NCBI GenBank assembly: GCA_036676985.1
Contig: JAKFBU010000023.1
Location: 192,001-256,000 of the forward strand
Direction of reading: 5' to 3'
From: Candidatus Sericytochromatia bacterium
Lineage (GTDB): Bacteria > Cyanobacteriota > Sericytochromatia > S15B-MN24 > UBA4093
Length of the DNA: 64,000 nucleotides
The notes under the pieces were generated by a model that saw nothing but the letters and a program-made list of their open reading frames with translations, ran no database searches and was not told the DNA's origin. Position numbers and translations under genes: made by a program. This document shows positions 1 through 64,000 of the stretch, piece by piece. Position 1 is the first letter of the stretch, and the number at the start of each line of letters is the position of its first letter.

Positions 1-1
1 G

Positions 2-1366
2 GTGCTGGGCGAGGGCATCATGGCGGGCTGGGACGCCCTCATCATGGTGACGCTGACGCTCGCGACCATGGCGGGCACCATCCACTGGCAGCTGACGTTG
101 GTGGCCCTCCTGCCCCTGCCCTTGCTCATCCTCTTCGAGTGGGCGCTCGGTCGCCAGATCCACGTGCGCTTCAAGGCCGTGCAGGCCGCCTTCGGCACCC
201 TGTCCGAGCGGGTGCAGGAGAGCCTTTCGGGGGCACGGGTCATCAAGGCCTTTGCCCAGGAAGAGGCCGTCACCGCCCGGTTCCAGCAGGACAATGTCGC
301 GTACTACGAGCGCTTCATGACGCTCACGCGCCTCAACGCCCTGAACGACCCGGTCATCACGCTGCTCGGCGGCCTGAGCACCGTCATCGCGCTCGGGTAC
401 GGCGGCGCGCTCGTGCTGTCGGGCGAGCTGACGCTCGGTCAGTTCGTGGCCTTCAACAGCTACCTCGGCATGCTCGTCTGGCCCATGCTCGCCACGGGCT
501 GGGTCATCAACCTCGTCCAGCGCGGCACGGCCTCCATGGCCCGGATCCAGGCGCTGCTCGACGAGGCGCCGGACGTCTCGGACGCTCCAGGGGCCAAGGC
601 CCCCGAGGCCTGGCGGGGCCGGCTCGAGATCCGGAACCTCACCTTCCGCTACGCCCCCGAGCTGCCCGAGGTGCTGCGGGATGTCTCGGTGACGCTCCGC
701 CCGGGCGAGACGCTCGGCATCGTCGGTCGCACGGGCAGCGGCAAGTCGACGCTCGTCAACCTCCTGGTGCGGGTGTACGAGCCGCCCGAAGGCACCGTCT
801 TCCTGGACGGGCAGGACGTCCGGACCCTTGCGGTCGAGCCGCTGCGAAACGCCGTCGCCTACGTGCCGCAGGACGGCTTCCTGTTCTCGACGACCATCGC
901 CGAGAACGTGGCCTTCGCCCCGCGCGAGCCCGAGGCCGCGGACGTCCTGCGGGCGGCTGCTATCGCACAGCTCGACAGCGAGGTCCAGGACATGCCCCAC
1001 GGCTTCGAGACCATGCTCGGTGAGCGCGGCATCACGCTGTCGGGCGGGCAGCGCCAGCGCGTGAGCATCGCCCGGGCGGTCTTCAAGGACGCGCCGGTGC
1101 TCGTCCTCGACGACTGCCTCTCGGCGGTCGACACCCTGACCGAGGCGCGCATCCTTCAGGGCCTCAAGCCGCTGATGGCCGAGCGGACGACCATCATCGT
1201 CTCGCACCGGGTCTCGGCGTTGCAGCACGCCGACCAGATCCTCGTGCTGGACGCGGGCCGGGTCGTCGAGCGGGGGACCCACGCGGAGCTCCTGGCCCTC
1301 CAGGGAGAGTACCGCAAGCTATACGACCGCCAGGCGATCGAGGCGGCCATCGAGGCGGTGGAGTGA
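2..1366 (+). CDS. ABC exporter subunit (TMD+NBD), 5' truncated by window edge
   Basis: TM helices, Walker A GRTGSGKS, signature LSGGQRQR, degenerate Walker B VLVLDD; stop overlaps next start (TGATG). Confidence 0.93.
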   Translation: MLGEGIMAGWDALIMVTLTLATMAGTIHWQLTLVALLPLPLLILFEWALGRQIHVRFKAVQAAFGTLSERVQESLSGARVIKAFAQEEAVTARFQQDNVAYYERFMTLTRLNALNDPVITLLGGLSTVIALGYGGALVLSGELTLGQFVAFNSYLGMLVWPMLATGWVINLVQRGTASMARIQALLDEAPDVSDAPGAKAPEAWRGRLEIRNLTFRYAPELPEVLRDVSVTLRPGETLGIVGRTGSGKSTLVNLLVRVYEPPEGTVFLDGQDVRTLAVEPLRNAVAYVPQDGFLFSTTIAENVAFAPREPEAADVLRAAAIAQLDSEVQDMPHGFETMLGERGITLSGGQRQRVSIARAVFKDAPVLVLDDCLSAVDTLTEARILQGLKPLMAERTTIIVSHRVSALQHADQILVLDAGRVVERGTHAELLALQGEYRKLYDRQAIEAAIEAVE

Positions 1367-3183
1367 TGGCACGACAGAATTTCCACGAGGAAGATGCGCT
1401 CGCCAAGGGCTACGACCGCGACCTCATGCGGCGCCTGTTGGGCTACGCGCGCCCCCACTTCCGCACCATCGCGCTCTGCATCCTCTTTCTGGCGCTCTTG
1501 AGCGGGCTCCAGCTCTCGCAGCCCTACCTGGTCAAGGTCGCCATCGACCGGGTCCTCTTGCCCCTATCGGCGCTGCCCCTCGCCGAGCGCTCGGCGCGGC
1601 TCCCGGAGCTCTGGTGGCTGGTGGCCACGTATGCCGGCACCCTGTTGGCGGGCTTCGCCCTCTCCTACCTGCAGACCCTGCTCCTGCAGAGCACGGGGCA
1701 GCGCATCATCTACCAGATCCGCCAGGACGTCTTCTCGCACCTCCAGCGGATGAGCCTGTCGTACTACGACGCCAACCCGGTCGGGCGGCTCGTCACCCGC
1801 GTCACCAACGACACCGAGACGCTCAACGAGATGTACACCAGCGTCATGGTGAACCTCTTCCGCGACTGCTTCTCGATCGTGGGCATCCTCGCGATGCTCT
1901 TTTACCTCTCGCCGTCCCTGACGCTGGTCAGCCTGGCAATCCTGCCCGTGGTGGTGGGCGTGGTGCTCGTCTTCAGGCGGCTGGCCCGCGAGAACTCGCG
2001 CGAGACCCGCACCCGGCTCGCGCGGGTCAACGCGTTCATCGCCGAGAGCCTGTCCGGCATGCGCACCATCCAGCTCTTCAACCGCGAAGCCCGCCAGCAG
2101 CGGGAGTTCGACGGGGTGAGCAGCCAGTACCTGGCCGCCCTTTTCGGGCACTTGCGGATCTTCGCCGTCTTCCGCCCAGCCCTCGACCTCTTGGCCTCCT
2201 TCGCGCTGGCGCTCGTGCTCTGGCGGGGCGGACTCATGAGCATGCACGGCGCCCTGGAGCTCGGGACCCTCTACGCCTTCACGAGCTACGTCGGCCGCCT
2301 CTTCCAGCCCGTCAACGAGCTGGCGGAGAAGTTCAACCTCCTCCAGGCCGCCATGGCGAGCTCCGAGCGTATCTTCCAGCTCCTGGACACCCCGCCTGCC
2401 ATCCGGGACGCGGCCGAGTCCCATGCCCCCGCGGGCCTGGTGGGCGGTATCTCGTTCGAGAACGTGTGGTTTGCCTACGAAGACGACCACTGGGTCCTCA
2501 AGGACGTGAGCTTCGAGGTCAAGCCGGGCGAGACGGTGGCCTTCGTCGGTCACACGGGGGCCGGCAAGTCCTCCATCCTCAGCCTGGTGGCCCGCTTCTA
2601 CGAAGCCCAGCGGGGAACCGTGCGGGTCGACGGCGTGGACGTGCGTGAGTTCGACCAGGCCGCTCTACGGCGGGGCATCGGCTTCGTGCTCCAGGACGTC
2701 TTCCTGTTCGCGGGGGACGTCCAGTCGAACATCCGGCTGGACCACCCCGAGATCACCCCCGAGCAGGTCGAGGCCGCGGCCCGGGCCGTCGGAGCGGATC
2801 GCTTCATCCGGGCCCTGCCGGGAGGTTACGCGGCCCCGGTCTCGGAGCGCGGCAGCACCTTCTCCACCGGCGAGCGGCAGCTCATCGCCTTTGCACGGGC
2901 ATTGGCCTTCGACCCGGCGATCCTCGTGCTCGACGAGGCCACCGCGCATGTGGACAGCGAGACGGAGGCCCTCGTCCAGGAGGCCCTGAGCCGCTTGACC
3001 AAGGGGCGTACGACGCTCATCGTCGCGCACCGCCTCTCGACCATCCAGCATGCCGACCGGATCGTGGTGCTGCACAAGGGCGAGATCCGCGAGGTCGGAA
3101 GCCACACGGAGCTTCTGGCCCAGCAGGGCCTCTACTACAACCTCTGGCGGCTGCAGGTCGAGGCCGCCTTCGAGGTCTCATGA
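1366..3183 (+). CDS. ABC exporter subunit (TMD+NBD), partner of a heterodimeric BmrCD/TmrAB-like exporter
   Basis: GHTGAGKS, degenerate signature FSTGERQ, ILVLDEAT, AHRLST; translationally coupled to upstream subunit. Confidence 0.93.
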   Translation: MARQNFHEEDALAKGYDRDLMRRLLGYARPHFRTIALCILFLALLSGLQLSQPYLVKVAIDRVLLPLSALPLAERSARLPELWWLVATYAGTLLAGFALSYLQTLLLQSTGQRIIYQIRQDVFSHLQRMSLSYYDANPVGRLVTRVTNDTETLNEMYTSVMVNLFRDCFSIVGILAMLFYLSPSLTLVSLAILPVVVGVVLVFRRLARENSRETRTRLARVNAFIAESLSGMRTIQLFNREARQQREFDGVSSQYLAALFGHLRIFAVFRPALDLLASFALALVLWRGGLMSMHGALELGTLYAFTSYVGRLFQPVNELAEKFNLLQAAMASSERIFQLLDTPPAIRDAAESHAPAGLVGGISFENVWFAYEDDHWVLKDVSFEVKPGETVAFVGHTGAGKSSILSLVARFYEAQRGTVRVDGVDVREFDQAALRRGIGFVLQDVFLFAGDVQSNIRLDHPEITPEQVEAAARAVGADRFIRALPGGYAAPVSERGSTFSTGERQLIAFARALAFDPAILVLDEATAHVDSETEALVQEALSRLTKGRTTLIVAHRLSTIQHADRIVVLHKGEIREVGSHTELLAQQGLYYNLWRLQVEAAFEVS

Positions 3184-3239
3184 CAAAGACCAGTACGGCC
3201 CGAAGGCCGTACTGGCTCGCAAGGAACTGGGACTGGAGC

Positions 3240-3857
3240 CTAACGCCAACGGCGTCCGTAGCCGAAGCGGCCGTAACCGAAGCGGCCATAGCCGAAGCGG
3301 CTGAAGCCGTACGGATAGTAGAAGCTGCGATAAGCGTAGTAGGGGGTGTAGTAAGGATAGTAGCCGTAGTTGTAGTAGCTGTAGGGATAATAGGCGTAGG
3401 TGTAGGGATAGTAGGCGTACGGATAGTAGTAGCTACCAACGTTGTAGTACGGATAGTAGAAGTTACGGTAGCTCAAGAAGCGCAACCCACGGCCACGGAA
3501 GCCGAAACCACGCCAGCCGAAGCCACGACCACGCCACTGCTGAGTGCTGCGCTCACCGATCTGCGTCTGGTCGTCCGCCTGGGTTTCCATCTGCTGTATC
3601 TGGTCTGCCGGCAGCTCGACCAGCTGGTCAGCCGTCAGGCGCTGGGGAAGTTCCTGGACCGACAAGGGCGTGCCCAAGTTCTGTTCGACGGTGGCCTGGG
3701 TTGCGAACGTGGCAGCGTCCGCACCGTCGTTCACGGCCGCAATCTGCCGCTGCGTGTCAGGCTGGACCGGGGTCGTCGTCAGCGTCGGGGGCTTCTGGGA
3801 ACAACCGACGGTGGACGCCAGGGCAAGGGCTAGGACTGGAAGGAACCTAGTGTGCAT
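3240..3857 (-). CDS. Lipoprotein with Tyr/Pro-rich and RFGYG-repeat C-terminus, unknown function
   Basis: SD AAAGGAGG before ATG 3857; signal peptide ending TVGC; YYPY repeats and (RFGYG)3 tail. Confidence 0.8.
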   Translation of the reverse strand: MHTRFLPVLALALASTVGCSQKPPTLTTTPVQPDTQRQIAAVNDGADAATFATQATVEQNLGTPLSVQELPQRLTADQLVELPADQIQQMETQADDQTQIGERSTQQWRGRGFGWRGFGFRGRGLRFLSYRNFYYPYYNVGSYYYPYAYYPYTYAYYPYSYYNYGYYPYYTPYYAYRSFYYPYGFSRFGYGRFGYGRFGYGRRWR

Positions 3858-4110
3858 GTTTCCTCCTTTCACCTTGGCCGACCACCGCTGTGTTGCGTAC
3901 CGCTCTCTCACAGGGGCGGTGGTTGACCACGCCCTCGACAATAAGGGGCAGCGCCCCCAAGCAATACTGGAAAATCTCCCAATAAATGACCTGATGAGGC
4001 GTCGATTGAAATACAGCAAGACCAGGCGGTACCTGGCCTGAAAACGACCGCCTTGGGGGGGCTACCGCCCGCATGGCTGCTGAACGCCCCCTTGTTTCTT
4101 GACTAAGACT

Positions 4111-5475
4111 TTAGGGCAATGCGGCGAGTCGCTCGACGCGCGCGTGGAGCCACGGAATCTGGGCCAGGTGCTCGGGCTTCAAGAGGCAGGACCGCAGGAC
4201 GGTCACCGTCGGTCGATCCCACTCGAGCCCGGGGTCGTGGGCTTCGACGAGGGCCCGCGGCAATACCAGCTTCGCCAGGTAGACAGCGTCCGAGCCCGCG
4301 GACATGCCTGCCGAGAAGATGCGGTCCGTCTCTCGGCTGATGTCGCTCGCGCGCCGCCCGGCGCCGATGGCGTAGAAGGCGAGGATGTCCAGCTCGGGCT
4401 CCATGACCAGGCGCAGGCGATCGCTCGTGCGGATCCGGTCGGCCCAGTCCAGGGCGGCTTGGCGGGTGGCCTTGAGGATGGGGCCGAACCCTCGCTCGAG
4501 CTCCAGGGGGAAGGCCTGCAGCGTCGCCCAGAAGGCGGCCGCCGCGGCACCCGCGCGCGAGCACTCAAGGCTGATCTCCCCCAGGTGCAGCTCGGCCGAC
4601 GTGAAATAGGTGTAGGGGGAGTCGTGCTGGTAGAGGCGGCCCACCGAGGGGTCGCGGAAGAGCACGCTGCCGCAACCGTAGGGCTGCAGGCCGTGCTTGT
4701 GCGGATCCAGGACCACGCTGTCGGCCTCGGCGATCGCCCGGAACGGCGCTCCCGGCACCAGGTCGGCCGTGGCCAGGATCCGGTAGAAGCCGCCGTAGGC
4801 CGCGTCCACATGGACCCTGAAGCCGTGGCGGCGGCCCATGGCGACCAGCTCATGCACCGGATCGACCGCCCCCAGGGCCGTCGTGCCGGCGGTCGCCACG
4901 ACCGTGCCGATGGCATGCTCGGAGAGCTTGCGCTCGAGGTCCGCGAGATCCATGCGGCCGTTGGCGTCCACGCCCACCTCGACGGCGGCCATGCCGAGCA
5001 CCTCGGCCATGCGGCGGTGCGTGTAGTGGGCCTGGGAGCTGAAGGCGATCGCCTTGTCCGGGTGCAGGCTGCGCGCGACCCACAAGGCCTCGAGGTTCGC
5101 GATCGTGCCGCTCGAGGTCAGGTGCCCCAGGTGCTCGTCGTAGCCGAACAGGGAGGCGAGCGCCCGCACGGCCTCCCGCTCCATGGCCGCGGTGGCAGGC
5201 CCGCCGTCCAGGGCATGGTTGTTGGGATTGATTTGCATGGCGATGGCATAGGCGAGGCTTGCGATCGCATGGGGCGGCTTGAGCATCTGACCCGCGTACT
5301 GGGGGTGGAAGAACGGGTAGTTGTCGTGCAGTCGCGCCACCAGGTCGTCCAGGATACGGCGGACGGTTTCGTCGCTGAGCTCGAGCTCGGGCGCCCGCTC
5401 GAAGGGCGGCCATGTGCGCTGCCAGGAGTCGAGGGCCGTGAGGCCGTGGCGCAGGTGGTCGAGATACGAGTCCAT
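4111..5475 (-). CDS. Group II PLP-dependent decarboxylase
   Basis: [28 protein letters not shown] (PLP lysine). Confidence 0.88.
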
Positions 5476-5658
5476 GCAGGGTCCGTTCTAGGTGTCTGTG
5501 TCCCGGCGGGGCCGCCGGAGGGGGCTGGCGGGGCCATCATACCGTAGCCCCTCCCGCCGCTCAAGGCGGCCGCGACGCACCGCCGGATCGCGAACGGCCG
5601 AATTTTGGCTCCGATTGGATAGAGCAGGCTGCTTGCCGGGTATCCAAGCATTAGCGTC

Positions 5659-7110
5659 ATGAGAGACAACGAGACGACCGAAACCACCAATCAAGAGCGG
5701 ACACCCGACCAGCTCCTCCTAGAGCTCGCCGACCTGAGGGCTGAGCGTGAGTTTCTGGTGCGCGAAATCGAGCGCATCGAGACCGAGGCCAAGGAGACCA
5801 TCCACCGCCTGACGTTCATGGACACGCTCACGGGCTTGCCCAACCGTCTGCTCTTCCACGACCGCCTGACACACGCCCTCGCGGCCGCCCGCCGCAAGCA
5901 GCGTCACCTGGCGGTGCTCGTCGTCGACCTCGATCGCTTCAACCTCATCAACGACACGCTGGGCCACGAGACCGGCGACCTGTTGATCCGGGCCATCTCC
6001 GAGCGCCTCAAGTCCTGCCTACGCGACTGCGACACCGTCGCTCGCCTGGGCGGCGACGAGTTCACCGTGCTGCTCACCGAGATCGCGAACGTCGAAGACG
6101 CGCTCCTGGTCGCCCAGCGGATCGTCGACGAGCTCTCCTGCGCCTTCACCATCGACGAGCGCGAGCTCCTCCTGACGACGAGCATCGGCATCAGCCTCTA
6201 TCCGGCCGACGGCGAGGACAGCATGGCCCTCGTGAAGAACGCCAACGCGGCCCTTTACCGCGCCAAGGAGAACGGCAACACCTACCAGCACTACGCGCCG
6301 GCCATGAACGCGACGTCGGCCGAGCGCCTGGCGCTCGACAACAGCCTGCGGCGCGCCCTCGAGCGAAACGAGCTCCTGCTCTACTACCAGCCGCAGCTCG
6401 ACCTGCGCACCGGCAACATCGTGGGCGCCGAGGCCCTCATCCGCTGGCGCCACCCGGACCTGGGGCTCGTCTCGCCCGCGAAGTTCATTCCCCTGGCGGA
6501 GGACACCGGGCTCATCATTCCCATCACCGAGTGGGTGCTCAAGACCGCCTGCGAGCAGACCATGGCCTGGCACCGCGAGGGCTACGACGGGCTGCGCATC
6601 TCGGTGAACCTGTCCGGCAAGCATTTCCGGCACCGCAACCTGGGCCACACCATCACCAAGGCCCTCGAGGAGACGGGGCTGCCGCCCTCGTGCCTGGAGC
6701 TGGAGCTGACGGAAAGCATCCTCATGGAGAACCAGGACTCGACCATCGAGATCCTGCGTCTCTTGAACTACCTGGGCATCCAGTTCTCCATCGACGACTT
6801 CGGGACCGGGTACTCGTCCTTCAGCTACCTGAAGCGCTTCCCGATCAACACCGTGAAGGTCGATCAGTCGTTCGTGCGCGACCTGACGGCGAGCCCGGAC
6901 GACGCGGCCATCGTCACGGCCATCATCGCCATGGCCCACCGCATGCGCCTCAAGGTGCTGGCGGAAGGCGTGGAGACCGCCGAGCAGCTGGCCTTCCTGA
7001 CGGCGCATGCCTGCGATGAGATGCAGGGCTACTTCTTCAGCCGGCCGGTGCCGCCCGATGAGTTCCGGGAGCTGCTCAGGGCGCGGCGGGTCTTGGAGCT
7101 GCCGGCTTAG
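5659..7110 (+). CDS. Diguanylate cyclase/phosphodiesterase (GGDEF-EAL)
   Basis: DTLTGLPNR, RLGGDEF, EALIRW, IDDFGTGYSS; short N-terminal coiled coil. Confidence 0.95.
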   Translation: MRDNETTETTNQERTPDQLLLELADLRAEREFLVREIERIETEAKETIHRLTFMDTLTGLPNRLLFHDRLTHALAAARRKQRHLAVLVVDLDRFNLINDTLGHETGDLLIRAISERLKSCLRDCDTVARLGGDEFTVLLTEIANVEDALLVAQRIVDELSCAFTIDERELLLTTSIGISLYPADGEDSMALVKNANAALYRAKENGNTYQHYAPAMNATSAERLALDNSLRRALERNELLLYYQPQLDLRTGNIVGAEALIRWRHPDLGLVSPAKFIPLAEDTGLIIPITEWVLKTACEQTMAWHREGYDGLRISVNLSGKHFRHRNLGHTITKALEETGLPPSCLELELTESILMENQDSTIEILRLLNYLGIQFSIDDFGTGYSSFSYLKRFPINTVKVDQSFVRDLTASPDDAAIVTAIIAMAHRMRLKVLAEGVETAEQLAFLTAHACDEMQGYFFSRPVPPDEFRELLRARRVLELPA

Positions 7111-7111
7111 A

Positions 7112-8236
7112 TCAGACCGCGACCGGAGTAGGTGCCGGGGCCTTGGGGCGCCGCACCATGAAGGGTCGCTCCACCCAGCGGTAGAAGGCCGCCGCCAGTA
7201 GCAGGCTGAGGGCCACCCCGACCACCAAGGTCACGCCCGTGTGCACGGCCGCATTGCCCGGCACCAACCGCGTGACGGCGTAGTTGACGTAAAAGCACGT
7301 GGGCCGGTTCACCAAGTAGAAGCTGTACGACATCTCGCCGATGGCTACGAGCCAGGGAGCTGCGAGCCACGTGCGCACGCCCGCCGAGCGAACGATGACG
7401 CCCCCGATGGCCAGGCCCATGCACGCGTCCGACAGCGGCCAGATCCCCCAGGGATGGAAGTACCAGTAGAACCCCGCGGCCACCAACATCGGCAAGGCGA
7501 CCATCCAGAGCCGGTCGGCGGAGCCAGGCAACCGGGGACGCCAGGCATTACGCGCCAACCACGCGGCCACCATCCCGGCCGTGAAGATCGAGAGGCGACC
7601 GAGGATGGACCCGAGCGCCATCTGCGAGGCCACCGCATTCACCGGACCGACCGCCTGCCATGCCAGGAAGCGGAAGGCCAGACAGAAGGCCAGGATCGCG
7701 AACACGCCCCCCCAGCGGAAACGCAGGATGAGCAGCGCCAGGAGCGGGAAGATCGCGTAGAACTGGGCCTCGAGGCTCAGGGACCAGAAGCTCGGGTTGA
7801 TGCCCGCCTGGGTGGCGGGAAAGAGGTTGTGGACCAAGGTCAGGTGAGCTATCAACTGCCACGCCGACGGCACGGCCCCGGGCGTGTAGGCGAGCCCCAG
7901 GGCCAGGAAGAAGGGGGCAACGAGGAACGGCAGGGCGATCGCGAAGGCGATCGCCGCGTAATAAGGCGGCAGGATGCGACGCGCCCGCCGCACGAAGTAC
8001 TCGCGCCAGTGGCCCGGGGCGAGCCTCTTCTCGGCGATCGGATAGAACAGGCAAAAGCCGCTCAGCACCATGAAGACCTCGACCCCCAGGTGCCCGCTCC
8101 GGAAGAGGGGCGTGAGGAAGCCGAGGTCCGGGTCCTGGTTGAAGCGCCACACGTCGAAGGCGATCACCCACAACGCCGAGAGGGCGCGCAGGCTGTCGAC
8201 GAAGGCCAGGCGGGAGACGGGCTTGGTCTGAGTCAT
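7112..8236 (-). CDS. Acyltransferase family 3 (OafA-like) membrane protein
   Basis: DSLRA, GVEVFMVLSGF, RRARRILPPY, WSLSLEAQFY, GEMSYSFYL; multiple TM helices. Confidence 0.9.
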   Translation of the reverse strand: MTQTKPVSRLAFVDSLRALSALWVIAFDVWRFNQDPDLGFLTPLFRSGHLGVEVFMVLSGFCLFYPIAEKRLAPGHWREYFVRRARRILPPYYAAIAFAIALPFLVAPFFLALGLAYTPGAVPSAWQLIAHLTLVHNLFPATQAGINPSFWSLSLEAQFYAIFPLLALLILRFRWGGVFAILAFCLAFRFLAWQAVGPVNAVASQMALGSILGRLSIFTAGMVAAWLARNAWRPRLPGSADRLWMVALPMLVAAGFYWYFHPWGIWPLSDACMGLAIGGVIVRSAGVRTWLAAPWLVAIGEMSYSFYLVNRPTCFYVNYAVTRLVPGNAAVHTGVTLVVGVALSLLLAAAFYRWVERPFMVRRPKAPAPTPVAV

Positions 8237-8333
8237 GGGCACCCCCACCGGAAACGAGCAAGCGTACGATTGGCACCCGTTATAGCTCCCGGCGGGGGGA
8301 AAAGGCCTTGGTCAACATGCACGAACCGATCGA

Positions 8334-9347
8334 TCAGGACTTGGCGAGCCGGACCTCGGGCTCCGTAAGGGCCAGGATCGCCTCGGCGAAAGCCTCGGCC
8401 ATCAGCTCGTTGCCCGCGGCGTTGGGATGCAGGTCGCCCTGGGACACCGAGTCCGGCAGGGAGGGGTCGTAGGGGGCCTCATGGTAAAAGAGGTCCCAGA
8501 CTCCGCCCTCGGCCGCCCGGCGGAAGATGGTCGCAAAGGACACGAGGTGGGCGCCATGTCGCTCGGCGGCCGCGGCGATCTCCCGGTTGTAGGGAGCCGA
8601 GACCTCGTTCCAATCACCGTCCCAGCGGGGCTTGTAGGGGATGTCCGCCACGATCACGCCCGGCGAAACCCGGGAGAGCGGCTGCAAGAGGTCGTCCAAG
8701 GCCTCGGGGAAGCGCGACAGCGTGGTGTTGAAGACGTCGTTGGTGCCGAACTCCACGAGCGTGACGTCCGGGTTCTGGTTCAGGACGTCGTCCGTCAGGC
8801 GCTGGATCGCCTTGGCGTAGGTGTCGCCGCTCTTTCCTTGATCCACGAAGTCCACCCAGAACCCCGGGCGCGCGGCCTGGATCCGGCCCACCAGCTTCAT
8901 GACGAAGCGATCGCCGAGGTCCACCTTGAGCCCCGCCGTGAGGCTGTCCCCGAAGCCCACGACCCGCACGCCCGACGGGCTGAGGCGCGCCTCGAGCTTC
9001 GCCCCCTTCGGCAGGGGCCCCTTGTAGGTCAGGGGCAGGTAGCCCGGCCGCACGAGCCGCACCGAGTGCGTCTCCGCGGCGGCCACCTTGACACCCCAGC
9101 GGCCGTCGGACTGCTGCTCCGCCCGGACCCCGTCCACCTCGACCCTCAGCGAGGTGATAGTACGGCCTCGCAAGCGATCGCTCGCCTGCACCTCCAGGTA
9201 CAGGCTAGGCCGCTCGGCGGTCCCGACGGGCTCCGGGGGCGGAGTGGCCGGGCTCGGTACGACGGGAAGGGAACCGGATTGACAGGCCATCAGCAGGCCG
9301 CACACCGCCAGGACAGACGACCTGAGGATTGAGACGCGAACGCTCAC
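8334..9347 (-). CDS. SGNH/GDSL hydrolase lipoprotein
   Basis: Lipobox LMAC; FGDSLT, EFGTND, DLHPN; GTG start with GAGGA SD. Confidence 0.85.
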   Translation of the reverse strand: MSVRVSILRSSVLAVCGLLMACQSGSLPVVPSPATPPPEPVGTAERPSLYLEVQASDRLRGRTITSLRVEVDGVRAEQQSDGRWGVKVAAAETHSVRLVRPGYLPLTYKGPLPKGAKLEARLSPSGVRVVGFGDSLTAGLKVDLGDRFVMKLVGRIQAARPGFWVDFVDQGKSGDTYAKAIQRLTDDVLNQNPDVTLVEFGTNDVFNTTLSRFPEALDDLLQPLSRVSPGVIVADIPYKPRWDGDWNEVSAPYNREIAAAAERHGAHLVSFATIFRRAAEGGVWDLFYHEAPYDPSLPDSVSQGDLHPNAAGNELMAEAFAEAILALTEPEVRLAKS

Positions 9348-9546
9348 TGGCTCGATCCTCCGCGTGAAACATGGGGCAGCCGTTCGTGCGCAGCCCCGCA
9401 GGGGCCTGTCCTTCACGATAGAACGACGGGCCGCCCGCATGCATCGCAACCTCCGCCAGCCTTGTTCGGCGATAGCGGGCGGGCGAGACTCTTGCTTCGG
9501 CTCGTCAAGGGCGCTATCCTGCAAGTCCCCCCGAGCAAGCGAGCCC

Positions 9547-10467
9547 ATGAGCGCCTCCATCTTCCGCCATATCGTCCAAGCAACCCCACCGCACGCCACC
9601 GTCGCGGGCGTGCTGTCGCACCAGCTGCGCATGTCCCGGCACCTGGTGCGTCAGCTCAAGGCCGCCGACGGCATCTTCCTGAACGGCGAGCCCGTCCGGG
9701 TCTCACACCCGGCGCAGGAGGGCGACCTCTTGGAGCTGCAGCTGCCGGAGGCCCCCTCGGACAAGGTGGACCCGGAGCCGGTGCCCGTGGACATCCTCTA
9801 CGAGGATGACGACCTCGTCGTGCTCAACAAGCCGCCCGGCCTGGTGGTGCACCCGACGCACGGCTGCCACCACGGCACGCTCGCCAACGGCCTCGCGCAC
9901 TACTACCGCTCGCGCGGCCTCTCGGTCGGCATGCACCCGGTGCATCGCATCGATCGAGACACCTCCGGCCTGGTGGTCTTCGCCAAGCACGGCTACGCCC
10001 ACCAGCAACTGGCCGATCAGCTCGAGGAGTTCAAGCTGGATCGCGAGTACGTGGCGATCGCCGAAGGCCTCCTGGAAGCCGATCGCGGCGTCATCACGGC
10101 CCCCATCGCGCGGCGTCCGGGGCCCGGCGGCTACCGCGAGATCGCGGCCCACGGCCAACCGGCCATCACCCGCTACCAGGTGCTGGCGCGCAGCCGAGAG
10201 GCCCGAGAGACCCTGGTCTCCCTGCGCCTGGAGACGGGTCGGACCCACCAGATCCGGGTCCATCTGATGGACATGGGACATCCGCTCCTCGGGGACAAGC
10301 TGTACGGGCGCCCCCATGCCGAGGTCGGGCGACAGGCGCTCCACGCCCATACCCTGAGCTTTCGTCACCCCCGGACCCAAGCGCTCATGCGCCTTGTAGC
10401 CCCCTTGCCGGAGGACCTCTCCGGCTACGTGAAACGAACGTTCGGCGTCACGCTGGATCTCCCGTGA
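9547..10467 (+). CDS. RluA-family pseudouridine synthase
   Basis: ILYEDDDLVVLNKPPG, HRIDRDTSG, LETGRTHQIRVH. Confidence 0.93.
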   Translation: MSASIFRHIVQATPPHATVAGVLSHQLRMSRHLVRQLKAADGIFLNGEPVRVSHPAQEGDLLELQLPEAPSDKVDPEPVPVDILYEDDDLVVLNKPPGLVVHPTHGCHHGTLANGLAHYYRSRGLSVGMHPVHRIDRDTSGLVVFAKHGYAHQQLADQLEEFKLDREYVAIAEGLLEADRGVITAPIARRPGPGGYREIAAHGQPAITRYQVLARSREARETLVSLRLETGRTHQIRVHLMDMGHPLLGDKLYGRPHAEVGRQALHAHTLSFRHPRTQALMRLVAPLPEDLSGYVKRTFGVTLDLP

Positions 10468-10521
10468 GGCGCCGCTCCTGACGGAGGGTTCGCCGAGCTC
10501 CGGCCCGCCATCCCCATCTTC

Positions 10522-10562
10522 AAGGCCCATGACCCCCGAAGCGGTTGGTCATGGGCCTTTTT
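10522..10562 (+). terminator. Intrinsic terminator
   Basis: AAGGCCCATGACC / GGTCATGGGCCTT stem followed by T tract. Confidence 0.7.
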
Positions 10563-10738
10563 AGCTTTTGATAAATAGACGACGGCGTATATTTGTATCA
10601 AAATTTAATGACGATCTGATGTGACTTGATAGCGGCTTAAGGCTCCGCAAAGGATTCGACCTGAAAACGGAGCTATGTATATACATCACAAGGAACCCCC
10701 AACTTCCATGTCAAGCTACTCACGAAAGGAGGAGGCCC

Positions 10739-10939
10739 ATGAAAGCCACCGTTGCTTTGGCGTGCCTGCTGACGGCGATCGCGTCCGGGTTGGTCACTGG
10801 CTGCGCGACGGCTCCCGCGGCCGTTGCGCCCTTACAGGGAAGCACGGTCCGGGAGGACAGGCCCGCCATGCAGGCCCCTCCACAGGGCGATCGGAAGACG
10901 CAAGGCGCGCGGATCGGCACGGCGTCGCGGCTCGGCTGA
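10739..10939 (+). CDS. Small lipoprotein (66 aa)
   Basis: Strong SD AAAGGAGGAGG; hydrophobic signal ending VTGC; followed by hairpin. Confidence 0.65.
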   Translation: MKATVALACLLTAIASGLVTGCATAPAAVAPLQGSTVREDRPAMQAPPQGDRKTQGARIGTASRLG

Positions 10940-10940
10940 T

Positions 10941-10974
10941 GACGAACGGGGGAGGCGAGCCTCCCCCGTTCGTC
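10941..10974. terminator. Hairpin, probable terminator
   Basis: GACGAACGGGGGAGG / CCTCCCCCGTTCGTC perfect stem. Confidence 0.55.
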
Positions 10975-11084
10975 TGGGCGCTTGGAACGAGGCAAACAAG
11001 CGGCGAAAGGGGGAACGGGCCAGATAGCTTGCGGATTGGCCCCATGGGCGGTATCGTCTCTTTGCCCCTTGACGGAGGATGCCC

Positions 11085-12227
11085 ATGAAACGCCCATCCA
11101 TCGCCATTTCACTTGGATTACCCCTGGCCGTCCTGCTCGGTTGCACCCCCCTTGCGACCACCCCCCAGGCGGGCTCCTCGCCGGCCCCCACGCCGACCGG
11201 GACGGCGTCCGGTGGTGGCGGTTACGGGCAGTTCGCGCTCTCCTGGAAGCGGGACTTGTCGGCTCGGGCTCAGGGCGTGGCCGTCGTGCCCTCGGGTGAC
11301 GTCTACCTGAGCGTCAACGCCTCCTATGCCGACGGGGATCCGTTCGAGGAGGGTGGGGGCGCCATGGTCTTCTCGCCCACGGGCACCAAGCTCGCGGACG
11401 TCCCCACGATCTTGCCACTCGCCTTCGAGGGGGCCACCCGCATGGTCTTCGCGCCACGGGCCCCGCGCGTGGCCTCGGGCAGCGTGTACCTCGGCAACTA
11501 CAACTGGGGCCTGTTCGGGATCAATCCCAGCAACCGCTCGGCCACCCAAATCGCCGTCAACCTGAACGACCTCTCGACGAGCATCACGGGCCTGGACGCC
11601 AACAGCGGCCTATCGGCGGACGGCACGCGGGCCTACCTCACGGGCACCAAGCTCTACGTCCTCAACCTCCAGAGCGGCGTGATGGAGCGGGCGGTGGACT
11701 TCGGGCGCTACGTCCGGCAGATCGTGCCGGCGTCGGGCTCCGTTCACCTGGTCAACCTCACCGAGAACCTGGACTCCGAGGGTACACTCGCCCTGTGGAA
11801 CGCGGAGACCGACACCCGGACGACCTTCGAGGTCGACCACCCGGTGCGCGGCATCGCCGCGCGGGATGACTGGGCCGTGGGCGTGGTGGAGACGGGTCTC
11901 ACCGATTACCGGGTGGTCCAGTGGGACCTCTCCAAGACCCCGCCCGTCGAGAAGGACCTCGGCGGCTTCCGCATGTCGGGCGGCAACGACTTGAGCATGG
12001 CCCTTCGCCCGGGTAAACGACAAGTAGCCATCGGGACAGCGGGCATCCAGGCGGTGACGGACAGCTCCATCACGGTCCTGACCGGGAGCACGGTCTTCAT
12101 CGACGCCGACCAGGGAACCATCGGGCGGGCGGATACCAGCAGCGTCCAGGGTCTGACGTTCAGCCCCAATGGCGGCATGCTCTACGTGGCGGATACCGGA
12201 GGTCTCAAGGCTTTTGCCCTACCTTAA
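11085..12227 (+). CDS. Lipoprotein, probable beta-propeller (YVTN/YncE-like)
   Basis: Lipobox LLGC, Pro/Thr linker, blade motifs SADGTRAYL and FSPNGGMLYVAD. Confidence 0.7.
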   Translation: MKRPSIAISLGLPLAVLLGCTPLATTPQAGSSPAPTPTGTASGGGGYGQFALSWKRDLSARAQGVAVVPSGDVYLSVNASYADGDPFEEGGGAMVFSPTGTKLADVPTILPLAFEGATRMVFAPRAPRVASGSVYLGNYNWGLFGINPSNRSATQIAVNLNDLSTSITGLDANSGLSADGTRAYLTGTKLYVLNLQSGVMERAVDFGRYVRQIVPASGSVHLVNLTENLDSEGTLALWNAETDTRTTFEVDHPVRGIAARDDWAVGVVETGLTDYRVVQWDLSKTPPVEKDLGGFRMSGGNDLSMALRPGKRQVAIGTAGIQAVTDSSITVLTGSTVFIDADQGTIGRADTSSVQGLTFSPNGGMLYVADTGGLKAFALP

Positions 12228-13035
12228 TCCCAGGCTCCTCGCTTCCCTGATGGCCCTCTGCACCCTTACCGGCTGCATGGGGCTCGGCAAGGGCTCCTTC
12301 GACTCGACGACGGGCGCCGACGGCGCCCTCAAGGCGAGCGACGCCGCCTCGCACTCCAAGGCGCACCTGAGGCGCGAGGGGAGCGAGGTCCTCGTGCAGG
12401 ACGCCTACCGCTTCGACCTCGCCACGCTCGTCGAGGTGGACGAGGGCTACGTGCCGGGCCACAACCCCGACGAGGGACAGCAGACCAAAGATGAGACGAT
12501 CATCTCCATGGCGATCCATGGGGCCTTCGGCATGGGGACCTTCAACCCCGTCCTCGACAAGATCGACAGTCCCTGGGCCAAGGACGTCATGGCCCATACG
12601 CGCATCGGGCGCCCTTTCCTGGTGCGCTCGCTCAGCCCCAAGCGCGACGACTACTACGTCGTCCCGGTCCTCTTCAAGAGTCGCTGGGGCGTGGCGAACC
12701 ACGTGGGCGTCACGCCGCGCGGGACCTACTACAGCAACGGCTTCACCGTCCCCAACATGCCCCTCGAAAAGGCGGGCAGCGGGACGGCATTTGGCCGGAA
12801 GAACCTGGACCAGCTCATCGCGCGCCTCGGCTCGCCGACCGAGCCTCCCCAGCGGGTCTGGCTGGAGACGGATCCCCCGCAGGAGGATGCCGTGCTCGGC
12901 TATTGCTGGCTCGTGAAGGCAGGAGGCGAGGTCCGGGTGTACGACACCAAGGGGCGTTCGGGCCGTCTGAGTGCCGAACAAGCAGCCAAACTCAGGACCG
13001 GGCAGCCCCTCGACGGCGCCATTCGGCTCCAATAA
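12214..13035 (+). CDS. Hypothetical lipoprotein
   Basis: GGAGG then TTG; lipobox LTGC; overlaps end of upstream gene. Confidence 0.65.
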   Translation: MPYLNPRLLASLMALCTLTGCMGLGKGSFDSTTGADGALKASDAASHSKAHLRREGSEVLVQDAYRFDLATLVEVDEGYVPGHNPDEGQQTKDETIISMAIHGAFGMGTFNPVLDKIDSPWAKDVMAHTRIGRPFLVRSLSPKRDDYYVVPVLFKSRWGVANHVGVTPRGTYYSNGFTVPNMPLEKAGSGTAFGRKNLDQLIARLGSPTEPPQRVWLETDPPQEDAVLGYCWLVKAGGEVRVYDTKGRSGRLSAEQAAKLRTGQPLDGAIRLQ

Positions 13036-13123
13036 ACCCGAAGAGACGATGCGTTCATCTACATGAAATATTTCGAGGGCATACTGTCCTCAGGAACCCC
13101 TGCCTGGCACCTGGAGGTCGCCC

Positions 13124-13357
13124 ATGATCATCATCGTGAACGAAATCGCCTACGAAGTGACGCCCACCCCGGGAGGTCTCATCTTCGAGTTGCCGGACGG
13201 TGATCGCCAGGCCTTCATCCCCTGGGCGCGGGTCATGGAGCATGCCTTCCCCATGGAGCCCGGCGAGCACACGGACCACATCCTCGAGGGATCGCTGAGC
13301 GTGCCCGAGTACCTGGCCGGCATGGAACCCCACGGCAAGCCCACCCTCGTTCGATGA
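13124..13357 (+). CDS. Hypothetical protein (77 aa)
   Basis: GGAGG SD, high-GC3 codon usage, fills gap. Confidence 0.6.
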   Translation: MIIIVNEIAYEVTPTPGGLIFELPDGDRQAFIPWARVMEHAFPMEPGEHTDHILEGSLSVPEYLAGMEPHGKPTLVR

Positions 13358-13373
13358 GCACCTTAGGCGCTCA

Positions 13374-14198
13374 CTAGTCCTTGACGGCCCCCTCCAGGAG
13401 GCCGCGGATGAAGTAACGCTGACCCGCAACGAAGACCGCGATGGCCGGAATGACGGCGATCGCGGTTGCTGCCATGAGCAGGCCCCAGTCCGTGACCTCC
13501 TTCATGGAGGCCCGGAAGGCCGCGAGGCCCACGGGCAGGGTGCGCACGGCGTCCGAGTGCGTGACGACGAGCGGCCAGAGGAAGGTGTTCCAGGACGCCA
13601 GGAACTCGAAGATGGCGAGCGTCGCGATGGCGGGCAGCGCCGTTGGCAGGGCCACCCGCCAGTAGAGGTCCCACGGGCTGCAACCGTCGATGCGCGCCGC
13701 GTCCTCCAGCTCCGACGGCAGGTTGAGGAACCATTGCCGGAAGAGGAAGATGCCGAACGCCCCCGACAGTCCCGGCAGGATGAGCGCCTGGTAGGTATCC
13801 ACCCAGCCGAGCGTCGAGATGAGCGCGAACAAGGGCACCAGGTTGATATAGATGGGCACCATCATGGTCGCGAGCACGGCGAAGAACAGGGTGTTGCGCC
13901 CCTTGAAGCGCAGCCGCGCGAAGGCGAAGCCCGCCATGGAGCCCGTGACCACCTGGCCAACGACCGTGAGCACGGCGACCAGTAGGCTGTTCAGGAAGTA
14001 GCGGACGATGGGCGTCTCGGTGAGGGCCTTACGATAGTTCTCGAGCGTCGCCGGGCGCGGCCACCACTCGGGCGGGTAGGCGACGGTCTGGGCGTAGGTC
14101 ATGAGCGACGTGCCGGCCATCAGGAGGAAGGGGGCCGCCATGAGCACCGCTCCGATGGCGAGCACCAGGGTCGCAAGCCCGGTCTTGGACTTCATCAT
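13374..14198 (-). CDS. Carbohydrate ABC permease (MalG-like)
   Basis: EAA motif ELEDAARIDGC, WNTFLWPL; ATGA overlap with upstream permease. Confidence 0.92.
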   Translation of the reverse strand: MMKSKTGLATLVLAIGAVLMAAPFLLMAGTSLMTYAQTVAYPPEWWPRPATLENYRKALTETPIVRYFLNSLLVAVLTVVGQVVTGSMAGFAFARLRFKGRNTLFFAVLATMMVPIYINLVPLFALISTLGWVDTYQALILPGLSGAFGIFLFRQWFLNLPSELEDAARIDGCSPWDLYWRVALPTALPAIATLAIFEFLASWNTFLWPLVVTHSDAVRTLPVGLAAFRASMKEVTDWGLLMAATAIAVIPAIAVFVAGQRYFIRGLLEGAVKD

Positions 14199-15082
14199 GC
14201 CTCCTCCTGGTGGCTGAGGCGCCGCCTTGCCCACCACTGCAGGCCCGTGAGGGCCACCAGCACCGCGAAGAGGATGTAGGCCAACGCGGACGCCTTGCCG
14301 AGCTTGAAGTACGTGAAGGCGTTCTGGAACAGCCAGAACCCGATGATGGTCGTCGAGCGGTGCGGCCCGCCCTCGGTCATCAGGTAGACGGTGTCGAAGG
14401 TCTGGAAGGCCCGGATGGTCGCCATCATGACGACCATGACGAGCGTCGGCCCCAAGAGGGGCAGGGCCACGAAGCGGAAGCGCTGCCAGGCGTTGGCGCC
14501 GTCGAGGCTCGCCGCCTCCAGCTGCTGGCCCGGCACGGCCTGCAGGCCCGCGAGGAAGAGCAGCATGTCGTAGCCGAGGTTCTTCCAGACGCTCACCATC
14601 ACGAGCGACGGCAGGGCCCAGCGCGAGTCGCTCAGCCAACGGATCGGATCGACGTGGAAAACCCCGAGCAGCGCGTTCAGAAGGCCGAAGCGCGGGTCGA
14701 AGATCCAGCTCCAGAGGATGGCGCCCGCCACCATGGAGGTCACGACCGGCATGAAGTAGGCCGTCCGGTAGAGGGACTGAAAGCGCACCTTCTGGTTGAG
14801 GGCGATCGCAAGCCCCAGGGCCAATGCCACGTCGAAGACCAGGTAGAGGAGCACGAAGGCGCCCGTCTGGAGCATCACGCGGTAGAAGAGCGGGTCTCTT
14901 GCCAGGTCCTGGTAGTTGGCGAGCCCCACCCACTTGGGCGCGCCGAGCAGGTCCCACTGGGTGAAGCTGAGGACGAACGAGCCCAGGGTCGGCAGGACCG
15001 TGAAGAGGCCGATCCCGAAGAGGGCCGGGAGGAGGAGCCAAAAGGCCCAGCGCGATTCCGCGCGTCGCAAGGGGGCGCTCAC
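14195..15082 (-). CDS. Carbohydrate ABC permease (MalF-like)
   Basis: WVGLANY, EAASLDGA; GTGA overlap with binding-protein gene. Confidence 0.92.
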   Translation of the reverse strand: MSAPLRRAESRWAFWLLLPALFGIGLFTVLPTLGSFVLSFTQWDLLGAPKWVGLANYQDLARDPLFYRVMLQTGAFVLLYLVFDVALALGLAIALNQKVRFQSLYRTAYFMPVVTSMVAGAILWSWIFDPRFGLLNALLGVFHVDPIRWLSDSRWALPSLVMVSVWKNLGYDMLLFLAGLQAVPGQQLEAASLDGANAWQRFRFVALPLLGPTLVMVVMMATIRAFQTFDTVYLMTEGGPHRSTTIIGFWLFQNAFTYFKLGKASALAYILFAVLVALTGLQWWARRRLSHQEEA

Positions 15083-16311
15083 CGGTTGTCCTCCCGCAAG
15101 AGCGCGTCGATGCGCCGGACGATGGGCCGCAGCGTCTCCTCGAGCCCCTGCTCGCCGTTCCACGCGGGCGTCAGGCCGTCGATGAGCTCGTACTGGATCT
15201 CGTCATAGGAGGGCGAGGTCCGGGTCGGCCGGGACTGGGCCACCACGTCCAGGAACACGCGGCTGGAGGCGGGTGGTCCCGACATGAAGGCCGGGGAGTT
15301 GGCCACGTCCGGGCGGCTCGGCACGATGAGGCCGCTCTCGGTGAAGGCGGCGATCGCCTTCTTGCTCGCCATGAAGCGGATCAGGCGCCAGGCCTTCTCG
15401 GGCTCCTTGCAGCTCTTGGAGATGCTCCAGCCCGAGGAGTCGGCATCGACCACCGAGCCCACCTTGCCCGCGGGGAAGGGGGCCACGTCCCACGGGAAGT
15501 CCAGCTTCTTGCGGAAGCCCGGCACCACCCAGCGACCGCCCACCATCATGGCGAGCTTGCCTTGGGCGAAGAGCTGGCTCGGGCGGGCGTTGCCCACCTC
15601 GGCCTCTGTCGGGGCCACGTGATGCTTGAAGCGCAGGTCGTGATAGCGCTGCAGGGCCGCGAGGCTCTCGGGCTCCAGCAGCGTGCTGCGGCGCGCCTCG
15701 GGATCCATCACGTCCCCGCCGTCGCTCCAGAGGTAGGGCAACCAGTAGAGCGGATACGGCGAGAAGCCGATGCCCCACTGCACATCCTTGCGGGTCAGGC
15801 GCCCGGCCTTGGCGACCATGTCCTCGTAGGTCCAGCCGGCCTCGGGATAGGGGACGCCCGCCGCGTCGAAGAGCTTGCGGTTGTAAAAGATGACGAGGTT
15901 CGAGAGGTCGCGCGGGATGCCGTAAAGGGTGCCCTTCCAGGACATGGCGTCCAGGACCGGCTGGTAGAAGTCACTTTCTTTGAGCTCGGGGTCCTTGGCG
16001 AGGAAGGGGCCCAGGTCGCGCAGCACGCCGCGGTTGGCGAAGCCCGGCAGGGTCTGACTCTCCATGAAGAGCACGTCCGGCATGGTGCGGGAGGCCGCCA
16101 GGAGGCGCACCTTGTGCGGGTACTCGTCCGGTATGTGGATGAGCTTGACCGGGACGTCCGGATTCTCGCGCTCGAACTCGGCCAGGAGCGGCTTGAGGGT
16201 CTCGATCTCGTCGATGGACCCCCAGGTGGAGAACGTGATCGCCTCGCTGCCCGGCCGCGCGCATGCGGCCAGCAACATCGTGGTCAGCAGCACGATCCCC
16301 TTGCGTAGCAC
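15079..16311 (-). CDS. Sugar ABC substrate-binding lipoprotein
   Basis: Lipobox LAAC; LYGIP, FYNRKLF motifs; operon with two permeases. Confidence 0.9.
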   Translation of the reverse strand: MLRKGIVLLTTMLLAACARPGSEAITFSTWGSIDEIETLKPLLAEFERENPDVPVKLIHIPDEYPHKVRLLAASRTMPDVLFMESQTLPGFANRGVLRDLGPFLAKDPELKESDFYQPVLDAMSWKGTLYGIPRDLSNLVIFYNRKLFDAAGVPYPEAGWTYEDMVAKAGRLTRKDVQWGIGFSPYPLYWLPYLWSDGGDVMDPEARRSTLLEPESLAALQRYHDLRFKHHVAPTEAEVGNARPSQLFAQGKLAMMVGGRWVVPGFRKKLDFPWDVAPFPAGKVGSVVDADSSGWSISKSCKEPEKAWRLIRFMASKKAIAAFTESGLIVPSRPDVANSPAFMSGPPASSRVFLDVVAQSRPTRTSPSYDEIQYELIDGLTPAWNGEQGLEETLRPIVRRIDALLREDNR

Positions 16312-16366
16312 CCTTACTCCTTCTATGATCGGCTCGTAGCGCCCCACTTCACGTGATGGAGGCCCT

Positions 16367-17362
16367 GTGGACACGCCGCTCAAACCACCACGGCGCCCCG
16401 AACTCGACCTGATTCCCTATCGGCCTGAATTGGCCTCGGATCTGCTCGCCGTCTGGCATTCGGCCACCGGCGATCGCTACCCCATTATGCCCGCCCTGTG
16501 GGAGGCCAACACGCTCGGGGATCCCAGCTTCCAGTGCGAAGACCTCCTGGTCGCGCGGCAGGACGGCGCCATCGCGGGCTTTGCGCTCACGAAGCGCTTT
16601 CGAGAGGAGGCCGTCACATGCGAGCGCTTCGAATCCATCGGCTACCTGGCTTTGATGGCCGTCGCGCCGGGCTTCCAGCGACAGGGTCTGGGCGCTGACT
16701 TGCTTGCCGCCGCAGAAGCCAAGCTCCGCGCCGACGGGGCCGAAAAGGTCGTGCTCGGCGGCAGCTTCCACCACTTCATGCCGGGCGTACCCACGAACTG
16801 GACGGACGCCATGGTCTGCTTCGCGCGGGCAGGCTACGCCATGGGCCGGGAGTTCGTGGACGTACGCCGGGACCTGGCCACAGGCGACCCGTTGCCGGAC
16901 GTCGCGGAGACGCTCGCGGCGCGTCCCCACGTCACGCTCCGCCCCTACCGGGAGGGCGAGGCCAATCCCCTCATGAAGTTCCTGCTCGCCAACTTCCCGG
17001 GCCGCTGGTCCCGGGACGTGGGGCACTACCTGGATGCGGGCGGGGACATCGGATCGATCATGGGCCTCTTCGTCGACGGCGTGCCGCGCGGCTTCGCCTT
17101 GCTGCACCCGCCGGGCTCCGTCGGGGCGCTGCGCTGGGCGGGCTTCAACCCGACCGTTTCGGCCCTGGGCCCCATCGGCGTCGGCAAGATCGTCCAGGGC
17201 CACGGCCTCGGCCTCGCGCTCCTCGTGAAGGGCCTCGAACACCTCCAGGCCATGGGGGCCCAGGACACCGTCATCGACTGGACCGACCTCCTCGCCTTCT
17301 ACGGCAAGTGCGGGTTCCAGCCCTTCCTGCGCTACACCCTCGGCGAGAAGGGCCTCCGTTGA
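16367..17362 (+). CDS. Tandem GNAT acetyltransferase
   Basis: Two acetyl-CoA motifs (QRQGLG, QGHGLG), FYGKCGF. Confidence 0.85.
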   Translation: MDTPLKPPRRPELDLIPYRPELASDLLAVWHSATGDRYPIMPALWEANTLGDPSFQCEDLLVARQDGAIAGFALTKRFREEAVTCERFESIGYLALMAVAPGFQRQGLGADLLAAAEAKLRADGAEKVVLGGSFHHFMPGVPTNWTDAMVCFARAGYAMGREFVDVRRDLATGDPLPDVAETLAARPHVTLRPYREGEANPLMKFLLANFPGRWSRDVGHYLDAGGDIGSIMGLFVDGVPRGFALLHPPGSVGALRWAGFNPTVSALGPIGVGKIVQGHGLGLALLVKGLEHLQAMGAQDTVIDWTDLLAFYGKCGFQPFLRYTLGEKGLR

Positions 17363-18420
17363 GCCATCCGACCATCGATCCGGCCGCTCTCGGCGCCGTC
17401 CTCGCGCACCACCCCGACCTGGGGGAGCTGCGGGGGATCGGCCGGAACGGCCTGAGCGTCAACACGGCGACCTGCCTGTTCGAGACGGCGCGGGGCCCGT
17501 ACTTCGCCAAGGCCTACGATCCCTTGCAACGCGAGCCCATGGGCATCCTCGCCGAACATGCGCTGGTCGGACACCTGGTCGAGGGCGGCTTTCCGACGCC
17601 CCGCCTGCTGATGAACGCTGCCGGGACGACCGTCACCTGGCACGAGGGCCTCGCCTTCGTCCTCTCCGAGGTTGCCCGCGGGGAGGATCGCTACGGGAGC
17701 GTGGGGGTGTTCGAGCCGTTCGGAACGCTGCCAGAGGCGCGCTCGGCGGGGGCTGCCCTCGCCCGCTTCCACCTGGCCCTCGCCGACGGACCTCGGCTGG
17801 CTCCCAAGCCCTTCCGCGGCCTGACGGCGCGCTACGAGCTCATGGCCGCGCCGAGCCTCCGCTCGGGCATCGACGGCCTCCTGGAGGCAGCCCCCTTGCT
17901 CGAGGCGTTCCTCGACGAGCAGCAGACGATGAAGGGCCTCATGGACTTCCTGGAGCTGCGGCAGCCGCTCGTCGCGCCGCACCTGGCGGCGTTGCCGTGC
18001 GGCCTCATCCACGGGGACTTCATCAAGCGCAACCTGTTCTGGCGGGAACACGAGGTCTCGGACGTCATCGACTTCGACCTGTGGAACGTGGGCTACTGGG
18101 TCTACGACCTGGCGCTCGCCCTTTTGCCGTGCGGCTTCGACTGGCCGGCCTTGCTGAAGGGGACGGGAACGCCCCGCCTTCAGGACATGGAGGCCATGCT
18201 CGCGGGCTACCAGTCGGTGCGGCGGCTCTCGCCCGCCGAGGCGGCCGTCCTGCCCCTTGTCATGGAGACGGCCCGGGTCGAGTTCTACCTGGGAGCAATC
18301 GCCACCCAGGCCGCGCGCGGCGACCATGCCCAGGCCGAACGCTTCCGCACCCTGCTGATGGACACCACGCGCTGGTTCCATGCGCATCCGGAGTGGTCCT
18401 GGGATCTCCACTACGCCTAA
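17359..18420 (+). CDS. APH/homoserine kinase type II-like phosphotransferase
   Basis: HGDFIKRN, IDFD, YDLA; TTG start overlaps GNAT stop. Confidence 0.85.
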   Translation: MSHPTIDPAALGAVLAHHPDLGELRGIGRNGLSVNTATCLFETARGPYFAKAYDPLQREPMGILAEHALVGHLVEGGFPTPRLLMNAAGTTVTWHEGLAFVLSEVARGEDRYGSVGVFEPFGTLPEARSAGAALARFHLALADGPRLAPKPFRGLTARYELMAAPSLRSGIDGLLEAAPLLEAFLDEQQTMKGLMDFLELRQPLVAPHLAALPCGLIHGDFIKRNLFWREHEVSDVIDFDLWNVGYWVYDLALALLPCGFDWPALLKGTGTPRLQDMEAMLAGYQSVRRLSPAEAAVLPLVMETARVEFYLGAIATQAARGDHAQAERFRTLLMDTTRWFHAHPEWSWDLHYA

Positions 18421-18466
18421 AAAAGGAAGCGGGCCCCCCGAATTCGGGGGGCCCGCCTAGTCTTTT
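18421..18466. terminator. Bidirectional terminator
   Basis: GCGGGCCCCCCG-AATT-CGGGGGGCCCGC flanked by A/T tracts between convergent genes. Confidence 0.75.
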
Positions 18467-18472
18467 CCTCGC

Positions 18473-19744
18473 TTACTTCTTGGTGAAGGCCTTGAGGAAG
18501 TCCTTCCAGCCCTCGTTGGCGAAGGCGATGGCGTTCGGGTCGTTGTACTTGGCGTTGAACATCTGGTTGGCGTTCGGGAAGTACACGACGATGCCCGAGG
18601 CGTTGGCGCACTTGCCGGCGTGGGTCTCGCTCACGACGGTCGCCGAGACGGCGGCCTGGACGTCGGCAGCGGCGGCCTTGAGGCCGGCCGAGGCATTGCT
18701 GCCCTGGAGCTGCTTGGCGAAGTGGCCGAGGTCGGCGCAGTCCTTGTTGTAGAAGGACTGGGTGGTGCCGCGCACCTGCTGGATGGTGGCCTTCTCGCTA
18801 CCGAGCGCGCCGCTGAGGGCGGTCGCGAAGTTGTTCATCGCGGGGACGAGCTTGGTGGTCAGGGCCTTGATGTCCATCACCGAGAGGGTGATGTCCTGGG
18901 AGCGACCGCCGGGGTTCTGCGAACCACCCGACGCGTAGCTCTGGGCGTAGCTCTGGACGAGCGCGGTGCCCAGCTGGGCGGGCGACGTGCCGCGGTTCAC
19001 GTTCTGGAGCCAGAGGTTGTAATCCCAGCCGGCGCCCGGCTCGAGCTCCTCGGAGGCGACCAGGTAATCGGCATAGCCCTTCATCTGGTAGCTGATCTCG
19101 GCATGGGCCATCAAGCAGGCGTCGAAGCCGACCATGTCGATGGGCTGACCCGCCTTCTTGGCGATCGAGGGGATGAGCGTCGACAGGTCGCTCGTGTTCA
19201 TGTGGCTGCCGTTGTCATCCCAGCCGAAGCCCTTGGTCGTGTCGAAGAAGGTGTTCTGGACGCCCTTGCGGAAGATGCCCGAGCCGTGGTCCCAGAAGCT
19301 GACCATGTAGTGCTGCGCGGGGTACTTCTGGACGGCCCACTCGCCGAACTGCTGGACGATCTTCACGTCGCCCGAGTCGATCTCCTTGGAGGCGGGGATG
19401 AAGGGCGCATCCACGGCGGTCGAGACGAGGGTCGCGTTCTTGCCGTTGGCGTCGCGCTTCATCTCGTACACGGCCGAGTCACCCTGCTTGGTACCGTCGA
19501 AGAGCACGATGACGTTGACGTCATCCGGGTTGATGCCGGCCTCGATCTCGTTGAGGTCCTGGAGGCCGAACGAGTAGAGGTTGTTGTCGGCGGCCAGGTG
19601 AACCAGGATCGTCCACTTCTTGGCGTTCTTCGGCAGCACCCGCTTGGCGCCGAACTTCGGGGTGTCATTGGAGAGGGTGGGGGCGGTGAGACCGCAACCA
19701 GCCAAGAGGGTACCCGCCGCCACGAGGGCCAACAGCTTCTTCAT
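18473..19744 (-). CDS. Clostripain-family (C11) cysteine peptidase lipoprotein
   Basis: Lipobox LAGC; AADNNL, WDHGSG, FDACLM, ASEELEP. Confidence 0.9.
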   Translation of the reverse strand: MKKLLALVAAGTLLAGCGLTAPTLSNDTPKFGAKRVLPKNAKKWTILVHLAADNNLYSFGLQDLNEIEAGINPDDVNVIVLFDGTKQGDSAVYEMKRDANGKNATLVSTAVDAPFIPASKEIDSGDVKIVQQFGEWAVQKYPAQHYMVSFWDHGSGIFRKGVQNTFFDTTKGFGWDDNGSHMNTSDLSTLIPSIAKKAGQPIDMVGFDACLMAHAEISYQMKGYADYLVASEELEPGAGWDYNLWLQNVNRGTSPAQLGTALVQSYAQSYASGGSQNPGGRSQDITLSVMDIKALTTKLVPAMNNFATALSGALGSEKATIQQVRGTTQSFYNKDCADLGHFAKQLQGSNASAGLKAAAADVQAAVSATVVSETHAGKCANASGIVVYFPNANQMFNAKYNDPNAIAFANEGWKDFLKAFTKK

Positions 19745-19797
19745 GAACCTAGCGCACTCCTATTACAACGAGAGGGAGGACTGTCTGTAACGTCGGG

Positions 19798-19826
19798 TTT
19801 AACCTTCGTTAAACCGAACTTAACCA
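19798..19826. promoter_or_regulatory. Three TTAACC-type direct repeats at 10-11 bp period, candidate OmpR/PhoB-family site
   Basis: TTTAACCT(19798) TTAAACCG(19809) CTTAACCA(19819). Confidence 0.45.
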
Positions 19827-19909
19827 TAACAGTACAGGATCCCTCGGAAGTGCGCTAGCCCTTTATGAAAGAAAAAGGAAGTTTTAATTCTGATTTAATA
19901 ATCGGTCGA

Positions 19910-21070
19910 TTAGGAGATCTCGAAGAAGGCCTTGAAGCGGCCCAGGAAGCCACCTTCCGGCTCGGCGGGCACCGTCTCCCGGACCTCGGCGGACTCGAGC
20001 GCCCGGGCGTTATGTGCGAGCCGCTCGCTGACGATGCGGGCGATCTCGTCGGCGATCGCCGGGTTGGACGTGAGGACGGTCTTGAAGGCCACCCGATCGA
20101 TCTCCAGGAGCTCGCTGGGCTGATCGGCGGTGACGGTGGCGCTGCGCGGCTGCCCGCTCAAGAGGGACATCTCGCCGAAGACCTGGCCCGGGCCCACCTC
20201 GGCCACCCGGGAGTCGCCGATGCTGACGCCCGCATGGCCGCTCATGAGGATGAACATGCTGGCCCCCGGCTCGCCCGCGGTGCAGATGGCCTTGCCCGCC
20301 CCGTAGGTGCGGCTGCGGATCTGGGCCGCGAGCGCGGCGATCTCCTCGATGGCCAGGGGCTTGAGGATGTCCACGGCCTGGAGGTAGTCGAAGAAGCGGA
20401 TGGACTCCTTGGTCTCGTAGATCTGATCGCGGGCCATGCGGAAGGTCTCTCCCTTGGAGGGATCGCCCTTGATGGCGCGCAAGAACCAGTCGATGGCCTC
20501 GGCCCCCCGGCCGAGACGGCGCATGGCCTCGCCGACCAAAAAGGCCACGTGCGCCTCGGTGACCGAGGAGTTGCGCGAGACGCCCTTGTCGTAGGCCTCT
20601 TGGTAGAGCGCGCTCGATTGCTCGAGGTACATGTGCTCGCGCTTGCGGTCGTTGCCGTAGCGGCACGTCCAGGCCAGGCGCAAGAGGATGCCCGCGCGGA
20701 CCTCGGGTGGGGTCCGGCGGGCTTCGTAGCTCTTGAGGGCCAACTGGAAGCTGATCATCGCCGCGAACAGCGATCGCTCCTCCTTGGAGAAGTCGTGGCG
20801 GCGGTGCTCCGTGGCCCCCGAGAGGGCCATGGCGAGCGCGACCTGCTCGGACTCCGAGATCTCCCGGAAGTGCTCCTTCAGGGCCGCGAAGCCGCAGCCG
20901 GGGCAGACCCAGACCGAGTAGAACAGCGGGTTGATGCCCGTGTAGTACGGGCAGAAATCCGCGTCTCGCCGTTCCAGGACGGAGGTCCCGCTCTTGGGCG
21001 TGTGCAGCTTGAAGGAGACCTTGCAGACCGGGCACGCCACCTCGCGTGCCGCAAACGGCGATCCCGCCAC
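19910..21070 (-). CDS. DUF2225-like zinc-finger/TPR protein fused to a cyclic nucleotide-binding domain
   Basis: CPVC...DFCPYY.GINPLFY.VWVCPGCGFA; C-terminal FGEMSLLSGQPRSATV. Confidence 0.85.
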   Translation of the reverse strand: MAGSPFAAREVACPVCKVSFKLHTPKSGTSVLERRDADFCPYYTGINPLFYSVWVCPGCGFAALKEHFREISESEQVALAMALSGATEHRRHDFSKEERSLFAAMISFQLALKSYEARRTPPEVRAGILLRLAWTCRYGNDRKREHMYLEQSSALYQEAYDKGVSRNSSVTEAHVAFLVGEAMRRLGRGAEAIDWFLRAIKGDPSKGETFRMARDQIYETKESIRFFDYLQAVDILKPLAIEEIAALAAQIRSRTYGAGKAICTAGEPGASMFILMSGHAGVSIGDSRVAEVGPGQVFGEMSLLSGQPRSATVTADQPSELLEIDRVAFKTVLTSNPAIADEIARIVSERLAHNARALESAEVRETVPAEPEGGFLGRFKAFFEIS

Positions 21071-21089
21071 GTTGTACTCCCGATGGTTG

Positions 21090-22502
21090 TTAGCGCTTGA
21101 CCGGCTTCGTGGTCAGGGCCGCCTTCGTGCGCTCGTAGGCGGCTACCCCTTGGAAGCCCACGTCATAAACATTCCCCGGGTTCCAAAGCAAGTAACCCAT
21201 GCCCTTGGCGTCGTAGGTGGCCTTGATCTGCTCGGAGACGTAGCCCGGGCCGTAGTTGCGGGCCTTGAGCTTGCCGCCGAGATTGAAGGCCTGCAGCCAG
21301 GGACGGATGACGATGCCCGTGCCCGCGGTCTTCTGGGCCGTGCGCTTGATGCCCTCGTTGACGAAGAAGTAGGGCTCCTCGGCCGGACGCTGGTGCCCGA
21401 AGAAGGGCGGGTAGAAGTGCGAGGGGTAGACCATCGGGCTGATGACGTCCGCGTACTTGCCGAGATCCTCGAGGCGCTGGCCGGTGTTCTTGACGTCGAT
21501 GCCCTCGTCCCAGGCCACCACGCCGAAGACGTCCAGGCTGACGAGCGCGCCCGTCGGGTGAATGGTCTCGTAGGCCTGCTTGAGGAAGCTCGTGATGACC
21601 GCGTGCTTCGGCGTCTTGGTGGTGTCGAAGCTGTAGGCGATGTCCTTGAGCGCCCCCATGGCCGGGAAGCGGATGTAGTCGAACTCGATCTCGTCGACGC
21701 CCATGGCCACCAGCTCCTTGGCGATGCCGATGTTGTAGGCGCGGACCTCGGGGTGGTTGGGATCGACCCAGACCCGGCGGCCCTTCTCGAGCCAGGGCTT
21801 GCCGCTCTTGGACTTGAGGGCGAGGTCCGGGCGCTTGGAGGCGAGGTACGGGTCGTGGAAGAGCGCCTGGCGGGCCACCACGTGGATGCCCTCCTGGTGC
21901 AGGCGATCGACCAGCTTGGGGATGTCGCGGATGACGGCGTTCTTGTCCGAGCCCGTCGAGTTGGCCAAGGGCACGTTGCTGTCGTAGGCGAGCGGGCCGT
22001 CCATGTCCTTGACGTCGAAGACCACCGTGTTGAGGCCGTGCGGCTTCATCTGCTTGACGAGCGTGAAGACGCGCTCGGTCGCTGCCGAGGTCTTGGTGAC
22101 GTAGATGCCCTTGGCGTCGAAGGTCCGCTGGCGGGCCACGCGCTTGGGCACGATGGCCTGGGCGCGCACGCCGGGGATCTCGATGCGCTTGCCGACCGGA
22201 ATCCAGTTCTTGAGCCCGTTCTTGGCGAGCAGCGCCTTTTCGAGCGACGGCCGGGTGTAGTAGTCGGTCATGCGCAGGTAGTTCCGGGCCAGGAAGGTCG
22301 GATCCTGGCCCTTCTGGACCGTGTGGAAGATGCGGCCGCCGACGTACTCCCCGCCCGGAGGCAGGGCGGCGTTGCCGTAGCCGGGGTGGACCTTGAGGCC
22401 CGCCGCCTGAGCAGGGGGCGGGGCCGCCTGGGCGCGGGCCGGCAGCGGGGCGAGGGTCGCCGCGCACAGCAGCGACAGCGTGGTCGCGAGGCGAATGATC
22501 AC
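21090..22502 (-). CDS. Secreted putative glycoside hydrolase (DUF4015-like) with N-terminal LysM-like module
   Basis: Signal peptide; HTVQKGQ; KGIYV, VVFDVKD, DEIEFDYIRFP, SPMVYPSH, RPWLQAF. Confidence 0.82.
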   Translation of the reverse strand: MIIRLATTLSLLCAATLAPLPARAQAAPPPAQAAGLKVHPGYGNAALPPGGEYVGGRIFHTVQKGQDPTFLARNYLRMTDYYTRPSLEKALLAKNGLKNWIPVGKRIEIPGVRAQAIVPKRVARQRTFDAKGIYVTKTSAATERVFTLVKQMKPHGLNTVVFDVKDMDGPLAYDSNVPLANSTGSDKNAVIRDIPKLVDRLHQEGIHVVARQALFHDPYLASKRPDLALKSKSGKPWLEKGRRVWVDPNHPEVRAYNIGIAKELVAMGVDEIEFDYIRFPAMGALKDIAYSFDTTKTPKHAVITSFLKQAYETIHPTGALVSLDVFGVVAWDEGIDVKNTGQRLEDLGKYADVISPMVYPSHFYPPFFGHQRPAEEPYFFVNEGIKRTAQKTAGTGIVIRPWLQAFNLGGKLKARNYGPGYVSEQIKATYDAKGMGYLLWNPGNVYDVGFQGVAAYERTKAALTTKPVKR

Positions 22503-22521
22503 GATGGGTCCCCTCTTTCTA

Positions 22522-23547
22522 CTAGGGCAGGATGACGGCCTTGCGTCCGCCGAGCGCGGCGGAGTTCAGGCGATCCTTGAGCTTGGCGGGCACGGTGACG
22601 GTGCTGGGGTTGCCATCCGAAACGTAGGGGCGAAAGGCCTCGTCGTTCTGGCCGGTGGCACCCGCCGGGCGGCGGAAGTGGCGCTTCCACTCGTCGTCGA
22701 TGGCCTGGATGCGGGGCACCTTCATGTAGTTGTACTTCTTGTCGAAGGGGCTGGGTGCCGGATCGGCGCCCACCAAGAAGACAGCGCTGTTCTTGTAGGC
22801 GCTCGCCCCCGAGCCGCCGGCGAGCACCGCCTGGGTGCCGGCCGCGTCCTTGGGGTAGATGCCGAAGGGCAGCGCCAGCGTCGTCAGCTTGTAGCTGCGG
22901 CCCAGCTCCTTGACGACCTCGTCCTGCGCCGTGGCCATCTCCTTGACGATCTGGGCGGGCGAGAGCTTCTTCATGCTGTTGTGGTTGTAGGTGTGGTTGC
23001 CGATCTCGCGGCCCGTCGCCACCAGGTACTTGAGCTTCTCGGCGGCCTCGGCGGGCGTCTCGAAGGCGCCCGGCAGGGTGTAGAAGACGCCTGCGCGGCC
23101 AAAGTCGGGGTGCTTGGCCGCGAACGCGTCGAGGATGCCCACGGCGCTCTGCGGATCCACCATGGCGTTACCCTTGGAGTCGCGGCGGATGGTGCCCCGG
23201 CCGTCCTTGAGGAACATGAACTGCTCGGCCGTCGAGTCGTCGAAGGTGAGGATCACGGGCTTCTTGCCCGCGGGCACGTCGAGCTTGCCCGCGCTGAGCG
23301 CCGAGGCGTTGACCGAGACGTAGCCGTTGTTGTAGAGCCACTCGAGGTCCTTGCGGAAGTTGTCGTAGGTCCGGGTCCAGCGGTCCTCGACCTTGCCGAA
23401 GCGGTGGTACTCCAGGACCGGCACGCGGCCGAGCTCGTTGGGGGTCGCAGGAGCCGCGGCCATGCTGCGGCCAGGCAGCAGCGCCGACAGCGAGAGCGCC
23501 GTCAGCGCCGTCACGGAGAGCACAAGACGAGTGTTCAAGGCAGACAT
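22522..23547 (-). CDS. Secreted polysaccharide deacetylase (NodB fold)
   Basis: PVLEYH, LTFDD, EIGNHTYNH, LPFG. Confidence 0.85.
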   Translation of the reverse strand: MSALNTRLVLSVTALTALSLSALLPGRSMAAAPATPNELGRVPVLEYHRFGKVEDRWTRTYDNFRKDLEWLYNNGYVSVNASALSAGKLDVPAGKKPVILTFDDSTAEQFMFLKDGRGTIRRDSKGNAMVDPQSAVGILDAFAAKHPDFGRAGVFYTLPGAFETPAEAAEKLKYLVATGREIGNHTYNHNSMKKLSPAQIVKEMATAQDEVVKELGRSYKLTTLALPFGIYPKDAAGTQAVLAGGSGASAYKNSAVFLVGADPAPSPFDKKYNYMKVPRIQAIDDEWKRHFRRPAGATGQNDEAFRPYVSDGNPSTVTVPAKLKDRLNSAALGGRKAVILP

Positions 23548-23733
23548 CCTTCTTGGGTGGGGGGCACGGATCGGTTACACGTTACCATACCCCTACACAA
23601 TCCGCTTGCAAGGCCGTTTGAGGGGGAAGCGCGGCAACTCGGCCAAGAAGCTTTGGGCGGCATGGGGAACCGGGCGAGCAGGCCTCTCTGAGACAATACG
23701 CTTGCTCGTTTGCAGACCGAATCGGAGGTGCCC

Positions 23734-24606
23734 ATGTCGTCCCAGACCCCGCGTTCTACTCCCCACGGTCCCGAGGCGGACCGGGCGGTGGCCGATCTGA
23801 TCACGCGCGGCCTCGCCGCCATGCGCCAGCGCAAGCTCCTGCCCGTCGAGGCCGTCGGGCACTACGTCGTCGGGCCCTACGCCCGGGGCGAAGGCTGGGT
23901 CACGCTCGAGGGCGAGGCCTGGCTGCCCCTCGACACGCCCCACCTCTTCATCCTGGTCCCGGACGGCTTCGAGGACGAGGCGCGCCAGTCCTTCGCCGCC
24001 ATCCAGGACCGCATGGCGGAGATCTGCGTGGAGGCCGGCTACTCCTTCTACGTGGACCTGACCACCGAGAGCCAGCTGGCCTCGCCCGAGTGGGCGCTCT
24101 TGGCCCACGAGGTGCAGACCTCGCGGCGGCTCCTGTGGAGCTACGACGGGCACGACCCCCTCGAAGGCTTCAAGGGCGGCCCCGTCGGACGGCTCGAGGA
24201 CTACGCCAAGGCCCACCTCATGGACCAGGGCCCGGGCCTGCGGGAGCTCGCGGAGTGGGCCCGGCACGAGATCTTCGGCCTGCACGAGGGGATCGCGCGC
24301 CTGTCCTTCATCCGCACCATCGAGGTGATCATGGGCCTCGGCGACGCCGTCCTCATGGCCCGGAGGCTGTATGCGCCGGACGCGCTCGCGCGGGCGGCCG
24401 CCATGGCGCGGCTCGCGGCCGAGGGCACGGTCCATGCCCAGCTCGCGGGGTTGTATCGGACGGCGATCGCCCTGCGCCTCAAGCGGCCGACGCTCGCGAT
24501 TCCGGCCTGGGCCGACCTGTGCGCCCTCATGCAGGAGGTGCAGACCTGGTCCCGGCACGTGGCGCACGCGCACTTCGGGGCCGAGGTGGTCGATCCGGCC
24601 GCCTAG
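23734..24606 (+). CDS. Hypothetical protein, possible degenerate nucleotidyltransferase fold
   Basis: GGAGG SD; VVGPYARGEG resembles the NTase G-[GS]-x-A-R-G motif but no DxD follows. Confidence 0.7.
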   Translation: MSSQTPRSTPHGPEADRAVADLITRGLAAMRQRKLLPVEAVGHYVVGPYARGEGWVTLEGEAWLPLDTPHLFILVPDGFEDEARQSFAAIQDRMAEICVEAGYSFYVDLTTESQLASPEWALLAHEVQTSRRLLWSYDGHDPLEGFKGGPVGRLEDYAKAHLMDQGPGLRELAEWARHEIFGLHEGIARLSFIRTIEVIMGLGDAVLMARRLYAPDALARAAAMARLAAEGTVHAQLAGLYRTAIALRLKRPTLAIPAWADLCALMQEVQTWSRHVAHAHFGAEVVDPAA

Positions 24607-24625
24607 GCCATTGGCGGATCGCGCG

Positions 24626-24659
24626 GAAGGGGGGCCGGGCATTTGCCCGGCCCCCCTTC
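24626..24659. terminator. Hairpin terminator between convergent genes
   Basis: GAAGGGGGGCCGGGCA / TGCCCGGCCCCCCTTC. Confidence 0.65.
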
Positions 24660-24671
24660 TGGCGCGTGAGC

Positions 24672-25838
24672 TTACAGGATGGGATCGGAGATGAGGGTGT
24701 TGGTCCCGAGCTCGCCCAGGGTGTTGTTGAGGATGACCATCGCGGCCAAGAGCTCGGTGTGGATGTCATAGCGCCAGACCTTGAAGCCCGTGCCCGTGCA
24801 GATCTCGAAGAAGAGGCAGTCGCCCAGGAAGCGCGGGTTGTGGATGGAGGCGTAGCCGCCGAGACCCAGGTTGGGATAGGGGGCCGTGTCGATGAGGCCC
24901 GTCTGGCGATCCAGGATGAGCAGCCGGGACGTGATGCCGTCGCAGACCGTGAAGGCGATGAAGCGGCCGTCGGGGCTGATGGTCACGTGGCCGATGTTGC
25001 TCGGGATGGTCGTGAGGTCGAGGCCGCCCAGGGGCAGCAGCTGGAAGAGGTGCGGGTTGACGACGTCGTACAGGAAGAGCTTGCCGTTCAGGCTGACGAC
25101 GATCCAGCGGCCGTCGGCGCTGATGTCCACGTCGCAGACGGGGTAGTAGAAGGGGTAGCCGGGGTAGTAGTAGCCCGGGAACCCGAGCTGGACCTCCCGC
25201 TCGGCTGCGATCTTGGTGATGGTGCGGCTCTTGGCGAAGAAGGGGCCGTCGGCCTCGTACTTCATGACCACGTTGCCGTAGACGTCGATGTAGACCAGGA
25301 TGCCCGTCTCCGAGATGCGCGGGTGGGCGCCGCAGGGCAGGGCGTCGATGGCGAGGGTGACGCGCTCCTCGGTGATCATGTCGTAGTAGTAGACGCAGCC
25401 CGCGAAGTCGAAGAGCACCCGGCTGTCGCCGTAGAAGGTGGGCTCGATGGCCTGCAGCTGAATGAACGGCAGGCCCACCACGTCCAGCCCCGCCAGGGCT
25501 CCGTTGAGGATGTAGACGTCCTTGATGGCGTCGTCGTAGACAAAGAGGCTGCCGTTACAGAAGGCCTGGGACGTGAAGGCCACGAAGCGCGGGCAGACGG
25601 GCGGCGGCGGCGGGGGCGGGAGCACGGCCGGCGGCGCCGGGACCACGGGCGCCGGACAGGGCTCGGCGAGGGGTTCCGGGGCGGACTTGACCGGTGCGCC
25701 GCCCGCCTTGGCGATGGGCTGGGGCAGGGGCTCGGGAACGGTGGGCGCCGGGGCGTTGGGGGCCTTGGTACAGGCGACCGTGAGCGTCAGGCTGGCCGCA
25801 AGAGCCGTGAGGCCTCGGAAAAGCTGATTCACGCGCAT
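24672..25838 (-). CDS. Lipoprotein with TolB/PD40-like beta-propeller (paralog A)
   Basis: Lipobox TVAC, Pro-rich linker, ISADGRWIV, ISPDGRFIAF; clear similarity to 27394..28659. Confidence 0.8.
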   Translation of the reverse strand: MRVNQLFRGLTALAASLTLTVACTKAPNAPAPTVPEPLPQPIAKAGGAPVKSAPEPLAEPCPAPVVPAPPAVLPPPPPPPVCPRFVAFTSQAFCNGSLFVYDDAIKDVYILNGALAGLDVVGLPFIQLQAIEPTFYGDSRVLFDFAGCVYYYDMITEERVTLAIDALPCGAHPRISETGILVYIDVYGNVVMKYEADGPFFAKSRTITKIAAEREVQLGFPGYYYPGYPFYYPVCDVDISADGRWIVVSLNGKLFLYDVVNPHLFQLLPLGGLDLTTIPSNIGHVTISPDGRFIAFTVCDGITSRLLILDRQTGLIDTAPYPNLGLGGYASIHNPRFLGDCLFFEICTGTGFKVWRYDIHTELLAAMVILNNTLGELGTNTLISDPIL

Positions 25839-26253
25839 GTTGTCCTTCCTTCCGTTGCGAACCTTAGATCCGGTGCCACACACACCGGAGCGAGAGGGTG
25901 GAGCGCACATCTCACTTCAGGTTGCCGTCACGGTTGGCTGGGACAGTGGGTCGTTGCTCGCGTCATCCGTTTCGATGCCGCAGTTGTAACACGGGGTCGA
26001 CCACCCGACGAACGTGCGTTATGCCCAAGGGGGCTCGTCGTCACGGGGTCTACGCTTGGCCGCCTAGAGGGCGGGCGAGGGTCTTGGCGAGGGGCTTTCC
26101 CGGCAAGGGGGGGTTGCCGGCGGCGTGAGCAGTGTCACGCCGGACTCCCGGAGAAAGGGTTGCTTGCCTAACGAATGTTTGATACGATTCTTTACGAAGT
26201 TTTGTAACAAGCGTCCTACCCTTCTCGCGTCGGACACCGTCCAGGAGGTCAAC

Positions 26254-27324
26254 ATGGAGTTCCAGAACGTCCCCGTCAGCCCGGCGAGCGAGGCCCCCCC
26301 GGAGGTCCTCAACGCCTTCCTCAAGTTCGTCAAGGAAAACCCCGGCATGTTCATGGGCCAGCAGGTCGAGCTCAACAACCTCAAGCCTGCCCCCCAGCAC
26401 ATGGTCTTCCGGTGCGCCAACTGCGACGCGCCGGTCCTGAGCGGCATCGAGACCTGCCCCCAGTGCAAGGCGCCCACGCGCCAGACGCTGAAGGCCGGCG
26501 ACATCCTGCAGGAGCGCTACCAGGTCGAGGGCGTCATGGTGCGCACGGGCGGCTTCGGCACCCTCTACGGCGTGGTGGACCTCCGCGACGGCAAGCGGCA
26601 GCTGGCCATGAAGCAGCTCCAGCACAGCCGCCAGATCCGGGAAAAGGATCGTCTGCTCTTCGAGCGCGAGGGGCGCCTCCTGCAGGCCCTGCGCCACCGC
26701 AGCCTGCCGCAGTTCCATGACTACTTCTCGCTCAACGGGGCGCAGTACCTGGTCATGGAGCGCGTCCAGGGCGTGTCCGTCTCCCACTACATGCGGGCCA
26801 AGGGGGCGCTCAACGAGGACCAGACGCTGGCCCTCCTGCCCCAGATGCTCGAGGTGCTCAGCTACCTGCACCACCTGCCGACGCCCGTGATCCACCGGGA
26901 CATCAAGCCGGGCAACTTCATGTTCACCGAGGCCGGCCACCTGTACCTGATCGACTTCGGCGGCGCCACGGACCTGGATCCGAAGCCTGCCGTGATCGGT
27001 CCCACGGGCATCGCCGAGGACATGACGGGCGTGTTCACCAAGGGCTTTAGCGCCCCCGAGATCTTCCTGGGAGCGAGCCCCAAGCCGGCCAGCGACCTGT
27101 TCTCCCTGGGTGCCAGCCTCATGTTCATGGTCACGAGCCGCCACCCCTTCACGCACTTCGACCCCGACTCGGCCACCTACCGGGTCGACGAGCTGCCCGT
27201 GACCGACGGCCTCAAGCAGGTCATCCGCAAGCTGACGGCCGTTCCGGTCTCCGCGCGATACCAGGATGCCGAGGACGTCCTGCAGGACCTCTTGACCCTG
27301 GGCTACATCCGCCCGAACTCCTAA
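26254..27324 (+). CDS. Hanks-type Ser/Thr kinase with N-terminal zinc ribbon
   Basis: CANC/CPQC; GGFG, AMK, HRDIKPGN, DFG, APE; AGGAGG SD. Confidence 0.92.
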   Translation: MEFQNVPVSPASEAPPEVLNAFLKFVKENPGMFMGQQVELNNLKPAPQHMVFRCANCDAPVLSGIETCPQCKAPTRQTLKAGDILQERYQVEGVMVRTGGFGTLYGVVDLRDGKRQLAMKQLQHSRQIREKDRLLFEREGRLLQALRHRSLPQFHDYFSLNGAQYLVMERVQGVSVSHYMRAKGALNEDQTLALLPQMLEVLSYLHHLPTPVIHRDIKPGNFMFTEAGHLYLIDFGGATDLDPKPAVIGPTGIAEDMTGVFTKGFSAPEIFLGASPKPASDLFSLGASLMFMVTSRHPFTHFDPDSATYRVDELPVTDGLKQVIRKLTAVPVSARYQDAEDVLQDLLTLGYIRPNS

Positions 27325-27393
27325 AAGCGAAGCGGGGGCCGTCCATCGGACGCCCCCGCTTCTTCCCCCCGGAATGGAGGTTTCGGTCGAGAC

Positions 27394-28659
27394 CTAGGGA
27401 TCGAGGTCGGGGCGCGAGATCAGGACGTCGTCCACGTCCTCGCCGAGTACGTTGTTGAGGATGACCATGGCCCGCAAGGTCTCGTTGAGGATGTCGTAGC
27501 GCCAGACCTTGAAGGTGTTGCCGACGAGGACCTCGAAGAAGAGCGTACGACCGTCGTAGCAGAAGACCGGGTCCAGGATGATCGGCTTGTAGTTCGCGTT
27601 GGTGATCGTGTCGCCCAGGTTCGCGTAGGACACCGCGTCGATGTAGCCCGTCTGACGGTCGAGGACCAGCAGGCGGGAGTCGTTGTTGCCCACCAGGTAG
27701 TCGCCGGTCTGCTGCTGATCGGTGACGGACTTCTTGTTGATCGTGAAGGCGACGAACCGGCCGTCGAAGCTGATGGCCACGTGGCCGATGAAGCCCGGCT
27801 GGCCGCCGAGAGCGTAGCTATCGAGGGGCAAGAGCTGGAACAGGTGCGGGTTGAGCACGTCGTACAGGAAGAGGATGCCGTCCTTGTTCACCACGAGCCA
27901 GCGACCGTCGCCGCTGATGGCGATGTCGTAGATGACGCCCGTCTTGGCGTAGCCGTAGTCGTCGCCCAGGTTGTGCTGGAAGTTGGCCTCGGCCGCGATC
28001 TTCGTCAGCTCGCGGGTCTTGGTGTAGAAGGCGCCGTCCGTCTCCTTGAGGACCACCGTGCCGCGGTGCGAGACGTAGGCCAACAGATGGCCGTCCGCCG
28101 TGACCGTGGCGCGCGGACCGCCGAAGTCCTCCGACTGGCCGTCGAAGGCCACCGTCACGCGCTCCTCGGCCACCATGTCGTAGACGTAGACGAAGTGACC
28201 GAAGCTGAAGAGCACCTTGCCGTCCGCGAACGCGAAGGGATTCAGGGTCTCGAGCGTCGTGCAGCTCGAGGTGCCCTCGACGCCCTTCTGGCTGTCGGTG
28301 ATGTCCGAGACCTCGCTGTTGAGGCCGGCCAGGGCCGCGTTCAGGATGTAGACGTCCTTGAGCGCCTCGTCCCACAGGAAGAGACCGCCCGCCTGATCGC
28401 CGTAGTAGTCGCGGCGGCAGGCCGTGAACGCAATGAAGCGGCAGTCGAGGTTGTAGATCACCGGAGCGCCGGGCTGTGGGCACGGATTCGGGATCTCGGC
28501 GACGCCGCCCACCGGCTTGACGTCACCCGAGTTCTTGACCACCGTCGCAGGGTTCGGCTGGGTGACCGGAGAAGGGGTCGAGGGGGCATTCGTACAACCC
28601 GCGACCGCCGACATGGACACAGTCGCAGCCAACAAGGCCTTCTTGGTCTTGGTCGTCAT
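27394..28659 (-). CDS. Lipoprotein with TolB/PD40-like beta-propeller (paralog B)
   Basis: Lipobox VAGC; shares KDVYILN.ALAGL, NPHLFQLLPL, FKVWRYDI, AMVILNN.LGE with paralog A. Confidence 0.8.
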   Translation of the reverse strand: MTTKTKKALLAATVSMSAVAGCTNAPSTPSPVTQPNPATVVKNSGDVKPVGGVAEIPNPCPQPGAPVIYNLDCRFIAFTACRRDYYGDQAGGLFLWDEALKDVYILNAALAGLNSEVSDITDSQKGVEGTSSCTTLETLNPFAFADGKVLFSFGHFVYVYDMVAEERVTVAFDGQSEDFGGPRATVTADGHLLAYVSHRGTVVLKETDGAFYTKTRELTKIAAEANFQHNLGDDYGYAKTGVIYDIAISGDGRWLVVNKDGILFLYDVLNPHLFQLLPLDSYALGGQPGFIGHVAISFDGRFVAFTINKKSVTDQQQTGDYLVGNNDSRLLVLDRQTGYIDAVSYANLGDTITNANYKPIILDPVFCYDGRTLFFEVLVGNTFKVWRYDILNETLRAMVILNNVLGEDVDDVLISRPDLDP

Positions 28660-28695
28660 GAGCTTTCACCTCTCTGAGCGATTGGGAACCGGGAA

Positions 28696-28711
28696 ACACA
28701 CACACACACAC
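28696..28711. repeat. (AC)8 dinucleotide tract in 5' leader of paralog B
   Basis: ACACACACACACACAC read directly. Confidence 0.9.
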
Positions 28712-28898
28712 TTGGGTGAATGGGGACCTGGACCGGGGCTTCACCCAGCGCCCTCGGGTCCGTTGTTCGGCCTCCTTTCTGCTGAAGTCACGCATGGTGC
28801 CCGCGGGGCCGATTGGCGATACTGCGACGACGAGACGACATATCAGGGGCAGTTGGCATCGCTGCGGGTTGAAACATTTCGCAACAACCGTTTGCTTT

Positions 28899-28916
28899 CG
28901 TGTAACAATTTGTAAC
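28899..28916 (-). promoter_or_regulatory. HLR1-like direct repeat GTTACAAA-TT-GTTACACG
   Basis: Two TTACA cores 10 bp apart upstream of paralog B. Confidence 0.45.
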
Positions 28917-29599
28917 ATCAACCCCCGATTGCTGTCAACGCTTTCGCATTAACCCCCGCACCCCCCTCAACCCCTGATAGCGAGCGACTTTCAGGCGACC
29001 AACGACCCTTGTTCAAGTCGCCCTATCCGCCCCTCGAGGCAGGTGCCGCGCGGAGGCCTGCCGGCCCCGGCAGCGATCCTTCGTTAAAGAGTTAATGGAC
29101 ATTTAACGACATTGCGTTGGAACATCGGCGCCGGCGGCAAGCCTGCCGGGGGTTCCCGGCCCGCGTCCGGGGCCCCTCGCCCGCCGGATGACCGCGACCG
29201 CTGGGGCGGAAGCGGAGCCGTGACGAGGTGAGCGAAGGCCAAGCCTCCCGGACGGCCGGGGTAGGCCCGCCGTCTCGCCAGCTGGATCCGCGCTTGCGTT
29301 CGAGCGCCGTGCGAGCCGTTTGCCCCCCAAGCCTGGGCCGTACCGGGCGATCGCCCCGTGCGCTTGGCCCCCGTCAAAGCCATGAGGGCCAAGCTTCCTT
29401 CTAGAAAGCGCACAGGGGAGCGTTCTATAGAGGCCCCCCGCCCTCCGATCCGCGCGGGAGGGCTGTCCAACATGCAAACGATCCTTCGGCCGTTTTAGCG
29501 GGCAAGCAAGCCTGGTCCCAAACGCCCGCCCCTTCAGGGGTTCACCCGGACAAGGGGGCGCGAGGCGAGGCGTTAGGCCCCGCTTGCCACGCTCGCTTG

Positions 29600-29628
29600 T
29601 TGACGTCGAGGCGAACAATGCTTAATAT
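29600..29628 (+). promoter_or_regulatory. Sigma70-type promoter
   Basis: TTGACG-17 bp-TAATAT. Confidence 0.6.
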
Positions 29629-29679
29629 TTCGAAACAACGGAGAACGTGTCTCCCGGGACCTCGATGAGGAGGAGTTGG

Positions 29680-29793
29680 ATGATCGCGGCGATTCTGAGT
29701 GTAAGCGCGACCCTGTTGATCCTGGATCGCTGGCTGCACCTGCAGTCCGCGCGTCGGTTGGCCCCAGTGCCGGTGCCAATCACCCGGAAATAG
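29680..29793 (+). CDS. Small 37-aa hydrophobic peptide (not in ORF track)
   Basis: MIAAILSVSATLLILDRWLHLQSARRLAPVPVPITRK; SD GAGGAGGAG, own promoter and terminator. Confidence 0.65.
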   Translation: MIAAILSVSATLLILDRWLHLQSARRLAPVPVPITRK

Positions 29794-29807
29794 AGTTGCC
29801 TGATTCT

Positions 29808-29840
29808 GCGCCCCGGACGCTGGTCGTCCGGGGCGCTTTT
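29808..29840 (+). terminator. Intrinsic terminator
   Basis: GCGCCCCGGACG / CGTCCGGGGCGC + TTTT. Confidence 0.8.
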
Positions 29841-29889
29841 CGTGCCGGACGTGGTATGATCGGCCGGTCGAGCCGATCCCGAGGACCCC

Positions 29890-30615
29890 GTGAAAGTCGT
29901 CGTCTGCCTCAAGCACGTGCCCGATCCCCGCGAGCCCCGGCGTTTCGAGCCTGCGGGTCACACGCTCCTGCGCGACAGCGCCGAAGGGATGCCGAACCCC
30001 CTGGACGACCACGCCCTCGAGGCGGTCCTGCGCTGGCGGGACGAGGGGCTGGAGGTGGACTGCTGGGCCCTCACCATGGGGCCCGCGAGTGCCCGGGACA
30101 CCCTGAAGCGCGCCCTGGCCAAGGGGGCGGACCACGCCGTCTGGATCCAGGACCCGGCGCTCGCGGGCAGCGACCTGCTCGCCACCTCGCGCGCGATCGC
30201 CAGGGCCGTGGAGCGGATCGGGGAGGTGGCGCTGGTGCTCATGGGCGATCGGAGCCTGGACGCCGGCTGCGGCGTGCTGGCCCCCATGGTGGCCGAACGC
30301 CTGGGCTGGCCGTCCCTGAGCGGGACCACGAGCCTGGAGGCGGGCTCGGACGCCGTGACCGTCGAGGTCGCGGGTCCGACAGGCCCCGAGCGCTGGCAGG
30401 CCACGTTGCCCACGGTGGTTGCGATCGCCGGGCTCTCGGGCGAGCCGCGCCTGCCCTCCTTCACGGGCATCATGGGCACCAGCAAGAAGGAGCTCGTCGG
30501 CTGGAGCCTCGCCGAGCTGGCCCTCGCACCGGAAGCCGTCGGGGCTGAGGGTTCGGGCACCCGGGTGCTCGCCGTCCACCCGGCGCGCCCCGCGGCCCAG
30601 GAGGCCCAGCCATGA
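29890..30615 (+). CDS. etfB: Electron transfer flavoprotein beta subunit
   Basis: VVVCLKHVPD, NPLDDHALE, LAKGADHAV, EPRLPS. Confidence 0.88.
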   Translation: MKVVVCLKHVPDPREPRRFEPAGHTLLRDSAEGMPNPLDDHALEAVLRWRDEGLEVDCWALTMGPASARDTLKRALAKGADHAVWIQDPALAGSDLLATSRAIARAVERIGEVALVLMGDRSLDAGCGVLAPMVAERLGWPSLSGTTSLEAGSDAVTVEVAGPTGPERWQATLPTVVAIAGLSGEPRLPSFTGIMGTSKKELVGWSLAELALAPEAVGAEGSGTRVLAVHPARPAAQEAQP

Positions 30616-31181
30616 GCGTCTGGATCCTCGCGGAGCTGGACGGGAGGCTTCCCGCCCGCATCACCTTCGAGCTGCTGACAGCCGGACGGATCATCGCGGA
30701 CGCGCTCGGCCTGCCGCTGGGAGCGCTCGTCCTCGGCCCCGGTGCCGCCACCTTCGCGCCCCAGCTGGTCCGGCTGGGTGCGGACCGGGTGGCCGTCGCC
30801 GATCACCCGGCCTTGAGCCTCGAGGCTAGCCTGGAGCTCGTCACGGCGGCCCTGCCGGCGCTCGGGGCCACCTGGCTGCTCGCCGGCCACACGCGCCCCG
30901 GCACGGAGCTCGCCGCAAGGCTCGCCGTCCGACTCGAGGCGGGCCTCCTGACGGCCTGCACGGCACTCGACTGCACCGACGGCGCCGTGACGGGCACGCG
31001 ATCGCTCCCCGACGGCGGCACCGCCCGGGTGGCCGTCACCACCCCCGTCGGAGTCCTGACGATCCAGCCGGGTACCTTCGCATGGCCCGCCGAAGAGCCC
31101 GAGCGCCCGGGCGACGTCGTGCGGCTCGAGGTGCCGACCGAGGTCTCCGCCGCGCGCGTCCGCCTCCTGTCGGCCCCATAG
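30612..31181 (+). CDS. etfA: ETF alpha subunit, N-terminal domain only (possibly truncated)
   Basis: ELLTAGR, LGADRV, ELAARLAVRL; ends at 189 aa with no C-terminal FAD-binding domain. Confidence 0.7.
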   Translation: MSVWILAELDGRLPARITFELLTAGRIIADALGLPLGALVLGPGAATFAPQLVRLGADRVAVADHPALSLEASLELVTAALPALGATWLLAGHTRPGTELAARLAVRLEAGLLTACTALDCTDGAVTGTRSLPDGGTARVAVTTPVGVLTIQPGTFAWPAEEPERPGDVVRLEVPTEVSAARVRLLSAP

Positions 31182-31298
31182 CGACCGTTAGTTCCTTAGC
31201 GCTCCCGTCATTTCCACGTCACGCTCCATCAGGATCCCCTTGCTACGGTAGGAGGGTTCCCTGGGACGCCCTGCGCTCCCTTCCGAAAGGAGGCCCTG

Positions 31299-31673
31299 AT
31301 GGAAGCCCTGCTCATCGTACTACCGGACCCCGGTCGGCTCCCGGAGCTCATGGACGCCCTCAAGGAGGCCGGCGTGCCGGGTGCTACCGTCCTCGACAGC
31401 CAGGGGCTCGAGTTCCTCTCGTGGTTCGGCGCGCACCCGTCCATGGCCCGGTACTGGAGCCTCGAGGGGGGCGATCGCCAGAGCAGCAAGACGATCCTGA
31501 GCATCGTGCCCGACGCCATCGTTCCGCGGGTGCTGACGGTCATCGAGAAGGCCCTGGACGGCTTCTCGCATCCCAATTCGGGCATGGTCTGCACCTGGCC
31601 GGTCGGCCACTTCCGGTGCTACCTGGGCGACAAACCCGGCTTGAAGCAGGAGGGCATGCATGGCGTTGCTTAG
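31299..31673 (+). CDS. PII-like (GlnB fold) protein
   Basis: GVPGATVLDSQG, KTILSIV, SGMVCTWPV pattern; overlaps antiporter start. Confidence 0.7.
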   Translation: MEALLIVLPDPGRLPELMDALKEAGVPGATVLDSQGLEFLSWFGAHPSMARYWSLEGGDRQSSKTILSIVPDAIVPRVLTVIEKALDGFSHPNSGMVCTWPVGHFRCYLGDKPGLKQEGMHGVA

Positions 31674-32880
31674 TCTCGGCCTGCTCGTCCTCGTCGGCTT
31701 CCTCTGCGCCAAGCTGCTCCAGCGCCTGCAGCTCCCGGCCGTCACGGGCTACCTGCTCGTGGGCGTGCTCTTGGGCCCCTCGATGCTCAAGGTCGTCGGC
31801 CCCGATACCCTCGGCACCTTGAAACCCCTCGCCACCTTCGGGCTGGCCATCATCTTCTTCCTGCTCGGCGAGGAGTTCCGGCTCAAGGAGCTCAAGTCCA
31901 TGGGCTCCCGCTTCCTCTCCATCACGGTCGTCCAGTCGCTCTTGACCTTCGCGACCGTCGCCGGATTGCTCGCCCTCTGTCACGTGCCGCTCCCCATCGC
32001 GCTCTTGATGGGCGCCATCGCCGGCACCACCGATCCCGCCGCGACCATCGTCGTGATCCGGGAGCTGCGCGCGCGCGGCGAGCTGGTAAAGACCCTCATG
32101 GCCGTCGTCGCCCTCAACACCCTGGTGGAGATGATCCTCTTCAACGCCTTGATGCCCCTGGTCGAGCTCTTGCAGTCGGGCGGTCAGAGCGTCTCCTGGC
32201 AGAGCGCCCTCCATGGCCTCTTCTGGGAGATTGGCGGCTCGGCCATGTTGGGCCTTGGCCTGGCCTTCGTCCTGCGGGGCTGGACCATGCTCCCCTTCGG
32301 CCGGAGCAACCTGAAACTCCCGACCATCGGCCTCATCCTGCTGGGAGCAGGCGCGAGCGAGGCCCTGCACCTGTCCCCCCTGCTCGTCATGCTGCTCTTC
32401 GGGGCCGGCGTCGCCAACGCGGTGCCCGTGAAGGTGGCGGTCTTCGATCTCGCCAAGGCCATGGAAGGCCCCCTGCTCGTGATGTTCTTCACCCTCTCGG
32501 GGGCGTCCCTCCACGTGGCCGGCCTCGCGGCCGTCGGCAGCGTCGGACTGGCCTACATCGGCGGCCGGATCGTCGGCAAGGTCGTCGGCGGCTCCCTGGG
32601 GGCCTCGGTGGCGGGGGCTGCCCCGGCGTGCCGGCGCTACCTCGGCGCCTGCCTCGTGTCACAGGCCAGCGTGGCCCTCGGCCTGGCCTACCTCGTCCAG
32701 GAGCGCTTCCCGGACATCGCGGGTCCCATCATGCCCGTGACGCTCGGCGCTGTGGTCGTGTTCGAGGTGATCGGGCCGCTCCTGACCCGCTACGCGCTCA
32801 TCCGCTCGGGAGAGGTGGCCATCGCCGCCCCCGCCGGGGTCCGGACGCCCATCCTGCCCGTGCCGAAGCTCGCCCCCTGA
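31660..32880 (+). CDS. Cation:proton antiporter (Kef/CPA2-like membrane domain)
   Basis: LPAVTGYLLVGVLLGP, TDPAATIVVIRE, GRIVGKV; many TM helices. Confidence 0.88.
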   Translation: MALLSLGLLVLVGFLCAKLLQRLQLPAVTGYLLVGVLLGPSMLKVVGPDTLGTLKPLATFGLAIIFFLLGEEFRLKELKSMGSRFLSITVVQSLLTFATVAGLLALCHVPLPIALLMGAIAGTTDPAATIVVIRELRARGELVKTLMAVVALNTLVEMILFNALMPLVELLQSGGQSVSWQSALHGLFWEIGGSAMLGLGLAFVLRGWTMLPFGRSNLKLPTIGLILLGAGASEALHLSPLLVMLLFGAGVANAVPVKVAVFDLAKAMEGPLLVMFFTLSGASLHVAGLAAVGSVGLAYIGGRIVGKVVGGSLGASVAGAAPACRRYLGACLVSQASVALGLAYLVQERFPDIAGPIMPVTLGAVVVFEVIGPLLTRYALIRSGEVAIAAPAGVRTPILPVPKLAP

Positions 32881-32890
32881 CGCCGACAGC

Positions 32891-32920
32891 AAAAAGCCCC
32901 ACCGAACGGTGGGGCTTTTT
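32891..32920. terminator. Bidirectional terminator
   Basis: AAAAAGCCCCACCG-AA-CGGTGGGGCTTTTT. Confidence 0.85.
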
Positions 32921-32926
32921 GAACTC

Positions 32927-34039
32927 CTAGCGGCCGTCGAGGTAGATGGCGCTCACGAGGGCCTGCAGCTTGAACTGGGTGATGCTGCCGTCCATGCGGC
33001 CCCAGACGTAGCCCGCGTCCTGGGGCACGTCGATCACCTGGCTCCACTGCTTGCCCGAGACCTTGATCTGGGCGAGGCGGCCCGCCTTCGTGAAGACCTG
33101 GATGCTCTGGCCGTCCGCGTTCTCGGCGCGCAGACGCAGCTTCATGGGCTTCTTCAGCTTGACCGAGTCGCCGGGCACCCCGATGAACGTGCCGTCGCCG
33201 TTCAGGTCGGCCTCCAGGTAGAGGCGAGCCGAGCGGGGGCTGCGCACACCCATGGTCCGGCCCTCGCGGATGGCCTTGACGAGCGACTTCTCGGACTTGT
33301 CCGGCGCGTACACGAGCGTGCAGGGCTCCGTGACCTTCTGGGGCCAGCGGTGGTAGTCGGAGGCGGCGGTGATGGGGATCTTGACGCCGTCCCTCATGAG
33401 GCCGTCCCACCACTTGATGCCCGTCTCGGCCGCGATGCCGACCTTGCGCTGGTTGTCCTCGGTCAGGTAGGCCTGGGCCTGCTGCTCCTCGTCCAGGTCC
33501 GGCACGAAGTAGTGGCCGCTCCAGACCTCGAGGGCGTTGAGGCGCGGGTCGTACCCGCCCTTCCAGTGGCTCGAGCCCGGCGCGAACGGGTGGTGCACGA
33601 TCATGGTGGCGCCCTGCGCGTAGCCCTGGGCGATCGCCTCGGCGGGGGACTTGTCGAGGGAGATGGTGCCCGCCCAGTTCGCGAGGCTGGGGCCATGCAT
33701 GCCGATGTGGCCGTTCTTGGAGGTCCACTCGGTCGAGTGCAGCAGCGTGAGGTCCTGCTCCTGCTGGAAGGTGGGCTTGGTGAACTGCTCGAGGCTGTCG
33801 TGCTCGGTCAGGGCGAGAGCGTCCGCGCCCTCGGCCTTCGCCATCTTGATGATCTCCTCGATCGTGTTCTTGCCGTCCTTGATCGTGCTGTGGGTGTGCA
33901 GCTCGACGACGTACCACTTGCCGGCGCGGGCCTTGGCGGTGGTCTTGTCGGCGGATCCGCCGCCCATCAGGCCGGGCGACAGGCCGCAGCCCGCGAGGGC
34001 GACGACGAGGGCAAAAGCGGACAGGCGAGTGACGTTCAA
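32927..34039 (-). CDS. PHP-domain metallophosphoesterase lipoprotein
   Basis: Lipobox LAGC; ELHTHS, LTEHD, HHP, ASDYH. Confidence 0.85.
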   Translation of the reverse strand: MNVTRLSAFALVVALAGCGLSPGLMGGGSADKTTAKARAGKWYVVELHTHSTIKDGKNTIEEIIKMAKAEGADALALTEHDSLEQFTKPTFQQEQDLTLLHSTEWTSKNGHIGMHGPSLANWAGTISLDKSPAEAIAQGYAQGATMIVHHPFAPGSSHWKGGYDPRLNALEVWSGHYFVPDLDEEQQAQAYLTEDNQRKVGIAAETGIKWWDGLMRDGVKIPITAASDYHRWPQKVTEPCTLVYAPDKSEKSLVKAIREGRTMGVRSPRSARLYLEADLNGDGTFIGVPGDSVKLKKPMKLRLRAENADGQSIQVFTKAGRLAQIKVSGKQWSQVIDVPQDAGYVWGRMDGSITQFKLQALVSAIYLDGR

Positions 34040-34077
34040 GCTTCAACCTCCTGTGAGGAACAGGCGAACGATACTAA

Positions 34078-34117
34078 CTTAACCTATCCTTAGCCTTCTG
34101 TAAACTAGCCTTAATCT
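34078..34117. promoter_or_regulatory. CTTAACCT-type direct repeats (Pho-box-like)
   Basis: CTTAACCT(34078) CTTAGCCT(34089) GTAAACTA(34100) CTTAATCT(34110). Confidence 0.5.
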
Positions 34118-34268
34118 AAGTTAGTGGCGACTAACCAGTCTCTTCAGCCTACCGCCTGGCTTCCCGGCATGAAAGTCGTGCGGAGCAACGCCCCTAGCAG
34201 CTTGGCGGCCGACCTGTGGGTGGACAGCAAAGAGCCCCCCTGTTTCCAGGGGGGCGAGGCGGGGGCGT

Positions 34269-36041
34269 CTAGCCCTTGACCTGGATGTGCAGCTCGCGCA
34301 GCTGCTTGGTGTCCACCGGGCTCGGGCAGTTGGCCATGAGGTCCTTGGCCGACTGGGTCTTGGGGAACGCGATGACGTCGCGGATGTTGTCGCGGCCGAT
34401 GAGGATCATGATGATCCGGTCCAGGCCGAGGGCCAGGCCGCCGTGGGGCGGGGTGCCGTAGTCGAAGGCCGACAGGAGGAAGCCGAACTTTTGCTGGATC
34501 TCCTCCTCGTTGAGGCCCAAGAGGCGGAAGACCCGCTCCTGGACGTCGCGCTGGAAGATTCGGAGGCTGCCGCCGCCGATCTCGTAGCCGTTGAGCACGA
34601 TGTCGTAGGCGAGCGCCTTGACGGCCTCGGGATCCGACTCGAGCTGGTCGAGGTCCTCGTCGCGCGGACGGGTGAACGGGTGGTGCATGGAGTAGTAGCG
34701 CCCGTCGGTCTCGTCGTACTCGAACATGGGGAAGTCCGTGACCCACAGGAGGTCGAAGCGGCCTTCGGGGATGAGCTTGAGGTCCTCGCCCAGCTTGAGG
34801 CGCAGGCGGCCGAGCACGTCGGCCACGTTCTTGGGCTTGTCCGCCCCGAAGAAGATGAGGTCCCCGGGCTTGGCGCCCATGGCCGCGACCACCTTCTCGA
34901 TCTCCTCGGGCGCGAGGTTCTTGGCGACCGGACCCGACGCCTCGCCGACCTTGATGTAGGCCAGGCCCTTGGCGCCGAAGCCGCGCACGAACTCGGTGAG
35001 GGCATCGATCTGCGAGCGCGAGATCTTGGTGGAGCCTTCGGGCACGCAGATGCCCTTGACCTGGGGCGCCTCGGAGAAGACCTTGAAGCTCGAGCCGCGC
35101 AGCGTCTCGGTCAGGTCCACGAGCTCCAGGCCGAAGCGGGTGTCGGGCTTGTCGGAGCCGTAGCGGCTCATGGCCTCCTCGTAGGTGAGACGCGGCACGG
35201 TGCCGATGTCGGCGCCCGCGATCTCCTTGACCAGCTGCTTGACCAGGGTCTCGATGATGCCGAGGATCTGGTCCTGGCTGGGGAAGCTCATCTCGACGTC
35301 GAGCTGCGTGAACTCGGGCTGGCGGTCGGCGCGCAGGTCCTCGTCACGGAAGCAGCGGGCGATCTGGAAGTAGCGATCGTAGCCCGAGACCATCAGGAGC
35401 TGCTTGAAGATCTGCGGCGACTGGGGCAGGGCGAAGAACTCGCCCGGGTGGACCCGCGAGGGCACCAGGTAGTCGCGCGCGCCCTCGGGCGTGCTCTTGG
35501 TGAGGATGGGCGTCTCGAACTCGATGAAGCCCTGGTCGTCCATGTAGCGGCGCACGAGCTGGTTCATGCGGTGGCGCTTGATCATGGCCTCCTGCATGAA
35601 GGGCTGGCGCAGGTCCAGGTAGCGGTGCTTGAGGCGGCTGGTCTCATCGACCTCGGGCTTGCCGGACACCATCTGGAAGGGCAGGGGCTTGGACGCGTTC
35701 CAGATGACGAGGTTGTCCGCGAAGACCTCGACCTCGCCGGTGGCCATGCGCGGGTTGGCCATGCCCTCGGCGCGGGCCCGCACCGTGCCGGTCACGCCGA
35801 TGACGAACTCGTTGCGCAGCCGGTCGGCCAGCTCGTGGGACTCCTTGGAGACCTCGGGGCTGAAGACCACCTGGACCAGGCCGTCGCGATCGCGCAGGTC
35901 GACGAAGATGACGCCGCCGTGATCGCGACGCGAATCGACCCATCCGTAGAGGGTCACGGTCTGGCCAATCTCGCTGGCACGGAGTTGGCCGCAGTAGTGG
36001 CTGCGTTCGCCGAGGCGGATCTGGGGCATGGCGGTCTTCAC
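34269..36041 (-). CDS. aspS: Aspartate--tRNA ligase
   Basis: RSHYCG, STPEGARDYLVPSR, FRDEDLRADRQPEF, PPHGGLALGLDR. Confidence 0.97.
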   Translation of the reverse strand: MKTAMPQIRLGERSHYCGQLRASEIGQTVTLYGWVDSRRDHGGVIFVDLRDRDGLVQVVFSPEVSKESHELADRLRNEFVIGVTGTVRARAEGMANPRMATGEVEVFADNLVIWNASKPLPFQMVSGKPEVDETSRLKHRYLDLRQPFMQEAMIKRHRMNQLVRRYMDDQGFIEFETPILTKSTPEGARDYLVPSRVHPGEFFALPQSPQIFKQLLMVSGYDRYFQIARCFRDEDLRADRQPEFTQLDVEMSFPSQDQILGIIETLVKQLVKEIAGADIGTVPRLTYEEAMSRYGSDKPDTRFGLELVDLTETLRGSSFKVFSEAPQVKGICVPEGSTKISRSQIDALTEFVRGFGAKGLAYIKVGEASGPVAKNLAPEEIEKVVAAMGAKPGDLIFFGADKPKNVADVLGRLRLKLGEDLKLIPEGRFDLLWVTDFPMFEYDETDGRYYSMHHPFTRPRDEDLDQLESDPEAVKALAYDIVLNGYEIGGGSLRIFQRDVQERVFRLLGLNEEEIQQKFGFLLSAFDYGTPPHGGLALGLDRIIMILIGRDNIRDVIAFPKTQSAKDLMANCPSPVDTKQLRELHIQVKG

Positions 36042-36206
36042 AATCGGCTCCTGGTCGAGGGGGGGCGATGGCACGCCCCGATCCTGGCGGAACCACGAAC
36101 GGGGCGAGAGTAAGCTATAATGTATTTTTAACCTCTGCTATTCTAACCCAGCTAGCACCGATCCACAATCTTCCCCGAATCGGTGCGTTCGGAAGGAAAA
36201 CCAACC

Positions 36207-37523
36207 GTGACTGAGACCGCCACTCGCCGCACGGCGAAAATCTCCCACCTCAAGGACTACGCCGACCAGGAAGTCACCATCCAGGGTTGGCTCTACAACA
36301 AGCGCTCCAAGGGCAAGCTGCAGTTCCTGCAGGTTCGCGACGGCTCGGGCATCGTGCAGGCCGTCGTCGTTCGCGGCCAGGTCTCGGACGAGAGCTGGGA
36401 AGCGGCCGACAAGCTCACGCAAGAGGCCTCGGTCCGGGTGACGGGCACCGTGCGCGCCGACGAGCGCGCCCAGGGCGGCTACGAGCTGACGGCGACCGGC
36501 GTCGAGCTGGTCCAGCTGCCCCTCGGCGAGTACCCCATCTCGCCCAAGGAGCACGGCGTCGACTTCCTCATGAACCACCGGCACCTCTGGATCCGCTCCA
36601 AGCGCCAGCATGCGATCCTGCGCATCCGCTCGACCATCGAGGCGGCCATGCACGAGTTCTTCGAGAGCCGCGAGTTCCTGCGCTTCGACACGCCGATCCT
36701 GACGCCCGCCGCCTGCGAGGGCACCACCACCCTGTTCGAGACGGACTACCACGGCGACCCCGCCTTCCTCGCCCAGTCGGGCCAGCTCTACCTCGAAGCG
36801 GGTGCCATGGCCTTCGGCAACGTCTACTGCTTCGGGCCGACCTTCCGCGCCGAGAAGTCCAAGACGCGCCGCCACCTGATGGAGTTCTGGATGGTCGAGG
36901 CCGAGATGGCCTACGTGGAGCTCAAGGAGAACATCCAGGTCCAGGAGGACTTCGTCGCCCACGTGGTGCGCCGCGTGCTCGAGAAGAACGCCAGCGACCT
37001 CGCGGTGCTCGAGCGCGACCTGACGAAGCTCGAGAAGACCACCCAGGGCAACTTCCCGCGCATCACCTACGACGAGGCCGTCGAGCGCCTGCAGAAGGCC
37101 GGCTCGGACATCAATTGGGGCGAGGACTTCGGCAACGACGACGAGGACATCCTCGCCAACCAGTTCGACACGCCCTTCTTCGTCACGCACTACCCGACGG
37201 AGATCAAGGCCTTCTACATGCAGCCCGACCCGAACCGGCCCGAGGTGGCCCTGTGCGCGGACATGCTCGCCCCCGAGGGCTACGGCGAGATCATCGGCGG
37301 CAGCCAGCGCATCGCGGACTACGACCTGTTCACCCAGCGCATGCAGGAGCACGACCTGTCCGAGGAGGCCTACGGCTGGTACCTTGATCTGAGGAAATAC
37401 GGCTCGGTGCCGCACAGCGGCTTCGGCCTGGGCATCGAGCGGACCATCCGCTGGGTCTGCGGGCTGGAGCACATTCGCGAGTGCATCCCGTTCCCGCGCC
37501 TCTTGACCCGCATCTACCCCTAG
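36207..37523 (+). CDS. asnS: Asparagine--tRNA ligase
   Basis: [35 protein letters not shown]. Confidence 0.96.
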
Positions 37524-37533
37524 GCCCCAAGCA

Positions 37534-37564
37534 AAGCGCCCCGCCGGATACCGGCGGGGCGCTT
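37534..37564. terminator. Hairpin terminator between convergent genes
   Basis: AAGCGCCCCGCCGG / CCGGCGGGGCGCTT. Confidence 0.7.
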
Positions 37565-37580
37565 CGCGTAGGGTGGAAGG

Positions 37581-38012
37581 CTACTTGGTCTTGGGAGCCG
37601 CGGCGGCGACCTTGGCGTCGAAGCCGGCCTTCTTGACCGCCTCGACGATGGCCTTGGTGTCCGAGATGGCGTGCGAGCAGTAGTCGACCGAGGCCAGACC
37701 CTTCTCGAGGTCGACCGTCACGGCCTCGACGCCCTTGACGTTCTTGAGCTCCGAGGTGACCTTGTCGACGCAGCTCTGGCACTCCATGCCCAGGACCTCG
37801 AACTTGGCCGAGAGCATGCAGGCTTCCTTCTTGGCAGCAGGCTTGGCCGCCGCGGGCTTGACGGCCGCGGCCTTGGCATGGCCGCCGCCGGCCTTGACCT
37901 TGTGATCCGCGCAGGACACCTTGCAGGCGGCCATGTCGCTGCCGCAGGCAAAGGCCTGGGTGCCCGACAGGCTCACGGCCAGGGCCGCGATCACGATGGC
38001 AAACTTCTTCAT
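37581..38012 (-). CDS. Secreted heavy-metal-associated (HMA) domain protein
   Basis: Signal peptide; GMECQSC, AVKKAGF. Confidence 0.85.
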   Translation of the reverse strand: MKKFAIVIAALAVSLSGTQAFACGSDMAACKVSCADHKVKAGGGHAKAAAVKPAAAKPAAKKEACMLSAKFEVLGMECQSCVDKVTSELKNVKGVEAVTVDLEKGLASVDYCSHAISDTKAIVEAVKKAGFDAKVAAAAPKTK

Positions 38013-38098
38013 CCGAGCATCTCCTCTAACGTCGGGCGCGTGCCCTGGTTGGTTCGTTGCTCAGATTATATCAGTGCTGGCCTGATTTGGGGGTAGGG

Positions 38099-38890
38099 TC
38101 AAGCGGTCAACGGAGTTTGGAGCCGCGGCTTGATCGCGGTGACGGGCTGATGGAGCACCTCGGCCTTCTGGGTCGCGGGCAGGCCCTTCCAGAAGGTCTC
38201 GAACTCCTGGATGTACTTCAGCTTGGCCTTTTGGCCGCCCTCGTGGAAGCCGAAGGAGCGCAGCTCGGCGATCGCCTTGTTGGAATCCCAGCCGTCGCGG
38301 GCAATCCGGATGGCCGCCGCCATGGTGCCCGTGCGATCGACCCCGTGGTAGCAGTGGAAGAAGACCTTGCCGTTCTCGGGATCGAGCGCCGTCTTGAGGA
38401 ACTTGAGCGTATCGGCATGCGTGGGCGCGTCGAGGGGCGGCTGGGGCAGGAAGACGGCCTTCATGCCGAGCTTCTCGACCACCTCGCGCTCGACGTTGCG
38501 CTCGGGACGCAGGTTGATGACGGTCTTGACGCCCTGCTTGGCGAGCTCCTCGAAGCCCGCATCCGAGGGCTGAGCGCCGCGCAGGATCTTGGGGCCCAGG
38601 GCGCCGAGCTTGTCGAGCGGAGCATCGACGTTGCGGCCCATGAAGCCGTAGATCTTGTGGCCGATCTTGGTGAAAGCGGGGTGCACGTCGCCGAGCCAGA
38701 TGAGAGCGGCGGCACCAGCGTCCGCGGCGCGTTCCTTGAGGCTGAGCTTGGCAGCCTCCTGGACCTCGGTCTTGAGCTGAGTGCGAGCGGTCTGGGCCAC
38801 CTCGTTCGCGGCCGACCGTATGACCGAACGCTCGGCTTGCGCCGCGCGGCGCACGGTCTGTTGGGCGATCTGCTGGGCGGCTACGCGCAT
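38099..38890 (-). CDS. Dual-specificity/tyrosine phosphatase family protein
   Basis: RGAQP, TVINLR, HCYHGVDRTG (CX5R). Confidence 0.88.
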   Translation of the reverse strand: MRVAAQQIAQQTVRRAAQAERSVIRSAANEVAQTARTQLKTEVQEAAKLSLKERAADAGAAALIWLGDVHPAFTKIGHKIYGFMGRNVDAPLDKLGALGPKILRGAQPSDAGFEELAKQGVKTVINLRPERNVEREVVEKLGMKAVFLPQPPLDAPTHADTLKFLKTALDPENGKVFFHCYHGVDRTGTMAAAIRIARDGWDSNKAIAELRSFGFHEGGQKAKLKYIQEFETFWKGLPATQKAEVLHQPVTAIKPRLQTPLTA

Positions 38891-39047
38891 GGGCACCTCC
38901 GTCGTTCAACAACTGTTAAGGAGGTTGTCCGACGCGGGCGGGGGGAACTTGCGGCAGTGGGGTAAAGGCCTGGCTAAATTTTGGCCAAGCAACAGGGGAG
39001 CCCCTTTGAGGGCTCCCCTGCGTCACGTTGGAGGGATCGGGTGTCGG

Positions 39048-39126
39048 CGTCACCCCGGCGAAAGCCGGGGTCCAGGGCCTGCGCCCGTTGAGCCGACCCT
39101 GGATCCCGGCCTTCGCTGGGATGACG
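39048..39126. repeat. Palindromic REP/dRS3-like element
   Basis: CGTCACCCCGGCGAAAGCCGGGGTCCAG ... CTGGATCCCGGCCTTCGCTGGGATGACG, two inverted hairpin units. Confidence 0.75.
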
Positions 39127-39153
39127 GGCGATCCCCGTAGGTTCCTGAACTCC

Positions 39154-40461
39154 CTAGGGCGAGGCGACCGGGGCCGGCGCGGCCTGGGCGATGGCCTGCG
39201 CGATCGCCTGGGCGTCCATGGCCACGTTCAGGCTCTCGCGCGTATCGGAGCGCTTTAGCTGAACCTGGCCCGTCGCAACCTCATCGTCACCCATAATAAC
39301 GAGCCATTTGGCATTGAGCTTTTCTGCCAACTCCAATTGCTTCTTGAGCTTTCGCGCGCCAAAGCTTACCTCGACTTGCCTATTATAAAGCCGATTCGAT
39401 AGCATGAAGTGGCGCAAATCGTGCGCGAGCTTAAAGCCAGCCACTTCAGCGGCCGCGCCAAGTGTCGCGATGAAAATGTCCACTTCATCGCGAGGCTTCT
39501 GCTTATCCAAGAGGATTGCAAGTCGCTCCTCACCGAAGGCCCAGCCCACCGCCGGGGTGGGAGGACCGCCCAGCTCCTCGACGAGCTTGTCATAACGGCC
39601 GCCCGCGCACACCGTGTCCTGGCTGCCGAGACCGCTCTCGGCCACGATCTCGAACACCGTGCGGGTGTAGTAGTCGAGCCCGCGCACCAGGCGCGGGTTG
39701 AGGCGGCTCTGGACGCCCACCGCGTCCAGGTAGGCGAGCAGGCTCGCCTGGTGGGTCCGGCACTCCGCGCAGAGCACGTCCTGCAGGCTCGGCGCCCCCT
39801 GGTTGACGTCCTTGCAGGCGGGCACCTTGCAGTCGAGCACCCGCAGGGGGTTGGTGTCCATGCGCTCCAGGCAGGTCTCGCAGTAGTCGGCCTGCTTCTC
39901 CTGGAAGTAGGCGACGAGGCGATCGCGGTACGCCGGCCGGCAGACCTCGCAGCCGAGGCTGTTGAGCTCCACGCGCAGGTTGGGGACCTCGAGGGCGGCG
40001 AAGATGTCCAGCGCGAGGGTGATGGCCTCGGCGTCCGCCTTGGGATCCGCCGAGCCCAACAGCTCGATGCCGATCTGGTTGAACTGGCGCTGGCGCCCTG
40101 CCTGGGGGCGCTCGTAGCGGAACATGGGCCCGCCGTACCAAAACTTGACCGGAGCCGGCATGGTCGCGTACAGCTTGCCCTGCACGTAGGCCCGCACCAC
40201 GCCCGCGGTCCCCTCGGGGCGCAGGGTGATGGAGCGATCGCCGCGGTCGGAGAAGGTGTACATCTCCTTGCTGACGATGTCGGTGGCGTCCCCGATGCCG
40301 CGCGCAAAGAGCTCCGTCGCCTCGAAGATGGGCGTGCGGATCTCGTGGTAGTGGTAGCGGTGGAAGAGCCGCCGCGCCGCGTCCTCGATCCGATTCCACA
40401 AGAGCGACTCGGGCGGCAGGACGTCGCGCGTCCCGCGCTGGGCGCTGATCATGTTGGCCAC
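39154..40461 (-). CDS. hisS: Histidine--tRNA ligase
   Basis: RGTRD, LRPEGTA, FRYERPQAGR, LVRGLDYY, GGRYD. Confidence 0.97.
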   Translation of the reverse strand: MANMISAQRGTRDVLPPESLLWNRIEDAARRLFHRYHYHEIRTPIFEATELFARGIGDATDIVSKEMYTFSDRGDRSITLRPEGTAGVVRAYVQGKLYATMPAPVKFWYGGPMFRYERPQAGRQRQFNQIGIELLGSADPKADAEAITLALDIFAALEVPNLRVELNSLGCEVCRPAYRDRLVAYFQEKQADYCETCLERMDTNPLRVLDCKVPACKDVNQGAPSLQDVLCAECRTHQASLLAYLDAVGVQSRLNPRLVRGLDYYTRTVFEIVAESGLGSQDTVCAGGRYDKLVEELGGPPTPAVGWAFGEERLAILLDKQKPRDEVDIFIATLGAAAEVAGFKLAHDLRHFMLSNRLYNRQVEVSFGARKLKKQLELAEKLNAKWLVIMGDDEVATGQVQLKRSDTRESLNVAMDAQAIAQAIAQAAPAPVASP

Positions 40462-40567
40462 GCCAGACCTCTTTCTACGTTGCGTCTCAAACAAACGCCC
40501 TCACCCCGAGCGCCTGCGGCTCTTCCGTAGGGGAGTGAGGGTGTGACTCCTGATGGGGGTAGGGTGG

Positions 40568-40741
40568 CTACTCCTCGAACATGCGCTTGAGGTACCAGCC
40601 GCACCAGAACAGGATGAGCCCCATGAAGAACGTGCTCATCTCGGGGCCCATGCCCTGGGTGACCCCCAGGTAGAGCGCGAACGGCATGTGCATCATGCCG
40701 ATCAGCATGAGCCCGTTCGAGATAACCTGCTTGCCACCCAT
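40568..40741 (-). CDS. Small two-TM membrane protein (57 aa)
   Basis: GGAGGG SD, two hydrophobic segments, high GC3. Confidence 0.6.
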   Translation of the reverse strand: MGGKQVISNGLMLIGMMHMPFALYLGVTQGMGPEMSTFFMGLILFWCGWYLKRMFEE

Positions 40742-40816
40742 GGCGCATCCCCTCCCGCGCATGATCCCGGAAACCGCGACGGGGGCAACCGATGGTCGCC
40801 CCCGATCGACAGTATT

Positions 40817-41578
40817 CTACGGCTTTTGCAGGAAACCGAAAATCCCCTGCACCGTCGTATCCCGCTTGAGGGCCGCGAGGGACTCCGTGAGCGGGATGCC
40901 CTTGGGGCAGGACCGGACGCAGTTCTGCGAGTTGCCGCAGTCATTGACGCCGCCCATGCCCATCAGGGACTCCACGCGCTCGGCCTTGTGCATCTTGCCG
41001 GACGGGTGGAGGTTGAAGAGGCGCGCCTGGCTCACGGCCATCGGACCGATGAACGGCGAGCGATCGTTGACGTTGGGGCAGACCTCGAGGCAGATGCCGC
41101 AGCTCATGCAGCGCGAGAGGTTGTAGGCCACCTCCTGCACCTCGGGGCTCTGGCGCGGGCCAGGGCCGAGGTCGTGGCTGCCGTCGATGTCGATCCACGC
41201 ATGCACCTGCTTCAGCGAGTCGAAGAGGCGCGTGCGGTCCACGATCAGGTCGCGGACGATCGGGAAGGTGCTCATGGGCTCGAGCGTGATGGGCTCGCCG
41301 TTGGGAGCGAGGTTCTTGATCAGCGCCGAGCAGGCCGACATGGGCTTGCCGTTGATGACCATCTGGCAGGTGCCGCACACCTGCTCGAGGCAGGACGCCT
41401 CCCAGATGGCCGGGGTGGTCTTCTCACCCTTGGCGTTGACCGGGTTCCGCTGGACCTCCATGAGCGCCATGATGACGTTCATGCCCTCCGAGTAAGGAAC
41501 CTTGAACTCCTCCCAGGTGGACGGCTTGTCGGGGCCGTCCTGGCGCTTGATGCGAAGCGTGACGGTGGACGGAGGCAT
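40817..41578 (-). CDS. sdhB: Succinate dehydrogenase Fe-S subunit
   Basis: CLEQVCGTC, CMSCGICLEVCP, CGNSQNCVRSCP. Confidence 0.96.
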   Translation of the reverse strand: MPPSTVTLRIKRQDGPDKPSTWEEFKVPYSEGMNVIMALMEVQRNPVNAKGEKTTPAIWEASCLEQVCGTCQMVINGKPMSACSALIKNLAPNGEPITLEPMSTFPIVRDLIVDRTRLFDSLKQVHAWIDIDGSHDLGPGPRQSPEVQEVAYNLSRCMSCGICLEVCPNVNDRSPFIGPMAVSQARLFNLHPSGKMHKAERVESLMGMGGVNDCGNSQNCVRSCPKGIPLTESLAALKRDTTVQGIFGFLQKP

Positions 41579-43440
41579 TACTTCGACTCCTCTCTGGTCT
41601 TGCGGTCCTCGGTGTGCATCCCGACGGCCGAGGTCTGGGCCTCGACGGAGCCGGGCGCGGGCGTGGTCGCAGAGGCCTGCTTATCGACGTCGTACTTGCG
41701 GGGGCGCGGCTTGATGAGGCTCACGTCCACGTCCGCGTAAGTGATCTCGGGGCCGTTCGGCGTCCACTTGGCCATGGTGGTCTTGAGGAAGTTGGCGTCG
41801 TCGCGCTCCGGGAAATCGGGCTTGTAGTGGGCGCCGCGGCTCTCGTTGCGGAGGAGCGCGCCCTTGGTGATGACCTTGGCGAGCTCGATCATGTTCCAGA
41901 GCTGACGGGTGAAGGGCACCGCCTGGTTGGTCCAGGGACCGACGTCGTCGATGTTCACCTTCTTCCAGCGCTCGGAGAGCGTGTCGAGGTGCGCGAGGGT
42001 CTTCTCGAGCTTGTCGTTGTAGCGGACGACCGTGACGTTGTCCGTCATCCACTCGCCCAGCTCCTTGTGCAGGAGGTAGGGGTTCTCCGTGCCGCGCATG
42101 GCGAGGATCTGGTTGTACTTGTCCTGCTCACGCTTGACGGCCGCGTCCACCACCGAGCTCTTGACCTCGGTCTTGGCCGCGTTCTTCATGAACTTGGCGG
42201 AGGCGGGGCCCGCCACCATGCCGGCGTAGACCGTCGACAGGAGCGAGTTGGCGCCCAGGCGGTTGCCGCCATGGATCGAGTAGTCGGCCTCACCGACCGC
42301 GAACAGGCCGGGGATGTTGGTCATCTGGTCGTAGTCGACCCACAGGCCGCCCATGGTGTAGTGCATGCCGGGGAAGATCTTCATGGGGACGCGCTTGGGG
42401 TCGTCGCCGACGAACATCTCGTAGATCTCGAGCACACCGCCCAGCTTGCGCTCGAGCATGTGCGGGTCGAGGTGGCTGACGTCCAGGTAGACCTGGTTCT
42501 CGCCGTTGACGCCGAGCTTCATCTCGACGCAGACCTTGAAGATGGCGCGGGTCGCGATGTCGCGGGGCACCAGGTTGCCGTAGGCGGGATACATGGTCTC
42601 GAGGAAGTACCAGGGCTCGCCCTTGGGGGGACGCCCGTCGTTGCCGTCCGAAGGCACCCACACCCGGCCGCCCTCGCCGCGGATCGACTCGGACATGAGG
42701 CGCAGCTTGTCGCCGCCCGGGATCGACGTCGGGTGGACCTGGATGAACTCGCCGTTGGCGTAGGTGGCGCCCTGCTGGTAGACCGCGCCCTGCGCCGTAC
42801 CGGTGTTGATAAGCGAGTTGGTGCTCTTGCCGAAGATCATGCCGATGCCGCCGGTGGCGAGCACGGTCGCGCCCGCGGTGAAGGCCTTGATCTCCATGGT
42901 CTTCAGGTGCTGGCAGACGACGCCGCGGCAGATGCCCTCGTCGTCGAGGATGGCCGAGAGGAACTCCCAGCCCTCGTACTTGTTGACCTTGCCGGCCACT
43001 TCCCAGCGGCGCACCTGCTCGTCCAGGGCGTAGAGGAGCTGCTGACCGGTGGTCGCGCCCGCGAACGCCGTGCGGTGGTGCTTGGTGCCGCCGAAGCGAC
43101 GGAAGTCGAGGAGGCCTTCCGGGGTGCGGTTGAAGGGCACGCCCATCCGGTCGAAGAGGTAGATGATGCCGGGAGCGGCCTCGCACATGGCCTTGACGGG
43201 GGGCTGGTTGGCGAGGAAGTCACCGCCGTAGACGGTGTCGTCGAAGTGCTCCCAGGGGCTGTCGCCCTCGCCCTTGGTGTTGACCGCGCCGTTGATGCCG
43301 CCCTGCGCGCACACCGAGTGCGAGCGCTTGACCGGCACCAGGCTGAAGAGGTCGACGTTGACGCCGGCCTCGGCGGCCTTGATGACGGTCATCAGACCGG
43401 CAAGACCGCCGCCGACGACGATGATCCGATTAGCGTCCAT
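41578..43440 (-). CDS. sdhA: Succinate dehydrogenase flavoprotein
   Basis: GGGLAG, RSHSVCAQGG, HGGNRLGANSL, ESRGAH. Confidence 0.97.
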   Translation of the reverse strand: MDANRIIVVGGGLAGLMTVIKAAEAGVNVDLFSLVPVKRSHSVCAQGGINGAVNTKGEGDSPWEHFDDTVYGGDFLANQPPVKAMCEAAPGIIYLFDRMGVPFNRTPEGLLDFRRFGGTKHHRTAFAGATTGQQLLYALDEQVRRWEVAGKVNKYEGWEFLSAILDDEGICRGVVCQHLKTMEIKAFTAGATVLATGGIGMIFGKSTNSLINTGTAQGAVYQQGATYANGEFIQVHPTSIPGGDKLRLMSESIRGEGGRVWVPSDGNDGRPPKGEPWYFLETMYPAYGNLVPRDIATRAIFKVCVEMKLGVNGENQVYLDVSHLDPHMLERKLGGVLEIYEMFVGDDPKRVPMKIFPGMHYTMGGLWVDYDQMTNIPGLFAVGEADYSIHGGNRLGANSLLSTVYAGMVAGPASAKFMKNAAKTEVKSSVVDAAVKREQDKYNQILAMRGTENPYLLHKELGEWMTDNVTVVRYNDKLEKTLAHLDTLSERWKKVNIDDVGPWTNQAVPFTRQLWNMIELAKVITKGALLRNESRGAHYKPDFPERDDANFLKTTMAKWTPNGPEITYADVDVSLIKPRPRKYDVDKQASATTPAPGSVEAQTSAVGMHTEDRKTREESK

Positions 43441-44161
43441 TCGCTACCTCTTTCTGGATGACGAGCGTTGCAGCTTGATTCTGGTGGACGGCGCCGTGGC
43501 CGGCATCCGGGGTGACCGGGTTGCGGAAGGCGATGAGTGCCGAGATGCCGAGAGCCGAAACGCCGAGCCACACGACGATCATGGCGATCGACGACACCTG
43601 CTGGGCCTTCATGCTGACGGTGAAGCCCCAGTCGATGAGGAACTCCCACAGGCCGTTGGCAAAGTGGTAGGCGCTCGCAATGACGCCGATGGCGTAGAAG
43701 ACGGCCATGGCAGGCTCCTGAAGGTGCATCACGACCTTGCCGAAGCCCGAGCCTGCAAATCCATACTTCTCAATGGTATAGCCGATGGGCGTGCCCTGGA
43801 AGCGCATGAACCACGAATGGTAGGCAAGGAAGACCAGCATGAACAAGCCCGACAAGCGCTGAAGCGTGAAGTTCCAGTTGCGCGCGTAGGGGAACTTGAA
43901 GGGGTTGTTCTTGGCGATGAAGCCGACCCAGACGCCGAAGACCGAGTGGTAGATCAAAGGCAGGTAGATAAGGCCGAACTCCCAAACCCAAAGGTGGGGT
44001 AGCGTCTCCACGAGCTCGACTTTGGCCTCGAAGGCCGGCGCGCCCTGAATGGCATACGCGTTGATCATCAAGTGGACGATCATGTAGAAGCCGAGCGGCA
44101 TGACGCCCGTAAACTGGTGCAGCTTCCTTAGGAGGAAGTAATTCTTGTTCGACACGCCCAT
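43430..44161 (-). CDS. sdhC: Succinate dehydrogenase cytochrome b558 (Bacillus-type single anchor)
   Basis: LRKLHQFTG, QRLSG, HFANGLW; first gene of sdhCAB. Confidence 0.92.
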   Translation of the reverse strand: MGVSNKNYFLLRKLHQFTGVMPLGFYMIVHLMINAYAIQGAPAFEAKVELVETLPHLWVWEFGLIYLPLIYHSVFGVWVGFIAKNNPFKFPYARNWNFTLQRLSGLFMLVFLAYHSWFMRFQGTPIGYTIEKYGFAGSGFGKVVMHLQEPAMAVFYAIGVIASAYHFANGLWEFLIDWGFTVSMKAQQVSSIAMIVVWLGVSALGISALIAFRNPVTPDAGHGAVHQNQAATLVIQKEVANGR

Positions 44162-44391
44162 CGAAGTTTCAAACTCCTTTCGACTGCGCTCGGAGTCGAT
44201 CGGAAATCGCTCGAAGCGGCTCGGGGCCTGGTTGGGGCACTGGTGCGGGATCTAAAACGAAGATTAAGGGTCAGTTTAATCCTAGCAAATCGGCTGGCGA
44301 TCGTCACGTCACTGAAACAAAACTATGGGCTCGGCCCCAAGACAGCAGCCGCGGCGATCGCCGCGGCTGCAAAGGGCATGATGAAGGGATT

Positions 44392-45867
44392 CTAACGGGT
44401 CCAGACCGCGTTGAAGGGGCCCCAGTTACCCTGGGCGTCCCGGGCATGGACCAGCGCCAGACGCTTGGAGCCGCCGGCCGGAAGCGTGAAGCCCTGGGCG
44501 GTCTTCTGGAGCGCCGTGCCGCTGCCGGGCGCACCCGCCTTGCCGTAGAACACCTCGGCAGCCACGGCGTCGGGGGCCTGGAAGGTCGAGCTCTCGCTGA
44601 TGGAGGGCTTGAGCTCGGGGCCGAAGACATCGGCCGGGTTGTCGGCCGTCTTCAGGAGGTACATGGCCCCGGGCAGGTTCTCCTTCCAGAACTGGCCGAT
44701 CTTGGCATAGGGAGGATCGAAGCCGTCCTGGTAGGTCCCGATCTCCGCGGTGTAGCAAAGGATGCCGAGCTCGCCGAAGGCCCAGTCGTTGGTGGTACCG
44801 CCGTGAACGTAGAGCCCGGCCGACTGCTTGGCGCCGTAGCCCGCGAACTGCGCGAGCTTCTTGCCGATGGCGGGCAGGCGCTTGTCGGGAGGAGCCTCGT
44901 GCGTGTAGCCCCAGGGCCACAGGATCACGTTGCTGAAGGAGTGGTAGCTCAGGGCGTAGACGAACTTACGGCTGGTCAGCAGAGCCTTCATGGCCTGGGT
45001 CTCGGGCTCCGAGAAGGGAGCCGACCCGCGGAAGGTGGCGTCATCCGGATTCTTGGAGCTGCCGGCCGGGGCCTTGTCCCACGAGTAGCCGTAGTTGCGG
45101 TTGAGGTCGACGCCAGGACCCTCGGGACCGTAGCCGAAGTTGCTCAGGCCGTACGAGGTGTCCGTGTTCTTGCGCCAATCCTTGCCCTGCTCGGCGAGCA
45201 CGTGGCCGTCCGGGTTGACCATGGGCACCACCCAGATCTCGCGGTTGTCCACGGCGAAGGTGGCCTCGGCGTCCTTGCCGTAGTTGGCGAGCAGGTGCTC
45301 GGCAAGCATGTAGGAGATCTCGGAGGTCACGAGCTCGCGGGCATGGTGCTCGCCCAAGAAGGCCACGCCAGGCTTGCTGGCGAGGTCTCCGGTGCCGATG
45401 CGCAGGCCCCAGATGTCCCGGTCGGCCTTGCCCTTGGTCTTCTCCCAAGAGTCTCCGAGGTCGACGAGCTTGCAAAGGTTGGGGTACTTGGCGGCGAGGG
45501 CCTTCATGTCCTGTACCATCTTCTCGTAGGTCCGGTACTTGGGATCATAGCTGTTCTCGTCGCGCAGGTCGGCCCGGTACTTGACCGTGAGGCCGAGCTC
45601 CTTGGCCGCCTCGAGCGTGCGCTTGTCACCGGTGCCGTAAGCCACGTCGTCCGTGACGCCCCACAGGTCCAGCCCGCTGTTGACGAGCTTGGTCAGCTGC
45701 TCGGAGGTCTTGTAGGGAATGGCCACCGGCACGCTGCGCTTCTTCTCCAGGGCCTGCAGCATCGCGCGCTCATTGCCGTTGGAGGGGGCCGCCATCGGCA
45801 GGCCGCAGCCCGTCAGGAAGGCCAGGGCCAGAAGGCCCGTCAAGAGGCGCGTGCGGGACTTGAGCAT
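44392..45867 (-). CDS. M14 zinc carboxypeptidase (carboxypeptidase T-like) lipoprotein
   Basis: Lipobox LTGC; HHARE, NPDG, GVDLNRNY, FSEPET, YHSF. Confidence 0.92.
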   Translation of the reverse strand: MLKSRTRLLTGLLALAFLTGCGLPMAAPSNGNERAMLQALEKKRSVPVAIPYKTSEQLTKLVNSGLDLWGVTDDVAYGTGDKRTLEAAKELGLTVKYRADLRDENSYDPKYRTYEKMVQDMKALAAKYPNLCKLVDLGDSWEKTKGKADRDIWGLRIGTGDLASKPGVAFLGEHHARELVTSEISYMLAEHLLANYGKDAEATFAVDNREIWVVPMVNPDGHVLAEQGKDWRKNTDTSYGLSNFGYGPEGPGVDLNRNYGYSWDKAPAGSSKNPDDATFRGSAPFSEPETQAMKALLTSRKFVYALSYHSFSNVILWPWGYTHEAPPDKRLPAIGKKLAQFAGYGAKQSAGLYVHGGTTNDWAFGELGILCYTAEIGTYQDGFDPPYAKIGQFWKENLPGAMYLLKTADNPADVFGPELKPSISESSTFQAPDAVAAEVFYGKAGAPGSGTALQKTAQGFTLPAGGSKRLALVHARDAQGNWGPFNAVWTR

Positions 45868-46008
45868 CGAGGGCGTTCTCCTTCAAACAATTAATGGTTC
45901 GTGAAATCCATTTTAAACCCACGTTTGCTTTTTATCGTGCCGCCCCCCTCAAACTTGCGCATGAAAAAGAGGGGGCGACGCCCCCTCCGGATGTTCGCTC
46001 ATTCGCCC

Positions 46009-46512
46009 CTAGAGGATCTGCTCGACCTGCTCGACGCTGGGCAGCTGGTGGCCCTGGTAGCGGATGGCCCCCGTCTTGTCGATGAGGACGATGTTGGGAA
46101 TGCCCCGGACGCCGTATTGGTTGGAGACCGCCCCGTCGGTATCGAGGACCGTCGAGTAGGTGACGCCCTTTTCCTGGACGAAGCTCGTGACCTTGTCCGG
46201 GGACTCCTGGATGTTGACCCCGATCAGATCGACCGGCTTGCCCTGCAGGGACTGCGCGAGCTGGTTGGCGCGAGGAACCTCCTCACGACAGGCCCCTCAC
46301 CACGAGGCCCAGAAGATCAACACCTTGCTCCGCTTGTCGACGGTCGGATCGACCGTGACGTTCTGGCCGGTGGGCGTCGCGAGCGTGAAGGAGTGGGCCT
46401 GCTGGTCGCCGCCCGACTTGGCGCAGGCCACCAGGACCATCGCCAGTCCCAGGACCGTGCCCACGCGAGCGCGCATGGAGCGCCCGCGGCTCGAGAAATT
46501 CGCATCGTGCAT
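46009..46512 (-). CDS. TlpA-family thioredoxin-like lipoprotein, predicted selenoprotein (in-frame UGA at 46297-46299)
   Basis: AAGGAGG SD, lipobox LVAC, FWASW-UGA-GACREEVP; frame continues through YGVRGIP to TAG at 46009. Confidence 0.85.
46272..46299 (-). promoter_or_regulatory. Candidate bacterial SECIS hairpin
   Basis: U-GAGGGGCCU-GUCGUGAGG-AGGUUCCUC: 9-bp stem (two G-U) beginning at the UGA. Confidence 0.55.
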
Positions 46513-46704
46513 AGCAGCCTCCTTGTATGGGCCGCGCGCTGCCGCTTGCGCGCTTTTGGGGATCTTAGCACAAAACCCGGTCTCCCCCGACCTACTCTCC
46601 AAGGGATCGATCCTGTTTAGTTAGCGAAGTCTCGTTGTGATGTCCGCTTGCCTGAGACACTGAGCAGGCAAGGGGCAGCCGAGAGTTAACAGGAGGAAAC
46701 CTGC

Positions 46705-47415
46705 ATGCCTAGGCTTTACCGTTGGACCCTTGCCGGTACGCTTGCGCTCGCCCTGCCCGCGCTGGTGGGCTTCGAGGGCAACCCGCCCCAGGCCGTCGAG
46801 CCTCCCACCCCCACGCTCGAGGTCTTGCAGCAGGCGCTCTTGGCGCGGGACTACTTCTTCCCGTCCTCGGCGACCATGCGCGCCGTCTACAGCTTCAGCG
46901 AGTCGACGCAGGTGCCCTCGCAGGCGGCCCAGCAGATGTCCGGCACCTTGACCGTCACGGTCGTGAGCTACAGCCCGACCCAGGCGGTGGTCCGCACCAC
47001 CAGCACGTCGACCGGCGAAGGCGGACAGCCCAGCACCCAGACCGCCGACACCACGCTCACCATCGAAGCGGACGGCACCGTGGTCTCGAGCGCCACCTCC
47101 CAGCGCCGATCCAACGACATCTTCACGAGCGGCGGGGGCGTGGTGGCTCCGGCCTCGGGCTCCGAGATTCCCGAGATCCGCGCGCGCATGGTGGGCACCG
47201 AGACCGTCACCGTGCCCGCGGGCACCTACCAGACCGTCCGCCTGCAGGAGGGACTGGCCGCCCAGGGCGCTCCGCAGTATGACGTGTGGGTGGCCAGGGG
47301 CGTGGGCATCGTGCGCAAGCGCATGGACGCCACCTACCCCGTGCCGACCGGGCAGAACCAGACGGCGCAGGCTCGAACCACCTACGAGATGAGGCTCGAC
47401 AGCTTCACGCCCTAG
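46705..47415 (+). CDS. Secreted beta-rich protein with VTVPAGTY motif (paralog 1)
   Basis: AGGAGG SD; signal peptide; RDYFFPSSAT, ADGTV, ETVTVPAGTY, VWVARGVGIVR. Confidence 0.78.
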   Translation: MPRLYRWTLAGTLALALPALVGFEGNPPQAVEPPTPTLEVLQQALLARDYFFPSSATMRAVYSFSESTQVPSQAAQQMSGTLTVTVVSYSPTQAVVRTTSTSTGEGGQPSTQTADTTLTIEADGTVVSSATSQRRSNDIFTSGGGVVAPASGSEIPEIRARMVGTETVTVPAGTYQTVRLQEGLAAQGAPQYDVWVARGVGIVRKRMDATYPVPTGQNQTAQARTTYEMRLDSFTP

Positions 47416-47513
47416 GCGACCTCTCCATTCATACAACTTTATGACGTTTTGTGTATCATGTCGGAAGCTTGTCCTCCAAGCCCTCCCTCTACCGCCCAGA
47501 CAAGGAGAACGAC

Positions 47514-48251
47514 GTGACACGAAGCATGACGTGGCCCACGGCCGGCGGCTCCCTCTTGATGGGGGCCGCCCTGGTTCTAGCCGGTTGCCCCATGGACGGC
47601 CACCCCCCCTCTCACACTCCGACCACCGCGCCGGGTGACGTCTCCGCGACGGAGTACCAGCCGCGCGACTACTTCTATCCGGCGTCGGCGACCCAGCGCA
47701 ACGTCCTCCTCTTGACCTCGACGGTCGACCTCCCCGGGACGATGACGGACGAGGTGGCCACCGCGAGCCTCACCTCCGAGGTCACGGCCTATGGGGCCAA
47801 CACCGCCGAGGTGCGGTCGACCAACTCCTTCACCCTGCCGGGCACCGGCGGCTCGAGCCCCGTGGCTTCCAGCTCGGTCTCGACGGCCTCCTTCCGCGTC
47901 GAGGCCGACGGGACGGTCTTGGTCACCATGGACGAGGGCATCGAGCGCTACCCGCGGGGCGTGTTCACCAGTGCCGGAGCGATCATCGGGGGCCAGGGCG
48001 GCGGAGTCATCCGCATGTCGCTCGAAGGCGGACCGGAGGCGGTCCAGGTCCCGGCCGGGCCGTTCAGCGCCCTGCGCTTCACCATCCGGACCATCGACGG
48101 CGACTACCGGTCCTGGTATGCCCGCCAGGTGGGCTCCGTGCGCACGGACAGCACGGGCACCTTCTCGGTGGTGGTCGGCACGCCGCCCGCGACCTCGAGT
48201 GCGGTGGCGACCGTGAGCACCCGCGTCGAGCTCGTCTCGCGCACGCCGTAA
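47514..48251 (+). CDS. Lipoprotein with VQVPAGPF motif (paralog 2)
   Basis: Lipobox LAGC; RDYFYPASAT, ADGTV, WYARQVGSVR. Confidence 0.78.
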   Translation: MTRSMTWPTAGGSLLMGAALVLAGCPMDGHPPSHTPTTAPGDVSATEYQPRDYFYPASATQRNVLLLTSTVDLPGTMTDEVATASLTSEVTAYGANTAEVRSTNSFTLPGTGGSSPVASSSVSTASFRVEADGTVLVTMDEGIERYPRGVFTSAGAIIGGQGGGVIRMSLEGGPEAVQVPAGPFSALRFTIRTIDGDYRSWYARQVGSVRTDSTGTFSVVVGTPPATSSAVATVSTRVELVSRTP

Positions 48252-48288
48252 CGGCGAGGGGGCCGCGGAAATCCGCGGCCCCCTCGGC

Positions 48289-49062
48289 CTACAGGTTGTA
48301 GAGGCGGATGAGCTTCTTGTCCGTCTCGCCCTCGATGGTGGCCTCGACCTCCAGGTAGCCTTCGATGCCGCTGCTCTTGAGCTTGTGCTTGAGCAGCTCG
48401 TCGAGCTGGTAGATGCCCGCCGAGTTGTTCATCGTGATCTCGATGAGCACCGGCTTGGACTCTCCCTTCTTGAGGTGCACGGACTCGATGGCCATGGCCG
48501 AGACGGAGTGGATGTTGACCTTGCCGGCCTCGAAGGGAATGCGCGATCGCCCCTGCGAGATGTCCAGGGCGTTCGCCACCTTGACCACGCCCGCCTCGAT
48601 GGTCAGGCACTGCTCGTCGGGCTTGTGGGCGATGATCGCATGCAGCACCTCCGAGGAGATGGTGAGCTGATCGGCCGGCTCGTAGATCCCCGCGAGCAGC
48701 TTGGGCAGCTGGCGATTGGCGATGAAGAGGCTGTAGGTTTCGTGGCGATCGCGATGCACCGCCATGCCCAGGTCGTGCAGCAAGGAGCCGAGCACCACCA
48801 CCACCTCGGCGTCGTCGGGCGTGAGGCCGTGGTCCTTGACCACGCTCGGCTCGATGCCCGCGTCCACCAGGAGGCGCATGAGCTTGAGGGCCATGTTGGC
48901 GACGATCTTGACGTGCACGTAGCCGTGGTCGCTCATCTTCATGCGATCGACGGCGTTGATGTTCGCACAGCGCCAGTACTGGGCGAGCTCGGCGTCGTGG
49001 TCGACGCGCGCGAGCACCTGCTCCAGGCGCTGGTTCTGCTTGACGGGAATGTTGATCGGCAT
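48289..49062 (-). CDS. HD-domain phosphohydrolase
   Basis: DHGYVHVKIV, LLHDLG, GRSRIPF, IHSVSA. Confidence 0.88.
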   Translation of the reverse strand: MPINIPVKQNQRLEQVLARVDHDAELAQYWRCANINAVDRMKMSDHGYVHVKIVANMALKLMRLLVDAGIEPSVVKDHGLTPDDAEVVVVLGSLLHDLGMAVHRDRHETYSLFIANRQLPKLLAGIYEPADQLTISSEVLHAIIAHKPDEQCLTIEAGVVKVANALDISQGRSRIPFEAGKVNIHSVSAMAIESVHLKKGESKPVLIEITMNNSAGIYQLDELLKHKLKSSGIEGYLEVEATIEGETDKKLIRLYNL

Positions 49063-49173
49063 CGATCCTGGCTTTCTAGTTCGGGGCGGCGTCATGCCAG
49101 TATACCCAGCCGACCCCGGGCCCATCCATGGGCAAAGGCCGGGCTGAGCCCGGCCTTTGCTGGGACCTGCGGC

Positions 49174-49818
49174 CTACTTGGCGCCGAGCGCGGCGACCAC
49201 CATGTCGATGTAGAGGTCTTCGAACTCGCCCTGGCTGAGCTTGCCGTCGCCCGTCTTGTCCGCTCCCGCGTACAGCTCGTCGGTGACCGTCACGAGCGTG
49301 GTCGTGATGTTGAGCGTCGGGTACCGGAAGCCCATGCCCACCTTGGCCACCCGCGCATCCGCGAGCTCCTCGCGGGTCAAGAAGCCGTCGCCCCGGCTGA
49401 ACATGCCGCCCGTGGGCAGATCGAGCTTGGTGAACGCCGTGCCGAGGTAGTCGCGCATGCGCACGAAGAACTTGTCCTCGGAGTCGGCCCCGGTGAAGAA
49501 GCCCCCCGCCGTGGCGAACTGCACGAACTGCGCCTCGGAGATCTTGCCGTCGGCGTTGCGATCGAGCTTGGTGAAGAGGTTGAGGGGGATGGTGGGGCCG
49601 GCCTCGTACTCGTCGATGTGGCCGTCGTGGTTGGCGTCGAGGTTGCCGAAGATGGCCTTGTGGATACGGCCGAAGCCGGCCTTGAGGGCGGCCGTCGCGC
49701 TCGCGGACACCTTGGTCGACGAAGCGGACGTGGTGCCGGCGGTGGGCACGCCGCAGCCCGCGAGGCCAAGGAGCGCCAGGCCCAGGGCCGCGCTCACCAG
49801 TCGGTTGTTATGAATCAT
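49174..49818 (-). CDS. EF-hand lipoprotein
   Basis: Lipobox LAGC; DANHDGHIDEYE, DRNADGKISEAQF, DKTGDGKLSQGEF. Confidence 0.85.
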   Translation of the reverse strand: MIHNNRLVSAALGLALLGLAGCGVPTAGTTSASSTKVSASATAALKAGFGRIHKAIFGNLDANHDGHIDEYEAGPTIPLNLFTKLDRNADGKISEAQFVQFATAGGFFTGADSEDKFFVRMRDYLGTAFTKLDLPTGGMFSRGDGFLTREELADARVAKVGMGFRYPTLNITTTLVTVTDELYAGADKTGDGKLSQGEFEDLYIDMVVAALGAK

Positions 49819-49914
49819 GGAAGGTCTCCTGTTTAATGCGTCCTTAACGTATCTTTATTTTGACCATAAAACTTCCAGACGGCAAGGGGTCCCCTCCTCC
49901 GGTAGAATGACTCC

Positions 49915-50634
49915 ATGACGAACGTGATCGCCCAGGGCCAAGCGGCCCGAGACCTCCTCGCCACCGAACGTTACGGCATCCTCTCGACCCACTCGGTCGA
50001 CGTGGCGGGCTATCCGTTCGGATCCGTGACCCCCTACGCCTTGGATCATCGCGGGGAGCCCCTGATCCTCATCAGCACGCTCGCCCAGCACACCAAGAAC
50101 ATCCAGGCGGATCCGCGCGTCTCCCTGACGGTGCACCGTCCCGCAGAGGGGGATCCCCAGGCCGGCGAGCGCCTGACGTGGCTGGCGGACGCCTCACCCG
50201 TCGATCCGGCGGACGAGGCCGCTCAAACCCGCTACCTGGCCTTCCAGCCGCAGGCCGCGGACTACTTCGGCGTCCACGACTTCGGCCTCTACCGGCTCCG
50301 CCTCCAGCGGGCGCGCTACATCGGCGGGTTCGGGCGCATCTTCTGGGTCCGGACCGAGGATCTCGTGCGCGCTAACCCGTTCGCCGAGACCGAGCGCGGC
50401 ATCCTCGCGCACATGAACGCGGACCACCGCCACAACCTGCTCGCGTACTGCCGGGCCTTCAAGGGGCTGGACCCCCAGCATGCGTCCATGGTGGGCCTCG
50501 ATGCGCAGGGCTTCCACGTGCTCGCCGACGACGAGCTCGTGCGGTTCGCCTTCGAGGCCCCCATCGGCACGCCGGAAGAGGCAAGGCAGGCCCTCGTGGC
50601 CCTGGCCCGCCAGGCGGCCCAGATCGCGGGCTAA
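49915..50634 (+). CDS. HugZ-family heme utilisation / PNPOx-like protein with DUF2470-like C-terminus
   Basis: GYPFGS, LAQHTKNI, DPRVSL, IGGFGRI, HMNADH. Confidence 0.88.
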   Translation: MTNVIAQGQAARDLLATERYGILSTHSVDVAGYPFGSVTPYALDHRGEPLILISTLAQHTKNIQADPRVSLTVHRPAEGDPQAGERLTWLADASPVDPADEAAQTRYLAFQPQAADYFGVHDFGLYRLRLQRARYIGGFGRIFWVRTEDLVRANPFAETERGILAHMNADHRHNLLAYCRAFKGLDPQHASMVGLDAQGFHVLADDELVRFAFEAPIGTPEEARQALVALARQAAQIAG

Positions 50635-50684
50635 AAAGCCGAACGGGCCGCCCAAAGGCGGCCCGTCTCGTTTCGAGTGGAAGC

Positions 50685-51371
50685 TTAGCGCCGGGAGTCG
50701 GCCTGCCGCACGCTCGCGACCGCCAGCGTCGTCTGCACCCCCTCGAGGAAGCGCGACCAGCTGAAGTTGGCGGCGGGATCCTTCTTATGCTCCGGCTTGA
50801 GCGTGATGTCCTTGTGGCCGACGATCCGGTCCATGGGGATGGCGTGGGCGTTGACCAGGTAGGACACCAGTCGGATGAGCGAGCGGTACTGGGCGTTGGT
50901 GAACGGATCGGAGCCCGTCTGGGCGTTGACCAGCTCGATGCCGATGGAGCGATCGTTGAGGTGATCCTCGCCCATGTAGTAGCTCTCGCCCGTGTGCCAG
51001 GCGCGCAGCTCGTCGGGCACGCACTGCACGATCTCGCCGGACTTGCCGATGATGTAGTGCGCGCTGACCTTGCTGTCGGGGTTGGCGAAGTGGCGCCAGA
51101 TCGTGCGGGCATCCCGCACGCCCGGGGTCTCCGTGTCGTGGATGACGATCATGTCGATGCCCGCGCCCTCGGGCCGGGCGTCGTAGTTGGCCGCCAGGAG
51201 CCACGTCACGTCGGGCTTGTCGACCGCACGCGTCGGGACGCGATCGATCTCCAGGTGGGTCCAATCGTCGCTCTGCGCCTTGGCAGGAAAGCCGGTTTCG
51301 GTCACCAGCAAGACCATGCCGGCCAGCAGGAGGCCTGCGAGGAAGCGTACTCTACCCTGAAAGCGATCCAT
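50685..51371 (-). CDS. N-acetylmuramoyl-L-alanine amidase (Amidase_2)
   Basis: VIHDT, VSAHY, AWHTG, SIGIELVN, GHKDI, KKDP; signal peptide. Confidence 0.9.
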   Translation of the reverse strand: MDRFQGRVRFLAGLLLAGMVLLVTETGFPAKAQSDDWTHLEIDRVPTRAVDKPDVTWLLAANYDARPEGAGIDMIVIHDTETPGVRDARTIWRHFANPDSKVSAHYIIGKSGEIVQCVPDELRAWHTGESYYMGEDHLNDRSIGIELVNAQTGSDPFTNAQYRSLIRLVSYLVNAHAIPMDRIVGHKDITLKPEHKKDPAANFSWSRFLEGVQTTLAVASVRQADSRR

Positions 51372-51620
51372 CGTCCGGGTCTCCGTTCGAGTAGCGGCGG
51401 GTCTCTCGTGATGCCTTCCGTCAGGCGGCCATTTCCTTGGTCCTACGGGGATTATACCGATCTGCGACAGCAAATTAACGGACGGAGATCACAGTCTTGT
51501 TTCGCCGAAGTTACCGAATGGTTGCATGGTCGCCGCACTTGCCGCCAAGCCCCTGCTTGCCTATGATTGAGGCAAGCTTTTCGACCCCATCGATCCACAC
51601 AGAGGAGATCCGACCACACC

Positions 51621-52037
51621 ATGACGACCACCGAAGACCGCTACCAGGCAGGCCTCAAGCGCTACGAGGACGGCGCCCCCCTCGAGGAGGTGCTCACCTC
51701 GTTCCAGGATCTCTACAAGGACGCGCCGAACGACATCCGGGTCATCGTGAGCCTGAGCTGGCTGCACACCCTCCTTGGCAACAAGGAGCCCGCCCTGCGC
51801 TTCGCGAAGCTCGCCAAGGGCACTCCGCAGGGCCGCTACAACCACGCGCTGGCGCTGTTGACCTTCAAGGAGAAGGGCGTCCGCGAGAAGCTCGAAGAGG
51901 CGATCAACATGGGCGGCCACGAGGGCATGCACGACGCCATGGAGAACCTCGAGGACGCCATCCAGCGCAAGGGCGGCTCCTTCCCGGCCGCCGAGAAGCT
52001 GCTCGGCTGGATCAAGGAAATGCATCCGGCGCACTAA
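51621..52037 (+). CDS. TPR-like helical protein
   Basis: AGAGGAG SD; GLKRYEDG, LSWLHTL, PQGRYNHALA, KGVRE recall a conserved cyanobacterial TPR protein (from memory). Confidence 0.75.
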   Translation: MTTTEDRYQAGLKRYEDGAPLEEVLTSFQDLYKDAPNDIRVIVSLSWLHTLLGNKEPALRFAKLAKGTPQGRYNHALALLTFKEKGVREKLEEAINMGGHEGMHDAMENLEDAIQRKGGSFPAAEKLLGWIKEMHPAH

Positions 52038-52066
52038 GCGTCAGGGGGGCCGAAAGGCCCCCCTTT

Positions 52067-52930
52067 TCATTGCTTGGCTTCCTCGTCGGCCGCTGCTTCC
52101 ATGGCCTTGCGCACCAGGCGGCCCCGCTGGAATTCGAGCACCAGGACGCAGTCAAGGGCGTCGCCATGGTCGTCGGTCGCGTTGAGCGGGTAGCGCCACC
52201 GCTCGCCGTCCTCGCCGAGCTTGCTCACATGCCCGGGCAAGCCGTAGAGACCCTGGATTTCCGAGGCCTCGAGGCCGAGCGTCAGGCTTCCAAGATCGAT
52301 GGCGCGGTACTCGACGCCCTCGTCATCGTCGTCGGCCTCCACTTCCACCGGGCTCCGATGGGTGACGGAGAGCTCCTCCGGCTCCTCGACCGGGGGCAGG
52401 GTCAACTCCGGGTCTTCCTTTTCCTTGACCCACGGCTCGTCGAAGGTCGTCTCTTCCTTCTCTCGGATCCAGGGCTCGCTCGGCTCAGCGGCCTCACGCT
52501 CCTTGATCCATGGCTCACTGGCCTCGGCGGACTCACGCTCCTTGATCCAGGTCTCGCCAGCCTCGGTGGCCTCTCGCTCCTTGATCCAGGGCGCGTCCGG
52601 CCCCTGATCCGAGGTCTCGGCTTCAACGGGCGGAGGAAGCTCCCCGGGTTCGTCCGGCTGCGCAGGCGACGGAGCGGCCAAACGATCGTCCGTCGTTGCC
52701 GCGGACTCCGGCGCGGGCGTCTCGGGGGCCGGGGCGCCCGTGGCCGACTCTTCGAGGCCGGGATCGGCGATCGCAGGCGCCGGCTCGGCGGGCCTGGGGG
52801 TCGCGACCAGAACGGGCACGGGCTCCACGGCCATGCGCGCCAAGGCGATCCGCAAGAGGAACACCAGGCCGTAGGCCGAAACCAACCACAACAGTACCCA
52901 GGCCCAAAGCGGCCCCATGTGCACCCCCAT
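52067..52930 (-). CDS. Single-TM acidic protein with five 13-aa repeats
   Basis: N-terminal TM, Pro/Glu-rich linker, W[IV][KR]E[RK]E repeats. Confidence 0.7.
   Translation of the reverse strand: MGVHMGPLWAWVLLWLVSAYGLVFLLRIALARMAVEPVPVLVATPRPAEPAPAIADPGLEESATGAPAPETPAPESAATTDDRLAAPSPAQPDEPGELPPPVEAETSDQGPDAPWIKEREATEAGETWIKERESAEASEPWIKEREAAEPSEPWIREKEETTFDEPWVKEKEDPELTLPPVEEPEELSVTHRSPVEVEADDDDEGVEYRAIDLGSLTLGLEASEIQGLYGLPGHVSKLGEDGERWRYPLNATDDHGDALDCVLVLEFQRGRLVRKAMEAAADEEAKQ
52415..52591 (-). repeat. Five 39-bp coding tandem repeats
   Basis: Trp codons at 52430, 52469, 52508, 52547, 52586. Confidence 0.85.
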
Positions 52931-53152
52931 GACCTCGCGGATCCGTTCGATGGCCTTATACCCGCCCATCCGACGGGCAAGCGACGGGCCAACCAACCTT
53001 TACCAAGTTTAACAGGGGCGGGACCGGCATGGCCCGGATCCTCCCCCACCCGCCTTTTGGTCGGATATTAAATGTCGTTTAAAGTGACAAGGAAGGGTCT
53101 TCCGGGAAAGATAACCTTAACAACCCGTCTCAGGTTGAAAGGAGTAGCGCTC

Positions 53153-55429
53153 ATGGTCAGAGCGGCCGATAGCACCGGGGGTCCTCGCCCCACGGTCCAG
53201 AACTCACCGGCTCAGGCAGCCTCCCAGCAGCCTGGTCGGACGGAGTCCATCATTGCCGCCGGCCTCACCGAGGCTACGCCCCCGGCCGCCACCACGCCCG
53301 CCAAGCCCAGCACCCCGGCCGACAGCCGCTCTGCCCTGCCCGAGACCATCACGGTCAAGAAGGGCGACTCCCTGAGCATGATCGCCGCCCGCAACCACGT
53401 CAGCCTCGAGCAGCTCAAGGCCCACAACCCCGAGCTGTTCCTGGACGGGCCGGACAAATCCGGCAAGAAGCGCGCGGTCGACGGCCGACTCATCTACCCG
53501 GGCGACACGGTGAAGCTGCGGGCCCCCGATGCCAAGCCCATCGACCCTGCGCGCACCACCACGGCCTCCAACAAGGTCGTCAAGGCCGCCAAGGACTACA
53601 TCGACACGGCCAGCATCCTCGCGCCGGACGCCGCGGGCGGCAAGGGCAAGGAAGTCTCCCAGCGCGTCGTCGACTCCGCGCGCAAGATGCTCGCGCTCAT
53701 TCCGGCGAGCGATCCGGACCGCAAGACCTACGAGCACAAGGTCGAGAAGATCTTAGGGGAGTTCCTGGCCCAGTACCCCACGACCGCTCCGGACGTGCAG
53801 CGGCGCTTCACCGACGCCAGCAACTCCTTCAACCTCGCCCTGCGCGCCTACCAGGACGCCAAGAAGGTGGCCAACGTGCTGCCGACCGAGGACATCCACG
53901 CCTTCCAGCGCGATACCGCCCAGCGGGCCCTGGACGCCTTCACCGAGGCCCATGCCGCCGTGCGTGCGCTCCCGGAGGGCCAGGACCGCGTGCAGGCCCA
54001 GGAACAGCTGGAGATGATGGAATACGCGCTCAGCCAGATGAGCGTGCCCGACGACCAGGTCCAGGCCGCCAAGGAAAAGCGCACCGTCCTGCCCGCGGAC
54101 ATGCCGATCACGGACACCTCGGGCCCCGAGGAGGTCGCCTACAACGCGCCGTTGCGCGGAGCCGAGGGCATCATCGCCGCGGCGGACGTGATGGCGGGCG
54201 GTGAGACCGGCACCCAGCAGGCCATCGGCGCTCTGCCCGGAGCTCCGGCCGCCACCCCTCCTGCGACCCCGGCCCCGGTCGCCAACGCACCGGTCGCACA
54301 GCCCATCGCGCAGCCTCCCGCCGGGACGCAGCAGCCCATCGGGACCATTGGACAGGCGCAGCCCGCCGCCTATCCGCCGGGCTACAACCCGGCCGTGCAG
54401 CCCATGCCCGGCTACCCTGCCGCCGGTCAGCCCGTGGCCGGGTATCCCGTGCCGGGTCAGCCCGTGGCCGGCTATCCCGTGCCGGGTCAACCCGTGGCCG
54501 GCTATCCGGTGCCGGGTCAGCCCTACGTGATGGGTCCGAACGGTCAGCCGATGTATCCGGCAGGCTACGCGCCCGCCGTGCAGATGCCGGCCGCCCAACC
54601 CACCGGTCCCCGGCAGTACGTGCCGGGCCCCGGCGAAATGGCCATGTTCCAGGCCGAGGACGTCAAGCCCACCACGCCCAACTACGGCAACGGCGGCATC
54701 GAGCGCCCCAATCCGACTAACGGCAACAACGGCACGAACGGGACCAACGGCAACAACGGGACGAATGGCACGAACGGGACCAACGGCAACAACGGCACCA
54801 ACGGGACGGACGGCACCAACACCGACGGCCGCCCCCAGAAGGATCCGAACGACCCCAAGGTGCAGCAGATCTGGCAGTACCTCAAGACCGGGGACCACAA
54901 GGCCGTCCGGGACCTGATCAACAACTTCGACCTCTTCTACGCGTCTCTGCCCGAGCAGAAGGCCCTGATGATCAAGATCCTGCTCGACGGCCGGACCAAC
55001 GGCGAGGACCAGGCGGCGATCGCCTCGGTGGTCGACATGGCGCGCCAGCAGGGCGAGTCGGACAAGATGATGCCCGAGCTCGACCGGCTGCTCGGTGGCG
55101 CCGGCCAGGGCATCGCGCGCATGTTCGAGGATCTCAAGAAGGGGGCACGCCAGCAGGTCCTGCAGGCGCTCTTCGGCGATCCGCCGCGCGACGTCACGTT
55201 CAACCCGACCTACTACACCAACCTGGTCGCGTCCCTCGACAAGAAGGACATCCAGTACCTCTGCGAGACCCTGGGCACGACGCCGGGCTCCGCCTGGCTG
55301 AACCGCATCCCCAACCAGGCCAAGCAGGGCATGATCGACAAGCTCAAGAGCTGGTGGCCGTTTAGCGGGGGCCTCAAGCGCCTGCGCGAAGCCCTCGCCT
55401 CGTCCATGGCCACCACGCCGGCCGCCTAG
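53153..55429 (+). CDS. LysM-domain protein with low-complexity repeats
   Basis: AAAGGAG SD; TVKKGDSLSMIA...LIYPGDTVKL; no classical signal peptide. Confidence 0.85.
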   Translation: MVRAADSTGGPRPTVQNSPAQAASQQPGRTESIIAAGLTEATPPAATTPAKPSTPADSRSALPETITVKKGDSLSMIAARNHVSLEQLKAHNPELFLDGPDKSGKKRAVDGRLIYPGDTVKLRAPDAKPIDPARTTTASNKVVKAAKDYIDTASILAPDAAGGKGKEVSQRVVDSARKMLALIPASDPDRKTYEHKVEKILGEFLAQYPTTAPDVQRRFTDASNSFNLALRAYQDAKKVANVLPTEDIHAFQRDTAQRALDAFTEAHAAVRALPEGQDRVQAQEQLEMMEYALSQMSVPDDQVQAAKEKRTVLPADMPITDTSGPEEVAYNAPLRGAEGIIAAADVMAGGETGTQQAIGALPGAPAATPPATPAPVANAPVAQPIAQPPAGTQQPIGTIGQAQPAAYPPGYNPAVQPMPGYPAAGQPVAGYPVPGQPVAGYPVPGQPVAGYPVPGQPYVMGPNGQPMYPAGYAPAVQMPAAQPTGPRQYVPGPGEMAMFQAEDVKPTTPNYGNGGIERPNPTNGNNGTNGTNGNNGTNGTNGTNGNNGTNGTDGTNTDGRPQKDPNDPKVQQIWQYLKTGDHKAVRDLINNFDLFYASLPEQKALMIKILLDGRTNGEDQAAIASVVDMARQQGESDKMMPELDRLLGGAGQGIARMFEDLKKGARQQVLQALFGDPPRDVTFNPTYYTNLVASLDKKDIQYLCETLGTTPGSAWLNRIPNQAKQGMIDKLKSWWPFSGGLKRLREALASSMATTPAA
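54410..54523 (+). repeat. ~4x 30-bp coding repeat GYPVPGQPVA
   Basis: Read directly in DNA and protein. Confidence 0.9.
54719..54820 (+). repeat. Coding NG[TN] tripeptide repeats
   Basis: NGNNGTNGTNGNNGTNGTNGTNGNNGTNGT. Confidence 0.9.
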
Positions 55430-55492
55430 TCGCACCAGGCGCCCCGTTCCCCGGAATTTGATATATTTCGGCAAAAGGGGAATAATATAATC

Positions 55493-55602
55493 ACCAGTTC
55501 TTAGTTCACCTCTCTGAGCTGGAGGGGCCCGTCGTTCACACACCCGGCGGGCCCCACTCTTTCGACCACGGGCGCCGGCTTATCGGCGCCCGTGGCTCAT
55601 TT
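55493..55602 (+). ncRNA. Candidate small regulatory RNA with three hairpins
   Basis: TATAAT at 55486; hairpin 1 exposes UUCACCUCU; 11-bp hairpin 2 has loop UUCACACACC; 12-bp terminal hairpin; no plausible ORF. Confidence 0.6.
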
Positions 55603-55925
55603 CAGGCCCTCCGTGCCGCGCTTAGCGGCCAGTGGCCCGTAACACGCCAAAGCGCCGTTACGTTCCGAGAGATTTCTTTACTATCCTTTGAGGACGGCGC
55701 TTTCGGAAAGGGCGTCCGTGTTTCCGCTCGCTTGTCTGGTGGAACGGGGTGACACACGCAGACTTCCCGGAAGGTTAAGGCCCAAATGGGGTCTACGCGA
55801 CCCTAAGCGCGGTTCGCTTCACAATGTAAGTGATTGTAATCATCTTGGCAGGGAACATTTCGCCTCTATAATCGTCTTATACGATAAATCGACCAATATT
55901 TCGGCGATTACTGGAGGTGTAAGCC

Positions 55926-56252
55926 ATGGAAAAACGGAAGCCCACCAAGACGTCCCGGACCCCCGGCTCGGAGTCGACGCCCACCGTGCGGCGCCGCAAG
56001 AAGGCCGAACCCTCCAACCAGGCCACGTTCCGGCACGGGAGCGAGGTGCAGGAGCTCAACCCGGGACAGATCCACCTGCTCCACGCCCTGGCCCAGGAGT
56101 TTCCCGGCGACCTGCAGGGCAAGATGGAGCCGGACGCGGAGCTCGTGCTCGAAAGCGAGAAGCCGGGCCTGGGCGACTTCTTCCTGTTCAAGCTCAACCA
56201 CCTGCGTGACCAGCAGCAGCGACTCGAAGCGCTCCTGTCCCTCGACGCCTAG
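55926..56252 (+). CDS. Hypothetical protein (108 aa)
   Basis: GGAGG SD, basic N-terminus, high GC3. Confidence 0.7.
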   Translation: MEKRKPTKTSRTPGSESTPTVRRRKKAEPSNQATFRHGSEVQELNPGQIHLLHALAQEFPGDLQGKMEPDAELVLESEKPGLGDFFLFKLNHLRDQQQRLEALLSLDA

Positions 56253-56320
56253 CAGGTGTTCCAACGCATCGCGGGGGTGGGCCAGTGGCCCACCCCCGCG
56301 TTGCGACTCCCGGGCGACGC

Positions 56321-56920
56321 TCAGATCTCCTGGAGCGCGACCAGGACCAGCTCGGGGAACATGCCGATCTCGGCTTCTTCTTCCGGAATGGCCTCCTGGG
56401 AATAGAAGAAGACGTCGTCCATGGTCTCCATGCGCTCGATGATGTCCTCTTCGCCCGTGCGGCAGAGCTCGGGGTCGCTCAGGGAGAAGTGATGGCGGCA
56501 GATCAAGGGGCGCGCCGCGTACATGCTGCAGCTTCCCGCCTGCAAGAAGGGGCAGGGAATGCGCTGGGCCCAGTACTCGGTCGCAAGACCGTCCACGAGG
56601 GTCTCGAGCTCCGCGTCCGCTCCCTCCTGGAGGCGACGGCGCAGCACCTCCGTCGCCTCGAGCCACTGCTCGAGGGAGACCGCCAGGCGCTCTTGCTCCG
56701 GCACGGGCTGCGAGCGGATCCAGCGGGCCGCCTCGCGGGCCTCGGCCATGGTCGTCATCACCAGCTGGTGGCAGCAGGCATCGCAGCCCTTCCGGCAGGT
56801 CGGCGCGTGGCCCTCGGCGGCGTAGGTGTCCAGCACGACCGCCAGGTTCCGTTCGACGTCGCGGTAGAAGTCGGCCATGGAGGCATAGGGGGGAGTCAGT
56901 TCGATTTCGGGTTCCGACAC
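56321..56920 (-). CDS. YkgJ-family cysteine-cluster (CxxxCC) protein
   Basis: CRKGCDACC, CPFL, CSMYAARPLICR. Confidence 0.88.
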   Translation of the reverse strand: MSEPEIELTPPYASMADFYRDVERNLAVVLDTYAAEGHAPTCRKGCDACCHQLVMTTMAEAREAARWIRSQPVPEQERLAVSLEQWLEATEVLRRRLQEGADAELETLVDGLATEYWAQRIPCPFLQAGSCSMYAARPLICRHHFSLSDPELCRTGEEDIIERMETMDDVFFYSQEAIPEEEAEIGMFPELVLVALQEI

Positions 56921-56931
56921 GCGGGGTCCTT

Positions 56932-57585
56932 TCAGGCCTTGAGGTGCATGCGATCGCGCGCCTCGCTCATGAGCTCGGAGGCCCCGAGCATGATGGCGCG
57001 ACCGTCCACCAGGTGATCGAGCAGGAAGTTGAGGGAGAAGCTCTCGAACTCGCCGAGGGCGTCGTCGAGCTGGCGCAGGCCCTGCTCGTAGAGGGCGATC
57101 GCACCGTACCAGGCATCCGGCGCCGAGGCGGCCGCCAGCCCGCGCGTGAGCTCGCCGAGCGTTTCACGGGCGGACGAGACGACCTCCTCGAACGCCTCGG
57201 AGAGCCGCTCGTCGTAGGGATCCCCCGACAGGTCGTCGAGCTGGTCGAAGAGACGTTCCATGAGCAGCTGGATGCGCGCATCGAGGGGGCCGAAGACCTT
57301 TTGATAAAAGAGCTTGGCATCCACCCCGCCGCGCGCGGGTCGGGCCGGACGGGTCGGGAGGCGCTGGGGGCCGCGCTGCGTCGCGTCGTAACGAGCACGC
57401 CGGTCCGCGTTGCCGAGGGTCTCGTACGCCTCGTTGAGGCGGGCCATCTGGCGGACGTTGCCGCCTACCCGGTCGGGGTGAGCCAGCTTCGCCTTGGTGC
57501 GATAGGCAGACCGGATCTCGTCCTCGGTCGCGGTCCGGGTCACACCCAGCAGATCATAGAAGTTGGGGGGTGCTTGCTGCCTCAT
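56932..57585 (-). CDS. J-domain (DnaJ family) protein
   Basis: FYDLLGV, HPD, LNEAYETL; helical C-terminus. Confidence 0.88.
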   Translation of the reverse strand: MRQQAPPNFYDLLGVTRTATEDEIRSAYRTKAKLAHPDRVGGNVRQMARLNEAYETLGNADRRARYDATQRGPQRLPTRPARPARGGVDAKLFYQKVFGPLDARIQLLMERLFDQLDDLSGDPYDERLSEAFEEVVSSARETLGELTRGLAAASAPDAWYGAIALYEQGLRQLDDALGEFESFSLNFLLDHLVDGRAIMLGASELMSEARDRMHLKA

Positions 57586-57659
57586 CGGGCGCGGGCCTCT
57601 CTTTCCACAGCTCCCATTCTATCGGGGAGCCGGTCCGGAGGCCAACCGCCGCCGCTCGG

Positions 57660-57826
57660 ACATCACGTCGCCATCAAGCCACCACATCACGCGCATGACG
57701 TGACGACTCTGACATCACGCCAACCGATCGAACTCAGGACCCCTCACGCATCGGCATCCAAGTCATCGACTACCACGTTACGTCGTTACCGCGCTGTCGT
57801 CATGATCACTCAAGCAACCCATCACC
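57660..57826. repeat. Irregular ACATCACG repeats in non-coding DNA
   Basis: Exact copies at 57660, 57684, 57712; variants CCTCACG (57742), CATCACC (57820). Confidence 0.6.
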
Positions 57827-57908
57827 CGACGCACGTTCTCACCTTAGCGACTTTTCGCTCGTAACATCTTATCCGTGACGCGATAGACGGACATGACCCG
57901 CAACAAGC

Positions 57909-58082
57909 CTAAGCCCCGAGCATCGCCGCCAGAATGAAGCAACAAGCCAACAGCGTGACCTTGAAGCCATAGAGCTCCCGGGGGTCCATGAAGCGGGCCA
58001 GCCAGGTGCGGCGCACGCGCCGCAGGACCCGCAGGCGCGGACGACCGGGAAGGGGACGAGCAGGAAGGGTACGAATCGCCAT
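57909..58082 (-). CDS. Small 57-aa Arg-rich protein with C-terminal TM helix (not in ORF track)
   Basis: GGAGG SD just after lexA stop; MAIRTLPARPLPGRPRLRVLRRVRRTWLARFMDPRELYGFKVTLLACCFILAAMLGA. Confidence 0.6.
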   Translation of the reverse strand: MAIRTLPARPLPGRPRLRVLRRVRRTWLARFMDPRELYGFKVTLLACCFILAAMLGA

Positions 58083-58096
58083 CGATGGCCTCCGTT

Positions 58097-58696
58097 CTAT
58101 TGCATGCGACGAATGACGGCCACGACCCGACCCTGGATGGTGACCGCTGGGACCCGGATGGGCTCCATGCTGGAATTGGCGGGCTGCAGCCGGATGTGGT
58201 CCGCCTCGCGGTACAGGCGCTTGAGGGTGGCCTCCCCATCCGGCAAGAGGGCCACGACGATCTCGCCGTTGCGGGCGGTGGCCTGGGGACGGACCACGAC
58301 GTAGTCGCCGTCGGCGATGTGGTCCTCGATCATGCTCTCCCCTTTGACCCGCAAGAGAAAGGTGCCGGCCAGCTGCAGGTCCTCGGCGAGTTGCAGGGAT
58401 TCCCTCGACTCGATGGCTTCGATGGGCCGACCCGCGGCGATGCGTCCCATCACGGGGAGCCGGTAGGGGTCGGGCCGCTCGACCTTGTCGGTGAGGCGCA
58501 GGTTGCGGCTCACGCCCGGCTCCCGATCCAGGTAACCCTTGCGCTCGAGGGCACGCAGGTGGTCCTGGATGGTGCCCGGCGCCTTGACGCCCAGGGCGGC
58601 CGCCAGCTCCCGAACGGTCGGGACCTGCCCGTGGCGCTCATGGTGCTCGACGATGCGATCGAGCAGCTCGCGCTGACGGGCCGTCAAGTCGTCCAT
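58097..58696 (-). CDS. lexA: SOS repressor LexA
   Basis: LTARQ, PTVREL, HLRALERKGY, Ala-Gly cleavage IAAG, GESM, TLKR. Confidence 0.96.
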   Translation of the reverse strand: MDDLTARQRELLDRIVEHHERHGQVPTVRELAAALGVKAPGTIQDHLRALERKGYLDREPGVSRNLRLTDKVERPDPYRLPVMGRIAAGRPIEAIESRESLQLAEDLQLAGTFLLRVKGESMIEDHIADGDYVVVRPQATARNGEIVVALLPDGEATLKRLYREADHIRLQPANSSMEPIRVPAVTIQGRVVAVIRRMQ

Positions 58697-58778
58697 TCAC
58701 CCTCCCCCGCGCCGCATCCGGCATCGATCGGCCTGCCAAATGCCTTCGAAAGCCCGTTTCATGCGGCGACTTGCATGA

Positions 58779-58820
58779 ACCATACACTTGTATGGTAAGG
58801 TAGAACAAACGTTCCGTCAA
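58779..58820 (-). promoter_or_regulatory. lexA promoter with SOS box(es)
   Basis: Minus-strand TTGACG-17-TACCAT; GAACAAACGTTC (58803-58814) in spacer; palindrome ACCATACA-CT-TGTATGGT (58779-58796) over -10. Confidence 0.8.
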
Positions 58821-58901
58821 GGGCTTGCCCAGGGAATAGGCAGACACGAATTGTTATGCTATAGTTTTAAGATGTGTTAAGCACTCAGGGAGGCAATTGC
58901 C

Positions 58902-59081
58902 ATGAACGGGCTCGAACAAACCGGACACAAGGTCGGACTGCTCACCCTGCTTACGGTCTGCCACTCGTTGAGCCGTGCGCCCAAGCGGCAGCACGAGGCG
59001 CTCGCCCATTTCACGCGGCGCTCTCAGGGGCTGGGGCTCGGCTTCATGCTGTCCTGGTCGGCCCGTCCGCGCCGGCGCTAA
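58902..59081 (+). CDS. Small 59-aa basic protein divergent from lexA (not in ORF track)
   Basis: Extended -10 TGCTATAGT (58857), SD AGGGAGG, terminator 59106-59134. Confidence 0.5.
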   Translation: MNGLEQTGHKVGLLTLLTVCHSLSRAPKRQHEALAHFTRRSQGLGLGFMLSWSARPRRR

Positions 59082-59153
59082 CCCCCCAACTCACGCGAAA
59101 ACCACGCCGGGGTGTCGGTTGCACCCCGGCTTTTGGGTTGATATACTGACATG

Positions 59154-59605
59154 GTCAGTGGGACGGGCGATCGCGGGATCTGGAGGACCCCTCCAGGACC
59201 TGAGGAAAGTCCGAGCTCCATAGGGTAGGACGCTGGGTAACGCCCAGTGGGGGAAACCCCGAGGATAGTGCCACAGAAAGATACCGCCCGACGCATTCGT
59301 CGCACCATTGCCGCGCTCCAACGCGTCATGATATGGCCGAACGGCTACCGAACCGAACGCGGCTGTGCAGGTGCCTGGATCCACTAGGTGTCGGGTAAGG
59401 GTGCAAAGGTGGGGTAAGAGCCCACCAGCAGCCGGGTGACCGGCTGGCTAGGTAAACCCCGTCCGGAGCAAGACCAAACAGGGGAAGTTGACGCGACCCG
59501 CCGATTCCCCGGGTTAGGTCGCTCGAGGCGATGGGCAACCATCGTCCCAGATAGATGATCGCCCCCTCCGCGGGGGGACAGAACTCGGCTTACAGGCCCA
59601 CTGAC
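59154..59605 (+). ncRNA. rnpB: RNase P RNA, bacterial type A
   Basis: GAGGAAAGTCC, AGTGCCACAGAAA, GGTAAACCCC, ACAGAACTCGGCTTAC; P1 GTCAGTGGG/CCCACTGAC; promoter TTGCAC-17-TATACT. Confidence 0.96.
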
Positions 59606-59607
59606 AC

Positions 59608-59637
59608 GGGGCGAGACCGCGGTCTCGCCCCTTCTTT
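59608..59637 (+). terminator. rnpB terminator
   Basis: GGGGCGAGACC / GGTCTCGCCCC + TTCTTT. Confidence 0.75.
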
Positions 59638-59688
59638 ACTCCAGCCTGTGCGCATGGTCACAGCAGTTACGAGAGGGGATGGCCTAGC

Positions 59689-60615
59689 GTGGTGGAGGCC
59701 AATTATCATCTGCCGGTGCTGCCCGACGAGGTCCTGGCGGCCTTGGCGCCCGAAAAGGGGGGCAAGGTGCTGGACGGCACGCTCGGAGGCGGAGGCCATG
59801 CGGCCCTCCTCTTTCAGGCGGTGGGTCCCGAGGGCTTCCTCTACGGCATCGACCAGGACCCCCGGGCCCTGCAAGAAGCCGAGGCACGACTGGCGGCGAT
59901 TGGCCCCAACTTCGAACTGAGGCGCGGCAACTTCGGAGAGGTCCTCCAGTCGTGGCCGCCCGAGCCCTTGGACGGCATCCTGCTCGACATCGGGGTCTCG
60001 AGCCACCAGCTGGACACCCCGGAGCGCGGATTCTCGTTTTGGCGGGAGGGACCCCTCGACATGCGGATGGATCCGAACGCCCCGACCACCGCGGCGGATC
60101 TGGTCAACCAGCTCGACGAGCGGTCCCTCGCGGACCTGTTGTTCCGCTACGGCGAGGAGCGTCTCTCGCGCCCCGTCGCCCGGGCCATCGTGGCGCGCCG
60201 CCAGCAAAAGCCCTTCGAAACCACCACCGAGCTCTCGGACGTCGTCAGCCGGGTGGTCCCCCGCAGCAAGGACGGCATCCATCCCGCCACGCGCACCTTC
60301 CAGGGCCTGCGCATCGCCGTCAACGACGAGCTGGGCGTCCTGGAGCGGGCCCTGCCCGCGGCCGTCCAGCGCCTCAAGCCGGGCGGCCGGCTCGCGGTGA
60401 TCACCTTCCACTCGCTCGAGGACCGGATCGTCAAGCAGTTCATGCGCGCCGAGGAGAAGGGCTGCGTCTGCCCGCCCCGCATCCCCATGTGCGTCTGCGG
60501 CAAGGCCCCGACCGTGGAGGTCGAGACGTCCAAGCCCATCATCGCCACGGCCGAGGAGACCGACCGGAACCCGCGCGCGCGGTCGGCCAAGCTCCGCGTC
60601 GCCAGGAGGATCTGA
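59689..60615 (+). CDS. rsmH: 16S rRNA m4C1402 methyltransferase
   Basis: HLPVL, DGTLGGGGHA, GPLDMRMD, ITFHSLEDR, NPRARSAKLR. Confidence 0.96.
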   Translation: MVEANYHLPVLPDEVLAALAPEKGGKVLDGTLGGGGHAALLFQAVGPEGFLYGIDQDPRALQEAEARLAAIGPNFELRRGNFGEVLQSWPPEPLDGILLDIGVSSHQLDTPERGFSFWREGPLDMRMDPNAPTTAADLVNQLDERSLADLLFRYGEERLSRPVARAIVARRQQKPFETTTELSDVVSRVVPRSKDGIHPATRTFQGLRIAVNDELGVLERALPAAVQRLKPGGRLAVITFHSLEDRIVKQFMRAEEKGCVCPPRIPMCVCGKAPTVEVETSKPIIATAEETDRNPRARSAKLRVARRI

Positions 60616-60616
60616 C

Positions 60617-61024
60617 ATGCCGGTGGCCTCTCCCAACGCCCGGGCCCTGCCCGCCCTGCGCACGCCCCCCACGCGCCGACCCGGCTGGAACGTGCTAATG
60701 CCGCGCCGCGCGGGTACGTCATGGCTGACGATCGCCCTGTCGGGGCTGCTTGCGGCCAACGTCGGCCTCTACGTCGTGACCGTCATCCAGGAGGCCGGTC
60801 TCAACCGCACCCAGGCGGACCTGCTCGCCAAGCGCCGTGAGAACGTGCGCCTACGGGCCGAGCGAGCCTCGGCGGAGGCACCGGATCGGATCGAGGCCCG
60901 TGCGGTCGCCGAGTTGCACCTGGAGCCCGGCAAGAGCCCCTGGCTGCTGCCCGCGCCGCCCGCGCTCCCCGAGAGCCCGGTACGCCTGGCCAAGCCGACC
61001 TTTGGAGTACCCGAGGCCTATTAA
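60617..61024 (+). CDS. ftsL: Cell division protein FtsL-like
   Basis: Single TM then coiled coil, RIEARA; position between rsmH and ftsI. Confidence 0.7.
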   Translation: MPVASPNARALPALRTPPTRRPGWNVLMPRRAGTSWLTIALSGLLAANVGLYVVTVIQEAGLNRTQADLLAKRRENVRLRAERASAEAPDRIEARAVAELHLEPGKSPWLLPAPPALPESPVRLAKPTFGVPEAY

Positions 61025-61026
61025 GA

Positions 61027-62760
61027 ATGGCGCGCCACCAAACCATTCGCGCCCGTAGCAGCTGGATCTACGGCACCCTCGCGCTCGGCGCCCTGGCCCT
61101 CTGCGGCCGCATGGTCTTCCTCCAGGTCTTCCAGGCCCCCCACCTGACGTCCTTGGCGCGCGAGCAGCGCACCCGCGAAGTGGACCTCGCCTCGGTGCGC
61201 GGCGAGATCGTCGATCGCAACGGTAGGGAGCTCGCCGTCTCGGTGGACGCGGCCTCCGTCTACGCGCAGCCCGTCGACTTCGAGCTCGAGCCCGCCCAGA
61301 TCGCCGCCCGCCTCGCCCCGGTGCTCAAGCGGGACGCCGCCGAGCTCGAGAAGGGCCTCCAGGGACGCCACTGGCGCTGGCTCCTGCGGCAGCAGGACCA
61401 GGAGGTGGGCAAGGCCGTCAAGGCCCTCAAGATCTCGGGCATCGGCGTCATCCGCGAGTCCAAGCGCCTGTATCCCAAAGAGACGCTCGCCGCCGCCCTG
61501 ATCGGCTTCGTCGGCGTGGACAACCAGGGCCTCGCGGGCATCGAGCGCTACTTCGACCACGTCCTGCGCGGCGGCTCCCAGAAGCTCCTGGTGCAGGTGG
61601 ACGCCCGGGGCCGCGAGATCCTGCGCGAGAACAGCGGCTCGCCCCTGCGGACGCTGCTCACGGACGGCGCCCGGGTGGTCCTGACCCTCGACGAGACCAT
61701 CCAGCACATCGCCCAGCGCGAGCTCGCGCTCGCCATCGAGAAGCTGAAGGCCAAGCGAGGGGCCGTGCTCGTCATGAACGCCAAGACGGGCGACCTCTTG
61801 GCCTATGCGACCTTGCCGTCGTACGACCCGAACCACTACCGCGAGGCCGACTGGAGCCTCATCAAGAACTGGGTGGCGCAGGACGTCTACGAGCCGGGCT
61901 CCACCATCAAGATCTTCACGGTGGCGAGCGCCCTCCAGGCGGGGGTCGTCACGACCTCGACCCGCTTTCCCTGCGGCCCCACCATCAAGATCGGCAAGCA
62001 CACCATCTCGGACCACGACGCCCCGGCGGGCATCCGGCAGCTCGACCTCGAGCAGATCCTGGAACACTCGTCGAACGTCGGGTCCCTGCAGGTGGGCCTG
62101 CGGATGCCCGAGGCCTTCCACCGGTCCATGCTGACCCGCTTCGGCTTCGGCGCGGTCACGCAGTCGGGCATCGGAGGCGAGAGCAAGGGCCTGTTGCCGC
62201 CCTTGCCCTGGCCGACCATGCGGCAAGGCTCCATCTCCTTCGGCTACGGCCTCTCCGTGACGCCCCTGCAGATCGTCACGGCCGCCACGGCCATCGCGGA
62301 CGAGGGACGGCTGCACCCGCCGCGGCTCATCGACAAGGTGGTGAGCCCGGACGGCAAGGTCCTGCAGGAGTTCCCGCAGGCCACCGCGAGCCAGGTCATC
62401 TCGCCGGAGGTCTCGCGCCAGATGCTCTCGATGCTGCAGCAGGTCGTGGACACCGGAACCGGGACAGCGGCGAAGGTCCCGGGGTATAATGTGGCGGGCA
62501 AGACGGGCACGGCGAACAAGTCCCGCGAGTCGGGCGGCGGCTACACTTCCGACGTCATTGCCTCTTTTTTGGGTTTCGCGCCGGCAGAAAAGCCGCAACT
62601 CGTCGTGCTCGCGTTGCTAGACAGCCCTCAGAATGCCCACTATGCGAGCTTGACCGCCGTGCCCTTGTTCCAGGCAGTCGTCAGGCAGACGCTTCCCTAC
62701 CTGGGCATCATGCCGTACGTTCCGATCGAGCAGAAAGTGACGTCCCATGCAACTCGCTGA
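61027..62760 (+). CDS. ftsI: Class B penicillin-binding protein
   Basis: RGEIVDRNG, EPGSTIK, SSN, GKTGT; dcw position. Confidence 0.92.
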   Translation: MARHQTIRARSSWIYGTLALGALALCGRMVFLQVFQAPHLTSLAREQRTREVDLASVRGEIVDRNGRELAVSVDAASVYAQPVDFELEPAQIAARLAPVLKRDAAELEKGLQGRHWRWLLRQQDQEVGKAVKALKISGIGVIRESKRLYPKETLAAALIGFVGVDNQGLAGIERYFDHVLRGGSQKLLVQVDARGREILRENSGSPLRTLLTDGARVVLTLDETIQHIAQRELALAIEKLKAKRGAVLVMNAKTGDLLAYATLPSYDPNHYREADWSLIKNWVAQDVYEPGSTIKIFTVASALQAGVVTTSTRFPCGPTIKIGKHTISDHDAPAGIRQLDLEQILEHSSNVGSLQVGLRMPEAFHRSMLTRFGFGAVTQSGIGGESKGLLPPLPWPTMRQGSISFGYGLSVTPLQIVTAATAIADEGRLHPPRLIDKVVSPDGKVLQEFPQATASQVISPEVSRQMLSMLQQVVDTGTGTAAKVPGYNVAGKTGTANKSRESGGGYTSDVIASFLGFAPAEKPQLVVLALLDSPQNAHYASLTAVPLFQAVVRQTLPYLGIMPYVPIEQKVTSHATR

Positions 62761-64000
62761 GCTGATGGCAGGATTCCGGGAGGCCTCGGGCCGCCCGCTT
62801 TCGGGTGAGGCCGCCGGGGTCGCCTACGACTCGCGCCGCGTCGAGCCGGGTGCCGTCTTCGTGGCCCTCAAGGGCGCCCGCGTGGACGCCCACGATCGCC
62901 TGGACGAGGTGATCGCCAAGGGCGCCTCCGCCGTGGTGGTCGACGCGGCCTGGTACGCGCGCGCGGGCCGCGACCTCGGCCTGCCCACCTTCCCGGTGTC
63001 GGACGGCCGGCAGGTGCTCGCCCAGCTCGCCGACCGCTTCTTCGGGCATCCGTCGGGCGCTCTGGCCGTGGTCGGCGTGACGGGCACCAACGGCAAGACC
63101 ACCACCACCCACCTGATCGAGGCCATCCTCCAGGATGCCGGTCAGACGACGGGCCTCATCGGCACCCTCGGCAGCCGCTTCTCGGGGGGCACCATCGAGA
63201 CGGGCCACACGACGCCGCAGGCCCTCGAGCTGCAGGGCATCTTCGCCCAGATGCGCCGCGCCGGCGTGCAGTCGGTGGTCATGGAGGTGAGCTCGCACGC
63301 GCTCGACCAGGCCCGCGTGGCCTGCACCTCCTTCAAGGTCGGCGTCTTCACCAACCTGACGGTCGATCACCTGGACTACCACGGGACCATGGAGGCCTAC
63401 GGCGCCGCCAAGGCCAAGCTCTTCGAGGGCCTGCCGCCGGAGGGTCGGGCGGTCATCAACCGCGACGATCCCGAGTCCGAGCGCTTCATCCAGGCGAGTG
63501 CGGCCCCCGTGCTCACCTACTCGGCCATGGGTCAGCCCGCCGACGTGCACGCCGAGGCCCTCGACATGCACCCGGGCGGCAGCAACTTCACGCTCGTGAC
63601 GCCCGCGGGCAGCGTGCCGGTCTCCCTGCGCCTGCCGGGCCTCTTCAACGTCTCCAACGCGCTCGCGGCCGCCGGAGCCGCCCTCGCCCTCGGCGTCGAC
63701 CTGCCGTCCATCGCCCGCGGCCTCGGCCGCATGCGCGGCGTGCCCGGCCGGGTCGAGGTCGTCACGACCCCGGACAACCCCTTCACCGTCCTCGTGGACT
63801 ACGCCCACACCCCGGACGGCCTCGAGAACGTCCTCAAGACGGCCCGCGCCTTCACCCGGGGCGAGCTCATCGTCGTCTTCGGCTGTGGGGGCGATCGCGA
63901 CGCCACCAAGCGCCCGCAGATGGGGGCCATCGCGTCCAACCTGGCCGATCGGGTCTTTCTGACCTCGGACAACCCGCGCTCGGAGGACCCCCAGGAGATC
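62747..64000 (+). CDS. murE: UDP-MurNAc-dipeptide ligase, 3' truncated by window edge
   Basis: DSRRV, GTNGKTT, TTP, MEVSSHAL, DHLDYH, VDYAHTPDG, FGCGGDRD, SDNPR. Confidence 0.95.
   Translation, partial: MQLAELMAGFREASGRPLSGEAAGVAYDSRRVEPGAVFVALKGARVDAHDRLDEVIAKGASAVVVDAAWYARAGRDLGLPTFPVSDGRQVLAQLADRFFGHPSGALAVVGVTGTNGKTTTTHLIEAILQDAGQTTGLIGTLGSRFSGGTIETGHTTPQALELQGIFAQMRRAGVQSVVMEVSSHALDQARVACTSFKVGVFTNLTVDHLDYHGTMEAYGAAKAKLFEGLPPEGRAVINRDDPESERFIQASAAPVLTYSAMGQPADVHAEALDMHPGGSNFTLVTPAGSVPVSLRLPGLFNVSNALAAAGAALALGVDLPSIARGLGRMRGVPGRVEVVTTPDNPFTVLVDYAHTPDGLENVLKTARAFTRGELIVVFGCGGDRDATKRPQMGAIASNLADRVFLTSDNPRSEDPQEI

What the first reader, a model, noticed from the sequence alone, without database searches (positions are those of the whole stretch)
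55493..55602. Candidate two-loop sRNA with a matching target leader 27 kb away
Seen: after TATAAT (55486) lies a non-coding three-hairpin unit containing TTCACCTCTCTGAGC (55505-55519), 17 unrelated nt, then CACACAC (55537-55543, loop of an 11-bp stem). The same 15-mer (28665-28679), again 17 nt, and CACACAC (28697 onward) occur on the + strand just upstream of the minus-strand gene 27394..28659. That mRNA therefore carries GCUCAGAGAGGUGAA (its Shine-Dalgarno region) and a GU tract complementary to the two sRNA segments. A 15-mer match alone could be chance in 64 kb; 22 matched positions at fixed spacing over an RBS is much less likely. Established: cyanobacterial Yfr1 uses ACUCCUCACAC to pair with leaders of envelope-protein mRNAs. 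Inference: an undescribed trans-acting sRNA repressing envelope lipoprotein translation, perhaps a Yfr1 analogue. TTCACCT also occurs next to the SD of the Tyr-rich gene (3868-3874), a weaker possible target.
Basis: partly seen in the sequence, partly recalled or inferred. Interest (0 to 1): 0.85.

Follow-up and report, generated by a model that had tools for sequence, protein, structure and literature searches.

The report
Multicopy anti-Shine-Dalgarno small RNA family
The flagged stretch is most likely a real, roughly 70-base regulatory RNA gene, one member of an undescribed multicopy family in an uncultured, non-photosynthetic relative of cyanobacteria, whose two exposed segments mirror the start region of a conserved group of lipoprotein genes.

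Summary
TTCACCTCTCTGAGC, 17 nt, then CACACAC occurs at 55505-55543 and again at 28665-28703. The 15-mer has only these two exact copies in the 4.68-Mb genome.

- There are 9 long copies in this genome, and 3-20 matches in 8 of 9 other genomes of the same taxonomic family.
- Outside that family, 37 genomes of the class gave only three marginal hits.
- No Rfam family matches.

Evidence for a + strand RNA gene:
- A sigma-70-like promoter sits at the same place in two species.
- The predicted transcript is 97% identical between those species, next to poorly conserved flanks.
- U-tails and G·U pairs favour the + strand.

The proposed target's (GU)n tract and extended Shine-Dalgarno region recur in leaders of lipoprotein orthologues in all four genera, though genus g3 keeps only a shortened Shine-Dalgarno form. 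They align with the reverse complement of the RNA genes, with some lineage-specific co-variation.

No expression or regulation data exist. It is not Yfr1. Verdict: a new sibling-sRNA family, probably repressing lipoprotein translation. Confidence 0.58.

The parts
55458..55486 (+). Promoter-like site: -35 TTGATA (55458-55463), 17-nt spacer, -10 AATAAT (55481-55486).
   Evidence: The consensus scan scores it 10 of 12; 2 sites were found in 55300-55900 against 0.3 expected. The same-genus orthologue has TGGAAA-17-CATAAT at the equivalent place. In the alignment of short and long copies, the A at hexamer position 2 and the T at position 6 are invariant.
55493..55565 (+). Predicted sRNA body, about 70 nt. 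Stem-loop 1 (55494-55522) carries the anti-Shine-Dalgarno seed. The terminator hairpin spans 55524-55555, followed by a weak U tail.
   Evidence: It folds at -35.6 kcal/mol, z = -5.2. Over 66 columns from CACCAG to CCCCACT there are 2 substitutions against the same-genus orthologue, while the promoter and flanks are far less conserved. It matches core model R2 at E = 2.2e-14 and model R1 positions 96-146 at E = 6e-7.
55505..55519 (+). Seed TTCACCTCTCTGAGC. The core CACCTCTCTGA is shared with the family. UCACCUC equals part of the 16S rRNA 3' end.
   Evidence: The 16S 3' end was read in this genome as GGATCACCTCCTTtct (contig C50).
55537..55543 (+). CACACAC in the terminator loop. CAC.C is invariant in 31 of 31 aligned copies.
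55568..55597 (+). Second G+C-rich hairpin, probably a back-up or bidirectional terminator. A transcript reaching it would be about 110 nt.
   Evidence: Fold. It is conserved in the orthologue with paired changes: ACGGG...CCCGT becomes GCGGG...CCCGC.
28665..28679 (-). Proposed target site 1. The mRNA reads GCUCAGAGAGGUGAA, an extended Shine-Dalgarno sequence ending 5 nt before the AUG.
   Evidence: The duplex with the seed region is -31.6 kcal/mol, second-best of 5765 crudely called start regions.
28697..28713 (-). Proposed target site 2. The mRNA carries a (GU)n tract complementary to the CACAC loop.
   Evidence: The loop-tract duplex is -10.5 kcal/mol. A GUGUG tract is present in all 6 leaders aligned.
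27394..28659 (-). Candidate target gene: a 421-aa lipoprotein, possibly a beta-propeller, with no confident family assignment.
   Evidence: ORF and lipobox. Pfam gives only a sub-threshold WD40 hit and NCBIfam nothing meaningful. Orthologues or paralogues occur in 10 of 10 genomes of the family.

Best explanation
Window 55493-55565 (+), perhaps read through to about 55606, is a small RNA gene. It has its own sigma-70-type promoter and an intrinsic terminator.

It is the short form of a sibling-sRNA family specific to one taxonomic family. Each member presents two exposed segments:
- a C/U-rich anti-Shine-Dalgarno mimic, CACCUCUCUGA, in or next to a 5' stem-loop;
- CACAC in the loop of an almost invariant CCCGCCGG/CCGGCGGG terminator stem.

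Proposed mechanism: the RNA pairs with 5' leaders that carry (GU)n, then 16-22 nt, then [G/U][C/U]UCAGAGAGGUG. The foremost candidates are a conserved lipoprotein gene family that includes 27394-28659. Pairing would cover the ribosome-binding site and lower translation. The loop-(GU)n contact would serve as a second, possibly initiating, kissing contact.

Proposed origin: the genes probably arose as inverted copies of such a leader.

Shown:
- the sequence anatomy;
- family membership and distribution;
- strand asymmetries;
- conservation in a second species;
- conservation of both leader modules;
- in-silico pairing.

Inferred:
- transcription;
- pairing in vivo;
- repression, and its direction;
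- envelope-related physiology;
- control of the long copies by an activator that binds their conserved upstream block.
For: 1. Family.
- Model R1 finds 9 full-length copies plus this partial one in the genome.
- It finds 3-20 matches in 8 of 9 other genomes of family f1.
- The 31 genomes from other families of the class gave only three weak, partial hits.
- Core model R2 matches 8 of 9 f1 genomes, and gives three marginal hits (E 1e-4 to 8e-4) in 37 other genomes.

2. Strand.
- Over 40 copies the terminator has 26 G·U pairs on this strand. Only 9 A·C pairs would be G·U on the other strand.
- At least 5 T in the 10 nt after the stem occurs in 11 of 40 copies on this strand, against 0 of 40 on the other.
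- The same-genus orthologue has a T6 tail.
- A variant in metagenome contigs has a T7 tail and a GATAAT box upstream.

3. Promoter.
- This copy has TTGATA-17-AATAAT.
- The orthologue has TGGAAA-17-CATAAT at the same position.
- Conservation between the two species jumps to 64 of 66 positions exactly at the predicted start.

4. Target.
- Leaders of the lipoprotein orthologues in genera g1, g2 and g4 keep GUGUG plus [G/U][C/U]UCAGAGAGGUG. Genus g3 keeps U(U)GAGAGGUGCU.
- Six leaders and seven reverse-complemented RNA genes align collinearly. GTGTG.G and TCAGAGAGG are invariant in 13 of 13.
- Seeds change with the leaders:
  - g1 short form UUCACC with GGUGAA;
  - g4 CUCACC with GGUGAG;
  - g2 CUGAAC with GUUCAG;
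  - g3 AGCACCUCUC with GAGAGGUGCU.
- For g2 and g3 RNAs, the mean longest perfect complement is highest with leaders of their own genus: 9.7 and 10.0, against 5.8-8.3 with other genera.
- Cofolding gives ddG -9.3 kcal/mol, against -3.1 ± 1.7 for 200 shuffled seeds.

5. Genes with the two-module leader.
- The two-module pattern has 15 hits in this genome. Nine are the RNA genes themselves.
- Of the other 6, 4 are leaders of lipobox proteins. The background lipobox rate is about 10%.
Against: - No transcript evidence exists. No RNA run was listed, and the runs laid were DNA contigs.
- The window copy's own U tail is weak (ACUCUUUCG), and the terminator scan did not call it.
- The long copies have no consensus sigma-70 promoter.
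- The seed resembles the 16S 3' end, and AGAGAGG is a common Shine-Dalgarno form: 49 of 3770 genes. Complementarity to a strong ribosome-binding site is therefore cheap. The crude target ranking is full of false ORFs, and the top hit was not the lipoprotein.
- One of 200 shuffled seeds gave a better ddG, -11.5.
- g1 and g4 RNAs pair about as well with each other's leaders as with their own. Co-variation rests on few independent events among related genomes.
- If the RNA genes are inverted copies of the leader, complementarity could be inherited or homogenised rather than selected.
- Lipobox enrichment is modest (odds ratio 2-3, p 0.02-0.05). Two of the four two-module lipoprotein leaders belong to paralogues.
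Confidence: 0.58

Rival explanations
1. The functional strand is the minus strand. On this reading the unit is a 5'-leader-like module: a hairpin with a GUGUG loop, a strong Shine-Dalgarno sequence, and in the long copies a 20-codon mini-ORF. It would be a duplicated leader or start region of the lipoprotein genes, acting as a translated leader, as a decoy for a leader-binding factor, or as a type-I-toxin-like cassette whose antisense partner is the + strand RNA.
For: - 26 of 38 distinct long copies carry an ATG-initiated ORF of exactly 20 codons (M-x-L-S/G-C-H...). It starts 7-20 nt after the Shine-Dalgarno-like motif and ends at the conserved TCAC.
- The same motif is a real Shine-Dalgarno sequence at 28665-28679.
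- Leaders and reverse-complemented units align collinearly.
Against: - The ORF shows no coding signature. GC at codon positions 1/2/3 is 0.63/0.64/0.64, against 0.60-0.66/0.40-0.50/0.90-0.93 in two real genes. Entropy is flat across codon positions.
- 12 of 38 copies lack the ORF, including all five copies from genus g3.
- The peptides are neither hydrophobic nor conserved beyond residue 6.
- The short form, conserved in two species, has no comparable ORF (my reading).
- No conserved promoter region lies upstream on that strand.
- U-tails and G·U pairs favour the + strand.
Confidence: 0.12
2. The family is a repeated intergenic cassette whose job is local, for example a (bidirectional) terminator or 3'-end stabiliser inserted between genes. 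It would have no trans-acting role. The match to the lipoprotein leader would be a relic of common origin.
For: - By a crude ORF call on 38 copies, a co-oriented upstream ORF ends within -21 to +36 nt of the element start in 11 copies. A convergent ORF ends within -11 to +12 nt of its end in 7 copies.
- Presence varies between species. The C59 locus holds a copy here but a lipoprotein gene in the same-genus genome.
- CCGCCGG stems are common terminators in this genome.
Against: - A mere terminator would not keep an invariant single-stranded CACCUCUC, a CACAC loop and an 8-bp invariant stem across four genera.
- It would not carry its own promoter at a conserved position.
- It would not change its seed in step with the leaders.
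- I saw no terminal inverted repeats by eye. This was not tested formally.
- Other loci are syntenic: the C25 copy has a counterpart in the same-genus genome.
Confidence: 0.15
3. The RNA is real but works by binding a protein or the ribosome, not by pairing with mRNA. It might titrate a factor that recognises CACAC or C/U-rich loops, or mimic the 16S 3' end. The lipoprotein leaders would be unrelated or competing ligands.
For: - The stem sequence and the CACAC loop are invariant. This pattern is more typical of protein recognition than of a plain terminator.
- UCACCUC is identical to the 16S 3' end.
- Many sibling copies fit a titration role.
Against: - The two conserved RNA segments have their exact complements, in the same order and at similar spacing, in conserved leaders.
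- No candidate protein was identified.
- No Hfq match was found, but that search is uninformative. Its control did not detect Hfq in the cyanobacterial control genome either.
Confidence: 0.08
4. The two-module match is a chance coincidence of a strong ribosome-binding site and a dinucleotide repeat with an ordinary terminator region.
For: - The loosened pattern is not enriched in the window.
- SD-like cores are common.
Against: - There are only two exact 15-mers in 4.68 Mb.
- Both modules recur in the leaders and in about a hundred family matches across genera.
Confidence: 0.02

Closest known systems
LhrC1-5 of Listeria monocytogenes, a multicopy sibling sRNA family (PMC4132741: abstract and passages of sections 18-20 and 25 read)
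   Same: - Several homologous copies per genome.
- A C/U-rich motif complementary to the ribosome-binding region is displayed in a 5' stem-loop or single-stranded stretch. The terminator loop also takes part in target contact.
- Targets are cell-envelope proteins.
- The mechanism is a block of translation initiation.
   Different: - There is no sequence relation.
- LhrC repeats one motif (CUCCC/UCCC) at three sites, which bind one G-rich target site. Here two different motifs match two separate leader sites.
- LhrC induction by LisRK envelope stress is proven. Nothing is known here.
- The organism is a high-G+C uncultured lineage.
Yfr1 of cyanobacteria (PMC2190773: abstract and section 6 passages; PMC6974561: abstract and passages)
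   Same: - Size is about 54-69 nt, with a 5' stem-loop and a G+C-rich terminator with a U tail.
- It has an ultraconserved C/U/A-rich motif containing CCUCAC and CACAC.
- Validated targets are mRNAs of outer-membrane and cell-wall proteins.
- The host here is related to cyanobacteria.
   Different: - In Yfr1 the motif ACUCCUCACAC lies in an unpaired 16-20-nt spacer between the two stem-loops, and the gene is single-copy.
- Here the spacer is 1 nt, the seed lies in stem-loop 1, and CACAC lies in the terminator loop.
- The undecamer is absent from all copies.
- The family has 3-20 matches per genome in the relatives that have it.
- No Rfam model matched.
Envelope-stress sRNAs that repress lipoprotein or porin synthesis, for example MicL repressing Lpp (PMC4102768: search listing and abstract only). 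The CcsR1-4 anti-SD sibling sRNAs of Rhodobacter are recalled from memory, not read.
   Same: - A trans-acting RNA covers the start region of an envelope lipoprotein mRNA.
- CcsR, as I recall it, has tandem sibling copies downstream of a gene, with CCUCCUCCC loops.
   Different: No homology. The regulators, chaperone dependence and physiology are unknown here.
Antisense RNAs of type I toxin-antitoxin loci such as Sok, Sib and Orz (recalled, not read)
   Same: In the long copies the + strand RNA would be perfectly antisense to the Shine-Dalgarno region of a minus-strand mini-ORF that begins at the RNA's start site.
   Different: - The mini-ORF lacks coding statistics and hydrophobicity, and is missing in 12 of 38 copies.
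- The short form lacks it.
Origin of plant microRNA genes by inverted duplication of their target genes (recalled, not read; the search returned only plant miRNA papers, none on bacterial sRNAs)
   Same: The regulator looks like an inverted copy of its target's sequence. Several modules are complementary in the same order and at the same spacing.
   Different: It is bacterial, involves a leader rather than a coding region, and uses no hairpin-precursor processing.

Membership tests
Yfr1 | Perfectly conserved undecamer ACUCCUCACAC (PMC2190773) | tested here: not met
   The undecamer is absent from all 31 aligned copies. The genome has one exact copy, on contig C41. That is about chance level (my estimate is about 1.6 expected), and it has no Rfam sRNA hit of that kind around it.
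Yfr1 | Two stem-loops separated by an unpaired 16-20-nt stretch that carries the motif | tested here: not met
   The fold of 55493-55565 has stem-loop 1 at 55494-55522 and the terminator at 55524-55555, so the spacer is 1 nt. The seed lies in loop and stem 1, and CACAC lies in the terminator loop.
Yfr1 | Match to a curated covariance model | tested here: not met
   No Yfr family appears among Rfam matches at gathering score for the window, at E up to 1 for four loci holding copies, or at E up to 10 for 55400-55700. That Rfam holds a Yfr1 model is recalled, not checked.
Yfr1 | 54-69 nt, with a G+C-rich 3' hairpin and a U tail | tested here: met
   The predicted RNA is about 70 nt with an 11-12-bp G+C-rich hairpin. 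The U tail is weak in this copy and T6 in the orthologue.
Sibling anti-Shine-Dalgarno sRNAs (a functional class, LhrC-like) | Several homologous copies per genome, each with its own terminator | tested here: met
   There are 9 long copies plus 1 short copy in this genome, and 3-20 matches in 8 of 9 related genomes.
Sibling anti-Shine-Dalgarno sRNAs (a functional class, LhrC-like) | An exposed C/U-rich motif complementary to ribosome-binding sites of target mRNAs | tested here: met
   C.C--C.CTC is invariant in 31 of 31 copies. In the short form and the C25 copy the seed lies partly in the loop. Perfect complements of 15-16 nt to the leaders were found.
Sibling anti-Shine-Dalgarno sRNAs (a functional class, LhrC-like) | Transcription of the RNA and repression of the targets | not testable with these tools
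   No RNA run was listed. Only DNA contigs were laid.
Type I toxin-antitoxin (antisense RNA plus small toxic ORF) | A conserved small ORF encoding a hydrophobic peptide opposite the RNA | tested here: not met
   A 20-codon ORF is present in 26 of 38 long copies, but GC1/2/3 is 0.63/0.64/0.64 and the sequence beyond residue 6 is variable and not hydrophobic. The short form has no comparable ORF.
REP/MITE-like mobile repeat | Terminal inverted repeats or target duplications, high copy number, near-identical copies | tested here: inconclusive
   I saw no terminal inverted repeat in the alignments by eye. Copy number is low, and the copies diverge while keeping motifs. One locus differs in presence between species and another is syntenic. 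No formal test was run.
Rho-independent terminator | A G+C-rich stem followed by a U tract on the transcribed strand | tested here: met
   Helix 6 is 98.4% paired, with covariation in its outer pairs. The scan calls it in copy C59. T-rich tails occur in 11 of 40 copies on this strand and 0 of 40 on the other. The window copy itself was not called.

The most novel reading that the evidence does not exclude
A family of sibling sRNAs in the non-photosynthetic sister lineage of cyanobacteria arose by inverted duplication of the 5' leader of its own target genes. It still co-evolves with those leaders and uses two contacts at once: a seed with the extended Shine-Dalgarno region, and a terminator-loop CACAC with a (GU)n tract whose repeat length varies between species. 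This would be a bacterial counterpart of the route by which plant microRNA genes arise. The long copies would add a roughly 100-nt conserved upstream control region, so that a single envelope signal could drive up to 20 copies.
Probability: 0.3. Interest if true: 0.72.

Novelty: new member of a known kind. Interest (0 to 1): 0.56.

Why it matters
- To my knowledge no regulatory RNA has been described for this uncultured lineage. The records that carry the element are titled Candidatus Sericytochromatia and, perhaps wrongly, Stenomitos. A full-text search for 'Sericytochromatia' with 'small RNA' returned 3 papers, none on this topic judging by title and abstract.
- The family offers a compact, testable regulator-target pair with natural compensatory variation across four genera.
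- It offers a possible case of a bacterial sRNA born from its target's leader.
- It offers a candidate post-transcriptional circuit for envelope lipoproteins in organisms known only from metagenomes.
- It would also be a new covariance model for genome annotation.

Tried and rejected
- **Expression.** The look-up of sequencing runs listed no RNA holder. The four runs laid were contigs, probably DNA, and give no strand or end information.
- **Scan of named genomes.** The pattern CCTCTCTGA...CCGCCG...CGGCGG was too loose. Of 6 of those loci re-scored with R1, only L050, L105 and weakly L064 matched.
- **Minus-strand 20-codon ORF.** Considered seriously and rejected as an ordinary gene.
- **Sigma-54 reading of TGGCA-N-GC in the long copies.** Rejected by eye: the G of the would-be -12 GC varies (G, A or C). 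The invariant A and T fit positions 2 and 6 of an extended -10 box, with a CA start.
- **Upstream 100 nt of the long copies as a structured RNA.**
  - Alifold and pair counts give some covariation: helices 1-5 are 57-85% paired.
  - Single-sequence folding z-scores lay between -2.8 and +1.3 for the 33 of 38 copies finished before the script timed out.
  - I therefore treat the block as promoter-upstream DNA of unknown role. An AAGC-N6-AAGC direct repeat suggests a response-regulator site; this is inference only.
- **Rfam.** Nothing beyond RNase P. Weak anti-hemB, tpke11 and miRNA hits are far below their cut-offs.
- **Extra hits.** The R2 hit at C26:293784 is a plain terminator. C61:53652 is a remnant with the hairpin but no seed.
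- **Target protein.** No confident family.
- **Hfq.** No Pfam match, but the control did not detect Hfq in the cyanobacterial control genome either.
- **Tyr-rich gene (start at 3857).** It offers only AGGUGAA beside an ordinary Shine-Dalgarno sequence.
- **Closed or unused tools.** No paper supplements were opened; the LhrC and Yfr1 supplements might refine the comparisons.
- **Correction.** The correct figure is 9.
Full report
**Observation.**
- On the + strand, TATAAT lies at 55486-55491 and TTCACCTCTCTGAGC at 55505-55519. Seventeen other bases follow, then CACACAC at 55537-55543.
- The same 15-mer lies at 28665-28679. Seventeen bases follow, then a (CA)n run from 28697.
- That second site is immediately upstream of the start codon of the minus-strand ORF 27394..28659. 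The product begins with a lipoprotein signal, MTTKTKKALLAATVSMSAVAGC.
- RNAfold gives three hairpins for 55493-55606 (-65.5 kcal/mol, z = -7.8). CACACAC sits in the loop of an 11-bp stem.
- The exact 15-mer occurs only at these two places in the 4.68-Mb genome. With up to two mismatches there are 18 matches, against 0 for the reversed control.
- The pattern loosened to three mismatches is not enriched within the window.

The near-matches share far more than the 15-mer.
- Eight such copies also share about 100 nt of upstream sequence. The window copy lacks this block and has an A+T-rich promoter region instead.
- Covariance model R1, built from the eight, finds 9 full-length copies in the genome, some in tandem or 1-2 kb apart. 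The window copy matches over model positions 96-146.
- R1 matches 8 of 9 other genomes of the same taxonomic family, with 3-20 matches each. The genome without a match is 83% complete.
- In the 31 genomes from other families of the class, R1 gives only three weak partial hits.
- Model R2, built on the roughly 75-nt core from 31 copies, gives the same picture. It matches 8 of 9 family genomes, and yields three marginal hits in 37 other genomes of the class.
- Rfam has nothing for the window copy or for four loci that hold copies.

**Which strand.** Four lines of evidence favour the + strand of the window.
- *G·U pairs.* Over 40 copies the terminator stem has 483 Watson-Crick pairs and 26 G·U pairs on this strand. 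Only 9 A·C pairs would be G·U on the other strand. The window copy itself has one such G·U, which is G-C in the orthologue.
- *T-rich tails.* They follow the stem on this strand in 11 of 40 copies and on the other strand in 0 of 40. The same-genus orthologue has T6. A variant short form in metagenome contigs has T7 and a GATAAT box upstream.
- *Promoter.* The consensus scan finds TTGATA-17-AATAAT ending at 55486. It finds TGGAAA-17-CATAAT at the equivalent position in the orthologue, which lies after the orthologous LysM-domain gene. In the alignment of short and long copies, the invariant positions are GG, the A and T of hexamer positions 2 and 6, and a CA seven bases downstream. I read this as an extended -10 box plus a start site. 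The long copies lack a consensus -35.
- *Conservation.* Between the two species, conservation rises from roughly half of positions in the promoter region to 64 of 66 positions exactly from CACCAG (55492-55497) to the end of the hairpin. Neighbouring coding DNA is 83-85% identical.

**The minus-strand alternative.**
- On the other strand the long copies read: hairpin, UCAGAGAGGUG, 7-20 nt, AUG, then an ORF of exactly 20 codons ending at a conserved TGA. This occurs in 26 of 38 distinct copies.
- The ORF has no codon-position signal. GC is 0.63/0.64/0.64, where two real genes of the window show 0.66/0.50/0.90 and 0.60/0.40/0.93.
- Its peptides are unrelated beyond M-x-L-S/G-C-H, and all copies from one genus lack it.
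- The fixed 60-nt distance can equally be promoter geometry.
- I keep this as a rival at 0.12.
- The upstream block is not significantly structured as RNA in single-sequence folds (incomplete), although alifold sees some covariation. Its role is open.

**The target.**
- The 421-aa lipoprotein has orthologues or paralogues in 10 of 10 genomes of the family.
- Their leaders are otherwise diverged but keep both modules:
  - g1: G(GU)n, 19-20 nt, GCUCAGAGAGGUGAA;
  - g4: the same with GAG or GUG after GGU;
  - g2: GGGUGUGUG, 16-20 nt, GUUCAGAGAGGUGUG;
  - g3: only U(U)GAGAGGUGCUUCC, with a GUGUG hairpin further upstream.
- Six leaders and the reverse complements of seven RNA genes align collinearly. 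GTGTG.G and TCAGAGAGG are invariant in 13 of 13, and there is extra similarity in the spacer (GGG.TTTC).
- The simplest reading is that the RNA genes are inverted copies of such a leader.
- Seeds differ between genera in step with the leaders:
  - UUCACC with GGUGAA;
  - CUCACC with GGUGAG;
  - CUGAAC with GUUCAG;
  - AGCACCUCUC(GA) with (UU)GAGAGGUGCU, one position being a G·U.
- The own-genus advantage is clear only for g2 and g3. The genomes are relatives, so the number of independent events is small.
- Energetically the seed-leader duplex is -31.6 kcal/mol. It ranks second among 5765 crude start regions, many of them false ORFs.
- Cofolding gives a net -9.3 kcal/mol, against -3.1 ± 1.7 for shuffled seeds; one of 200 shuffles does better. 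The loop-(GU)n duplex is -10.5 kcal/mol.

**Specificity.**
- The seed contains UCACCUC, which is identical to part of this genome's 16S 3' end, GGATCACCTCCTTtct.
- AGAGAGG is a frequent Shine-Dalgarno form, found in 49 of 3770 crude genes.
- The family may therefore touch many strong ribosome-binding sites.
- Genes with CAGAGAGG or GAGAGG[U/A]G are modestly enriched for lipoboxes (odds ratios 3.4 and 2.3, p 0.03 and 0.02).
- The two-module pattern has 15 hits in the genome. Nine are the RNA genes. Of the other six, four are leaders of lipobox proteins, two of them paralogues.

**Organism.**
- The genome is 67% G+C.
- It has no photosystem II reaction-centre gene at an estimated 100% completeness; the control detected one in Synechococcus.
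- It carries GCGATCGC about 15 times more often than its base composition predicts.
- The named records that hold full or partial elements are titled 'Stenomitos sp.' MAG and 'Candidatus Sericytochromatia bacterium' MAG.
- I read this as a non-photosynthetic relative of cyanobacteria. It occurs in soil and groundwater metagenomes.

**Comparison with known systems.**
- *Yfr1.* It is defined by ACUCCUCACAC in an unpaired 16-20-nt spacer between two stem-loops (PMC2190773). Both features were tested and not met, and no model matched. The resemblance is one of function and style: a C/U-rich motif and envelope targets (PMC6974561).
- *LhrC1-5 of Listeria.* This is the closest working analogue. [quoted passage not shown] It blocks the ribosome-binding site of lapB and is induced by envelope stress (PMC4132741).
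- *What differs here.* There are two distinct complementary modules. The genes apparently derive from the target leader. The long copies carry a large conserved upstream block.

This is very probably a real, undescribed sRNA gene belonging to a sibling family.
- The lipoprotein-leader link is non-random and conserved.
- Transcription, repression and physiology remain inferences.
- I place it as a new member of a known kind, with interest 0.56.

Noticed in passing
window 59155-59608 (+): Bacterial RNase P RNA class A, 289.6 bits. It is the only Rfam match at gathering score in the window. In one search its region shows far higher contig depth than its neighbours in the metagenome runs, as expected for a conserved RNA gene shared by many organisms.
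   Followed up: no
whole genome G000: The octamer GCGATCGC occurs 2729 times, against about 181 expected from base composition. This is a HIP1-like over-representation, as known from cyanobacteria (that attribution is recalled). The genome has no Photo_RC gene.
   Followed up: partly
locus L013 about 2116-2217 (G000 contig C25, just downstream of the C25 sRNA copy): A different repeat of about 85-100 nt has more than 20 copies at 77-90% identity in the same-genus genome G001. Its nature is unknown.
   Followed up: no
window 28697-28713 and orthologous leaders: The (GU)n tract in the lipoprotein leader differs in length between genomes, roughly 4 to 8 repeats by my reading. Slippage could tune the proposed loop contact or leader structure.
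   Followed up: no
window 24675-25814 (-) and G000 contig C6 65189-66220 (-): These are two paralogues of the candidate target (50% and 54% identity). The C6 gene has GUGCUCAGAGAGGUG at its start, with a GUGUGUG tract about 70 nt upstream. The window paralogue has a CCGG-UGUGUGUGGCA-CCGG hairpin but a different Shine-Dalgarno sequence, GGAAGGAAGGA.
   Followed up: partly
window 55845-55872 (+): A near-consensus promoter, TTGGCA-16-TATAAT, scores 11 of 12. It lies upstream of the 108-aa ORF 55926..56252, which has no Pfam match. The stretch CGTTCCGAGAGATTTCTT at about 55661-55678 is conserved with the same-genus genome.
   Followed up: no
long copies, minus strand (for example L010 1894-2059): An ATG-initiated ORF of exactly 20 codons (M-x-L-S/G-C-H...) occurs in 26 of 38 copies, with no coding statistics. 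The constant 60-nt spacing between the conserved CAT and TCAC is unexplained.
   Followed up: yes
window 55506-55554 in runs X7, X9 and X10: Separate contigs cover only the sRNA core. Their depth is about 3-7 times that of the flanking genome contigs, and their flanks are different. They have a GATAAT box upstream and a T7 tail downstream. This is a related organism's copy of the short form.
   Followed up: partly
G000 contig C41 about 106485: This is the single exact copy of the Yfr1 undecamer ACTCCTCACAC in the genome. It lies in an A+T-richer stretch and has no Yfr-like Rfam hit. It is probably chance.
   Followed up: partly
G000 contig C61 53652-53690 (-): A remnant of the family lies directly after a stop codon: an upstream AAGCAGGCAAGCAAC-like piece joined to the CACAC-loop hairpin, without the seed. 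A lipoprotein gene lies downstream.
   Followed up: partly
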